Positions 1 through 64,000 of a stretch of DNA of 64,000 bases are shown one piece after another. The position numbers were made by a program, and so were the translations under genes. Below the pieces are notes generated by a model, which saw nothing but the letters and a program-made list of their open reading frames with translations, searched no databases and was not told the origin of the DNA. The number at the start of each line of letters is the position of its first letter. Position 1 is the stretch's first letter. Origin of the DNA: Klebsormidium nitens (taxonomy: Eukaryota > Plantae > Klebsormidiophyceae); contig DF237189.1 in assembly GCA_000708835.1 (NCBI GenBank), positions 66,686 to 130,685 on the forward strand, given 5' to 3'.

Positions 1-966
1 CTTCGTACGGTGACGCTAGATCCTTCAAAGGACGAAGCTAGCTCGGTCGCGCGAAAACTGCAAATAACTGATGCTAGTGACGCGAATTCTGTGCGGTTCC
101 GGTTGGTTCTGCATGAACGTTCTTTGGATCTCCATCTAGCCTAGCTACGACGGTCTCTGGCAATACCGTCCAATTATTCCAATCAGCACATACATGTCTG
201 CTGCACGCGCGCAATTGTGCCAAGAGCTCGACGCGGACACTCTTGACCAAATGATCCGATCATGCGCAACATCAATTGCAGATTCAACATGCAGTGCCAC
301 AACATGGGATCACAACATGAGGTGTTCCGGTTTCAACTAGCTACTGTAGCTGTCACGTGTCCGGCCAACCAGACTTAGGATTGTATGTCGAGTATCTCAG
401 AAGGTCCGTTCGCGGCGTGCCATTATGGTGAAAGAAAACCATGTGCATGCGCACACTCCAATCGCGAGATTCATTAAGACGTGCTGCAGTGCAAATACTG
501 CACTGACATGCATGTCATGCTGCATGTTGATTATAGTAGAGTTGAATGATTTCGGCTATACGTGCGCATATTTCTCTTGATCGATGCTTGGGCCGGGCTT
601 GAGGCGGATCGCCGTTGTGCTCCAAAACACATAAGTGCATGGCGCGCCTTGATTTTGACTTGTACCACGGCCATTTCGTACCGACTTTCCAACTTATAAT
701 CCAGATTGCAGGTCGCGCTGACAGATTGCAACCGAGCCGCATGACTCAAAATTTGGCCTCATCTTTGCCACATGCACGTCCACCAGCAATGTAAGATTCA
801 TGATCCAGGCTGGCAAGCGTCATGGATTCAGATGCACCAATCGAAAGCTCCATCGTTTGCATCCCGTTGTTAAGAGAACCGTTTGAGATGTCACAATTAA
901 AAGGAGGCTGTCTTCGAGATTCACAAAAGTACCACCAATAACTCCAACCTTATCCCTTCCGAGTAC

Positions 967-3900
967 CTATGCGTCTTTCGCCTTTGCCTTGTTCTTCAAC
1001 ATTTCCTCATACCGCAACTTCTTGAAGTACGCCTTCTTCGTCCACTTAACCTTTCCAGGCAGTTGCACAACGTTGCAACCCGCTGCCTCGAGCTTCGCCT
1101 TGGCGGTCTTCGAGAAGGAACCCGCCTCAATGGTGAAGCTCTCTGTCAAGTCACCGTCACCCAACACCTGCAAGAGATACGCCAGTTGTATTAAGTAAGG
1201 GATGGACTGCCGACCTGATAACAGAGAAAGAGGGGGCGGACACTGCTCGTGAAGGAGCAAAGTCAGTCGACGCGCAAAGCAACCAAAAGAATGAAGAACG
1301 GCCCTTTCATTCTACAACGTTGACTAAAAAACAGAAAAGGACCTCCTTGCCAATCTTCTGCAACGGGCTACTGCACTTGCAAATTAGCCTGGGCTTCCGC
1401 TAGGAAACAACGAGAGCCGTTCTCTGTCGCAATGGTTCAGCTTCTGGCAGAAGAGCACCGTTGAACAGGTCCAATTTCGAAGCGTTGTCAGAATCGGGGC
1501 TTCAACCAACGTAACAGGTAACACAAGACATACTGCGAAAATCACATATCAAACATCACAATTGACCAACAGCGAAAGGCACAGTCATTGTGCACGCAGC
1601 AATTAGCCAGATCCGCTGCGCTGACAATTAACGCACAGGACGACAACAAAGCAGGCCCACCTTTAGGGGAAGCTTGCGCTCCTTTCCAGACGGCTTGATC
1701 AGGCCGTTGGCAATAAGGCTCTCCCGAGAGATCTGCCCGCCATTCACGGCCAGGCCGCGGGCAACGATATCTTCTAAGTTGACGGCCACATGCGTGGTCC
1801 GACCCTTGGGCATACCTGCAACAAAGACATGGTCCTTTAAAATCAGCCAGAGGGGCTGTGCGATGCACGGACTTGGATTCTCCAAAAGAAGTACGGAAGG
1901 GGCGGCTACGGCTATCTTAGCAGAGAGGCAGGCTTCGTCGTTCTACGAGCTAGGAAGCACTGTGTCTTTGGAGCAGACCAGGACTCGATCCGACACTCTG
2001 ACCAAGCTTTCGAACCCGTTCAGCAAAGCAAAAGCTTGGCAAGATCAGACCGCAATATTGAGCGCCCAGCGTCCACCTGGCACCTTCTGACTTTCAGCAG
2101 ATTGCGCCCCAGCGAAGTCCGTGATTGGAGAGCCACAGCAGTACACGAGGGCGCAAATGATGAGATAAAGCGAGAAAGCTCGATGCTGCGAGGGCCGGAA
2201 GCGACTCTTGTGTAGCATTAAAACAGAGGCGAGGTAAAATTCCACGCTTCTAAGTGTACCGACCTCGGGTAACATCCCAACGTTGGGGCTTACATGACAC
2301 GTTGAAAGGCACTGCCTTCAAGAGTCGCGAGTTTCAAGCCGAAAGCCTGGAGGCAGGGAGAAAGTTCGAGCTTCTACCAGACTTCGACACGCACCTCCAG
2401 CAATACCCCGCAGCTTTGGCAGCCTCCGGTACAGCGGCATTTGACCTCCCTCGAAACCGGGCCTGGTTCCCGAGCCCGACCGCGACTTCTGTCCCCTCAT
2501 ACCGAACCCGCAGCTCGCGCCCTGCCCCGCTGCAATACCACGCCCCTTGCGGGTCTTGCGCTTCCGAGAACCAGGCTGGGGCTTCAAGTTGTTCAACCGA
2601 AACCGCTCGATCTCTGCGAAGGAACGTTAAAAGATTGGTTCAACACTTTGATGCCTTTGCAATGACCAGAGTACATGCATTTTTTTGAGCGTCAACTTGT
2701 CTTCAGAGGGATGCCCCTGAGGAACCTCCGCTTGCTCTGGCAAGCTCGAGACACCTGCAAAGCATTCCTGCAGCTCCAAATGCTGGCCTTGTAGATTCTG
2801 CCACTGAAAACATGGCTCCAAATATTTCAGGCAGCAAAGCACGTCACCAAATTGATGTATCCCAACTTGCGCGATCATGTGATTGCTTTTTCAAAATGAT
2901 GAATGCAGTCCGCCTATCCTGCTCAGCTCTCACCTCAACCTAGCCAAGCTTACTCTGAGGACTGGCCACCAGTCTGCTGCTGCCAACTTCCCAAAGAGCA
3001 GTGGCTTCAAGTTGCGTCTCCAGCAGGTTCAACGGTTACTTACGAGGGGAAGAAGGTCTGGTATCAGAAAAGCAGGACCACTTCTGCTCATCTCATCCCG
3101 GGGCAGTAACGCACCCAACTTCCAAAAGAAGTTGCACAAAAGAACAAAGGGACGTAGAAACCCACCGGGTTCTGCTTCAGCAACTGCCATTGTTACTCCC
3201 GCCCTGGCGGCTCTCGCTGCCATCGGCACTTTGCACAGCGACCGGCTGCTGGGGAGGAAAGGGGTGCACGGGGCGCCATTGCTCAACGGCACACTCTGCA
3301 GAGTTGGCACCAAAAGGTTAGGTTGTGATGTGCAAAACGACTACTGCTTCCGTTGGTTGCGTCAACGAGGTGGACTATGACTCTCTCTAAGCGCTGAAAC
3401 CAGGGGTGGGCAAGTCTCCTCATAATCCTTGAAGGACACCAAATAAAGAAAACAAGTACTCAGCTTAAAGCCAATACAGATACCCAGTAAAACGCCGTCA
3501 TATACCCCGAAGATACGAGTGAGCAATCTATGAAGCTACGACCACGTCCGACTCTCACAGACGATTCCCAAATTTTGTCTGCCAAACCCTGGAAGAAGCT
3601 GATCCAAAGCCTTTGACTTGCAGAATGGTGATTAACTGCCAGCAGGAAAAAAACCAAGTCCTGGCTATACATCCATGGCCCCTAGCGACAGGATTGTTCT
3701 CTGGAGTATCAACATGAGAGTGCCAGAAAACGTCTCCGGAAGGGTCCCAGCCAAATTGGAAGCCTTCAAGCCAGGGTCCGTGTGAGAGTTGCAATGGCCA
3801 TTCATGTTGAGCAGCGGGCACGGGGCACTCAAGACGTCAACTGCAACCAATCTCTATCTTCATTGCCTCTTCAAGTATATGAGCCTGTTCTTCACAGCAT

Positions 3901-4705
3901 TCCACTGGCGTTGCTTCAAACCTGGAATGCTGCTGCTTTGGCTCATTCGAATTGGGGACAACAGAGATAAGCCTTTCCTTTAATCTGCCGGCGAGCTATC
4001 TGGGATAGCCGCTACGCTGAGTCCTCAAACCAATCCCTTCATATCCATGATGTCGATCACGAGAGAGCCGAAGGAGCCTAGAATCCTTGCAGATAAAATT
4101 GACGTTGATAGAAACCCTTTGAAAAGACCCTGGTTACCTAGCCTCCGATCGGCCAACCTAGGTGGCGAGCAGACAGCATCACGTGCCAACTAAAGTTTGG
4201 GCCGTATCCTACTAGAAGATTGTCACAGCAGCTCGCCCACACCCTTCCTGTGAAAATGCACCAGAGAGGACCAAAAACTTGCCCCTAATGCATCCCCTCA
4301 CAAGCATTACCAGAGCCCATGAATCTGCTTCTTGTAATACCTTATGGCGGTTACTGATAGGCAGCTATTTTCAAGGCACATTGCTCCATTTTGGTAATGG
4401 TCAACCTGATCTCTTTCTTTTCCAGCTTGAGCTATCTACAGCTGCAGAGTACCTTCCACTGTCCATACCAACCGAACAACGCATCTGCTTGCTGACTCCC
4501 TTTTAACGGGTGTTGGTGTGACCACGCCAATGCAGAGGGTTCCACATAAACCCTATCCGCCAAAAGCACCGCCTTAACGTCAGAATGAGCTCAAGTACCA
4601 CGCATCGTCTTGCGCTAAATAGCACCTCACCTTCAGTTGTGCACCCGTCTGGACGGCGCCTCTGCTCAACGTGGACGACCGGCTGACAAGCCCCACGGTC
4701 GCCAT
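967..4705 (-). CDS. RPL15: Plastid 50S ribosomal protein L15 (uL15c) with transit peptide; about 5 exons (4705-4631, 3300-3170, ~2610-2390, ~1820-1660, ~1170-967)
   Basis: Exon ORFs give [42 protein letters not shown]...[18 protein letters not shown] and VLGDGDL...[16 protein letters not shown], the uL15 signatures. The Ser/Ala/Arg-rich N-terminus [16 protein letters not shown]... joins in phase through GT-AG introns. Confidence 0.95.
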
Positions 4706-5673
4706 CTTTGTGGTCCCAAATGTACTGCCGAAGCTGTTCCTACACTACCCACAAACGTCGGCTATCTTTGCCACCTCAACGACACAAGATTGATGAGGCG
4801 AAAGATTCCTCAAGAACCGGCCCAAGCGATCAACCAGCTGCCACAAAACAAGACCGCCTCCCCTTGCGCCTCACCTTCCGCAATCCCTTCGATCGTCACC
4901 TTCTTGAACTTTGAAGCCCGAGTGCTCCGGATTTCAGTCTGGCGGCCAGTCTTACTCTTGGGCCATCCACACCGTGCGATGCGACTGTGTTTCAATGATG
5001 ACGGCTGGAATTAATCTAAAGTTCAGCGTCGAAGTTTAACTAGTGCCAAGTTCTGGCACAAGTCCTGTCCAAGAAGACTGCAAGCTCACATGATGAACAG
5101 TGAACACCTCATGATGCTTTCAAATTTCAAGACACTGTGCTGTGATTGTGCAGCGTGCTCAGCACAGCTCAAAACTTCCGAGTTCAACTTCAACTTCATT
5201 GTCAAGACGAGCCTGCTCATGAACGAACGATTCGCGCATGCCAAGCGATGCATGATGGCAAATAATGCATCCATGGCGGACGTTGGACAGCTTGCATGCA
5301 GCAGCACATACCAGCAAGGCCCCGCAGTCCCTTGCATAGAATCGTCTCAACCAGGACGATAGACAGGTAGTGGGACAGCCAGAGCGAAAGGGCATCCAGT
5401 CATCAAAGTTGATCGCAGAAGGGGGCATTGGTTGACTGAATGCAGCTTGCTTCGTCGACAGAAGACGACCTTGCAGATTGGCCTGGGGAATGTCAGGGCG
5501 TTGACCTTTGCGTTTTGTGTAGCTTTCAATCAGCACCACCACTCAGAACTTAGGAGCTCCCTACTGGATTGATTCAATGCAAGCACAGTAGTCGCAAGGG
5601 AACCCTCATCAAACCTTACTCCCTTGCGGGCCGCCTGCCACTGACATCAGCAAGTGGTGGCGCTGTCGCAACC

Positions 5674-8600
5674 ATGAGCGGGCCAGGGGAAGGAAAGGTG
5701 CTGCCGGAACTCGGGCTGGCGTTCAAGGGTGTCGCTGACCTCATCAAGCAGAATGCTGAGGTGCCGACTGCCGCGTTTGCGGCAGCGTGCGATAAGATCA
5801 ACCCAATCTTTGGCCACCTTGGGATGGCGTTCAAGTTCGCAAGGGATGACTTTGTCACAAAGGTGAGAAACTTTTTGTTGTGCAGCAGTCCTTCAACTGC
5901 ATCAAAGGTATGAATGTGAGCCAGATAGGATAATATGGTCTTCTGGATGTCATCTTCTGGCTTTTTCAAAGCGTTCATTGTTCAGTGATGGTTGAATGAG
6001 GGAGCTCAATGCGTCTATCTAGAGGGCTACTATGAAGTATCGTTTTGACTTGCCCCATTCAAAACTTTGAGTAGAATACGACGGCTCGTTGTAGTGCGTA
6101 ACCCCCTGCGGCCATCGCTGGCGCATGTTGCAAATTGAGTCAAACCAGGGGTGGGGAGTTTGTGCATGCTTTTGTAATAATTCATGCCTAACAAACACCA
6201 TTGTTGCTTACCCGTAAGTTCAAGGGGCGATTGGTTGGTCAAAATCTCGGGAGGTCAACACCAGAAAGTTCTTGTGAGGTTGATGGGGCCATCATATGTT
6301 GTCTGGCGTCCACACTTCTGGACAGGTTCCAGGAGGTCTGTCTGAATTTCGAGTGGCATCTTATCACAATTCTAGATTGGCACGATATCTGGTTTAGCGT
6401 GCAATGAGTAGTCCCCTGTCTTGTGTGCCACATTGGCCGTTCTTATGGCATACCGTCCAGCTTGATGTACAATGGCTACTCTCAAATATCGGGTTGTGCC
6501 CCAGATTGACTACAGTAGTTTGGCATCCTCACCCTCCCAATCCAGTTCAACTCAGTCCTCCTCTACTATCGTTTTGTGTCTTTTATTTTTGTGAGTCCGG
6601 CAGACAGAGATACCCGCACTGTTCTCTATCATTCGAATAGGCCCTTATATGGACGCATCTCAATCAGATATGTCGAACTCTTGTCGACAGCATCCTCAAA
6701 TTAGTTCTTTGTCCTCCATCCTCATGTCGGCTCTGTCCCTTGGAAAGTATCATCCAGATGCACGACCTGTCTAAGCGCACACTCAACATCATGTCAGGCT
6801 TCGCTGGCGCCGTTCAGCCCCCTTCCCTGTGAGGATCTTTCTTCAGACTTTATCTCAGACTCGAAAGTCCATTTCGACCTCTCCTTCCAACGCCATGAAG
6901 CAGCCTGTTCAGGTTAACCAGCCTTGACTCGCGAAGATAGTCTCTGCACAACGTATCGTCAACTGGTCACTAAAAGCGCTCATGTAAGCAAACATCAGCA
7001 CCAGTCTCCTTGGCGCCAATTGGAACAAACTTGTGAAGTTCTCCATCGCCTTGTGACCCCATACCGTTCCGTTTTCGAAATTGCCCTCTCTAAACAGAAA
7101 TCTCCATATCCTGCTTCGCAGGTAGAGGACCTGAAGGAGTGCGCGAAGGACCTGCCCACTCTGGAAGACATCCTGGACGCGGACATCAAGGCCGGCACCG
7201 TGCGCGAGCCTGGGAGCCACACGCGCAACCTGCTGCGCGTCACGCGCGGGATCAACATGATCCGGCTGCTTTTTGAGCACCTACTCTCGAGCGAGTGAGC
7301 GGCGCGTTTCGGTTCGTGTCGGAAGCCGCTTTTTCCTGGACTCTTTTCGTGGATTTTGGGCTCAGGTGCTTGGTTCCGTTACGAGGCCTTTTCTTCCGTG
7401 CTTTTCCTTCTGTTTCCTCCGATTTGCACCTCCTTTTTTGTGTCGTGACACTGCCTTTTCTGGAACACCTGCTCTTCAGGGAGAACAATGTCAGTTCGTT
7501 CGCTTTCGTTCCATTTCCTTTTGTCGCCTGAACCCGCCGAACGATGCTGTAAGCTGTCCATGGTTGCATAGATGCAAAATCTTTTGATACTCATGTCAGT
7601 TCGATCTCCAAAACGGGTCCGCCTTCGGCCTTCGGCCTTCAACGGCAAAGTTTCCATGCATCACTTATAACCAGGTTTTCTTACAAGGGCACAGAAACAC
7701 CGCCCCTCTTTTTCTACTCTCCGTCTTGCATAGTAGCGTCAGGTTGAAGGAGGCCGCATCGGTTATTCGAAGCACACAACATGCAACGCTCTTGGGAACT
7801 CCAGGTTGAATATTGAACACTCTTCCTGCAAAGAGCCTGCATCTCAGTCCTCAGAAACACCTACTTTGACCGCCCACTGTGTTTACATGTGCAGTGGCGT
7901 CAGCGTGACGGCCCACGAGGACACACAGCGAAACTTTCACGTTGCCTTCCTGTCTTCTGGCAAACGCTCACTGCTCGTAATAAAACTTACAATCGATCCT
8001 CACCCACCCAACAATAACCCGCTATGCTTCCCCGGTTTGCGGTGTCAGCCTGACGAAGTCCGCATCCAAGGCCTACAAATCTGATGATGAGTCTGATGAT
8101 GAGTCTCGCTCGGAAAGATGACTGCGCTCCTCCGAGAAGCTAAGATTCTTTCGGGCCCGCCCTTACCGCCCATCAGCTCCTCTTGGCGTAACAGCATGAA
8201 CACGAACGGGGCTGTGTTGATTGATTACAGAGAGTGGGATCTTGCACCTTTTAGAGTCCCCAAAATAGCGCATACTTCGAACAACTCCGACCAGTATATT
8301 ATGTTTTCCGCTCTGTTTTGTTGCAGTGGCGTCAGCCTGAAGGATGCCGCATCATAAGCGGATGGGCATACAGAGCAATTGCTTTTGCTACTATTCATCG
8401 CCACATCGAGCGTATACTTTTCCTACCGACGAGTTTCTTACTTGATCTTTCCACTCTCTTTTCTTGCGGCGGCGTCTGCCTGCCGGAAACCGCGTCAAAC
8501 CGAGCGGGATCCTCGCACTTATTCATAACCCATTCACTCTCGAGTCTCTACGAACAACCGTAGCGAGTGGTGGAGTACCCTCAGGGTGCGTCGAATGCGA

Positions 8601-10380
8601 ACGGCGAGCACCTTTCTATCCAGCAAGAGCCCCCTTAATACGAACATAATCATTGCAATTTCTGAGTTCTCCAATCTACATGTCTCAGTGGCGTTAGCCT
8701 GAAGGAGGCCGCCTCGAAGGCGTGTTTCCCGACGAGACTATTCAATACCCCAGACATAGCACCTTAAAAGAGTACCAACAAGAGCAGTTACTCCCTTCAA
8801 ACAAGTTCCTTCCAGTAAAAACGTTTTCCATTCTGCTTTATTGCAGTGGCGTCAGCCTGAAGGAGGCCGCGTCGAAGGCGTCTTTTGAACGAGACTTTTC
8901 ATCACCCCAGAATTAGTACCTTAACAGTACCCCAACAAATGGACTTGCCTCTTTACTCAAACAGATAATCTTCGTTCTTTCAATCTTCTTTGTTGCAGTT
9001 TGTCAGCCTGAAGAAGGCCGCTTCGAAAGCCTTTGGGCAGAAGAGCGGGGTTCCTGCACCATTTACTACCCGAAAAAGCGCTCACTTTTCCTTCGAACAA
9101 GTCCCTTCCAGTCTCAACATTTTCAACGGTGCGGTCTTCCAACCAAGAACTTCCTTTTAATGTTCAACTGTTCCCTTTCCGCGTTGTAGTTGCAGTGGCG
9201 TCAGCCTTCTGTATTGTTGCAGTGGCGTTCGCCTGAAGGAGGCCGCGTCGAAGGCGTCAAGCATGCAGAAGAGAATTCTTGCACGTTCTCCCGACGGAAA
9301 GTTATTTACTAGTGCGAAGTACTTTTCCAGTACCCAATGTTTTGCCTCCATCATTTGTTGCAGTGGCGGCAGCCTGACGGAGGCCGGGTCGAAGGCGTAT
9401 TTTGGAACGAGACTTTCCAGCACCCCAGAAATAGAACCTTCACAGTAAGACTACCTACTTCCTTACGCAAACAAGTAGTTTCCGTTGGTAAGGTTTTCCC
9501 ATCTTGTTCGTTGCAGTGGCGTCAGCCTGAAGGAGGCCGCGTCGAAGGCGTACGAGCAGGCGCTGGCGCCGCACCACTCTTGGGCGATCCGGCAGGCGGT
9601 GCGCGCGAGCCTGTACACGCTGCCCAGCAGAGAAAAGTTCCTAGCGCGGGTCGGGGAGGACGGTGAGCGGGCGCAAATCGCACTGTTTCGGAGTCCTTGT
9701 TCGAACTTAACGTGGCTTCAAACTTTGAGTTTCGCACCTGGATCATTGAACAAGCAACTTTGAGCGGGAATACTTCTGTCTGATATGCTGCTTTTTAGGG
9801 AAGCTCTGCCAAGCAGCGAAAGCAGTTGGACAAGGGTGGAGTCGAGTCAAGCTTTGAAACCGTGAGGGTGTCAGGTTCGAAACCGGTGCCCTACATTCCC
9901 GTGCGATTTAGTCTGCTTTGAGAGAATTTTGTCAGGCTCGCTTTTCGGGATCCGCAACAATCAGGGGCGAACATCGGTGGCGGCAATTGAAGTTGGATGA
10001 GTGCGTGGTGCGGCCGGCTGCACGTGCGGTTCGTCAAGCTCAGTCGGGAACTTGCGGATTGGTTTTGGTCAGATTCTGAGGGGCGTGCCAAGACAGCCTC
10101 TGAATGTTCCAGCTTCCAGGTTCGTTCCAGCCGGCAAAGGACTCAGCGGACTTCCGCAGTGGCTGCTGTCAAATGTGTTTGCTTACTTCAGACTGACACG
10201 GAATGCGTCTGTGACTGGGCTTTCGCCTCCCATGTTGCTGTTCGGCGCAAACTGACGTAGCTTCCCTCTGCAGAATTTTCCTGGCGGCCCTACGCTCAAG
10301 AGTTTGTCAACGATTCGGACCCCGTCATCAAATACGTGATCAGCCTCTACGTAGACAAAGGCATCGGGACCGATTGGTGA
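5674..10380 (+). CDS. ACD11: ACD11-like glycolipid/ceramide-1-phosphate transfer protein (GLTP fold); exons 5674-5862, 7122-7294, 9517-9662, 10274-10380
   Basis: All four exons join in phase through GT-AG introns. The product has LGMAFKFARDDFVTK, GSHTRNLLRVTRG, AYEQALAPHHSWAIR and a terminal GIGTDW*, matching my recollection of Arabidopsis ACD11. Confidence 0.93.
7720..9555 (+). repeat. Degenerate tandem array (~140-180 bp period) of the ACD11 intron-2 3' end plus the first ~35 nt of exon 3
   Basis: Variants of ttgcag|TGGCGTCAGCCTGAAGGAGGCCGC start at about 7734, 7895, 8041, 8327, 8470, 8689, 8847, 8999, 9196, 9223 and 9364. The functional copy is at 9517. Confidence 0.92.
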
Positions 10381-11425
10381 TGACGGTAAAGAAAACAGTG
10401 AAGCTGCGCACACCTGGATCAGGATTCATTTCCTAGTTGGGGCAAGCCCTAGATTCCGTGAGTGTCATGTAAGTGACTGAGAGACCCGGCCTAAGTTTCG
10501 GACAAGAAGATACGTGCAATTTTCCTCTGTACAAAGCATAGCTAGAGCATAGGTGACTGAGGGAAGAGCAACTCAATTGCGACCTTCCATCGAAGTGGCA
10601 GCAATTCCAGGATTTTGAAAATGCTTACACCGTGCAACAGCATAGTATCAGTTAATCAGGCATGAGAATGTGCGGCGCGCCCATAATCTCGATCTTAAGA
10701 AGTTAGTCAGGCCGTAGGTATACTCTCATGATAGGCTTCATTCGATCGACAGTTATAAGGCTTGATTCCAGGCACTAGCTGGCCGCCATGCCATGATTGC
10801 ACAACAGCCGCCATGTGGCAGCATATATGCGCGATCTTCGATTACGATGCATGTGCGCAGCTCAATCCCTGCCACTGTAATCAACGCAATTTGATGCATG
10901 GCCTAAAGGCGTGCATGGCCCGGCCGCCGCCTGCCGCGCAGCCGAAATATGTGCAGCACCTTAATTAGGTTATACCAAAGCTACAGAATTCATATTGCAT
11001 ACATCATGTAACGGTGGTTCCGAACTTAACGCCGTCGAATCATCATGGCCATGGCCAGCAGTGCATGAGGGCCGCGCCCGCCAAGCAGGACGCATGGCAT
11101 GATGGCCCACCGGCATCATTGAATTCAATGGTATGATATTAAAAGCTCTCATGCTTAACTTACGGTCGTTGCCAGGTCGGACTCAGTGACCTCAAGGATA
11201 TATGCGGGGCGCAGCCGCGCTGGGCCCGGCTGCACGTACCGGTATGTGCAGCATGCAACATACTAAGGATGATAGTCCCATGCAGGACGGTTGAATCGAA
11301 AAGTGGGGGGGCCAGCTTCGCAGCCGTTTCAGAATATGGCAGCTTCAAGGCTTCATCTACCTTCAGCGCGCTCGGCCAGCATGCAATGGATTCAATTCAA
11401 GCAACAAACCCAGGTACACACTCTA

Positions 11426-14400
11426 TCAATCAGCACTGGAAAAATCTGAAGGTTCTCTGGGGTCCATGTTTCTCAAATCGGTCATCCGCCGATCGAACTC
11501 GGCTGCGTGCTTGTCCCGCTCCTCTAGTTCGCCCCCCTCAAACTCCAACCACTTCTCCCGCAAGTCCTCCAGTACATTCGTGCTCTCCTCGTTCCGCTCT
11601 TCCGTTCCTCGTGGCACCGCCACTTCCGGCTTGTTCGGCCGGATCGTTGCGTCAACGAACTCGGTTAGCGGCGGCAGCTCCTTAACCATGGCCTGGAAAG
11701 CTGCGCTTGAGGCAAACGCCTCAAAGTTGTTCGCCATAGCGTTGAGGCAAAACTCTCGTAACCGTGCGACGCCGTACCTGAGTAATAATGGATATAACTG
11801 AGTGCCAGGAAGGCGGATTCCCGCAAGTACGCAGGCCATGACTTGAGGCACACAAGCAAAAAGCTCACAAGATTGGGCGGAAGTAAAAAGCAGGGGGCCA
11901 ACAGTTGAAACCACAGCCGTTGCGCATCCTTTTCTCCCAAACGGGTATCGATTTGGAGCGGACACGTAGGTTGGGGGCGTCCTTTGAGATATCGCGGCGA
12001 AGCTTCGCTCATCAAGTTGAGGACCTCGGGACTTTCTGCACTACCACTCGTAGCTTTACAGATCCTTCTGCTGCAATCGTGAGCCCCACATTGATTTGAT
12101 CAATCAAAGCTATCTCCTCAGTTTGCTCCATTGAATCTTTGCTTTCCAGTGCCAAGCTCGTCGTGTGAACGAAGAGAAGCACTGCGCATTGCACGAACGA
12201 GTCCGTCGAAGACCCAGCCGGCACCGAAAGCATTGGCCACTAGCTGTCGCTTCAAAGTCGGCGACAAAAGTTGACTGGTTCAATAGCCCGCCTTTGCCCC
12301 TTTTCGACAGTGCGTTGTCTGCGCTTCCTGGACATTTTAAAATCCCAAAGGGTGGTAGATATAGCAAGGTTCTCTACGTTGGAAGTGTGCCAGCACGATC
12401 GAGACAGATAGGGTTGCCCACTCACATGTCGGCGACCAAGAGCCAGTGGCACAGCTCGTCCACATTCGCCGCCTCTAACCCCGGCAGCAGCGCATCGGCC
12501 ACGGCACGCTTCAGCGGAAACAGCAGAAACTGCGACGCCGCGTCTAAAACTTCCACCACCAAACCCGGATCCACTGACGTCACCCTGTCTGTGTACATGT
12601 ACTCGAACACCGTCTCGAGCGCCTCGGGGCTGACGTCATTCAGTGTCAAGACGGGCAACGTTGACCCGTCCGGGTCAGGGACTAACCCCTCCTTAAACCC
12701 CTCGGTGCGGCTGAGCCGCGCACGAAAGTACTCAGAGCGCGCGGCGAGAACCACTTTGTGCGCCCGGAATTTGCGGGCCGCGCCCGTTGCCAGGATGACA
12801 TCGGCAAAGTCGTCGCGGGAAGATGATGGCGTGGCAGCGTCGGAGAAGTCGAGGTCGCCCACTCGGTCAGTGATGACGTCAGAAGTTGCTGCGAGCCCGC
12901 CAGTGCGACGGAGGATGTTGCCCAGGCAGGCGTTCAAGCGGGCGGGCTCGGAAAGGGAGGACGCCTGCACAGAAAGGCCGTGCAATTGTTGGTCGCAAAG
13001 GCTTGGCAAAACGTTATCCAGCCTGCCACGTGTCCATGTGATCTCTCTGGATGATGAGAGGTGCATCTTAGGATATCAGTACAACTGGTAAGTTCCAGAG
13101 CTCACGTGCTTTGACTCTGTAAAGTTTGTCTCGTAACAATCGAAGGACCCATGAGTAGACTAATCACAACCAAAAGATGGGTTTGCACAAGGAAAATGAC
13201 GCGCAGAAATGCAATGCAAGTACCAATCCGCGGTAGACCCATAAGCGGTCCATACCAGGCTGCCTGCCGGTGCATACCTGAAGCACGAATCGGCGCTGCA
13301 GGTTCTGGTGCAGGCGGTGCCACTTCATGTCGGAGTACTTTTGGTGGTTCTTCTCCGCCTCTAGTTTCTCCCGCAGCTCCGGCAGCCGGCACTGTCGACA
13401 GATCCGCGCGAGGTCCTCCATTTCGTCCACCGCCACGTCTAACCGGTCCGTGTAGAAGAACTGGAACAGCGACACCAGCGCCGAGTAACTTAACCGCGGG
13501 CTCGCTAATCTAACCTCGTCTCGCCCCCGCCACTTGCCCGCAAAAGCCGCCGAGAAATACGGGGAACGAGCGGCCAGGATCGCGCGGTGTGCGCCGACAG
13601 TGCGATCTGACCCGAGGAACGAGAACGTGATGTCGGGCGGCCAACAGGGATCCCCCTCGGGGGGGAAGCATTCCCGGAGGTCTAGTTGTAGAGGGTCCAG
13701 GGGAGGGGGGCGCTGCTCGTAGGCTTTCAGAATCTCGCGGATGCGCAGGTTGAGGGCAGCGTAGTGGCAGCGGTCGCCGTCAAATGTGTACCTGGGGGGA
13801 GGAGACTCTACGTTGATTATCTCGACCGCAAATATCACGATTAAAGAGCCTCCCTGAGACGGGTGGGTTTATTATTGGGGTTTTGAGTACGCATGAGTGC
13901 AGAGGTTGATTTTCGGGTGTAGTTTTCAGTTGGGTTTAGGTTCTCAACTTTGTTCGTCAAATCTCGTGCACCTTTTGTGGATATTTCAAAGCGTTGTCCT
14001 AGGAGGAAGTGGGGTATCTTAGTCGTCGATTGGACAGTTGCTGTCCAGGTCGAAAACAGTTGAAGAATTTCTGCAACCGACCAGCTGGCATGCGGATACG
14101 ACAGTCGTCTCAACGAAAACCTTTGCAGCGCCATCAAAGCAGGTATTGCAACAGTGTTGGCGCGACAGCCCGTGATTACCTGAAAATTAATGTCCTCGAT
14201 CAGACGAGATTTGGGCACACTTTACGATGCAAAACGCTTCGTCCGAAGTGAATGAAGAAGAAGAAGAATAAACAACTCAGAAGGGAAGAAAAGACCGGTG
14301 CGGCTCACTTGGGCCGAGTATATTGATCACAAACGGAACAGCCCTGGATTAGCGAGGAGAAACGAAGGGCAGCTCACTCGCTACAGACAGCCCCCGCCTC

Positions 14401-16450
14401 CAACAAGATCATTGTTATGTCTTCATGGCCGGCGAGGCAGGCGTAGTAGAGGGGGGTGCTGTCCCACTTGTCGCGGGCGTTGATATCCACCCCCTCCTCG
14501 TGGAGCAAGTACTTGAGGCGGTCAACGTCTCCTGCGCAATACAAGCGAAATGATTAACGAGTTTAATGTTTGCTTGACCAGGATTGCGAGGCTCGACCAG
14601 GTCTGGCGGCTCTTCAAGGCTACACCCATCTATGCTAGTGGAGCAGAGAATATTTGAAGCTTGAAGCAGACCCATTGGTTTGGCTCTCGGATGCAGACAT
14701 AGAAACCTCCTGGAGCATGAGAACGAAGACTTTATATGTTCACATAATAAAAGGGGGAGCCGGCAGCAACGCAACAAGAAATACAAATAGCCAAAAATCA
14801 TACACCGAAGAAGTGTTACAAGCATTAACTCTGGAAAAGGCTGGTGGTAAGGTAACGCCAAGATTGCAAATGCCCCCAAATCTCTTCGCCCAGACAAATC
14901 TTCAACTTGCTCGCTGTGCAAGAAGACAATGCTCTAAAGAGCCACCAGGTCGAACCTGAGTGCCTCTGAGTGCCTCCGACCCCTGACTTCCCTATCAGAG
15001 GGGACCCTAAGACGTACAAACTGCAGTATCAAGTGGTGGTGAAAATGCTTCGCCAATCTGTGATTCAGATTGTGGACTCAACTAGGCCCCGTGCAGTCAT
15101 ACAGAGGCTTAAATGCAGAACCACCAGGTTTTCGGGATCTTGCGGTTTACGGCGTGGAAGATTGTGAATGAGATAGTGAAGGCCGAAACAACTCAGCCAC
15201 CAGATAGCTGTTTGCAAGGACTTCTCAAACGTCCAATCAGTGCCATATTTGAAAAGTCTCTTGCAGCGAGGGTCGTAAAAGAAGTATCTTCGCTTCTCCC
15301 GTTTCATGGAATCTTGGAAAAGAAAGGTTTCCATTACATCTAGAGGTCAATTGACTGGAATTATATGCAACCGATTGGTGGTAGTTGGCCGGACAAAACA
15401 CCTGAGAAGCTCAACTTAATGAATCTGATGGCGCCAGGACCTGATTGACTTTCCAACGCACCGGGACTCTGTTTGCATGTCCGAGACACACACTTTCTTT
15501 CGGGAGCAGCTTGCGAGTCAAGCTTGTCAACCTTTATGAACAAGAAACTGCGATTCGCTGGCAGTAAATGTAAGTGCAGAACGACATGTATAAGTACTGA
15601 TGAGATACATATAATGTATGACTTTTTGATGCATCTAAACGATCCTGAAGCTACGGCATAGAAAACCCTCAGTTTCATTCTATACAANNNNNNNNNNNNN
15701 NNNNNNNNNNNNNNNNNNNNNNNNNNNNNNNNNNNNNNNNNNNNNNNNNNNNNNNNNNNNNNNNNNNNNNNNNNNNNNNNNNNNNNNNNNNNNNNNNNNN
15801 NNNNNNNNNNNNNNNNNNNNNNNNNNNNNNNNNNNNNNNNNNNNNNNNNNNNNNNNNNNNNNNNNNNNNNNNNNNNNNNNNNNNNNNNNNNNNNNNNNNN
15901 NNNNNNNNNNNNNNNNNNNNNNNNNNNNNNNNNNNNNNNNNNNNNNNNNNNNNNNNNNNNNNNNNNNNNNNNNNNNNNNNNNNNNNNNNNNNNNNNNNNN
16001 NNNNNNAAGCTACGGCATAGAAAACCCTCAGTTTCATTCTATACAAGTGATACATGAAAAGTCATCTCTTGACCAGCCAGGCTCCGGCTTGACTTCTTCT
16101 TCCAACAATATAAACTGCAAGAGAAGACACACCACCACTCCATCAAAGTCCACGTAGCGTCCGCTTTTCCATCTAGAACGATCTGCCGCCTCACCACTTC
16201 TTGCCGCAGAGTACACATCCCCCTGCGGAGTGCGCTTTCTTCTTGACCGACGATAACTATCGCCCAGCTCCCACTCATCAATCTCATCTTCGGCTTCGGT
16301 GTCCCTTGTTGCAGAATCTCCCACAGCATCCAGCAGGTTCTCCTCTTCGGGCCCATTCATATTGGCACCCTGGTGTGCATCAGCAGGCGCCTGATCTGCT
16401 GGTGGCACTACACTTTCTGCCGCACCATTGGAAGCCTGATTAGCGTCCAT
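11426..16450 (-). CDS. Ankyrin-repeat plus double BTB/POZ protein (ABTB1 / At2g04740-like CUL3 adaptor)
   Basis: Exon 1 (16450-16195, ending VYSAARSG) splices in phase to 14531 ([10 protein letters not shown]...[22 protein letters not shown]). BTB1 has [13 protein letters not shown] and BTB2 has [17 protein letters not shown]. The C-terminus [10 protein letters not shown]...FDRR ends at the stop at 11426. Confidence 0.93.
15688..16006. other. Assembly gap (N run) inside BTB-gene intron 1
   Basis: Run of N. The same 40 bp sits on both sides. Confidence 0.99.
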
Positions 16451-17586
16451 GTTCGCAAACCAAGGAGCGCACACATACTTATCGCTGTCTTCTAAGCACT
16501 CAAAAAGTGATCAGCTCTCGTGGACCAAGTTCGTGTAACCACCTTTTGAGACATGTATCATTTTTGTTTGTGATTCTTTTTGTTTTTGAAACATCAGCAT
16601 TGCTCACGAGCCGCTATTCCATCTCTCTCAAGTTACCCCAGAGCGCCTCCAACGACTTGGTGGCATGTGTCGGTTTTGCGGCAGCAGGTCTCAACCTCAA
16701 GCTACCTATCTAGGTTTCCAACAAGCAACATGGCGAACCACCAAGCTTTGGGCCAAGCACAGCAGTCTGAGTATAGCGTCCTGATCCAATCAACACTGTC
16801 CTCGCACTGTCGCAGATCTCTGCTTCTTGAGCTATGCGTGAGTTTGGACAAGCTGACGTCGGGCCGGTACGTACCGACTGGCAAGCACAGCCTGAGCGGT
16901 CGGCACCGCGGACTCGCGGGCGCGAGTCAGACTCAAGAGTACCGTACTACCAAGGTATGATTCCGAATAAATAAATAATTATTTGCATTCGGAAAGTTGG
17001 AAACTCCAAAAAAAGCATTCGGAATTCGCTTTTTCGGAAATGGAAATTAATTGTTAAATCTCGTTCGGAAAGTGATTTTGAAGCCCGTATGAGCTTCAGG
17101 TACGTACCGGTACCCTTTAAGACCCACTATATAAGGGTACCTGGGTACCTTTCGTCTCATTCGGATTCAGGGTCGGATTCCGGAAAATAATACAACATTT
17201 GGACTCGCATTCTGTAGAATAATTGCATTTTTCAAGCATTCGGAATCATACCTTGGCAGTACGGTAAACTCGAAGACTGCACATGTATGCTGCACATGTG
17301 CATATGCTGCACTATGTACATGGGCATGCAGGGGCATGGGCAGCATTGCGCGTTGTTTTTCCCATCCAACGTCTGTCCCATTCTGTCCTGAGCAAACGGA
17401 GGCTGGAGGTCATGTAGGCCAGAAGAAGCCTTTAAAGCAGGCTTTTGTTCCAAAGAAGTGGCAATTAGCTGTGACAATAGTCCCCGCTTGAGAATGAGGG
17501 GGGCGGTGAAGGGGCGGGGCTGTAAGTCTTTGTTCAAGGTGTAGCATTGACACCATAACAGTGCGGCTGTTACGCGGCACCAAGAG

Positions 17587-19786
17587 ATGGGGAATTACTA
17601 CCAATACGACTGTCAGCAGTGTGATCGAGAGTTCTCCTCACAGGGTGCGCTGCAGCAGCACTATCGAGACTCACCGGTGCATAGGCTTATCGAGTGCGAA
17701 GAGTGTGACACGCGCTGCATTGGTGTCGCGAGCCTTGATGAGCACATGGCTGAATGCCATCCTCCCCCTTACTGCTCCCCTTGTGACAGGACCTTTGTCT
17801 CAGAGAAAGCGCTGCTACAACACCTATCGCAGTCCCCAGTCCATAAAGTCTACGCCTGTGACGAGTGTGGGATATATTGCATAGGTGCAGCAGCCTTGGA
17901 CAAGCATGAGGAGTTATATCACCCTCCCCCTTGCTGTGCAGAGTGCGACAGGACCTTTGTCTCTGACACAGCGTTGCAGCAGCATCTTAGAGAATCTCCC
18001 GTTCACAAAATCCTCACTTGTGACTTGTGTGGCAGAGACTACGTAGGCACAGCGGCCTTGGACCTGCACATGGAAGTGTATCACCCCCCTCCTCAGTGCG
18101 CAGAGTGCGACAGGACCTTTGCTTCCGACGCAGCGTTGCAGCAACACCGAAGGGAATCTGCCGTTCACAAAGTGCTGGTTTGTGACCTGTGTAGTACAGT
18201 TTGCGTCGGCACAGCGGCCTTAGACCGGCACACGGAAGCATATCACCCCCCTCCCCACTGCGCGCTTTGCGATCGAGTCTTTGTCTCGGAAAAATCATTG
18301 CAGCAACACCTCCAAACCTCTCCCGCACACCGAGTCCCGACCCATAGCTGTCGGGAGTGCGATAGATCGTTCTGCACGGAGGCGGCTCTTCGGCAGCACC
18401 TCAACTCGCCCATCCACGTTCATCGTTGCGAAGATTGTGACCGAACCTTGGCCTCTGCGGCTGCTCTACGGCAACACCTTCTCTCCCCAAGACATGTCTC
18501 CCTGGACCAGTCGTCTACGTCAGGGCCAGATTCCGAGGTGCGTCCGGCGATGGTGCCAGGCACTCCAGTCTCGCAAACCCCGGCACTTGCCCAACATGTA
18601 AGACACCCCATTTCCTTACGCTGCTTTCAGATCGATCTTTTGTTTGGATGAGATTGTACTGACTAGCTTGGTCTCTTTCTGTTGACTGATTGGAATTTCG
18701 CATGTCACTAGCGGCTGCACATCAAAAACATGACTCTCAGCACTGTACTCCATTCCTCACAAGTCTTGTATGTCAAACTGGATAGGACCCAGCCTGCGTA
18801 TGTTTTCAAATTCAGCCTGCCTGGAGTCGTCATGGAGGATTCCATCACTAAAGCGTTTGGACGGTCAATAGCAGATACACTGCTGAATCTTCTGGCCAAA
18901 CATCCAGAGCAGCTGCAGGCGTGTGCGCTTTCATCAGGTTGCACCAGTTCACAGGGCTTCTTCCACCTCAAGTTGCAGTTCTTGCTGAAAATGGATAATC
19001 CCTTTCGAACAGTGCGTGGCACTTAATTGTCCGCTTCTTTCGATCGAGTCGCTGCAGAGCATTGAGGTTTCACTGGAACATCTGCAGTTGGGGGTGGCAG
19101 AAGCATCTACTGCCTCTGCCCCAAACGGAGGCGACAGTGGAAGTGACCGCGTCGGTAACAACGGCCGACCATCTCCTCTTCCTGGCGCCGCTCACGGAAC
19201 GGGGCCTTCACATGTGCCTGGGAGCTCCGACACCTGGGAAGACGTTCCCCTGTCTCTTCTACGGCTTGAGTCAAGGGAACAGGAGCTCAACACGCAAGCC
19301 TCGAAAATCCGGTTTGGAAACTTTCCGGCAGAGGTCGCAAGGAACTCGACTTCGGACCACCTGCTCTCCGCCATCCTGCCGACGCTCTTGCCGAGGGCGG
19401 GGGGTGTGCCAAATGGAAGTAGCACAGGGGCCGAGGGAGCCTCAAGCTCTGGCACCAACTTTTTGTCGGTTGACGCGGCCGCTGCCACACTTGGGCCCCG
19501 CACGGTGAACGGATACGCATCTCAAACGCCTGCCGGTGGGGTGGACGGCCGGAACACGGGTCTCAAGGGAAAGACTAAAGTAGCCCCGGTTGATGAAGGC
19601 TTGGAAGGTACCGACCTATTCGAGGGATCCAGTTGCTGCATTTGCTTCGAGAAGCCCAAAGATGCCGCTTTCGTGCCATGCGGGCATCGAGTGTGCTATG
19701 GCTGCGGCGGAGTGGTACACAAGCAGCGGGGGGCTTGCCCGATGTGCAACAAAAAGATCGACATCGTGCTTCGACTTTTTGGCTAG
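17587..19786 (+). CDS. Multi-C2H2 zinc-finger protein (11 fingers) with C-terminal C3HC4 RING; exons 17587-18597 and 19088-19786
   Basis: Eleven CxxC-x12-H-x4/5/6-H motifs in a 54-aa (162-nt) two-finger repeat. The phase-0 donor CAT|gtaaga matches the phase-0 acceptor ctgcag|TTG. RING: C-x2-C-x11-C-x-H-x2-C-x2-C-x10-C-x2-C. Confidence 0.8.
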
Positions 19787-20941
19787 TCCTCCAGCTCCTT
19801 CGACCTGTCCCCCGCAGCCACACCGACTGATCATTGATGATTCTACATCTGGGCGAAACATTCAGGAGACCGCAATGTGGACTTTGTAGGTCCGGGCCCG
19901 TGCACAGAATTGGTTCTGGAGTAGTCTTGCATTGAGTAATCCGTGAGGGGCCGGGGGCTAGTTGAGGCAATATTTGACTATAATGAATAGTGACACTATA
20001 CTTAGGTTGTGTATTGAATATCTTAGATTTGGTTCACTAAATCTGGTCGAATTGACAGATTCTTTGAGGGTCTCCGTTCAATTAACGGGGCAAAATGGTT
20101 TTCTCCAAAGGCATGCTTCAAATAGGATATGATCGTATTCAAAGACACTTCGACAGTGCCTTGCTCGATGGTCCCCGCGCCGCCCATGACGGACGTTCCG
20201 AATTCCGATACTCGTTGCACGTGTCATTGGGAGTCGACGGCATCTGCATATATAGGGCCAATCCCCCAACGGCCCGGGCATTCGCGGAAGCTAGCTGTGT
20301 ACGTGTACCGGGATTGCGGATTTCGATGTGGACATTATGCATTATAATATAATACTATAAGAGTATATATGTCTAGGCTATCATGCCCTTAAAGTATAAG
20401 GCCTCAGGTCATGAGGCCTCAGGTCCCAGTATACGGTATATATATATGTACTGCCGCCAAGTTGCTGACCGCAAATATACTGCGGCGCGCGAGCGCTCTG
20501 GGTGGCGCGGCGCACATGCACTGGCACAGTGGTCAATAATTATATGCACACATGTGATGGTTGGCCACCGTTTTTAAAGTATACAGATTGCATGCTGTGG
20601 CAGCTTATGCGCAAATTGCCCGTAAGCGGATCATCATTGAATACAGGAATTTTGGCCGCGCCCAGATAGAGGCGGGGCATGACCGTGTTGAGACGAAATG
20701 TAATCATATGCCAATCCTGCAGTTGCCATTGCAAGAAGTTGGACCGATGTCATATCATAATGCATGTGCACATGTAGTAGCTAGCAAAGATCATTAAGCA
20801 CCACGCACTGCATATCAAACCTAACCATGCATGCATGCTTAGGTGCCCAGCCTTATACCACGGCTCTCGGCGTTTGAGACGACAAATACCCCGCAGCATT
20901 ATACCTCCTTCCGACATTTTCCGTTCACATAGTTCTTCCTT

Positions 20942-23480
20942 TCAATCGGGTGCCTCGCCTGCTAGATCCTCACTTTCCTTGGCAAATCCGTCGTCCTCCG
21001 CCCCCGCTGATTTTGAACTCTTTTTACCTACGCTAAAGTCCAAGCCCTCTATATGGGGCAGCTTCTCTGCCACGTCCCATCCTTCCTGCGTCAAAGAGAC
21101 TGCCGCATAGGGGGTCATCCACTGAAGCATGTCGAATGCGTCCCGGCTCTTTATGAGAATGGTTGACAATTTTGGGTGTTTCCCTCGTACCTTCAGACCG
21201 CGCTCTTGTACCAACATCCCCGCATGATTCAAGCTTAACACTCCCCCTGGGCCCTTGGAGTGGACGGCCCGCATCAGAAAGAGGACCACTGCTAGTTCTT
21301 CCTCCGTCAAAGCCTGCAGAATCGAGCAGACTGATTTAGTTTGGACCAACGAATTCCTCCTCGAGATAACGGAAAAAAAGAATCTCACGAAACAAGCACG
21401 GTCAGCAGCCACTACACACGTCTGGTAAACCCGAAACATCAAGGCAAGTGAAAGCCCGCATGACAGGCGTCTCTATCCTCGTGTCTCGACCTAATTTCTC
21501 TTCATCATTACCGAAACTGAGCAGACTTGAAACACGGACTTTAAGATCACCATGTGCCCTCGAAAACAGATCCAGTCTTCGACGCAACAAACACTAGGCC
21601 GCATGTGCCATGTTTCAAATCGCCTCCTTCCTGTGCTTTGGGTTCCAATTCACTACGAGAGCTGTCATTCTGTCAGCCAGAGCTCAAAACCAATCGGATG
21701 GGGCAGGGATTGTCACGATTCACTTGCAAGATGCGCCTTGAAGTCGCATAGTTTGACCCGGTTCCCCAGCAAACTCATCATTGCTTTAGGGACCCAAAGC
21801 AACGGTACAAAAAGGTACAACTTAGCACTCATAGAGGCCCAGGTCTCCCTGCTCAAGTTTCGAAGCACAAGAAGGACCTCAAAGAAAAAGGTGTCCAAGG
21901 CAAAGGCGAAGTCGAGAACATTCTCACCTTGGCCTTCTCCTCCATCTCAGCTTTCCTCTCCACATCCCCGACATACACTCCGTCCCGGAACCGCTGCATC
22001 TGATCGCTTCTCAGATACAACCGGAACTCCCTCGACAGTGGCGGGGGCGTCCTCAACCGTCCCTGCTCGGTTAGCTTAATCCGGATCATCGGGGTGCCAT
22101 ATCCGTCAAAGTCGAAGAGGTCCAAGTGCTTGTAAACCATTCGGGTCATGCGCTGTAACCCGGTCAGGTCAACTCCGGAAGCGGGGTGCTTTGCGAGTGC
22201 GGACAGCCAGCAGAGGTAGAAGCCGTCGGAGGGGATCGGGGGCTCTTGCAGGACGGCCACCAGGAAGTCGACAAAGCGCCGCTCGCGCTCCTCGAAGCTC
22301 AGCTCTTCAAAGTCCTGAATGGCAAAAGGTCCGACTTCCGAAATGAAAACATAACCTTCCAACCAAAGATCATCATCTTTTGGCTTCGCAAGAACGTCGT
22401 GCACTGCGAAGTTTGCAGTTTGATTCAGATAGAGATTCATTGCAACACTCAAACCCCATACAGCAACTCCGGATATTGGTTGACAACGAGTCCATGGTCT
22501 TATCGGGCCATCGTTCAGATCCATAGCAAAAGAAGAAGGGTCTAATGTAAGCAGTAGGATGAAGTGCCTGGCATGGAGTTCAAACGAACTTCATGCCAGA
22601 TCTTGGGTGGTGCAGAAGGAGGGAGAGTTCCAAAGATGTCCAAAGGATTCGGTGTCTGCTTAAGTCAGCTGCAGTGGGAGCAGCTTGTCTGCGATCAGGA
22701 ATAAACTCGTTCCAGAGGGCACAATGTCCATTGATTACTAAAACTTGCCAATTGAAGGAATGCATATGCTCTCACCTTCGATGGTTTCTGCTTTTTCAGC
22801 TGGACATACTGGTTGGCTGAATTGTATGCGAACAGGTTGGGGTGCTTCTTCAGCAGCTGAGGCAGGGCGCCCTTCTCCAGGTGGAAACCCGCTGACCTCA
22901 GAGCCTCTGTCACTCTTGGAAAGAAGCTCCTCTTGCCAACTGAGTTGTCAACAAACTCCCGAACAAAGTCAACGATCTTCCTTTCGGTCGCCTCGTCTAT
23001 TCCTTCTATTGGCAAAGCAGCCGGCTCCTCAACTTCGCCCTGTTTGTTCTTCTGCGTTCGACGCATGCTGTCACTTCCTGCTTTTACCGGGTCTTTATCC
23101 TCAGCTTTGTAAGAAGTCTCTGGTTGGACCCCAATGCTTGTCCGAGATGAGGCAGATGTCGCTTGAAAGCTCATAGTTGCCCCGGGCTCGATGACTGACG
23201 CACAACCCCGTAAGAATAGGGGGTCCCAACAAAGTAAAGACACACCAATTCGCAGTGGCGCCCTCAGGGGAAAGATCTTGCCACCCGCTTCTGACAAGCT
23301 CCGGTTGCAGAAGCCTCTGAAGTTTGCTGCGCGCGGACTAATTAGGATGCCTCTGGTTCGGCAAGAGCGTGGAATACATCGCTCCAGTGACATCAGCGAG
23401 GCGCAGAACCTGCCTCCCTGCAATCCTGTTGTAGCCATGGTCCTAGCCGCCACCTTGCAGAGGGTGCGGCAGCATAGCAT
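20942..23480 (-). CDS. Hypothetical organelle-targeted protein with up to three LOTUS/OST-HTH-like winged-helix domains
   Basis: Three long same-strand ORFs (22695-23480, 21853-22524, 20942-21442) bounded by splice signals, with an Arg/Ser/Ala-rich N-terminus. Three ~65-aa segments share a helix-helix-helix-'L..P/D.F'-beta-hairpin pattern. Exon junctions are not fully resolved. Confidence 0.55.
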
Positions 23481-24571
23481 GACAGGACCGAGGACTTACA
23501 TCCAGAAGTGCAGAGAGCCACTCATCGGCTTTAAAGAATCATACTCAGCCCTGACTGCAGCGTTGCAGAATGCTGGTCTGCTGGTGTGCAATTCTATGCT
23601 TAGAGAGCTTGTCCAGAAGCCACCAAGTCAACTTCATCAGGCGGCTAGGAGCAGATCGAAGAAGGCTCCTTTGGCGCCACCATTGTTCATTCTTTTTGAA
23701 CCAGTGGCAAAAGTTTCTGGCAATGGCCTGCCAAACGGTCCAAATTGAAAATCATGCGACGACCATGCATGCATTGCCATTTGCATGGCAGCAGGAGTGT
23801 TGGCCTGCTTGAACACTTTTCAGGGGGGTTCGGCACAAAGTCTCCTAAAACATTGCCGGGAAATAAGAACGGCCCGTCAATCACTCTTCAATTGGCCCGG
23901 TTGGCCATTGACACCCCGTGCCGGTTTCCCTTTGAACACATCCTGCCCAAAGATTTTCACAAGGTCACCGGGGGGTACGTGTGAAGCTGTTCAAACCTAG
24001 CTCGAGCATGATCAGTACCGTACGCTGAGTACCGTACGCTGAGTACGCTGCCATTGCTGCATGGCTGCATTGCAGATTTGTACGATGGTTTCCGGGGGGT
24101 TTCCGAGGCCCAGTTAGGGCGCAGAGAAGCGAAGCCGAAGGTCTACGTAGATATCATTCCTAAAGGGGTTTCCCCTCCATCTGCTGAAAGCTTTTCACTT
24201 TTCACGTGCTGCCAGTGCTTGACGTGATTTGCACGATGAGGGCCATAATATGTACTTCGATCAGATTTAGCAACAAAAGATTGCCGAGAGTAGTCTGATT
24301 TTGTGCTGCGTTCTCTGAGCTTAATCTGTACCCCATACGGCTGGAGAAGTAAGGCAAATGTGCGCCTGCTAAAATCTTCAAATGGCATCAGCTGAACTGA
24401 CAATGAGCGCCACGTGGGGTGTCCTCAAGTCAAGAGGACCGAAGCTCGGGTTGAGAGAGCAGAGCACTCTGGTGCACACCACCTGCACAGGACAGAGTAA
24501 GACTAACATCTCCTTTGGCTGATGTATTTTTGTGCTTTGGATATGAGGACTACCACCAGCCATATATCAAA

Positions 24572-27500
24572 ATGAGAACTTCTTTTTTGAAGTTTTGCTT
24601 TCTGGTGAAAGTCAGTCCAGGTCTGCCACTGAGCTTTCACGAGAAACAGAGATTGCTTGAGCTGCTCTGCTCCGCAGGGTGTGAGTGTGAACAGGATTCA
24701 CCGAGTCTGCACGGAAGGATGCTGCCATTTAGAGACAGACCGCAACAGCATATGGGATGTGAAGCAAACTCATACAACAAAACCGCGTGTTTTCGTTTCA
24801 GCAACGCTCTCACTTGGCTCTCCAAAGAGGTGTTATCTGATATGCATTGTTCTTGTCCTCCTCTTGCAGACCATGCACATCAACTTCAATTCAATCAATT
24901 TGCACCTTGGAAAGCTGGAACCAGCCGAAGAAACGGGCGCCATAGACGCCCCTGGACTAGGTGCAGTACAGCCAATGATGGACAGTCTAGCAACGGCCCG
25001 TCGCTCTTCTCCCTTGCTGCAAAGGGACTGCTTGTACAACCGTTGAGCCTGGAAGAGCAGGTTGCATTAGAAAAGCAATCCGAAGAAAGCCGGCAGCCTG
25101 CGGATACGCATTCTAGTTCTGTTCCCCTGTCTGGCTTGGTCAAAGGGCGGGTCCTAAGTTTGGCTGAGCAAGTGGAACTAGAGCATACTGCTGGCAACAC
25201 GGAATCTGCAACACCTGGAGAGGCGCCAAGAAATGGGAAAGCAGGGACCGCTTTCGGACTTGGGGCTATTGAGGCTCCTGAGAGGCCAGGAGACGGGAAC
25301 TCAAAGGATGCGGAAAGCAGCGGGCAGCTTTCTCTTTCTGAAGTTGCGACGGGGTTCGGGGGCCGTGCGTTGAGCTTAGAGGAGCAAGTCGAGTTGGAAC
25401 GACAAGCGGAGGAGCAAGGAAACGAAAGCCCCGCGGGGAAGCCTGTGGATAAGGGATGGGAAAGAAACGGGTCGGGAGAGACGGGCAGAGGCGAGGGGGA
25501 CGGCCGAACTTTACAGCCGTTCGATGAGAGGCAAGTAGAAATCGAGGCGGCCTTGGGAAAGAAGTTGCAGGAAGTGTTGAGGGAAGAGGGATCGCTGCAG
25601 CAGAGGCCGGACGACCGGGTTGGTCCAAATGGAGAAGCGTCCGGGAAATTAGAGGACCTTGAAATCGGAAGGGGTGTCCTTAGCACAGGTGGCGCTAGTG
25701 AAGCCAAAAGTGGCTCAAGTCCGCCCCCGTTGGAGGTGTCGCTTGCCGTGGTAGATTCCTCCCAGGCGGAGCATGCTCTTGCGACGCTTCGGGCGCAGGT
25801 GTTCTACACGTATCCAGACGTTGGAAAAATGACAGCGGCGCAGAAAGTGACGGCGAGGTCCGAGTTCCGGATGAAGCTCAAGGAGAACATGCAGGAGGAG
25901 AAGGGGATGGTGAGCTCAGCCTCTGATCATCAGCCTTCAAATCATCGAGCAAACCATCCTTTTTGAAGTACTTTTCTCTTCTCAACCTCGGTCTGAGAAC
26001 TCAGTCGTCCTCGAGCGTCCTACTTCTTGGCTGCGGTGCATGGAACAGAAACAAGAACCGCAGGCTGCAAATTGTTTGCAAATCTGCTCGAAGTTTTTGC
26101 ACAAGGTGGATCGAACTTTCACGGCTTGGGATCTTCCGTCCTATGTCGCACTCCCTTCAACGCGAGCCGACACCCAAGCTCAGCGGGGTCTCAATTCCAT
26201 AAAAGATTGGAAAGCGATTTGATGACGAGACCCGAAAAATCTGCCGCAAAGCTCGTACCTTTTGCCTCTGACCTCAGGAACAATGCCCATTTGAAGTTGC
26301 CGTTTGCACAGTCGAGGGGCCCTTCGATCTCGTGAAGGATCAACCAGACTTTTCCTTAGGCGTTTTCAGAAAGGGCCCATTTCCGTTGAGAGTGTCTTTG
26401 TGAGCACCTCGGCAAGGGGCTCGTGTAGTCTCCCAGATCCCTATACTGCGGCTCTTTGGCAGACCCCTCCGATTTTGTCTCTTATAACTGAAGAATGCGA
26501 TGAGTTGACCTTCTCAATGACAGCGTCCGAGTATCTGACGACCTTCCCGAGCCGCTACGAAGCAGCCCAGATTCGTTTATATTTCTTCAAACCTCCTATT
26601 TTACATCCGCAAAGAAACTGGGTACATCGAATATCCGTCCAGAACAATGCTGTCATCTCGAGCCTTCCCAAGCATCCCTGCAAACATCTCCCAAACTTAA
26701 CCGCAGATGGTTCCAAGCCCTCCTTACCCCTGAAATCTCTCTTAAACCTGTCCGTTATCTTTCGTAACCCTCTCCATAACCACCTTTTGCCAGATCGACT
26801 TTTTCCGGGCGGTGAAGCGGCCCGAGCACGCGGTGCTCGCGCTGTGCGACCTTCCGTACTACCAGTCTCTTCTGTCCGAACAGAGTGCGCCAGGCCAAGC
26901 GTCCGAACCGGACCCCTTCCGTGACGTCATCCTGCGGCCCGCAACTCTCAAGCGGAGAGAGACGGTCACGGACGGCCTGGGCAGCTTCGAGGTGGAGCAC
27001 GAGATGGCCGTCATCGCCACTTTCGCGCTTCAGGTGAGTCGCAAACCCTGGGTTAACAGAGGGGTTAAGGATTCTGTGCTTCACCGATGATGCGTTTGAC
27101 ACGAAGTTGCAGGCTGTAATTTGTATCCTGCACAAGCGTCACTCGTAGTTGGGCCGACGTGACGTTTCTGAAACGCGGGCAGAAGGCGTATTTCAATCAA
27201 AAGTGATCTGCGGTTAAAGCCAACCCGTCAATTTGTTGCGGCCGCGACCGGGAGTACAAAAGATTGGACGGAAATCGGACGTGCGAGACTCCGCGTCGAT
27301 CGCTTCTGGTTGCTTTGTTGTTGGTAGCAACCTAGCCGGGTTTATGCACTGGGTCCTCTTGTGAGGAGTCTAAGCCCTGGCTTTCACGTTGTCTGCCTCC
27401 GCATGATCTAGGCTCTAACAATTTATGGAATTCGCGTGGTATCGAAGACCTAAGCAGGAAATCCTGCTCTATCAATCAGCCTCTCCTAGAGGTCCGTCTT

Positions 27501-27859
27501 TTTTTTGACCCTCCGAAATCGACACTTTGCAGGTAGGATCAAAGCTGTCCGGCCAAAACCTGGTCGGGGCAAAGCCGCTCGAGGTCCCGCTTCAACGGAA
27601 GGAACGAGGGTACCTGTACAGCGTTTGCGTGTTGCCCACTTTACAGCGGAGGGGCTTGGGGCGTTACCTCGTGGAAGAGGCGAAATCTCGAGCGAGAGAG
27701 ATGGGTATTAAGCACCTCTATGTGCATGTTGAGCTTTCAAACGAAAGAGCAGAAAAGCTCTACAAAGAGACAGGGTTTGTGACGGAGCAAGTTGAGACGG
27801 AGGAGCTTGCGAGGAATCTCAAGCGGCCGAGACGACAGATGCTTTGGTGCGAGCTCTGA
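24572..27859 (+). CDS. Plastid-type GNAT acetyltransferase with long acidic N-terminal extension; exons ~24572-25909, 26794-27033, 27533-27859 (start codon uncertain)
   Basis: Acetyl-CoA motif YLYSVCVLPTLQRRGLGRYL, then LYVHVELSNERAEKLYKETGF and a C-terminal ARNLKRPRRQMLW that recalls Arabidopsis At4g28030-type plastid GNATs. All junctions are phase 0. Confidence 0.85.
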
Positions 27860-28947
27860 TCAATGTAGCTATGCTGGTCAGTTGCCGGACTGGACATTGT
27901 TCAGGTTCGTCGAAACTTCTGGTCGAATACGCAGTGCGAACGATGGGGCGGTCCCCGTACACGAGTTGCAAAATCATGAGCAGACTCACCTGGCCTGCAA
28001 TTGACGAGAATTGCACTGCTACAGCCATCTTCAAACACATACGAAGATCCTACTACTTTTTCCAAACCAATGGACTTAATGACTAAAGCACGTCTGACGA
28101 CCCTGTCCGCGGCGGCTGCCATTTCGATCGCCAAAATGATATCGACTCAGGCTCGCGACGATCATGTGAGCCAGGCATTGATTGCAGCCGCATGCACATT
28201 AGCATGCTTGAATGTTGCCATATTGCACATATATATCGATCTGCATGCATGAGAGATACATATAGGCACAATGTTCACTTATATGAAGTAAGTTCCGGCC
28301 TGCAGCATGCTGCTTATAAACGGCCGGCGTTAAGAATTTGCATGTACATACGGTCGGATGGACTAGCTCTGGAACAATTTCATGCATACCGTCTGTGACC
28401 ATGGTCCGTGCATGATTCGACAGTACACTATAGAGATTAATTAAAAAAGCGTGCAAGCGCCGCTGCGCAGCCGGTTTCAGAGACTTTGTGCATGGCGATT
28501 CCGCTTGTGAGTCGGACATGTACAACTCTAAAAGTTGCTTTTGGTATGTCAGTGTGGGGTCACGTCCAGAGTTATGTTCTTGTCCATGCAGACAGACAAT
28601 TCGAGTAAGACTTGAAGGACATCTTAGTCATGGTCCGACACATCTTTGTTCCAACCTTTTTCAGACTCCTCAAATCCCAAGTTTTGAACCTAGAGCGGTG
28701 ACGGCGTGGCCCCCTTGACTAGGCGCGCTGCGAGTGACTTCTTACCCAACTCTTCTATAGATTGTCAACGTTTCTACTGCGTGCTTGATCTCGTGCAAGA
28801 GCGGGATTCACTGACTTCAAAGCAAACCTGATTGTCGAGCTTTTTGGGGGCAATTCAGTATCTGACAAGAGCGTACACGGATTATAAGAAGTGCCCGTGA
28901 CTGAGAAAGACAAAAAGCTACAACCAAACAATGTTAGCTCTCTAAAG

Positions 28948-31900
28948 TCAAGGTAAGATGTCTCGGAATGGTTCTCGGCCAGGCTCAATGACACTCGTCG
29001 ATGACGAATCAAACAAACACAAAGGCGGGTCCGCCAGATAGCTGTTGAAGCTCCCCGTTTGCGCCATATACCCGATTAGCAGGTTGTCAAAGTACTGGTA
29101 GTTGAGCTGTCGCTCCGAGGCTTTCAGCACCTGACCAGACGAAGTTGACGGGTGAGAACAAAGAGTTTGCACTAAACGTATTTGGCTACTCCAAAGACGT
29201 CTTTCTCTTTCGTCCGTTGAACTTTCCGCCAGCCAGAAGCAGTATGGTCAGTCGCCAAAACCCCAATCGGCGCAAGGTAAAATCCCACAGAAAGCCATCC
29301 GAACATGTCCGATTGCAGACATCCGCACCGCAATTATCGAGTGAAAACGCTCCAAGGACAAACCATCCTCTTCTACTTGTGGAAATCCAACCTGGTTTTC
29401 AAACCCTTGGTCCAAATCACGAACAACCACGCAATGATGACAGTGGATAGGCAGCTACATCACCTTCATGTGACGGAAAACTAGTATCGAATAGGGAAGC
29501 CATCGAAGACTTGTAGCTCCAAAGACCACCTTCAGGGCCGCCAAACCACCAATTGCCCACAACCAGAACCTCTCGTTGACTCTGTGAAAAGACGACCCAA
29601 TTCGTCCAAGTAGACCCTCCATAGTATCGTAGGTTTCCACAAACCCCCAAGTCCAAAAGTCAACCCGAAAACAGCGTTGCCCGTTGCACTGGGAATCCCT
29701 CCCCGCGACTTGCAGATCCTACGAGCTGCCCAAACATTGAAGACCCATTCTAGAAGATCGAATGCATCACCCGCAGAGTTACCCGTCGATATGGCCGCCC
29801 AATTGATGATGACGCAGAGCATGCAACCCCAAATGTTGAAACCGCCCAAACCCAGATTCTGCAGATCCGCAAAAGCCAACCCTAAAACATGCAGAACCGT
29901 CCTGACCTTACCACGGCCTCCCGTTCTGGGAGGAGGCCGAGCATACTGCTGTGGATCTTGCTCTGATTCGAAAACCTAGACTCGGGAATCTGTATATGCA
30001 AAAAACATACCTTGATTGCGGCCGCCGGGTTGATGACGACGCAGACCGTGCAGACGAAAATGCTGAACCGCCCAAATTTTAAAAGTCAATCAAGATAACC
30101 GTAACATACAAACCTACCTTAACCGCAGCCGCCCGGTTGATGATAACGCAGAGCGTGCAGCTGCCTGTCTTGAGGACCCTGACCCCCTCCCCGACGAACT
30201 GGCCCAGCGTCTGGCCGTGCTTGCGCATCGAGCACGCGTTGAGCGCAAAGAGGTCCCAGTCCACCGGCAGCTGCGCCATCGTTGCGTTTCAGCCGCTGCA
30301 GCAGGTCGCTGTGGAACGGAGTGAGGGGAATGAGGAGCGGAACGGAACAAAGGCAGATGGCATGAAGCGGCGAGAAACGTGGCAGCTAACGGCACTCAGC
30401 TCTGTCGGATAGTCGGTACGAAAGTGGTTTGGGACTCTTTGACAAAGTGGGAGCTCTCAGAAATCGGCTGAGATGTACCGTAACTAACATGGCCGTTGGA
30501 ACGCTGCGGTCTTGAGAAAAAAGAAGGGTACGGAAGCAGTGGCAGGCGGCTGGTTTTGATCAGTATCAGACGAGTTTTCGATGATCGGTGCGAGGTTTAG
30601 AAAGACAAGGCGGAAGTATCCAACGATCCGCCCACCTAGAAGGCTGCGATATCGACAAAGATAGTGCCGAACGAAGAAACTTTGGTGGCGATATCCGCTT
30701 GCTTGAGGGCTTATCAATTCGGTCCAACTCGTTGCCCTAAGCCCGTTGCAATCATCCTCTTTGATATATTATCGACCCTTTCGCTCGTAATTACAGCTGA
30801 CCTTGCCGCATCAGTCAAGGTGGGCCAGTCACAACTCGGTCAACGGTTCCGATTCTGCTGAGCCTCTAAATGGAGAAAGGGCGACAGTGCTCACTTCGAA
30901 CAGTGTGGTACGTGTCATCTATGCTTCAGGAATAAATACAAACCCGGCAAAGCACGACAAGATCCAACGGTGGCTGGCCAACAGAAGTAAATCGAAACAC
31001 CGAGAGAAACCCAGGAGAAGTACACGTTCTGAATTAGCGCGAGCGAGAAAAAGGGACAGACGAAAGAGGAGGCGAAACCACCGAGTCGAAAGACGGCTTC
31101 TCAAGAAAGTGCCGACCAAGAGAGACCAAGGGAGATCGGGGTAAAAGGCGGCCAAGAGGCAAGATCTAGAGACGCGGACCTTGCGGCAGCACGAAGTCGT
31201 CCTCCATTATCATCGCAATCGGCACGTTGTCCGCGAGCATCCGGTGCAGCAGCCGCAGGTTCGTGACGTCAGTCGCAATCTTCTTGCGCTGGAAAGGCGT
31301 TCCGCCCTCGTAAGCGCGCCCGCTGCTCAGAAACCATTGCAGCTGCGGACGGGTCGGAGATTGCGGACGTTTGGATCGGGTCCAAAGGTGGCCGACGTTA
31401 TATTGGTTTAGTGATGCGTGAGAAAAGGGATGTGATATGGGTGGAAAAAGGAAGTAAGGCACGGCTCAAGTTAGTTCAAGAGAGTAGGGAGCTGAATTGA
31501 CGAAAAGAACTAGGTATATCAAGTGCAAGCTGAAAAGGAAGGTAGTAGCCCCAAACGGAGTCCCCCGGGCTGAGGAACGGAGCAGCGCAGGGCCGAAAAG
31601 ATAGACCGACAGTGGGTCTGTGAACGATGCCATGAGAAACGAGTACCAATTGCCTCCTCCTATGGTGCATCGGCTCCCCCTCAGATGCATCTGCGTCCTG
31701 CCACCGGCCGACCAGAAGGAATGACCGATTGCAAGTACCCATCGATACAGAAGCCCCATTGACAGAAAACGACACAACTTCTTAACTTGTGTTTTAACTT
31801 GTGTTTGTCCTCGCAGAGGATTTCCAAAACAACGTCAACCCAACCACACTCCGTCGACTCAAGTCCTCACCGCAGCACAACCTTTCCAACCTTCTCAAAT

Positions 31901-33301
31901 TAAAAGGCCTCACCTCTTCTGGAGGTATCTCCTCCCGCATCCCATCAATCGCATCGACAAACGAGTAGTTCAACCTCTGCCCCGCCATCTGCCGCCGCAC
32001 TTTCTCCCGCCGCTCATTTGGGCTTTTCAGCGAGACGACCCACGCAGGCATCCGCTCTAGTTCTTGCGGATCCCGCACATTCCCGTAGCGCTCCATTTTG
32101 GCCTTTGCGGCCATCAGCGCGTTCCACCGGACCAACTGGATCCCCTCCCTGGAAAGTAGAATGGTAAAAATCCGAAATCGGGATCGGGATCTCACAATTC
32201 CGGACTTGGAACACTCAAGCTTGCGCGGGTGGCCGCTTTCGAGCTGGGCACAGAGTTGCCTTACAAACATCTAGTTCTATAAAAAACAATCTGCTGATGG
32301 CTCATTGGGACCTCACCCATTCATGGGGAGTACCCTTGCAATAGCCCAACCCATAGTGGCCGTACTTCCTTTACTGATGGGGGCAATACTTATTAAAGGA
32401 CAGCAATCTCAGCGTAATGAACAGCACAGAGAGGGTCAACAAGGGATGCTCAGCATCATAAACCTCCTCAACGGCAGCTATGTTATTTGTCTGAAAAAGT
32501 GGGGAATGTGGACTAAATGATCAAATCTCAGCCCAAACCCAAACTCTGGCAGGTGCTATGCTTTCCACATTGTTGACCATTGACGTACGAGGCACCCCCT
32601 TACATTTGAACCGCAACCGGTGCCTTTTAGAAACTGACAAATCTGGTATAGAAGGGCGAACAAGGAGCAGCAAGCGGATGCACTAGGCCCAAACTCGCCA
32701 TACACTCGCTACAACTTGGAATCTCAGAGTGCCTGACATTCACTCTGCTTCTCAGCTCCATTCTCACTTTGCAACGCCACAGGATCCGCTACTGATTGGT
32801 TTTACTGCAGGGGCGCCATATCACAGCTGCTTCTAAAATGGTGGTCAAACTTCACCGCCAAAAACTTATGCAGAGACCTTACAAAGCTACACATAGATTC
32901 ATTGTGACGGCTTGCTCAAAAGCCTGCAAACAAACTATTCAGACATACGTTTCAGTATGTAAAGCATCGCCTCACCTAATCTTTGTGTACCCTGGCCGAT
33001 GCATGTCCTCCAAGAAGAGGCCAACCGACGTCACGAACAACAATGCAGCGCACAACCATGGAATCATCCTGACGACCCTCTCCCGCAGCAAACTTTGCGC
33101 CACCCTTCGACAGCACCTCCCCTTTCGAGACTTGCCGCGCTCGGCGAAGGCACCCCTCGGCTTTGCATCCTCAAGCTCGGTTTCCATTGGAACGACAAGG
33201 AACGTCGCCTCTGCTAGGAATGTTTGAAGGGGACACTCGGGGCGGTCTCTCTCCGGGCTCGTGCTCTTATCGCAGGTGCGGGGCCCCGCTCGTTGAGACA
33301 T
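28948..33301 (-). CDS. GT25-family glycosyltransferase, type II membrane protein (apparent 1-nt frameshift near 30288)
   Basis: Transmembrane anchor VVRMIPWLCAALLFVTSVGLFL (~33070-33010), then WVVSLKSPNERREKVRRQMAGQRLNYSFVDAIDG, AMIMEDDF, LPVDWDLFAL and CVIINRAAAVKVL...YFDNLL...YLADPPL. These follow the GT25 motif order. Confidence 0.75.
29783..30165 (-). repeat. Three copies of a GT25 exon 3' end plus splice donor
   Basis: TGCACGCTCTGCGTTATCATCAACCGGGCGGCTGCGGTTAAG|gtaggt (functional, exon ends 30118), TGCACGGTCTGCGTCGTCATCAACCCGGCGGCCGCAATCAAG|gtatgt (30011) and TGCATGCTCTGCGTCATCATCAATTGGGCGGCCATATCGACGG|gtaact (29783). Confidence 0.85.
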
Positions 33302-33764
33302 TGCTGGGCGAGTGGCAGGAGTGGGGTCCAACGCGGCCACCGTACATCTTTTCCAGCGTGACCGTTTGCTAGAGGGCTCTACAAACAAAGTCCAGAAACA
33401 TCGTTTCAGAGGAACTCAGGAAGAGAACTCCAGGCTAAACCCTGCATGAGGCTGTGGGACTAGGGCTAAACCCCATGACGGAGAAGCTAAAACCCTAAAT
33501 CTGAGGTATTCTATGGCCAAAGCTAAAAAGTGGCGGGAAATCAAGGGGAATGCAGTCACGCCTGAGTGGCAGCCCACATGATGATCATCATGTTGGCCAA
33601 ACGTTTGCATGGTGGGCCGTGGCACTGCATGCTAGTGGAGCTACACGAGTAGGTAGCCTTTCTGTAGAGGCGCATCCGTCTTCTGGGCTCCACGCTGATC
33701 CACGAGAAGCCAAGGGGCGGATCAGGTTGGGGCCTTGAATTAGTGGGCGGTGTATTTTGGCGGG

Positions 33765-34079
33765 ATGTCGACGGCGGCGGGTTTGGCGAACCAAGGGGAA
33801 GAGATCGACTCCACAGACCCCGCCGGTCACTCTGCAAAAGAGGAGGGACTCGCGCTCACGGTGAAACATACCGACGGGACCGACCTCGTGTTCCGGGTGC
33901 GGGCAAGCACCAAGTTTGGGAAGCTCATGGAGGCATACGCAAATAGAAAAGGCCTCAAGTTGGCGTCGCTCAAGTTTTATTACGACGAGAAGCAGCTGAC
34001 AAAGAACCAGACGCCGTCGAGCTTGAAGATGAAAAGCGGGGCGATGATTGACGCCACATCGAAAGTGGGAGGGGGATGA
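33765..34079 (+). CDS. Divergent intronless SUMO-like (Rad60-SLD) ubiquitin-fold protein, 104 aa, ending in GGG
   Basis: LTVKHTDGTDLVFRVRASTKFGKLMEAYANRKG...LKFYYD...QTPSSLKM...IDA aligns by eye to the SUMO core, and a terminal Gly-Gly is exposed. Confidence 0.85.
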   Translation: MSTAAGLANQGEEIDSTDPAGHSAKEEGLALTVKHTDGTDLVFRVRASTKFGKLMEAYANRKGLKLASLKFYYDEKQLTKNQTPSSLKMKSGAMIDATSKVGGG

Positions 34080-37000
34080 CGGTGAGGTGCTGTGGTGTTT
34101 GACGCTCGTTCTTCAGCAGTGCTGATTTGGTGGATCTGTTTCATGTCCGGGGAAGGAATGTGGGCGATTCATCCCGTCTGTTTGCGCTGTCGCCGCTGGG
34201 TAAAGTATAGGCTCAGATCCATGCCACTACCAAACCGAAGGTGGGAGCTGGTGCATCACTCTGTCTGCTTGTCTCTTTGTCCTAAGGAGTGGGTAAAACT
34301 CAGCGTCGCATCAAGGCCACATTTGGACTGAAGAAAGGATCATGGTGGAGGCCAATGCATTTCTTCTCTCGGCTTCTTTCTTTTTGTCAGTGGCTGGGTA
34401 GATTTTGATGCTCATCAATGCCACAGTCAAGTCTCGCAAGGATGAAGGTGGGGGCAGGTGCGGTGCTTTGCCGCCGTCTGTTGCCCGTGTGACTGGGGTC
34501 TTGGGGCTCAGTGTGGTCTAGCATACTTCACGAAGTGGTGGCAAGGTCGGCTCTTTTCCAATGTGGGCTCTTGTGGGCTCCCCTCTGATGCTTTTCACGC
34601 CCACATTGGTGGCTGCCTTCAGGAACTGGAGACCATACGTCTTAAAACTTGTGCACGGGTAATGCACAGCCCTCCTAGTGCCTTCTGAACGAGCTGAAGC
34701 TTTCAAAACAAGAACACGCGGTTGCACAATCTGTGCGTCACAGTCTGGGAAAATATCGTGGGCTCTTGAAGCCTGTCTTTAGGGAGCCCACTTAGATGAG
34801 CGACGCTTGAGTACTGACGATTGATTGCCTTGAGGTTTTCAGAGGGAGGCGATTCCCAGTGGAAATTTCAATGAGCATTGTCAATCAAAGGGTGGCGCTG
34901 GTTACTGAATCCTCAGAATATTCAATGTTGTCGTTGAGCTGGATGGTGTTGTCTTCAGTGCGACATTGAACGTCCAAAAGTCTGGGACCTTCTCGAGCCG
35001 CCAGTAAGGATCCGGCCATACTGTCGCCCCTTGTTCTTCTGATCAGTCAGCTGCCCGTGTGTCTTGCTCCTTTCTGTTCTCAAACGGAGAAAGTTACTGT
35101 CTCAGCTTGAAGGGGTGATGATGTTCAAACTCAAATGCATGCAAAAATGTTTCACAGAGTCACACTACGGAGTCACCGGCCACTCTGTCACAAGACATGG
35201 ACCGCTTCTGACATTACAGATGCGAGGCAACCGAAACAATATCCAGTACACCACTTACCTTCGGTTTGCTAGCCCGCGCTTTGCCGGTCTGGGACTCACT
35301 GTCCTGCCGAGTGTGTCAGCACTAATTTGCAAGAAACTGGCAAAGCATATGTCCCTTGGAAGGTCATCGATTGTTGCATCCATTCTCTGTCACAGAACCT
35401 CTTTTCTGATTGTGGCTGCAACATACCCCTCATAACTCTGCCTGGTTGCGAGGATACTACTCCCAAGGTTTTACTTTGTCCACATAGTGCATTCAAAAAT
35501 CCCGTTTGGATTTCATTTCTTGCACGAAGGGGGTGGCCCATATCATTGTCCCTCGCCGCTCTTTTCGCCTGGATAGTTTATTGCTTTCAGAACATCGAGA
35601 AAGTTTCCAAACTGTCGGAATATCTTTTCGACCAGGCTCTGCGTTTCCAGCCTTGTGGCCATGGGTGAACACCTGGATGCTACCATTCCTTGCATATAGG
35701 TGACTGGTCTCTCCCTTGTTGCTTGGAATATGCGTAGCGCGATGGGCCTCTGGCATCTGTAAGGCAATCTGCTTCTTCAATGGAGATCTACGTTTCTCGG
35801 ACCACATGCTTACTTCACAGAGTCTGCGTTTCCCGGCGCACAAAAGGTTCTCAAAGCCGGATCGCTCTTGGCTTGAAGTGAAATGTTCATATCTGGCAGA
35901 GTTTTTCTGCTCGCGTTTTGTGTTCGTGCTGTCTCTCGTGACGGACTCAAAAGGCTGCTCACGGTCCTGCTTTGCCTGTCTCTCAAGCGAACTTGACCGT
36001 AGCTCAGCATAAGCGGCACGGAAGGAATGGAGGCAGTCGTCTGAGCTACTCTTTTAGAAGGTTTTCTATTAGATAATCGGTTCTGTCAGCTTTGTGGGCT
36101 CGATCGGATGTGACGTTCTGAAAGCGATCAACTGCAAGCGCAAAAAGAGAGGAATGTTGATCCTTGCGACATCACAGACTCGACCGCAGTTTCGATGCCG
36201 GTCAGCAGATCTGGGTGCGTTTGGTAAGCAGAGGTATCGCTGTCACAAAGAACGCACATCGTTGGGTACGAATCCGGCTTGCTGTCCGTTCTTTTGAACT
36301 TTTGTCGGCTGTCAAAATTTAGAATGTCTCCGCCTCTCGTGTTTCACAGCCTCTCGTCTTTCACAACCTTGAGGAGCTTCCACAAAGCAAATGACTTTTT
36401 TGGCTTTGGTGGGCGGAAAAGCTTCCAGGCCACTCCAGGACATGGGTTGCTTGTCGTCCAGATGCTTCTTTGCATGCCAATCGAAGACCGCAGGTTGGTT
36501 CCCCGCAGGCGAATCTGTCTCACAACGACATTCTGTCCCTGTAAAAGGACTGCTGTTGGCAGGGGCACTTGCTACCCGCCCTTTCACCAAGGCTCTTTCG
36601 AAAGTAACATCGTGCTTTCTTATCACTTTCTCACAAGAGCTTAAAGGACGACTCCTTGGTTGCGCAGATTCGTGCGGCGAGCCTGTCACCAACTAATTGG
36701 GGCTGCCAAGATGGGGCAGCCGAGCAGACTCCCAGCTTCATCCAGGCGGCCCCGTTCCCTCCAGCTTCGTAACATCCCCGGCCTCCATAGTGATTGACGA
36801 CGTGGGCAGCTCTGTCTAGATTAGCGTAGCCCAAGCACTTGATTTGTGCCGAGCCTATTGTTTCCTAGAGGTAAATCTGCAGCCAAGCAACGCGATGATT
36901 GAGAGATGGCTGCGTAAGAGAACCTGAAATGTGAGCTACCCAGTGTTGAAGCGGACGTTCAACTGGCGCTCCGACCATGTCCGGTCAGAAAGTATGAGCT

Positions 37001-38143
37001 CTTCAAATCCGAGAGTTGTCATGTGCATATGAAGGTTGAGACATGTATATGGCGCATCTATGGCTACCTCGTCGGAGTGAGTGTTCATTACCTATGTACA
37101 TACAGCAGCTTGTGCGAGGAGCGCCTCCGTCTTTGTAGAGTACCCATTATCGAGGCATTGACGTCTTATACATGTGTTACTTGTGGCGGATCCACTGTGA
37201 TTATTCGGTTGGCAGTACGGTAGAACTCTGCATGCGCAAGACATGTATGCAGCACATCTTGCGTGTGGGTCGACAGCGGCCTCGCGAAGTGTGCCACTGC
37301 ATGCATTGTCATGATCGTCCAAATCTTGGTGCCATGAATGCTGAATGCAATGGTTATGCCTCCCTGTACGTTCCTAGGCACATAATGCTTTTCAATAATC
37401 TGCCGGTAGGTTACCGGTATGCAGCTTCGAGGTCCTAAAAACCACCAACTTGACGATCATCAGGAGCTTGGGCCTTCAATTCAATCATACCGTAGAATCA
37501 TGCACCTTTGGTATGAAAGAATGTCTTGCAGTCCCTCGTCTAGAAAATCACTGAACTACCGCTACCGGTAGCTCAACCTGCATATTCAGTGTTCATCTGA
37601 CGACGAGAGGCGTGGCTCAATATCACTTCAGGGGCAGCTAGGCGAGCAGGACTTGGGGGCTATTGCAAGGGTACAGCTACCAAATGCTAGCTGCTCATTG
37701 GAACAAGTGGATTAAAGTCCACATGTATCTTTCCGGAGTATGTCTACCATCCTCAAGCAGGGGTTCAGCCAGGTAGTGATCTGAGGCTCCTTGCTGCAGC
37801 TATGGGCTTCAAGAAAAGCTATCCCCGTACCATGCAAGTCACACTGGAGGACTCATCTCCTCCACCTAGGCCAACAAGAAAGTAATGACCAGATATCCTT
37901 CACAAGAATGTTACAACAATCAAGTGAGCAGGTCAGCAACTCTGGTTCAAGAAGATAGAGAATTCAGCTGAATGTCACCAAGCACCAGCTGCCGAAGGTT
38001 CAAAAATCCAAGAAAGGACAGGACGGCTGTCAAAAAAGGACAGGTCCAAGAGGAAACTTTCAAGATATGGGTGGTGTTAGAAAACACCAGTTTGGTTGGT
38101 AGGGAGCCAGCAAGCTGCGCTCCTCCTGCTTTGCTGGGGCTGC

Positions 38144-40500
<2,357 letters not shown>

Positions 40501-41216
40501 GCGCTCCGCCAGCAACTGCCACTCCGGCAGCTCAACCAAACTGGTGTTTTCTAACACCACCAATCGCCAAGAAATATCCGCTCCTCCTATCTGGATCTCT
40601 TCTGAGTTGGCTGTCTCACTTCATTGCATAATGCTGTGTCTGAAACAATTCAAGGTCTCAGCTTGTGCTTGGAAAAGATGCTAGAGGCAATAGCAGCAGC
40701 CTGTGCTTTCAGCAGAGACATGCACTTTTCTTCAAATAGAGACTGGTAGCTAGGTGTTTCAGGTGGCTGAAACCTTCCAACACTAATTCGTAGCTAGACA
40801 TGAGGTACGTAGAGCAATGGTTCCAGCACAGAGCGGCACTTACTTCTATTGTTTCTGGTGAAGTTCAACAAATAGTGCACAAGGTTGAAGGGCACATGCT
40901 CTCTTAGGCAGACATGTTGCGGATTTGGCAGAGTAAGCTAAATGACTCATCAAAGACTGCATGGGTTGTCTATTTGAAGTCAGTTAGCATGGGGCCATTC
41001 AGACTGATACATGCAATGTCATGCATCCTCGCACGGTATCCAGCCCTCAACAGAATTGCAAGGATGTAGTACCGGCCAACAGCATAGGCTTTGATGATCA
41101 ACCTCAAGCAGAATGTAAGACTGACTGGCCCTGCTATCTACTCTCTCTCGCTGTAATTGCTTCTCCCGGACTGGTTCATTATAACGTGATAAACAGCTCA
41201 ACTAAGCAAAGGCTGC

Positions 41217-44200
41217 CTATGGGAAGCCATAGTCAAGCTTCCCTTCATCATCGCTCCAATTATCTTGATCTGCGTGCTCATCTTCAAGGACCTGCAAGGC
41301 AAATGTCTGAAGTATTACACAAACCCGACAAGTTCTGCATTCGATGAAACAGGACAGACAACAATGACTAGCAAGATCCTCTCTCCTACGTCCGCTATGA
41401 TACTAACGTTCCTGTCGTTTGCATGTAACATTTAAGTGACCCACAGGTTGCTCCTGCTTCTGGTCAAACCCCCAATATGCACAGACATCGCTGTTCTCAT
41501 TGACTCCACGTATCGAGTACACATGTACATGGACAAGATGTGCAGACACCTTGCTTGAGAAACCAGTAAAGGCATCAGAGAGGGGGTGGGAAACTTGCCT
41601 TTGCGGGTGCGGGAGGCTCCCAAACTAAGATCTGACGATCGTTGCCCCCGCTGTACATTTCCTGCAAGAAACCAGGGTGTCATAACGAGAATTTCACATA
41701 CAAAAATGGGAAATGCTGAACACACTCTGCAGCATTCCTTGTACTGCATGGGATGTTAGACAGCCGATGCCAAGGCAAGGTGTATCAATTCGCGTTCCAT
41801 AACGGTGCAACTTAGCATCCTCGATCGCTGAACTGTCACAAATGACGGAATGACCTAAAGGCATCTCAATCCACCTTAACTGGGCTTACTGAAAAGAGCA
41901 CCCAGTTCTAGGTCTTGTCTCTTCGGAAAGGCTATCCTGTCCTTTTGTCACTGGCTTACTCAAAACATCAATCACCGGTCGCACAGTTCAGCCTTCTTGC
42001 ATAACCAAATACGGCGGCCAACACGCACTGGTTGGCAATTGTGCTCCAGATCCGCTCCGCCAAACCCAAAGAGAGGGGGATACCTCGTCGAGAAAGAGGG
42101 AGAACAGCAGCCCGCGGAAAGAACCGTTTCTGCGAACTGGCTCGTTCTCTGTGACCAGAACATCTCTGTTGACCAATGTGGATGATACACAAGCGTCTAT
42201 TTCACCATAAGTCTCTGAACGGTTACGATGATCCCACCTGATCATGTGCCTGGAAGGTGCAGCAATTTACCCCCTCGAAGTGGCCCCGGAGCGTGGCGTG
42301 CGGCTCCCCGGACCATACGTCGAACGCCTGCGCGATCGAGAAGAGCAAAAACCAGTTGGAAAAGGCATGCATGATTGTCGTCGGTAGAAGGCGCGTTTGC
42401 AGGGAGAGCAACGAGGCGCAGTGCCCCCCCTGCGACATTCTTCGCGACGTATCAAGAAGGAATCAGCGAATAAGGGCAACAAAAAGGAAAGCTTTTTGAC
42501 AATGAAGAGCAGGATAAGTGGCATGGCTGACGGAACCCGCATGCGCTCCCTAACCTCAAAACCACTTTGCCATGCGAAATATGCTCCCAGAAAAGAGAGC
42601 GGGAGGCACTGGGTCAAAAAGGAAGAACCAGCTGCCGGGACGACCATTTCAGACCCTTGTAGTGAGGAGGGCCGGCATGTATCACAAAAGAGAAGGAACG
42701 CAGCCGTTTGTGACGACACTAGGTTGGGGACTTCATTGACTATAAGGAAGGCCATCAAACGGCCGAAACCCAGATCCAACGACATGACTTGCGACAGTGC
42801 CGTCGTCACTTTCATTCCTTCCTCTGCTAACGTCGTGGAGCTCTGTGAATACCCCCCCAGTCCTCCTCGGACTTAAGGACGAAAAACTTGTCAACTCCCA
42901 GACCTATAGCCCAAGCTTACGCCAGGGGTCCCTCCTATCGATCATCGAGCCCCGGCGATTGCCGTTCTTAAAAAACTGGTCGAGACAGGATAAGCATACA
43001 GAGACAAAAACAGCAGAACCCGAAAATACTGCCAATCCATTCCATAGGATGCAAATTAACGGGCGAGAAGTCTATCTTATCACCACGCTTGCGGAATCCA
43101 CAATCATGATAGATGAGTGCGGACGGGGTGCGGACCTGGATGACGCTGCCGGACGGTTGGTACACGTGGCTGCTGTCCGGAGAGACGGCGATCTGTGTGC
43201 CCCTGTTGGCTTTGCCCCGGGTCGTCCGGTAATTTACCAGAGTGTTGTTCCCGGTCTCAATGTCCCACAGTCGCAAACGGGAGTCGGCACCTGGGAGGAG
43301 GAAAAAGCTCAGAATCAAACAGGTCTCGCAGCTTTTCTTCTGAAGTGCCCTCCGAAGCTCAAGCAGTCGCTTGCGAGGACCAGAAGAATGTCTCAGAAAG
43401 TAGTATAAACATGCGTTTGGGTCTGCAGAATCGTGAACGGCATTGAGGTGATCTTGATATGAGGCTAGGAGTAAGGTGACATTGGAAAGCTTGCGCGGAA
43501 AGCACCCTACTTCTTGAGCAGAATCAGGCCGCTTTTCATGTTGTTGCAACTTCAACATTTGGTGTCGCTCCATTGACAGAACATTGGCCGCCGGGTCACA
43601 CTGGTTGGAACTTGGAAGCAGAATATCATGCCCGGGGCCACTCGCCAGCAATTGTGCCAGTTATAACCTCTTTCGGATTTGGCAGGTGTTTTTCGCGTCT
43701 TGCCCGTCGCATCTTCGCTGCGTGACCTTTTCAACAAAGACGAAAGCTCTCTACTGCAACGAAAAGTGCTGCAGAACCATTTTCCAGATTCTTGAACCTA
43801 TCTTAATGGATTCGAGCCTTCGATCTTGGTCTTCAAAAGCCATCAAAAACGCTCAGCAGTCTCCAACAAGTGAGTCGGCTCCACAACGTGCGCGACTGCC
43901 GGAAAGGCATCTCAGACCGCAGACCTTTCCGAGCGGCTCCTGAGACTTCTGTGGCTAACAAAAAACCGCAAACGCAATTTCTTTCTCGCTCCGACGAAGG
44001 CGCATTCCTACTTAAGCTGAGCACTCACGATCGGTCTCGGAACCCCCACGCACCTGTGCTGAACAGGTACTGCCCGTCCGGCGTGCCCTGCAGTGACGTC
44101 ACAGGGGCGTCATGCGCTGACGTGCGGTCCAGCGCTGACGCCATCCCCGGGTGCAGCAGCTGCGGCCGGTCGGGGGCGCCTCTTCGCTTCGGACCCCGAC

Positions 44201-47200
44201 CTGCGTCAGGCACACTGGCTTCGCTTGAGCGCACAGAACTGAGAATTGGAAACCGCTAACGGACTGGCAAGAATGATTCGGTTCGGGCCAGTCCACTGTG
44301 GAAGGCTGTGCTAGAAACAGGCGAAGTTGCGATGATGGAAGGTTGGTGTAGACTGGCTTCGCTAGCACGTAAAAACAAATTTTCAAGACCGCGAACGTAA
44401 TGGCAGAAACGGTTTTGTTCGAGCCACTCTACTGTAGAAGGCTTTGCGAGGATTTGCAATGTTGCGATGATGGAAGGTTGGCGCAGCGGTCGGTCGGGAG
44501 CTTTCCGCCTCGGGCCTCGGGGTGCAAACACGGAGAGACCTCACGACCCAACAAGGGGATACTACGCGCCAAAACTCGCTGCGTCATAAGACACCAGCTG
44601 CCTTTTTTTGCAACAAGACCTGAAGGGTCTTTCTTTTGCTACTTCTGCGGTAAAACCAGCCCAGAACACAGGCAGAGCCCCGAGGACTGAACTCAATCTG
44701 CAGGGACGCTTTCTTCGTGCGTCTGAGAGCGTCTCGTACATCGTGCGACTCTCAGGGGCTTCCAGAAGGCTCATCTCTGGGCAGCCAGAAAGCCAAACGG
44801 CAAGCATCTTATTGCTGCTGACTGAAATGAAAGCAACAGCCGAGCACTTCCCGAAACTAACTTCACGGTGGCAGAGCAGTCGCCAACAGACAGTCTATCA
44901 CGGGCCAAACCACAAAGCTGCCTGATAGCAATTTTGGGCAGACATTCGCAAGAGCACTACTGTAGACCAAAAAGAACCAGCCCACCAACCAACGAAGTTG
45001 GCCAAAATAGCCACCTGGAGCAAATCGGTCGCCGAAATCAGGCCGTTCGATTACTCGAACGCGGCCATCGGACGACCCAGACTGTGGAACCGGCCCAGGT
45101 TGGACGCGGGACCCGGCAACCACTTTCGCGCAAACTTGCAGTATGACGCCGTCTTACAAAAGCTGTTCAGTCTCACCTTCCCGCTGTTGAAGAGCGTTCG
45201 GTGGATCCGTACGCGTGTCCTGTGGTCGAGGGGGCGGCCGCCGCCCCATCTGGGTCTTGTGCTGGTCCAACACCTTGAAGCAGCCCGCACTGCACAAGAG
45301 AGATGGGAGTAGTCATTCTCTTCGGCTCCCTAATAAGACAAAATATTTCGTATTGATGCTGAAATATACTTCGCAATAGCTTCATTATATATACTTCGAT
45401 TGGATGCTGAACTATACCTTGAATGGATACTGTAAACTTTATCTCGAATGGATGCTGAAATTTACTTCCGAATGGATGCTGAAATATACCTCGACTGGAC
45501 GCTCAGTTGGCTCGATCGGGACGTGGGCAGAGAAGGTTCTGACCTGGGACAGTAAAGCCAAACACGCAATTCTCGAGCTTCAGAATTGGAGCGTGCAGAT
45601 AGGAGCTGCAACATCTGATCCTCCACATGAAGGGGCCCAAAAGTCCGGATTTCCCAGATTAAGGGGGCCGAAAGTGTGATTCTTCCAAAAAAGGACGCCC
45701 AAAAGTATAATTGTTCCAAATAAGGGGCCCCGAAAGTCTGATTCTTCCAGATAAAGGGGCCTGAAAGTCTGATCCCCCACGTGAAGGGGCCCAAAAGTCT
45801 CCGCGCTCACCGCCGGATGTCCCAGAAGCGGATGGCGCCGTCGCACCCCCCCGTCATGAGCACGAACTCGCTGGAGAGCGACCACGTGACCGCCCAGACC
45901 GCGTCCCGGTGGCCCGCCAGGCTGTGTGCGAAGCCGCCGCTGCTGACGTCACACAGGCGGACCCGGGTGTCACCGCTGCCAACTGCACATAATGACGGCT
46001 TTCATCCCCTGCTTATTCGCCTTTTCTGTGCCAATCGCTTCCTTTCATGCAATGCTTTCAGGACCGCATTCCTGGTATTCCCACAAGGGTCTGGAGCCCT
46101 GACCTCGTCGATAAGGCACTTGGTTGAGCATCCCAATCGCTTGTCGTAGCAGGCTTCGTCGCATCATTTTAGATACTTTGATGATTGTAATGAAACAATG
46201 CACGACGCAATCGCGTAGGACCCCGACGATTTGACGGAAAGGAAAAAGAAAGTTTGCGCTGGTATTACACTCTATGTGGCGCCGAGTATGAGAAACGCTG
46301 GGACCTTTTGATATGAGGATGGTGTTGCAAAACGGCCCAAAAACGCAAAACGCATGTCTGAACAGTTGGCAGCCAAAGCGAGGCGTTCTATGACGGGGCG
46401 TGAGTGATGCTAGTGAGCACTGAAAACCACGGGCTCTGGCAGAATACCGCAAACTTCAGACGGCCGACAAAGACGAAACGAGGAGAAGAGGACAGCTAAG
46501 TCTTGAACCCTTTCATGGAAGCGAGCCTGCTTGAAAAGGCAACTGGTGCACCTAACCATCTCTTCGCTTTTGCCCATCGCTCCAAATGACTCTCAAAACC
46601 AGATTGTAAGCTGAACAGATTCACACTACTCCTTGACCGATATCAGGCTGGAAATTTGTCATGAAGGCAGAACAGACTCAAGAAGTCAAACCTGTCGGGC
46701 TTTTTCCTTATTCACACGGTCCAGCAAAGAAAAGCAGATGGCTTGCTTCTTTGTCACAATCGCGAGAAGGTCCCGAACAATTCGCTAGTCGTTTTTTCGC
46801 AACAGTTCACGGCAGCCCAAGAGCAGACTCTATGAAGTAAAGTTCTGCCTCTGGCGTGATAGCTCACCAGCTATGAGAGTGTGGGTGACAGCGACTGGAG
46901 ACATGGCGACGGCAAATACCTTGGCGGGAAGACTGAACGTCATCTCCACCTGGAAAACCATCCTAGCTTAGTATTGGGTTGCGCCAAGAAGATCAAAAGT
47001 ATAAGACCGCAGGAAAAAGAAGTGGAGGTAGTTGCTAGAATGACCTTCATGACACCAGGTGAGGGGGTATCAGCAAGAGAAATTGTACGGGTAGGATCCA
47101 TCAGACATTCTTCCAGGATATGTTGCAGCTCAGATCGCTGCTCCGTTTGCGTGACCATTTGAAGATACACCAAGCCACAAGGGCCCAATCATAAAACAAC

Positions 47201-49111
47201 AGCTGCCTAGAATGCTTAGGCAAAACCGTTGAATGTGGATTCAGATGCCAACGGCAGAATGTCACCCTTGTAAGGCGTTAAGGAGATACCCTGTAGAGAA
47301 ATCAGGAGGCTCAAGGGTTGTCTAGGGTAGTGAAGCAGTGCCCGCCTAACTCCAACAAGGGGAGGATAGGAATCCCCGCAGCGTGACCTCAGCGGTTTTA
47401 TTACGCAAAAATGTCGAGATCTAGACACAGAGTATGCTTGTTCTTCAAGCTCCAAAGCAAATGGTTTCCAGAAACTGGTGCCAAGAAGGCGTGGCAAGCT
47501 CTCACCTGCAACGTGTTCGTATCCCAGCATTTGACCGTGTCGTCAAACGAGCCCGACACGAAGAGGCCAGTATCAATTGGGTACCATGAAACGGACGAGA
47601 CGGCGTACTGGTGGGCTCCCTCCGTCCTCCTGCTCAGAAAGAAGCGCACCGCCTTTCTTGAGCGTTTGCAGAAACTCAAAAAGAGGGAGCAGCTCCTTTG
47701 GTCGACGGGACAACATGAAAGAAGCTGCCATAAAGTTGAACCCATCGTTCTTGATAGCACCTGAAGCTCCAAATAAAGTGGGTGGTTTGGCGTCGAGGCA
47801 ATATTTGCTCAATCCAGAAGGGTGGGTAAAGTATCAATCTACTCTTCCTGAGGTATTCAAACAACTTGTCAGTTTCGGTCAGTCATAAAGAATGAGTTAC
47901 CACGCACTTGTGTTGAAGAGCAACTACATTTTGAATCGTCAATCTCCAACTGAGCTTTATGAAGTCTGAAGGAAAGGTGCACTTCACTACAGTGTATCTG
48001 TTCACCGATGGTAGCCTCGCAGCCCCCACGAACGTGCAAGACAAGCAAATGAAGTCATGGTCTCAAGCTGGATACAGTAAGCAGATCAGCCAGTCCGCAG
48101 AATGTCAAGAATCAGAAAGAACCAACAGCGTCTGCCTAGCTGGGCACCCTGTCTAAGCTTTAACTACATCTTCGAGTGTGGTCGCAACAATTCACACTCG
48201 ACCTTGCAAAGAACAACGTTGCTGCATCAAGCATTGCAATGAGTGGGCTGAGAGCATTCAAGAGCATTCCTTTGTGAAAGCTCGAATCTACCAAATGAGA
48301 GGGCGCAAGAGCAGAGCATCGCTCACTTGTCAATTTTGAACAGGCGTTCATGAACTGCGGTGCCATCTTGTTCATACTTGGTGGGGACCTGAGTGTCATG
48401 GACAGCGAGCGAACCGTCCGAGGCCCCCGATAGCAAACTGCAGCAGGAATTAACCAGGGTGAAGAAGGGGGAAAACAGAAGGGTTCATGAGCACTGTGTC
48501 TATATCAACACAAAAACCAGAAGAGCGTGGATAAATCATACTCGAGATTACCCTAAACAGGTTGATGGTAAAAAGGTTGGTAAAGTGCCTGCAAAGTGAG
48601 GTTGGGAAGACCTCAAACAGAGCAGCATTGGCAAGAGTGACCGATTCTCCCACAGCCGAACGAGAGCTTAAATGCATTTCTCCAAGTTATCATGCCACTC
48701 TTCCACGTTGTAGACTGGTAGATCACAACGCGCTAGCTGTCTTTTCCTCAATACGAAGACGGTGGTCCTATGTAGAACCGTGGTTTGAGGACCTGCATGC
48801 ATGCACTACCCCTCCGTTGTTCCACCACAAAACCTCCAAAGCTTCCTCGCCCAATGCATGACTCTGAGCCCAAGCCAGACCACCTATTACTCGCAAAACC
48901 ATCTCAATCAGCAAACAACGACTCAAAAGCATACTCACTACCGCTGCTCTGTATTGTCCACCTGCAGGCTGGTGACACCACTCCTGTGGCCGCTGGAGAT
49001 CTCTTTGCTTGTGGACAGATCCAATGCGAGCAGCCGCGACTTGGCGATCCTCGCAGCAGTCACTTGGGGCTTCTCAGAGCCTGTCTGGCGATCTTGCAAA
49101 TGCTTCCACAT
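41217..49111 (-). CDS. CSA: WD40 protein CSA/ERCC8 (ATCSA-1-like DDB1-CUL4 substrate receptor, transcription-coupled repair)
   Basis: Exons encode MWKHLQDRQTG...HRSGVTSLQVD, WYPIDTGLFVSGSFD, GHRDAVWAV.W...LMTGGCDGAIRFWDIRRAGCF, DSRLRLWDIETGNNTLVN, LRGHFEGVNCC, YSGGNDRQILVW and the terminal DQDNWSD. Confidence 0.95.
45350..45800. repeat. Two adjacent intronic minisatellites in CSA
   Basis: About 5 copies of GGATGCTGAAATATAC-like units (45355-45495) and about 6 copies of AAGGGG(G)CCC(G/A)AAAGT-containing ~31-34 bp units (45620-45800). Confidence 0.8.
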
Positions 49112-49840
49112 GGGACCCTTCAATAGTGCTCCCTGGGCTGCTTGGAAGCGCACCTTGTAGTAGAAAGCAGGATGCTTCGCATTTCTGCCGCCCCAAAACA
49201 CGAGGCACATGGCCCGCATCAATCGAGTTTGATACAGCTTCAGCCCATGTTTTCCCGATCACGTGTGTCGTGCATTCGTCGACTCAGGCTACACGGAACC
49301 CGTAAACGTTACTGGCGATTGCACGCGGCGACTGGGGGCAAGTCTTCAAGCCAGGATTTCCGGAAACGTTTTGGCGTTCGGACTCAAAACCCAATTTGGC
49401 ATGTCGACTCAGGAAGTGAAGTCGCCAGGGGGATCCCGCGAGATCACTGGCAACACGTGGCAGGATTCACGCCTGGCAGCCTGAGCTAGTAATGCAAAGA
49501 TGCTTCGCGAGCCAGTTCATTTGTGTTCCAACATTGGGATCTGCTGACAGCTCTACTTACATGTGTGGACGGGACGTCTGCACCGTCAAGGCCTGCGCAC
49601 ATCATGTTGGCTCCGCCAAACAGTTACAGCTTGCTTTAACGATACAATGCATACCCTCAAGCCATTTGCAATACATGGGACTTGATGATGTGCCAACTCC
49701 TGCTAGCGCAGCATGGCCGGACAGCCGCGACATAGATTGATCAGCCCAAAGTAGCAATGTTCTCTGATCAAAAATAAGGCCTAGAACGAGTAAAGACGTA
49801 TCAGCATGTAGCTGAATTTCCTAGCAACGGCGCCGCCATA

Positions 49841-52800
49841 TCATCCGACGCCGGGCTCCTTGTCCTTCTTGTCTATCAAATCGTTCACTGCGAACATGTA
49901 GAGCTCTTTATGAAGTGCCTGCCACTCGGCGGCCTTCCTATTGCTCTCCTCGACCTGAGAGAGGAGCCGGCTGCGCTCTTCATGTGCCGTCACGAGAGCC
50001 TGGTTTTGCTGCACACGGGGAGGAGATGCGCGTCAGCTTGATGCTCTTCATTGCATATGGGCTGTGCGTGCATAGAACCCACGAAGTGGACTAAAATGCT
50101 CAAAGAGAGCGAAAAGGTTGCATCAGTGAGACTTGGTGCAAAAGACGGCTGTTTCTCGTGTGCCCCAGCGAGCTACCGCAAGAAATGAAAGACCCATCCC
50201 GGAAACAGTTTGTGCAGTTGAGCAACGCAAAAACCAATGCCGCCGTCATCTCTTCGATCTGCCGGCATCGCTCTCAGTCGCACACTCAGCTGCACAAACA
50301 CGGATTTGCACCCCCATCTATATCATCCTACCAAACAGCCTTTTTGCCATTGCAGGACCACGATCAGGATCCGAGCCCGCGAACACCATCCCTACCTGCA
50401 TACTGGCCGCCAGGCGGGCTAGCGCTCGAGTCCCGTAGCTCCCAGCCTCCGGTCGGGGTTCCGAACCGGGCAGGATGACCAGCGGGCCTTCCCACGGCGA
50501 ATCGCCCGGGGTGGTCTGATCAGCCCCGGGGTACTTTCGGAGCGCGGCAAAGGGGTGCAGGGGCCGCTTCCGGTTGTCGGCCGAGAAGAGGTTTGGGGGC
50601 TTGAGCAGAACGAGCACGTTCGTCACCGGGCCTGCACGAGTTTGATGCGATTGCTCAGTCTTCAATCTGGCGTAGAGATTTGTTGAGACTGCCTAGACGA
50701 AGCGGGTCTGTTGGCGAGATACTTATTAAATGCACCACCTTGGTTGTATTGTAATAAGTCCGTGCAACGGTCAAGGCTACACGGATTCGCGAGCAGGAGC
50801 ACAAGGAACAGAGGACCGGAACGGACGTGTTCACATTGCAGAGCACTTCAACAACACCTTGTCGCGTCAAATCCCACATAGATGTTTCTCCTGAAAGGCA
50901 GGCACTTCCAAGCAGACGCCACCAGAATACTTTTAGCAGCGGGCGCTCCGGCAAAGACGTCTCCACAACGTCTCTTTTGAGCAGAATACGCGCCAACCAG
51001 CAGGGAGAACATTGCAGAGTATGAACGAAAGAGTCAGTGGTGTGAAAATCGGCACGCACCTTTGCCGTGCTGCAGCGTCCGCAGCTGCTGGCGCCCATTC
51101 ACATCCCACGCCCGCGCGGTCCCGTCCTCGGACCCGGACACCAGCGTCGCGCCGTCCGACGACACCGCGAGTGACGTCACCGCCAAGGAGTGCCCCATCA
51201 GCACGCCGTCGGCCCCGGTTTCGTCGTCGAACGAGCCGCTGCCTTGCAACGAGAGCGCGAAGATTCGACCGTCGCTGCCGCCGGCGTAGAGGAAGTACTC
51301 GGCGGAATCCGCGGTGATGGAGTAGAGGGCGGTCGGGAAGACGACGGAACGGAGGAGGGAACCGAGAGCGACGCTCCAGATCTGGAAAAGCGTGAGCGTT
51401 ATATTGAAGCACGTTCAACCAATCTGGCCACTTGCCCCGAATCTGTGAAACCGATGATCCATTAAATAACCCAGGTGCTTCAATCAAATGACGGCCCAAT
51501 CTTATGAATGAAACTGGCGGTCGATCTGAAAGACAGTGTAGTATGAGCCGCGAGGTTTATGGCGGATCGTAAGCAAGGGTGTACAGAGAAGTCACAGCAA
51601 CTGATTAAAGACAGTCTTTCTTTGCTTGCTGGCATTGAGGATGGACGCACGGAAACGCGACACGGATTGTTTCGAAAAGCAGCGACAGGAACGGCTATGC
51701 AGCAATCGGAAAATGTTCTCAAACCGGGCAGAATCAGATCCTAAACCAGGAATCAGATCTACTCAATCTTGCTGTGCTTAGCGAGGAGAAAACTTCTCTG
51801 AGCAACACCTGCAGTCCACAAGGATGGCGGCAAACAATCTAGCCCTTTGGCGTAGATACAATACATAGAGTTGTTTACCAGTTGCCAACAACGAAGCAGT
51901 GTCACAACAGAATACCTTGCCTTCAGAGACGAGTCTGATAGCGACCTACCGGTGGAAGGCTCAATCGACTGACTCTCTTCGAACAGCAGAACACTGCCGA
52001 AAAGCAAAAGAAACGACGATGAAGCACCCGGGTAAACGAACCCAGCAGTATGCAAACTCAACGACAATTCGGTAGCGCAGTGGGTTGGTTCTGACGAGGG
52101 TAAGCGTTCCAGCACTTTGAAGGAGGGTGACGTGAGCTGGCGGATGCTTGAGCCCAGCACAGAAGGCGAAATAGCACCCAAGTCTTTCAAAACGAGACCG
52201 GCTCGAAACGACAGCCATCTCAAAAAGAAGCTCGCTAAATCTATCATGAGATTGTCGAAGAGGGCATGTGCTCCCACAAGGCTCTGGCAACAAGAATGTT
52301 CAAGCGATCCTCGCCTGCCTTTGATCTTGATGTCAGGTGATCCTGCGGGGCAAGCAACATAGCTAAACCCGGATGAGGAAGTGGACGGTGCACACGCATT
52401 CGCCCAAGCTTTTCGTAGAGGCCATAGGCGTTGATAAAGCGGAGCCATCCTCACCTTGACTGTGTGATCCAGGGACGACGAAAGCAGGACCGCGGAAGCG
52501 CCCCCCGCTCCAGTCCACAGCCCGGTTACCGGCAGCGTGTGCTCTGACCAGCTGTACAGTGGCCGCTGGGAAGCGTCACCGCTGAGGTCAGCACCGCTCA
52601 GGACTCTGCGAAGAAGCGGAAGAGTGTTTAAGCGGCCTGATCGTAAGTGTGAGTCGCAATCTGTCTATCTGGACATGGGTAGCCCAGCAAAATGTAGGCG
52701 ACTCCCCATATTACCTAAATTTGTGCAATCACCGAAAGCATCCGTGGAACTGCGCAGACCAGTGTAGGTAACACATTCTTGCTCTCAACGACTATCACTG

Positions 52801-54386
52801 GAGTGGGCCTAGTCTCTGGCTCCAGGAACTGAATCCGTGAACCTGCGCAGAGCAATTTAAGTGGCACAGTTTCGCTTCAGAAGACCACGATTGGAATAGG
52901 CTCCTGCTCAAACCCCAGTAAATTCCTCACATGCAGGTTTTCAGAACAGGGATCGTTACTTACTTCACCAGCGGCCAAACGCTGACGATCCCATCCTCGC
53001 CCCCCGAGAACAGCAGCGAGCCATCATCCGAGAAGGTGAGGCACGTGACCGTTTTGTAGTGGCCCGGCCATGACCGCAGCAACTTCCCCGTTGATACTTC
53101 CCACAGATACAGCCTGCCGGAGGCGCCCCCCCCCGCGATGAGATTTCCATCCGGGGAGCTGGCGAGGGGCGTGATCTGCTCTACCGGATAACTCTTGTGC
53201 TCGATGCCATTCTGCAAGAGAGGGAGCAAGGAGGATGCTGTGATGAGATGGCAAATTTGCGACTATCGGGTCGAAATGCTTGTGCGAATCAGGGACTGGA
53301 CTGGCATTGAGTATGCTGTTCAACGGGCAGATGTAAATTTCATTGTACCACTATCCAACGGCAATTGTCCCGCTTGGAGGGAACCTTCGATCCGTCCAGT
53401 GTGAGGGGACCACAACCTTGTCAAAGTGATGTGGTGGTCTGAGCGCCTCTCAAAATTTCTTGAAGAGGTAGGCTCCCCAACAGAATGCTGTAACCTCAAA
53501 AAAAAGTTTCCAATAGACAGTGTGGCAACAAGCCAGGCAAGACTACTCAGAACTTTTTCTGTGAGGGAATGCTCAAGGAGTAAGCTTCAAGGTTTTCGCA
53601 ATGTTGGAATTGGTCCGGAAATTGGGGCCCATAATAGAAGGCTATCTGCCTTTCCAGAGAGCTGCATAGATGATCTGTTACTAAGCTTCCTGGATGACTC
53701 CATCATATCTGGAATGATAGCCCCAAAGCCCTTACAGAAGAGCCCCACCTTTTGCCAGGTCCAGGAGAAGATAGCCCCCCCTTTCTGCAATTGGCTGGCG
53801 GCAAAGTGATCGTCCCCAACAAGAGTCAACCCGCCTCTGCACAAACCCAGAACTTTATTCAGCAGGGGACCTTGACTGTTTCAGCGCCAAAAGTCCAGTT
53901 TGAACCGTCATGTCTCCAAACATAGATACGAGAACGGTGAGCTTGCAAATCGTGCCCGCAAAGACTGAGCCCAAAAGAAACTAATGCCCACAGGACATTC
54001 CACCGTGTTTCAAGGGGCATTGCTCTTCAGGTGAACAAGGCATGTTTTTGGCCATCTTTGCTTCGACCACCACTCCCATCACAGCCCTCTGCATCCGACA
54101 AGCCCATGCTGAAACCTGCCGCTTCAGATAATGATTCTAAGTGTCCACTTCTTACAGGCGCCGGCACTGCCAGTCCAAAGCCATTGCTAGCTGGACAAGT
54201 GCCAAACAATGCACCACCACAGGGCATAGATCTGGACAGCAGCTGAGAGCTTTCTGAAAGTTCATCAACTCACCTTCCACTTGATGAGGTTTTGAATGAA
54301 CCAAGTTCCGTTCCCAGATTCAGGTCCCAAACGCTGATGTTTGATTCAACAGCTGAGGCGATCAGGACTATATCGGAAGCTGCCAT
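49841..54386 (-). CDS. RID3: WD40 protein RID3/WDR18/IPI3 (Rix1 complex, pre-rRNA processing)
   Basis: Exons encode IASAVESNISVWDLNLGTE, KSYPVEQITPLA, LYLWEVSTGKLLRSWPGHYKTVTCL, EHTLPVTGL, LVSGSEDGTARAWD, GPVTNV and the coiled coil WQALHKELY. The stop is at 49841. Confidence 0.93.
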
Positions 54387-54867
54387 CAGAGTGCTATGGC
54401 AAACAGAGTGGCGTGGAATGCTTGAAGAAAGGAATTGGATTGTTACATTAGCATCATCGAGAAAACCCAGCTCCCAATCTACATTGGGCAAGACTTCAGC
54501 GGGTCAGAAAAGGATTGCTCGTCTGAATGCAATTGCTCAGCAGCTACACAGTGCTAGTGCTGCTAACAAACTTTTGGGCGGAGAGCAATTCACTGTCCTG
54601 CACAGAAACTATTGAACAACGAAATCATCGATGACATTGATGAATGCAGGCTCCAGCATTGAATGCGGAGGGTGAAAGGCTTTCGAGTCGAGGCTTGATG
54701 TCAGACTGGAATCATGAATTAAACATGAACACCAGTTTTACGGCGGAGCTAATAGTAACGGTTGACCATCTCCATAGCTCTAGTCGACGATAGCCTCCCA
54801 AGCTCGTAAATCTTTGCCCTGCCAACTAACCATCTGATGAACGGCATAAAATGGAGCAACCACAAAG

Positions 54868-54952
54868 CGCCACGTGTCCCCCCCTTGCGGCAAGACCCGC
54901 GCGCCAAGGTCGCCCCCGAGAGCCTGACTCGATCTTAAGGTGATCGAGTCAG
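54868..54952. promoter_or_regulatory. G-box/ABRE-like GCCACGTGTC plus a perfect 11-bp hairpin in the divergent intergenic region
   Basis: CACGTG at 54871-54876. CTGACTCGATC-ttaaggt-GATCGAGTCAG at 54924-54952. Function is not shown by the sequence. Confidence 0.35.
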
Positions 54953-55962
54953 TCTCATCAGATGGTTTATCGCTAACATAGAGCAGTTGATTTGGCGTCC
55001 GAAATGAAGCATTGACGTCCGAGCGCGAGCAGCGCGCGCATCCTTCACTAAGTCACGGTCACTCCGACGTCATACAAGGGCCAACTGGCACAGCTGGCAA
55101 TGAGTCAGAGGCATTGACGCACCTTGGCCGTCCGATCGTGTCACTTGGAAAACATTTGGACACGTCACCGTCGTTAAACCTTCAGGAACTTGCAGAATAC
55201 AAAAAAAGGCGTCGCGGCCGCGCGCGAGAATCGATTCAATTTTAAAATCGCGCGACACCGGCCGATGCCGGCGCCTTTATTGCTAGCCCCACTGCGGGTG
55301 ATGACAAAAGACAGCTTCGGGGTGACCGCGCCAAGCATTTAGCACCGAATGCTGGTGCAGCCCGAATGGCTGGAACCCTCTTTTCGACGAGCTTTTCAAC
55401 CGGTTGGCTGTCCTTAGTTTTTAGGTACCTACAGTAGGTATTGTTTGGGAGCCAGCAGGTTCGATTCGAATATTCCACGCTGCTGCTGACTGTATATCCG
55501 GCTGGATGTGCTGGGATTTCAACAGCTAGCAGACTTTCTCATGCCTTGTCGAAGACTCGGGGTATACCGGCCATACCATGCAAAATGCTGAATTAAACTT
55601 TGTAGTATACGGCGCTGCTGACGTCCGAGTCCCAGGCCTGGAGCATTTGGACACCTCGGACAGCTAACTCGGTAGTGCCCCCGGTTGGCGTCTACATCCC
55701 TGTTCCTTAGGGAGAAGCCTTTCGACCGGCCAGCCTAATCGCCCCCCTTTTGGGCCAGGGGGGGGTTCTGAGACCGTCTGACATGGCGCTCTCGCAGTGG
55801 CCCAAACTTCATGCCACACACCCCTTAGCCCACCGACCTTCACTTGGTTTGTGTGTGTATTTTGTCGGTGTGAATGTCAGTCTCTCTCTTTGGAGGGTCG
55901 CAGTCTTCTGCTGTTACCTCACAGGCGGACAATCCCTGGAACTTGGTCACGAGCAGGAAGTC

Positions 55963-58688
55963 ATGGCTGCAAGCAGAGTCTCTAAGGCTTTGCTTGACCG
56001 GCAGCTCAGCTCCTTGATCTTGTCAGGCAGCTCAGCCATTCGGTATGGTTCCCTTCAGAAGTCCAGCTCGGTTTTCAGAAGCCTGCCAGCCGCTCGCAGA
56101 TTGCCAGCCGTGCAATGTAAGCGTTCGTCCTTTGAAGATCAAGTACAGACGTTCATTACGGACAGCAACAATTTCCAAAAGAGTGTGGAGGAATCATTTG
56201 CGCAAGTTAAGGGTGATTTGCAGAATGTTGCAGAGCTGCAGGGCCTGATGGTTGAGAAGCAGACCCGCAATGCTGTGGAGAGCGAAGAGGGGAGGGGCTT
56301 TGCAGTCCCGTTGTCTTTGAAATCTGTCGACGATTATGCAGAATATTTCAGCCAAGTGAATCAGGACGGCGATGGACAGTCCCTGCGAAAGACAAAGGAG
56401 GATGCAAGGAGGAATTTAACAGATTCCCTTCTGGAGCAGGTCAGTTCACATGCACACACCGTTTCCAGCTTGCTTGCTTGGCTCAAGCACTTTGCCGGAC
56501 TTGCCGATGTATCTAATCATTCAATATCAAAGCTTCGTCACACTTTTTATAGATTGCTGACTGAGATAGTGACCTTCTTCTGCAGTTGGTTCACATACTT
56601 CACCTCAATTGCAGAAGCTATTCTTAGGAGAATCGTGTCCCTAGCTGTAGGACTATGTGAAGCTCTGGGTTGAGGTATTGCTGTGGTTGTTCAGGATTAG
56701 CTGGTGGCATTCTGAAGTTGCCTGCCTTTGGAGCTTATCTTGTCCTTCTGTGATCTCTTGGCAGCACAAGGGTATTTACGCCTTCCTCAACTGCTTCATC
56801 AGCCGACTGGAGGCTCAGTTTGAGGGTGAAACTATTCTGATACGCTCTGCAACGGTGCGGAGGCTGGCGGCTGACCTTGTGACTGCTGGGAACGACCTTG
56901 AATCATCAGTCCAGCTGCGCCAGGTATGTCAGTAACGAAATCTCTTGTGGCCTGCTGCATAGGCAACTTGTAAAAGGCTCGTAAGGTCCTTCTTTAGATG
57001 GGGCTCCTTCTTAACCAACAGCATGGAAAGCTTAAAAAGATGTGGACAAGATGATTACGAGAGGGCTCGCCCAAAAGCCTGGAATTGTGAAGGCCTCATA
57101 CTTCATTCATTCTGAAAGGGGCCTTGGCAGGCCGGCCTTCTTCAGGTTCTCCTTCTTTAGTGCATGTGATAATTCCCATTCAAATACTTCCCTCTGACAG
57201 TAGGCACAGGCTTGCTGCTTAAGAGGGGTCGCTCATGCAGCACTAGAGCTCTCCAGAGATGCCACCTGAATGTGGAAAGGAGTGGTTGAAATGAACCATT
57301 CCATGATTGGACAGGCGCTTCAAGATCTGCGCCGCTTTGTCATGACGCCGCGAAGCAAGTTGGTGGATCAAGAAGAGGTTGCGGAAGCTGACAAAGAGGG
57401 AAAGAGAGTGAAGAAAGACGATTGTGCAGCGCAAGAGCCCGCGACATGGTAGGTCTGCAATCTCTCTTTATCTTATGCGGCTGCGGAAGTAAGGGGTTGC
57501 CAATGCATCCTGACATACTCGAAATCATGAGTCAATGCCGATACACTGTTCTGTTGTCGGAATGTGTCATGTTCTTCTAGAAAAGTTCAAAGTCACACAG
57601 CTTCTTGTAAGCCAACTTGACAAAGAGGCAGGTCAGCATGTTGCCCTCGCACAGCGCTTTGCTGTTAAGGATTCTTGAAGAGAAGAATTATGTCAAGGAT
57701 CTGCCCGGGCATGTCTTCTTGGACATACCAATGAAGATGTGTGCAAGTTCAACTGGAGAATTGCCTGATGTCGATTTCAGCAAGCGCGCTTCAACCATTG
57801 ATCGATCTGGACAAGCTCGTTAACTCTCTTTTTATATCAATCACTTCAGGAGAGCTAACTTGGTGAAGAAACGGCATCAAACATATAGAGCTTCTTGGAT
57901 CTGACAAACTTGGATCTGACAAACAGATGTGTGGATCTGACACAGTGTAGTGTGTTGCATTACTCGAAGAGCACTGAAAGGGTTGTCACTGGCTCATGAT
58001 CAGATAGGAAAGGAGCACCAAATGCTTTCTGGTGAAAAGCGTTCCAGTCGTTTTTTGCAGGTTCCTTCCTTTCTTCCAGCTTGCAGACGAGTACCTCAAA
58101 TGCGCTGTGACGTCAGCTGAGATGAACACACGCTTGCCGCTGGAGGACCATCTTCGCGGACCTCAGAGCTGCGCGACCGCCATGCTGGCAGCAACAGCAA
58201 GTTCTGAGCTGAGGGAGCTGCTCCAGATTGACGGAGGAGGGCGTGTGCGATCCACCGGGACAGCAACGATGATTGAACAAGTCGAAGTGAAAAGTAGGCC
58301 ATCGAGTAAGTTGAAGCAATGCTGTTTTTGGAAGGGGCAGGCTTGTTTGAGACACTGCACCTTGTTAAGGTTGGTTCTTGAGTTCCACATCTGCAGCTTC
58401 ATAGTCTGAAGCCATATCGATTGTGTTTCATGCAGTGTTGTGAGTCCATGTGTGTGCTTAGAGAGTTTTTATTGCCTATATGCAGGTATTAGCAAAGCGC
58501 GAAAGCAATTGGAGGTAAATCTGAGGGTAACGGAATTGGCGTTCAAGAGGGCGTTCCCAGCTAAGAAGCAGGGGCAGATAGAACTAGTCGGCTATATCTA
58601 TGTCGTAGGTACAGAAGCTGCACAGAGGTTCATGGGTTCCCAGATTCTGAAAGGTGGTAACCTAACCACCTGTGTCCGTATACGGTAG
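55963..58688 (+). CDS. Hypothetical protein: transit-peptide-like N-terminus, coiled coil, C-terminal PD-(D/E)XK restriction-endonuclease-like domain; about 6 exons
   Basis: Exons 55963-56439, 56765-56923, 57315-57448, ~57655-57740, 58080-58306 and 58486-58688 (exon 4 donor uncertain). The C-terminus reads LQIDGGG...IEQVEVKS...KARKQLE...ELVGYIYV. Confidence 0.6.
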
Positions 58689-59480
58689 CTTTTGTCGAAA
58701 CCCATGCAAAATGTCCCGAGCTGCCAGCAGCCTCCTTTGAGCGGTCTTAGAACAAGTTCAACATTTATGACGTTCCTGTCCAGCTGTTTTATGCAATTGT
58801 CCTGCTGCAGGCGCCTGATATTCTCTTGCTCCGTTGTTGAGCAACCTGTCTCAGCTGCATTGTTGCTCTGCCTTCACTCTAGAGATGCGTCAGGTCACTA
58901 ATTCTGGTATTAGGTTGAGTTGAATCTTGGTGTACATAGCATTACGCAGCTGCTGACTCAGTAATCCTGGCATCCGACATTAGAGGTTGCCGAGTGGCAC
59001 ACCAAGTACTGGTTCCGTTCAATACATCTTGATCTATTGCATTAAGCAACCAGTCCACCGCATTTTGACCTCCTTGCACTACCCGGCCAGGCTTGCACTA
59101 CGCCGTAGCTAGCCTAGTGCGGCCATAGGCTATTATGGCAATCAAATGTTCGTTAGTGTCCGATCATATATCGACATCATCCTACACTACATAATTCACA
59201 ACGTCCTAAAAGTTCACAAAGGCCTCTTATACTCTTTTAAGGATGGAACCGAGTTCAACTATCCTATGCGCCTGATTGAGCTTGAACGTCAGTAGTATAG
59301 GCTTCAATGACGAATCACTTCCCCCAATAGAAGAGTTCCCTGAAGGAAAGTCAGAGGGCACGTGTGGCTTGGTACGCTCGTTTTGATGCATGTCTTGCAC
59401 CAATAAAACCTCGGTCAGGCTAGCTGGCCCCATACATTTTTGCTTAGGGGATCTAATCATCTGGCCTTGTCTCGCCGCCG

Positions 59481-59812
59481 GTGTCCAAGTGTCCAAGGTC
59501 TAGCACCAACTTTTCGTGGTCGCTCATTGCTGACGTCATCACAGTACGAGCATGTCCAAGTGTCCAAGGTCTTGTACCAACTTTTCGTGTCGCTCATTGC
59601 TGACGTCATCACAGTGCGAGCATGTCCAAGTGTCCAATGTCTTGTACCAACTTTTCGTGTCGCTCATTGCTGACGTCATCCATCAATCCAATCAAAGCTT
59701 TTGGCCAACATTGTTGACAACATCATCACACGGAAATCCTTGAATGCAATCGTGGTTGTTGAATCATGAAAAAACATGTACCATCAATACACATTGACGA
59801 ATTTCAACAAGT
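59481..59812 (+). repeat. Left inverted-repeat arm: 3 x ~70-bp units plus ~130-bp unique extension
   Basis: The unit TGTCCAAGTGTCCAAGGTC..ACCAACTTTTCGTG.CGCTCATTGCTGACGTCATC starts at 59482, 59553 and 59623. Confidence 0.92.
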
Positions 59813-59881
59813 GCAGATCATAGTTCCAAAAAGCATGCACACAAATCTTCCCAATGTGACTAGAAAAACGTGACGGACTTT

Positions 59882-61401
59882 ATGGTAAGCTTCCTATGTT
59901 GATTCAAAGAAACCCGAGCAACTTGCTTCTTTGACTAGCTAACACGCAACGAGAGCTGGCGGACCGTTCATGGAAGATGCTTTCCGTCTCTTCACAAGAA
60001 TCCGAGCATTGCCAGTTGCACGCTGGCTTTGCCGTTGAATCCTCTGAAAGCTTCCGAGTCATGTGTTTCCATCTTGGCTGAGATGCCATTTCTCCTCCGC
60101 TCAGAAAGGCAAGGAGTTGACTCGATCACTTCTTGCAGGGGATGGAGTACCCCACTTTGCGCATGGACGCCTTTATAGGCGACATCTTCAACTACGACGC
60201 TAAGCTGGTCGACTACGTACGGAAGCTGTTCGGCTACGCCCTCAATAGCCATACGCGGGAGGAGGTGTTCGTGCTCTTGCTCGGAAAGGGTGGTAAAGTC
60301 ATTATCTTTTTGGTCTCGGATCCAAGACTTAGTGGAATCGTGCAAGTAAAAATCCAGGGAGTTCTTGATTCCTCCAATCTTACATTGAAGTACGTGCTTC
60401 TCCTGCATATTGGCCTATCAATTAACATGGTNNNNNNNNNNNNNNNNNNNNNNNNNNNNNNNNNNNNNNNNNNNNNNNNNNNNNNNNNNNNNNNNNNNNN
60501 NNNNNNNNNNNNNNNNNNNNNNNNNNNNNNNNNNNNNNNNNNNNNNNNNNNNNNNNNNNNNNNNNNNNNNNNNNNNNNNNNNNNNNNNNNNNNNNNNNNN
60601 NNNNNNNNNNNNNNNNNNNNNNNNNNNNNNNNNNNNNNNNNNNNNNNNNNNNNNNNNNNNNNNNNNNNNNNNNNNNNNNNNNNNNNNNNNNNNNNNNNNN
60701 NNNNNNNNNNNNNNNNNNNNNNNNNNNNGATGGGCAAGCGGCTTGCAATCACCGACGAGACGGCCGAGGGGGATCAGGTGGACCTCGGTCTCGTCTTGGC
60801 GGCAACGGGGGGCAGCTCAGTAAAAGCGCGGTGCCTCTATATCAACAGCGTCGAGTTTGTTGTCACGCACACACCGTTCGTGCAAACAAACTACCCTCCT
60901 GCGATCTCCGCAACAGCGATTCCGGACAACGTCGAGCGCCGACTGCGAGCGATCCCGTTCCCCAATACCTACGTCAGAGCAAACGCTTTTGACCCCACGA
61001 ACGCAACACACCGCCTCAGAGACGACCACTTGAAGGAACGCATGAAGGAAGAGGAGTCGCGTCGGCAAATCCTTACTTGGTTAGCGCGCGGCTCGGTGGA
61101 GTGGTACGCCAGTGCAGAGGGTCTTGGTTCTCCCCCCAAGGCCGTGAAGGATGCAACGGACGAGTACTTGCGCGAGGCGGACAAACTCCAACTGTTCATC
61201 GACCAACACTGCGAGGTTGGAGAGGGATTGTCGACACTCCAGATTGAGTTTGCAGCCTGCTTTAGGCAGTATTCCTCCGAGAGAATCTCGAATGAGGAGT
61301 TGATGAGGAAAATGGCTACGAAGGGATTCAAGAGGGCCAAGAACAATGATTCGCCACGGCAGTTCTACTATCCAAGGATCAGGTGCTCGTACACTACTTG
61401 A
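59882..61401 (+). CDS. D5-like / P4-primase-type superfamily 3 helicase domain with C-terminal winged helix; no primase domain seen; probably spliced
   Basis: FIGDIF...LVDYVRKLFGYAL...REEVFVLLLGKGG (Walker A start). After the gap come GKRLAITDE (Walker B), TGG...ARCLY, QTNYPP (motif C), RRLRAIPF and EYLREAD. The ORF is open for 224 codons from 60730 to the stop. A candidate ATG|gtaagc micro-exon lies at 59882 and an acceptor at 60138. Confidence 0.88.
60432..60728. other. Assembly gap (N run) inside the helicase gene
   Basis: Run of N. Confidence 0.99.
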
Positions 61402-61537
61402 TACGATTTGTGAGTTCAAGAAAGATGGTAAAGCCAAAGTGGCTGGCGATGCAAGCCGGTCAGGACGAGCTTCGTACTCTCTTGTTACACTAGGACAGGC
61501 TCCATTTGTACATTCTCCGCAAAAAGTTGTAATTGGT

Positions 61538-61908
61538 ACTTGTTAAATTGATTCAATGCAAAATGACGATACTTGTATCATCGACGCTCAACAACCACGA
61601 TCCCATCATTCAACCATTGCCATGATGATGTTATCAACAAATGTGTCGATTGAAAGTGTCTGCTTGGCTTGATGGATAGTGTCTGCTTGGCTTGATGGAT
61701 GACGTCAGCGACTGACGACGATGAAAAGTTTGCGCCAGAGCTTGGACACTTGGACAGTTGTGAGCCAAGACAGGTCCGCGCTACAATGACGTGAGCGATG
61801 AGGAGCTTGAACACTTGGACAGTTGTGAGCCGGGACAGGCCCGCGCTCCGATGACGTCAGCGATGAGCGATCGCGAAAAGTTTGCGCCGGAGCTTGGACA
61901 CTTGGACA
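61538..61908 (-). repeat. Right inverted-repeat arm (3 units, one partly deleted, plus extension)
   Basis: GATGACGTCAGCG...GAAAAGTTTGCGCC.GAGCTTGGACACTTGGACA at ~61697, ~61786 (short) and ~61850. The inner part reverse-complements 59680-59812 (e.g. ATCGTGGTTGTTGA, ACATT.GTTGA.AACATCATCA). Confidence 0.9.
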
Positions 61909-62050
61909 ATTCTGCATTCAATCGGGCACCGGCACATGCAACAGAAATGATTGCTTACAAGCACACGCATTGATGCACGATCGATGAACGGCCGGTATCA
62001 ATGCATGTAGCCACGGTCGCAAGGTTATGTTCGCAGTGGCTCGAGCGTCT

Positions 62051-63587
62051 CTAGTTCGTATCTTGCGCTATGTATCGCTTGTACGCGTTGGAGTTCTTGA
62101 ACCTGCGCTCAAGGTTTTCCTCGATCCATCTCCTCCGGGACTCTTCTAGCTCTCGATGCGCGCGCTCTAGTTCCCTCTTATATCTTCCAAAGTCTTGTAG
62201 ATATCTGCGGTACTCATCGATGAGTGCGCATTCTTCCTTCATCCATTCCCTCCACGGCATGCCGCCAGACTTTTGGGCGATGAAGCCGGGTTTAAAGCGC
62301 CTGTCGTACAGAGGGCCGAAGAGCTCCGTAGAGTAGCGAGCCATCGTCTCGTCTCGGTTTAAGCCGCCAATCGTGGAGCTTGCAAAATGGTCGACGAATT
62401 GTTGAAGGGTCTTTGCTCTCGCCTCCTGGAGAAGAAAAGGAAATGATGATGCTGCGGCCGGAATGCCGAATACGGTGCCGTCTCGACTTGGCAACCAAAA
62501 ATATTGACAGATTATTGGATTTTGTTCTGCTGTGCACAATAGCTGATAGTGGATGTGCATACGTCGTTTCCGGTTGTTTAGAATCTTAAGCGATGTACAT
62601 CAATTACTAAAAATGTACACGAATATCTGTCCGAAATATTGAGCGATGTACATCAATCACAAAAAATGTACACGAATCTCTGTCCAATACGTCCAGATTG
62701 TTGAGTGGTGTACATCAATGCTGTTGTGCACAATGTTGCTCCATTCACTAAAAATGGATGTACATATATCGATTTCCAGTTGTTTAGAAATTTAAGCGAT
62801 GTACATCAATAATCAGAAATGTACACAAAATCTGTCTAGAATATTGAGCGATGTACATCAATCACTAAAAATGTACACGAATCTCTGTCCAATCCGTCCA
62901 ACATGTCAAGTGATGTATATCAATTACTAAAAATGTACACGAATCTCTGTCCAAAGAGGAACATTGTTGGTGCCTGTGCGAAATCAGCTGACTTGATGCT
63001 AGTATCACTCTCCGTGGCTAGGTATGGCTCGCGCTACATACCTCAACCTTGTCGGGGTGGAAGTGCAATGACCAAGTCTTGTGGTGTAATACGATCTCGC
63101 CGCGATCGAACATCTCCCAAGCTTTGCTCGGAAGAAGCTCGGCATCCGCGATGAGCCACGACAGGGGCGGTCGCACGTACGCTGGTGCCTTTGGCATGGG
63201 TGGAGCGAGGATTGCGTTGCGAGCCATGATGCAATACTTTGCCATATGCCGTGTTCTGAAGATAGCTCGTTCTCCATCAAGAGTGTGCCGATACTTCAAA
63301 ACCGCAGCGGTGTTGCTTTGGCGCTTCAGCAGACGAGAAGCTTCCGACTCCAAATCGCGATATTTCGAAGGCGCGCGCTCGCTGGGAAGCTTGTAAGGCT
63401 CGCATCCCATCCTCTCTTGGTGACCTTCCAAAGCTTGCTTCGACATAAAGCTCTTGCTGCAAATCTCGGATCCATCTTCACGGTGCCATTCGAGGCAAAT
63501 GAAGCGTCTTCCATCCCGCTTCCAAAGTTGTGATGAAGCCGTAATCATTGATGCTGCGACAACACCTGGTGGACTAGCGGCGGACAT
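62051..63587 (-). CDS. Hypothetical ~306-aa protein with a C2H2-like finger and an HPD (J-domain-like) motif; exons 63587-63042 and 62425-62051
   Basis: Phase-0 donor GAG|gtatgt and phase-0 acceptor cttttcttctccag|GAG. Motifs are C-x11-C..KSF.SKQALEGH and EIVLHHKTWSLHFHPDK. A TATTTAAA lies about 100 bp upstream. Confidence 0.6.
62570..62952. repeat. AT-rich ~53-bp tandem repeat inside the intron of the HPD gene
   Basis: GCGATGTACATCAAT.AC.AAAAATGTACACGAAT.TCTGTC variants at about 62590, 62643, 62796, 62847 and 62909, with a partial copy near 62706. Confidence 0.88.
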
Positions 63588-63766
63588 AATAACTAGCAGA
63601 ACGGGAATGATCGTAGAGAGGGTGCTCGACGAGTCCTAAACCGACTCAACAGCAATGACGTCCCTAAATCGAATGAAGAGGGCACTTTTAAATAGATGAA
63701 TGCGATTGTAAATCTAGATCAAGATCGATCTGTTTTTTTATTTCTAAAGCCGTCACGATTCACTTC

Positions 63767-63901
63767 GTGTCCAAGTGTCCAAGGTATGTGACCAACTTTC
63801 TGTGGTCGTCCATCGCTGACGTCATCCGAGCGCGGGCCTGTGTTGGCTTCACATTTCAGAGCCTGTGCTTGTCTTGGCTTTGCGGTGTCCAAAGTGTCCA
63901 C
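63767..63901 (+). repeat. Third copy of the TGTCCAAGTGTCCAAG / TGACGTCA repeat family
   Basis: GTGTCCAAGTGTCCAAGG...ACCAACTTTC...CATCGCTGACGTCATCCGAGCGCGGGCCTG is almost the reverse complement of 61835-61908. A second degenerate unit ends near 63900. Confidence 0.88.
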
Positions 63902-64000
63902 ATCGGAAAAAGCGGGTCTCGCCGCTCCTATTTAGGATAGGGTGCCGCTCTTAATAACGCTTACCCATCATGTGCCGGATGGCTGCCGGTTATGGTGCCG

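Follow-up and report, generated by a model that had tools for sequence, protein, structure and literature searches.

In DNA transposons of the CACTA/En-Spm and Ac/Ds types, terminal inverted repeats occur together with arrays of protein-binding motifs in a subterminal position. D5-type genes of viral origin in the genomes of algae are generally regarded as decaying relics of giant-virus insertions. Giant-virus core genes have been found integrated in Klebsormidium (PMC5294986), and among the genes that a 2017 survey lists for K. flaccidum there is no D5 gene. A primase-SF3 helicase is found in many Polinton-like viruses and virophages (PMC4642659); in transpovirons the helicase belongs to superfamily 1 instead of SF3 and is fused to an inactivated polymerase (PMC5499653). 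In the origins of PICI, two sets of iterons flank an AT-rich region that follows pri-rep (PMC6092414). The P4 alpha protein and ORF904 of pRN1 both have a C-terminal winged-helix DNA-binding domain, and pRN1 requires the sequence located 3' of its rep gene (PMC2777425, PMC4234260).

Here we describe a locus of Klebsormidium nitens in which a D5-type helicase gene lies between inverted repeats. The initial annotation of the window (the whole 64-kb stretch of DNA that was analyzed) had proposed a discrete element bounded by two arms and containing only this helicase. In the literature we found no description of the gene family to which the helicase belongs and of its motif arrays.

The helicase gene of the window

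Gene A, the core gene of the family, is a primase-helicase of the giant-virus type. The window contains a 5'-truncated copy of this gene (59872..61401, + strand) that is collinear with positions 12507-10895 of the K. nitens scaffold L069 at 84-85% identity. The remnant opens with a few codons from the end of block 3 and an intron; then come block 4 (the start of the helicase ATPase domain), a further intron holding an assembly gap (60432-60728), and the last block, which encodes the helicase core, the C-terminal domain and the stop. The exon-like blocks of the window were searched separately, while P0166 and P0164, two annotated gene models of K. nitens, were taken unaltered. By tblastn the window gene corresponded to residues 477-540 and 583-777 of the 800-aa protein P0005. 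The 3' helicase codons had been described earlier as uninterrupted, and this was confirmed: 60730-61398 consists of 223 open codons followed by a stop, and the sequenced codons of the gene (54 + 223) contain neither stops nor frameshifts, with about 47 codons unread. The gene is broken once, its 5' part being lost.

Profiles as well as the predicted fold agreed with the proposed assignment to the D5-type SF3 helicases. The stretch 60730-61398 matched the PHROG family phrog_1156 ('DNA primase') with an E value of 2e-26 at profile positions 611-798 of 855, 60133-60294 matched positions 524-568 of the same profile, and the window helicase also matched eight more PHROG families. Its relatives numbered 13,928 at E<=0.001. 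Searched alone against Pfam, none of the window helicase pieces gave a match, but the relatives do carry Prim-Pol, D5_N and DUF5906. A sequence search of the PDB with the helicase piece returned nothing relevant. An AlphaFold model of the piece (core and C-terminal domain) reached a pLDDT of 85. In a Foldseek search of the PDB this model matched ASFV PrimPol (E 6e-8, TM 0.72-0.73), followed by MPXV E5 and the SaPI5 primase-helicase, and in a viral structure library it matched primase-helicases of phages, virophages and giant viruses.

The positions on either side of the assembly gap, 60406 and 60729, correspond to 11916 and 11567 in L069 (323 bp in the window versus 349 bp in L069), and the same two flanks correspond to 7364 and 7704 in scaffold L073 (321 bp versus 340 bp). 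Since the gap flanks are collinear with both scaffolds at the expected spacing, both sides belong to one gene copy. By comparison with the other copies, the gap holds the end of the intron and about 47 codons. In the K. nitens model P0166, in which the junction of blocks 4 and 5 is visible, the ~47 residues that fall in the gap include the rest of the Walker A loop; the start of this loop closes block 4 of the window copy, and the complete loop is present in the paralogue P0166. The sequenced last block opens with a hydrophobic stretch ending in DE (Walker B type). The DNA directly left of the gap is intron by homology, and an apparent 422-codon frame running through the N run is therefore meaningless.

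No Prim-Pol or D5_N part was detected by tblastn across the whole 64-kb window. Both are present in the full copies at L069, L074, L001, L002 and L075, and the window copy is thus a fragment of a member of this family. As read from these alignments, the helicase of the window is the 3' remnant of a gene of about 1,000 aa encoding Prim-Pol, D5_N and helicase, which supports the option of an 'internally deleted derivative' of a larger element that had been listed in the initial annotation. At most, the window copy could express a helicase-only protein.

A multi-copy gene family in Klebsormidium

DNA that is 70-94% identical to the region was found on the K. nitens scaffolds L069, L073 and L074, and the family as a whole was seen in seven A copies (~200 kb, about 20 kb per locus). 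Homologues of the helicase and of ORF X in the adjoining gene XY bear K. nitens names. A zinc-finger ORF of the window had no homologue in K. nitens. Full copies of gene A encode ~1,000 aa with an acidic N-terminal exon, Prim-Pol, D5_N, the SF3 helicase and a C-terminal domain. In the alga, introns at conserved positions divide the gene into blocks. Its usual neighbours are the small gene XY and another paralogue, B, which has no introns, and the order A-XY-B-W is kept between K. nitens and metagenome contigs. The family is transcribed in a relative (Trinity transcript P0167). In the last block of gene A, 204 of 223 residues are identical between the window and L069 at a dN/dS of 0.16, a ratio that indicates purifying selection on the family.

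Inverted arms and a 16-mer motif

The 16-mer TGTCCAAGTGTCCAAG, searched with up to two mismatches, occurs seven times in the 64 kb compared to an expectation of 0.03. Of these sites, the + strand carries three at 59482-59638 and a single one at 63768, and the - strand has three at 61741-61908. Inverted similarity extends from 59482 to ~59812 on the left and from 61908 back to ~61538 on the right. These arms of ~330 and ~370 nt bear out the imperfect inverted arms of ~330-370 bp noted earlier, with 235 of 308 aligned bases identical (76%) and 86 gap columns. Both arms open with TGTCCAAGTGTCCAAG and contain three tandem units each. The sharp start that had been pointed out was found as well, in that the similarity at the left flank ends exactly at the first base of the motif.

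The left arm (59482..59871, + strand) represents 390 bp from the 3' flank of another copy, present here in inverted orientation. Its three 70-bp motif units (59482-59680, + strand; 70-bp unit x 2.8) are followed by an AT-richer inner flank with a GC content of 0.38 at 59700-59899. The right arm array (61698..61908, - strand) has three motif units pointing to the gene, two of which contain TGACGTCA; Tandem Repeats Finder (TRF) scores it as a 65-bp repeat with two copies plus one further unit, and it aligns to a six-unit array at L069 10132-10615. The inner 3' flank of gene A (61402..61697, + strand) is likewise AT-richer, is 88% identical to L069 10881-10614 and includes a 23-bp tandem repeat at 61648-61700 (TRF). 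Overall, the GC content of the inner flanks of the window arrays was 0.37-0.42 versus 0.5-0.6 around them. No Rfam family matched within 57000-64000, and between the arms no recognizable gene was found besides the helicase.

To the right, the arm is followed by a post-array segment (61909..62040) and the conserved neighbouring gene XY (62051..63587, - strand). XY consists of two exon-like ORFs, X (63018-63587, - strand) and Y (62051-62560, - strand), and a spacer between them (62561-63017) that is filled with a second kind of array, 53-bp units containing GATGTACATCAAT. X and Y adjoin gene A in L069, L068 and L002, and the K. nitens model P0164 splices X to Y. The dN/dS values were 0.27 for X and 0.46 for Y. 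Pfam searches with Y and further window ORFs gave no match for Y and only for X a weak signal of a C2H2-type zinc finger (E 0.006-0.0004), while a PDB sequence search with P0164 returned nothing relevant. For X, AlphaFold yielded a poor model (pLDDT 72, pTM 0.31), and no match with an E value below 2 emerged when its fold was searched. A J-domain in XY (HPDK motif at the end of X) was considered and dropped, as there was no DnaJ match. Beyond XY lies a third motif array (63768..63910, + strand) with one exact and one degenerate unit pointing away from XY, which corresponds to a five-unit array at L069 8420-8005. XY and this array are included in the collinearity with L069 and appear in the order of that scaffold.

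Origin of the inverted-repeat structure

At 94% identity, the left arm matches the inverted 3' flank of the K. nitens copy L073 (8850-8457, minus strand). From 59872 to 63850, the right arm included, the window matches L069 throughout at 82-89%. With 94% to L073 against 85% to L069, and only 76% identity between the arms themselves, we conclude from these comparisons that the two arms derive from two different copies. The left arm and the gene fragment meet at a microhomology of only 2-3 nt. The 390-bp inverted piece of 3' flank takes the place of the lost 5' part, which accounts for the inverted-repeat look of the locus. On the other side, a three-way alignment revealed that the post-array segment is common to the window, L069 and L073, with L073 diverging only past it, and the family homology thus runs 132 bp beyond the right arm.

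We weighed whether 59482-61908 could be a discrete, non-autonomous inverted-repeat helicase element that full-length relatives, recognizing its end arrays, would mobilize or copy in trans. The sharp outer start of the arm at the motif, the intact reading frame of the sequenced helicase blocks and the inward-facing arrays on both sides of the gene in all family copies are consistent with such an element, as is the homology between L073 and L069, which is confined to a common unit of ~5.7-6 kb reaching from the upstream array to shortly past the downstream array and has different flanks. In addition, a border at the motif start with inward arrays resembles the ends of DNA transposons with subterminal binding sites, as could be expected for a trans-mobilized defective element. 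However, the arms stem from two copies, the left one is joined to the gene fragment through microhomology alone, and the homology on the right continues past the arm and then into XY in the order of L069. The borders of the L073 and L069 copies are imprecise, and motif arrays are also present in the introns of full copies. No direct repeat flanks 59482 and 61908 (or 62040), in agreement with the earlier observation that a target-site duplication is missing, and among the loci examined (seven A copies, ~200 kb) there was no second copy with the structure of the window. Taken together, these points make a discrete element of this kind very unlikely, and the two-arm, helicase-only element as first proposed was not upheld.

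A chimeric contig, joined by the assembly within the repeat family, would be another source of an inverted-repeat structure. Conditions that give rise to misassembly are present, since gap and junction are 560 bp apart and the many copies of the family have array units that are almost identical. The junction itself, however, lies in contiguous sequence where the 2-3 nt common to the sources provide no repeat for an assembler jump, and the remainder of the copy is cleanly collinear with L069. We consider such an artefact highly improbable.

A rearranged partial copy of a multi-copy locus (59482-63910) with a junction between two copies, whose arrays are probably sites for a family protein, is the reading we consider reasonably probable. 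The window copy has lost all sequence 5' of the last block 3 codons. A structure of this kind could result from one deletion between two copies in divergent orientation, or from an equivalent event of illegitimate recombination. Protein-bound or repetitive arrays may cause copy borders and inversions to fall at the arrays.

Motif arrays across the family

In 199 kb of family sequence we counted 72 motif units. The composite motif consists of a double octamer, a short semi-conserved stretch and usually TGACGTCA ~49 nt further (at +46 to +51 in 44 of the 72 units). The 16-mer persists even between copies with a protein identity of only 45-50%. The arrays sit in the introns and flanks of full gene A copies, and every A copy is bracketed by inward-facing arrays. 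Upstream units and those in the 5' part of the gene were mostly in sense orientation (12/14 upstream, 19/27 internal), while downstream units were always antisense (23/23). The arrays of L001 keep the double octamer and have no TGACGTCA. In L002 a different 9-mer array exhibits the identical layout, and the octamer change tracks the divergence of X (37-40% identity), not that of A. On the giant-virus-like contigs L070 and L071, the surroundings of the D5 genes contained no motif arrays. A scan of IMG/VR for the motif yielded 52 single chance matches, and the corresponding protein scan yielded phage-like relatives only, at ~30% identity. MITEs or 'introners' as origin of the arrays were rejected, each array being a one-directional tandem array without inverted ends or duplications of its own.

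By analogy with characterized replicons, a protein of the family probably binds the arrays, which would then be comparable to iterons. They would act as origin iterons beside an initiator gene, as in the phage P4, PICI and pRN1 replicons, and would be read by the C-terminal domain of the helicase or, alternatively, by the zinc-finger-like product of X. The window fits the layout of an iteron origin, with a short motif in direct and inverted sets by the gene and AT-rich DNA adjoining. P4 alpha with ori/crr, PICI pri-rep-ori and pRN1 ORF904 are alike in combining primase, SF3 helicase and a C-terminal DNA-binding part in one protein, and in having short repeats in direct and inverted sets beside the gene next to AT-richer DNA. 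In contrast to these systems, the algal family resides in a eukaryotic host and has a gene with introns; its units are composite modules of 65-130 bp that extend over hundreds of bases, are kilobases apart and in some cases are intronic.

A scan of metagenomes for the motif returned one family of bacterial contigs and thus effectively one independent match. In these contigs TGTCCARG octamers are arranged in direct and inverted sets around an AT-rich spacer, and the octamer field directly follows the stop of a D5_N+DUF5906 helicase gene with an integrase adjoining. About one chance match was expected from a rough estimate of the size of the collection, and the match is improbable only in its position beside a helicase gene. 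The soil bacterial element has the identical octamer adjoining its D5-type helicase gene, although the algal and bacterial helicases are only remotely related in sequence (~21% identity).

Several observations run against the iteron reading. The giant-virus-like relatives at L070 and L071 are without such arrays, the TGACGTCA of the arrays also occurs in excess in other parts of the window and may be a sign of ordinary regulatory DNA, and the octamer change in L002 follows X rather than A.

The arrays could also be transcriptional modules, i.e. intronic or flanking enhancers or silencers that pair a bZIP-type TGACGTCA site with a site for the zinc-finger-like X, and the family would then represent domesticated, tandemly amplified host genes of viral origin. 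The fixed position of TGACGTCA in the composite unit is in line with this, as are its 9 further occurrences in the window (~1 expected for the whole window), the weak C2H2 signature of X and its divergence together with the L002 octamer. The same is true for the conserved A-XY-B-W order and for genes that have introns, are transcribed and evolve under purifying selection. On the other hand, enhancers would not be expected to keep so strict a polarity towards the gene as these arrays do, the L001 arrays lack any TGACGTCA while keeping the double octamer, and the identical octamer forms an origin-like iteron field beside the bacterial D5-type helicase gene. High copy number and frequent rearrangement are, moreover, unusual for domesticated genes. 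We regard regulatory modules as unlikely, if worth considering. They would leave the structural account of the window copy unchanged.

Comparison with giant viruses, transposons and Polinton-like viruses

The D5 proteins of giant viruses (Nucleocytoviricota; ASFV C962R/PrimPol, poxvirus D5/E5), which also exist as endogenous copies in algae and plants, and the full algal copies have the same domain order of Prim-Pol, D5_N and SF3 helicase, and the modelled fold of the window helicase resembles those of ASFV PrimPol (TM 0.72) and MPXV E5. Unlike giant-virus D5, the algal gene has introns at conserved positions, is multi-copy and is associated with motif arrays that are absent from the virus-like relatives, and the window copy is devoid of the primase and D5_N parts. 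The nearest intronless relatives of the family (~40% identity) are found on giant-virus-like contigs, where the neighbours of P0006 and P0008 include EsV_1_7_cys, PCNA, Bro-N, kinase and OTU genes. Such hallmark-rich neighbourhoods were restricted to the intronless metagenomic relatives L070 and L071; no other giant-virus hallmark genes were detected in the scanned window ORFs or within ~20 kb of the seven copies.

With CACTA/Ac-type transposons the family shares the inward-facing short-motif arrays on both sides of a coding region and the occurrence of internally deleted derivatives. It differs from them in the absence of a transposase of known class, of a target-site duplication and of precise shared termini; the algal arrays are also found inside the gene, and the arms of the window come from different copies. 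No recombinase domain was detected by Pfam in the ORFs of the window region, L069 and L074 or among the hits for L001, L002, L068 and L075 (~20 kb per locus). The suggestion of a mobile or replicative element holds in part at the family level, in that inward arrays bracket every copy, but a recombinase was found near none of them.

Polinton-like viruses, virophages and transpovirons are similar in being small eukaryotic DNA elements with terminal inverted repeats, and virophage primase-helicases were among the fold matches of the modelled window helicase. No capsid, packaging ATPase, protease or integrase was found by Pfam in the window and seven related loci, a search that remote capsids may escape. 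The absence of transposase, integrase, polB and capsid genes agrees with the initial annotation, in which none was visible.

Implications for the Klebsormidium family

A speculative and quite unlikely possibility is that the Klebsormidium family represents an undescribed eukaryotic DNA element, a virus-derived replicon module that multiplies itself in the nuclear genome without a known transposase, integrase or capsid, with the window copy as a defective derivative. Such a module would combine XY and a second primase-helicase with an initiator gene that has inward-facing iteron arrays of its own, and the window copy would keep both array ends and the helicase.

On the structural side, the locus demonstrates that a single-gene 'element' bounded by inverted repeats can arise from the junction of two truncated copies with polar arrays. 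Instead of the decay usually assumed for virus-derived D5-type genes in algae, this family exhibits gained introns, purifying selection, many copies and strictly oriented arrays around and inside the gene. It offers a concrete setting in which to ask by what means a viral replication gene, together with its cis sites, is maintained and spreads in the genome of a streptophyte.

Structure of the helicase fragment

The helicase piece of the window is an open frame of 223 codons that ends in a stop (60730-61398); it matched the PHROG profile phrog_1156 'DNA primase' at profile positions 611-798 of 855 (E 2e-26), and 54 codons further upstream (60133-60294) matched positions 524-568 of the same profile. 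The window's coding blocks were searched separately, never as one joined protein, and neither helicase piece alone returned a Pfam match. Modelled with AlphaFold (pLDDT 85, 52-sequence alignment), the 223-residue piece matched ASFV PrimPol (E 6e-8, TM 0.72-0.73), MPXV E5 and the SaPI5 primase-helicase, as well as phage, virophage and giant-virus primase-helicases in a viral library. With the PHROG profile and these fold matches, the D5-type SF3 helicase assignment of the initial annotation holds. tblastn with the 30 best relatives detected homology in the window only at 60121-60306 and 60730-61395, which match residues 477-540 and 583-777 in protein P0005 (800 aa), and Prim-Pol and D5_N parts were found nowhere in the 64 kb by this search. 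The piece represents an incomplete D5-type primase-helicase family member; the gene is here termed gene A. The window copy is broken a single time, with loss of the 5' part; no stops or frameshifts were present in its sequenced coding blocks.

The flanks of the assembly gap aligned with single K. nitens copies at the expected spacing in both L069 (349 bp, versus 323 bp in the window) and L073 (340 bp, versus 321 bp). By homology the DNA immediately left of the gap is intron, so the 422-codon ORF drawn through the N run is meaningless. The junction of the two helicase blocks is seen in the annotated K. nitens protein P0166, a comparison which indicates that the gap hides about 47 residues, the remainder of the Walker A loop among them.

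Copies, neighbours and virus-like relatives of gene A

The helicase piece matched three K. nitens gene models (86%, 72% and 54% identity) and, at 83%, a relative's Trinity transcript. Window 59872-63850 was collinear with K. nitens scaffold DF237754.1 (L069) at 82-89% DNA identity. For a zinc-finger ORF in another part of the window no K. nitens homologue was found, so the source may belong to a related species and not to strain NIES-2285. Full copies of gene A were found at loci L069, L074, L075, L001, L002 and L068, and L073 was full save for an upstream acidic exon. This exon was present in L069, L074 and L075, and the annotated models measure 1,025-1,028 aa. Five collinear blocks covering Prim-Pol, D5_N and helicase, with the same junctions, were shared by all full copies and L073. 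Several loci carry, besides gene A, a second and divergent primase-helicase paralogue without introns, B: L074 (12996-15851, an intact 951-aa ORF), L069 (1680-4594) and L002 (14856-17564), in an orientation relative to A that varies between loci. Window 54818-55229 exhibited about 67% DNA similarity to L069 19237-19682, a K. nitens stretch that precedes gene A; this similarity may represent remnant synteny of a locus that once held a full copy.

The neighbouring ORFs X (63018-63587) and Y (62051-62560) are probably one gene, XY, since the K. nitens model P0164 joins them by splicing. Homologues of X comprised named K. nitens entries and many from one JGI metagenome. At its C-terminal end X has an HPDK motif that recalls J domains; a J domain was supported neither by Pfam nor by a PDB sequence search of spliced P0164. 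The intron-like spacer between X and Y is filled by a second kind of tandem array (window 62561-63017, L069 9225-9393, L068 13763-13818) with partly palindromic 53-62-bp units containing GATGTACATCAAT and AATGTACACGAAT, and its position is conserved in K. nitens and a metagenome relative.

Between the window and L069, 204 of the 223 residues in the last helicase block were identical (dS 0.27, dN/dS 0.16); dN/dS was 0.27 for X and 0.46 for Y. At about 40% identity, the closest intronless relatives of gene A are encoded on metagenomic contigs that resemble giant viruses, alongside EsV_1_7_cys, PCNA, Bro-N, kinase and OTU genes. No motif arrays were present on the giant-virus-like contigs L070 and L071. 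Klebsormidium genomes are known to carry giant-virus core genes, and D5 is missing from the K. flaccidum entries of a 2017 survey (PMC5294986).

Separate ancestry of the two arms

The 16-mer TGTCCAAGTGTCCAAG, allowing up to two mismatches, occurred seven times in the window, with 0.03 occurrences expected: three copies on the forward strand at 59482-59638, three on the reverse strand at 61741-61908 and one on the forward strand at 63768. It heads each of the 65-70-bp units, most of which also contain TGACGTCA. The inverted similarity exceeds these arrays, pairing the stretch from 59482 to about 59812 with that between about 61538 and 61908 in opposite orientation; 235 of 308 aligned bases are identical (76%), with 86 gap columns. 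This bears out the earlier description of imperfect inverted arms. In the left flank the similarity ends precisely at the first motif base.

The left arm (59482-59871) was 94% identical to inverted L073 8850-8457, the 3' flank of another copy from 81 nt past the stop codon to the third array unit. From 59872 on, the window follows L069, and identity to L073 is just 70-76%. The two sources share only 2-3 nt at this junction, which argues for illegitimate recombination and against an assembler jump through a shared repeat. Past the last right-arm unit, homology to both L069 and L073 runs on for 132 bp, and that to L069 extends through XY up to a third array. Exactly this structure would result from one deletion between two copies in divergent orientation; such a divergent pair exists in L073, where a B-type piece faces the A copy.

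The proposal of a discrete element bounded by inverted repeats is not supported, given the different ancestry of the arms and the lack of a target-base duplication; a terminal-inverted-repeat transposon is disfavoured on the same grounds and by the lack of a transposase. Against a Polinton-like virus or virophage and against a giant-virus insertion, no capsid module and no further hallmark genes, respectively, were found in the DNA seen, and transpovirons encode a superfamily 1 helicase, unlike the SF3 helicase here (PMC5499653). The window feature is a rearranged partial copy that arose by an ordinary mechanism.

Elsewhere, at 15688-16006, 17916-18310 and 45348-45800, the window contains a second assembly gap, a C2H2 zinc-finger ORF with 162-bp internal repeats and a RING-finger ORF after it, and two more tandem arrays (23- and 31-bp units).

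Motif arrays across the family

The Klebsormidium-type loci (about 199 kb) contained 72 motif units, some in spacers that separate the coding blocks of gene A, the others flanking the gene. Their polarity relative to gene A was strict: 23/23 downstream units were antisense, and 12 of the 14 upstream and 19 of the 27 internal units were sense. Conservation, expressed as shares per column among units picked by the 16-mer, revealed a few conserved positions outside it, up to +32. TGACGTCA followed at +46 to +51 in 44/72 units; all 12 L001 units lacked it. In the whole window it occurred 15 times (about one expected). Nine of these copies lie away from the helicase region: three are packed into 310 bp at 12575-12881, and the others lie at six further sites. 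TGACGTCA-bearing modules are possibly regulatory.

L001 and L068 keep the 16-mer though their helicases are just 45-50% identical to that of the window, a divergence that neutral DNA would not outlast. In L002, a different motif, a 9-mer with four repeats per unit, replaces it in the same layout. Motif variants appear to differ from paralogue to paralogue. L001 also carries inverted, TGGTCAAG-type double-motif arrays (11577-11807 and 12604-13229) upstream of the contig's second primase-helicase copy. Homology borders and changes in module order or orientation between copies lie at or beside arrays. In the window and L069, for instance, the orientation of XY relative to A is the reverse of that in L002 and L068, and in L074 B is inverted and XY absent.

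When metagenomes were scanned for the motif, five contigs matched, all representing one soil bacterial element and thus in effect one independent match. This integrative element (L063-L067; e.g. L064 1365-3130) encodes an SNF2-like protein, a D5_N+DUF5906 helicase and a tyrosine integrase. Directly 3' of the helicase stop codon, near the integrase, an AT-rich spacer is surrounded by at least 11 TGTCCARG octamers in direct as well as inverted sets, the layout of a classical iteron origin beside its initiator, as in PICIs (PMC6092414). P4 alpha and pRN1 ORF904 possess C-terminal winged-helix domains, and in pRN1 the DNA 3' of the rep gene is essential (PMC2777425, PMC4234260); the iteron-like layout is consistent with both. 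The inner flanks beside the window arrays are likewise AT-richer (GC 0.37-0.42). Because of the bacterial octamer field, the PICI, P4 and pRN1 parallels and these flanks, the arrays are most likely protein-binding, origin-like sites. The protein reading the motif could also be X, which has a weak zinc finger and whose divergence accompanies the octamer change in L002.

A literature search yielded no description of this primase-helicase family, which with its polar motif arrays is a new form of virus-derived replication gene within a eukaryote's genome and deserves to be counted across whole genomes.
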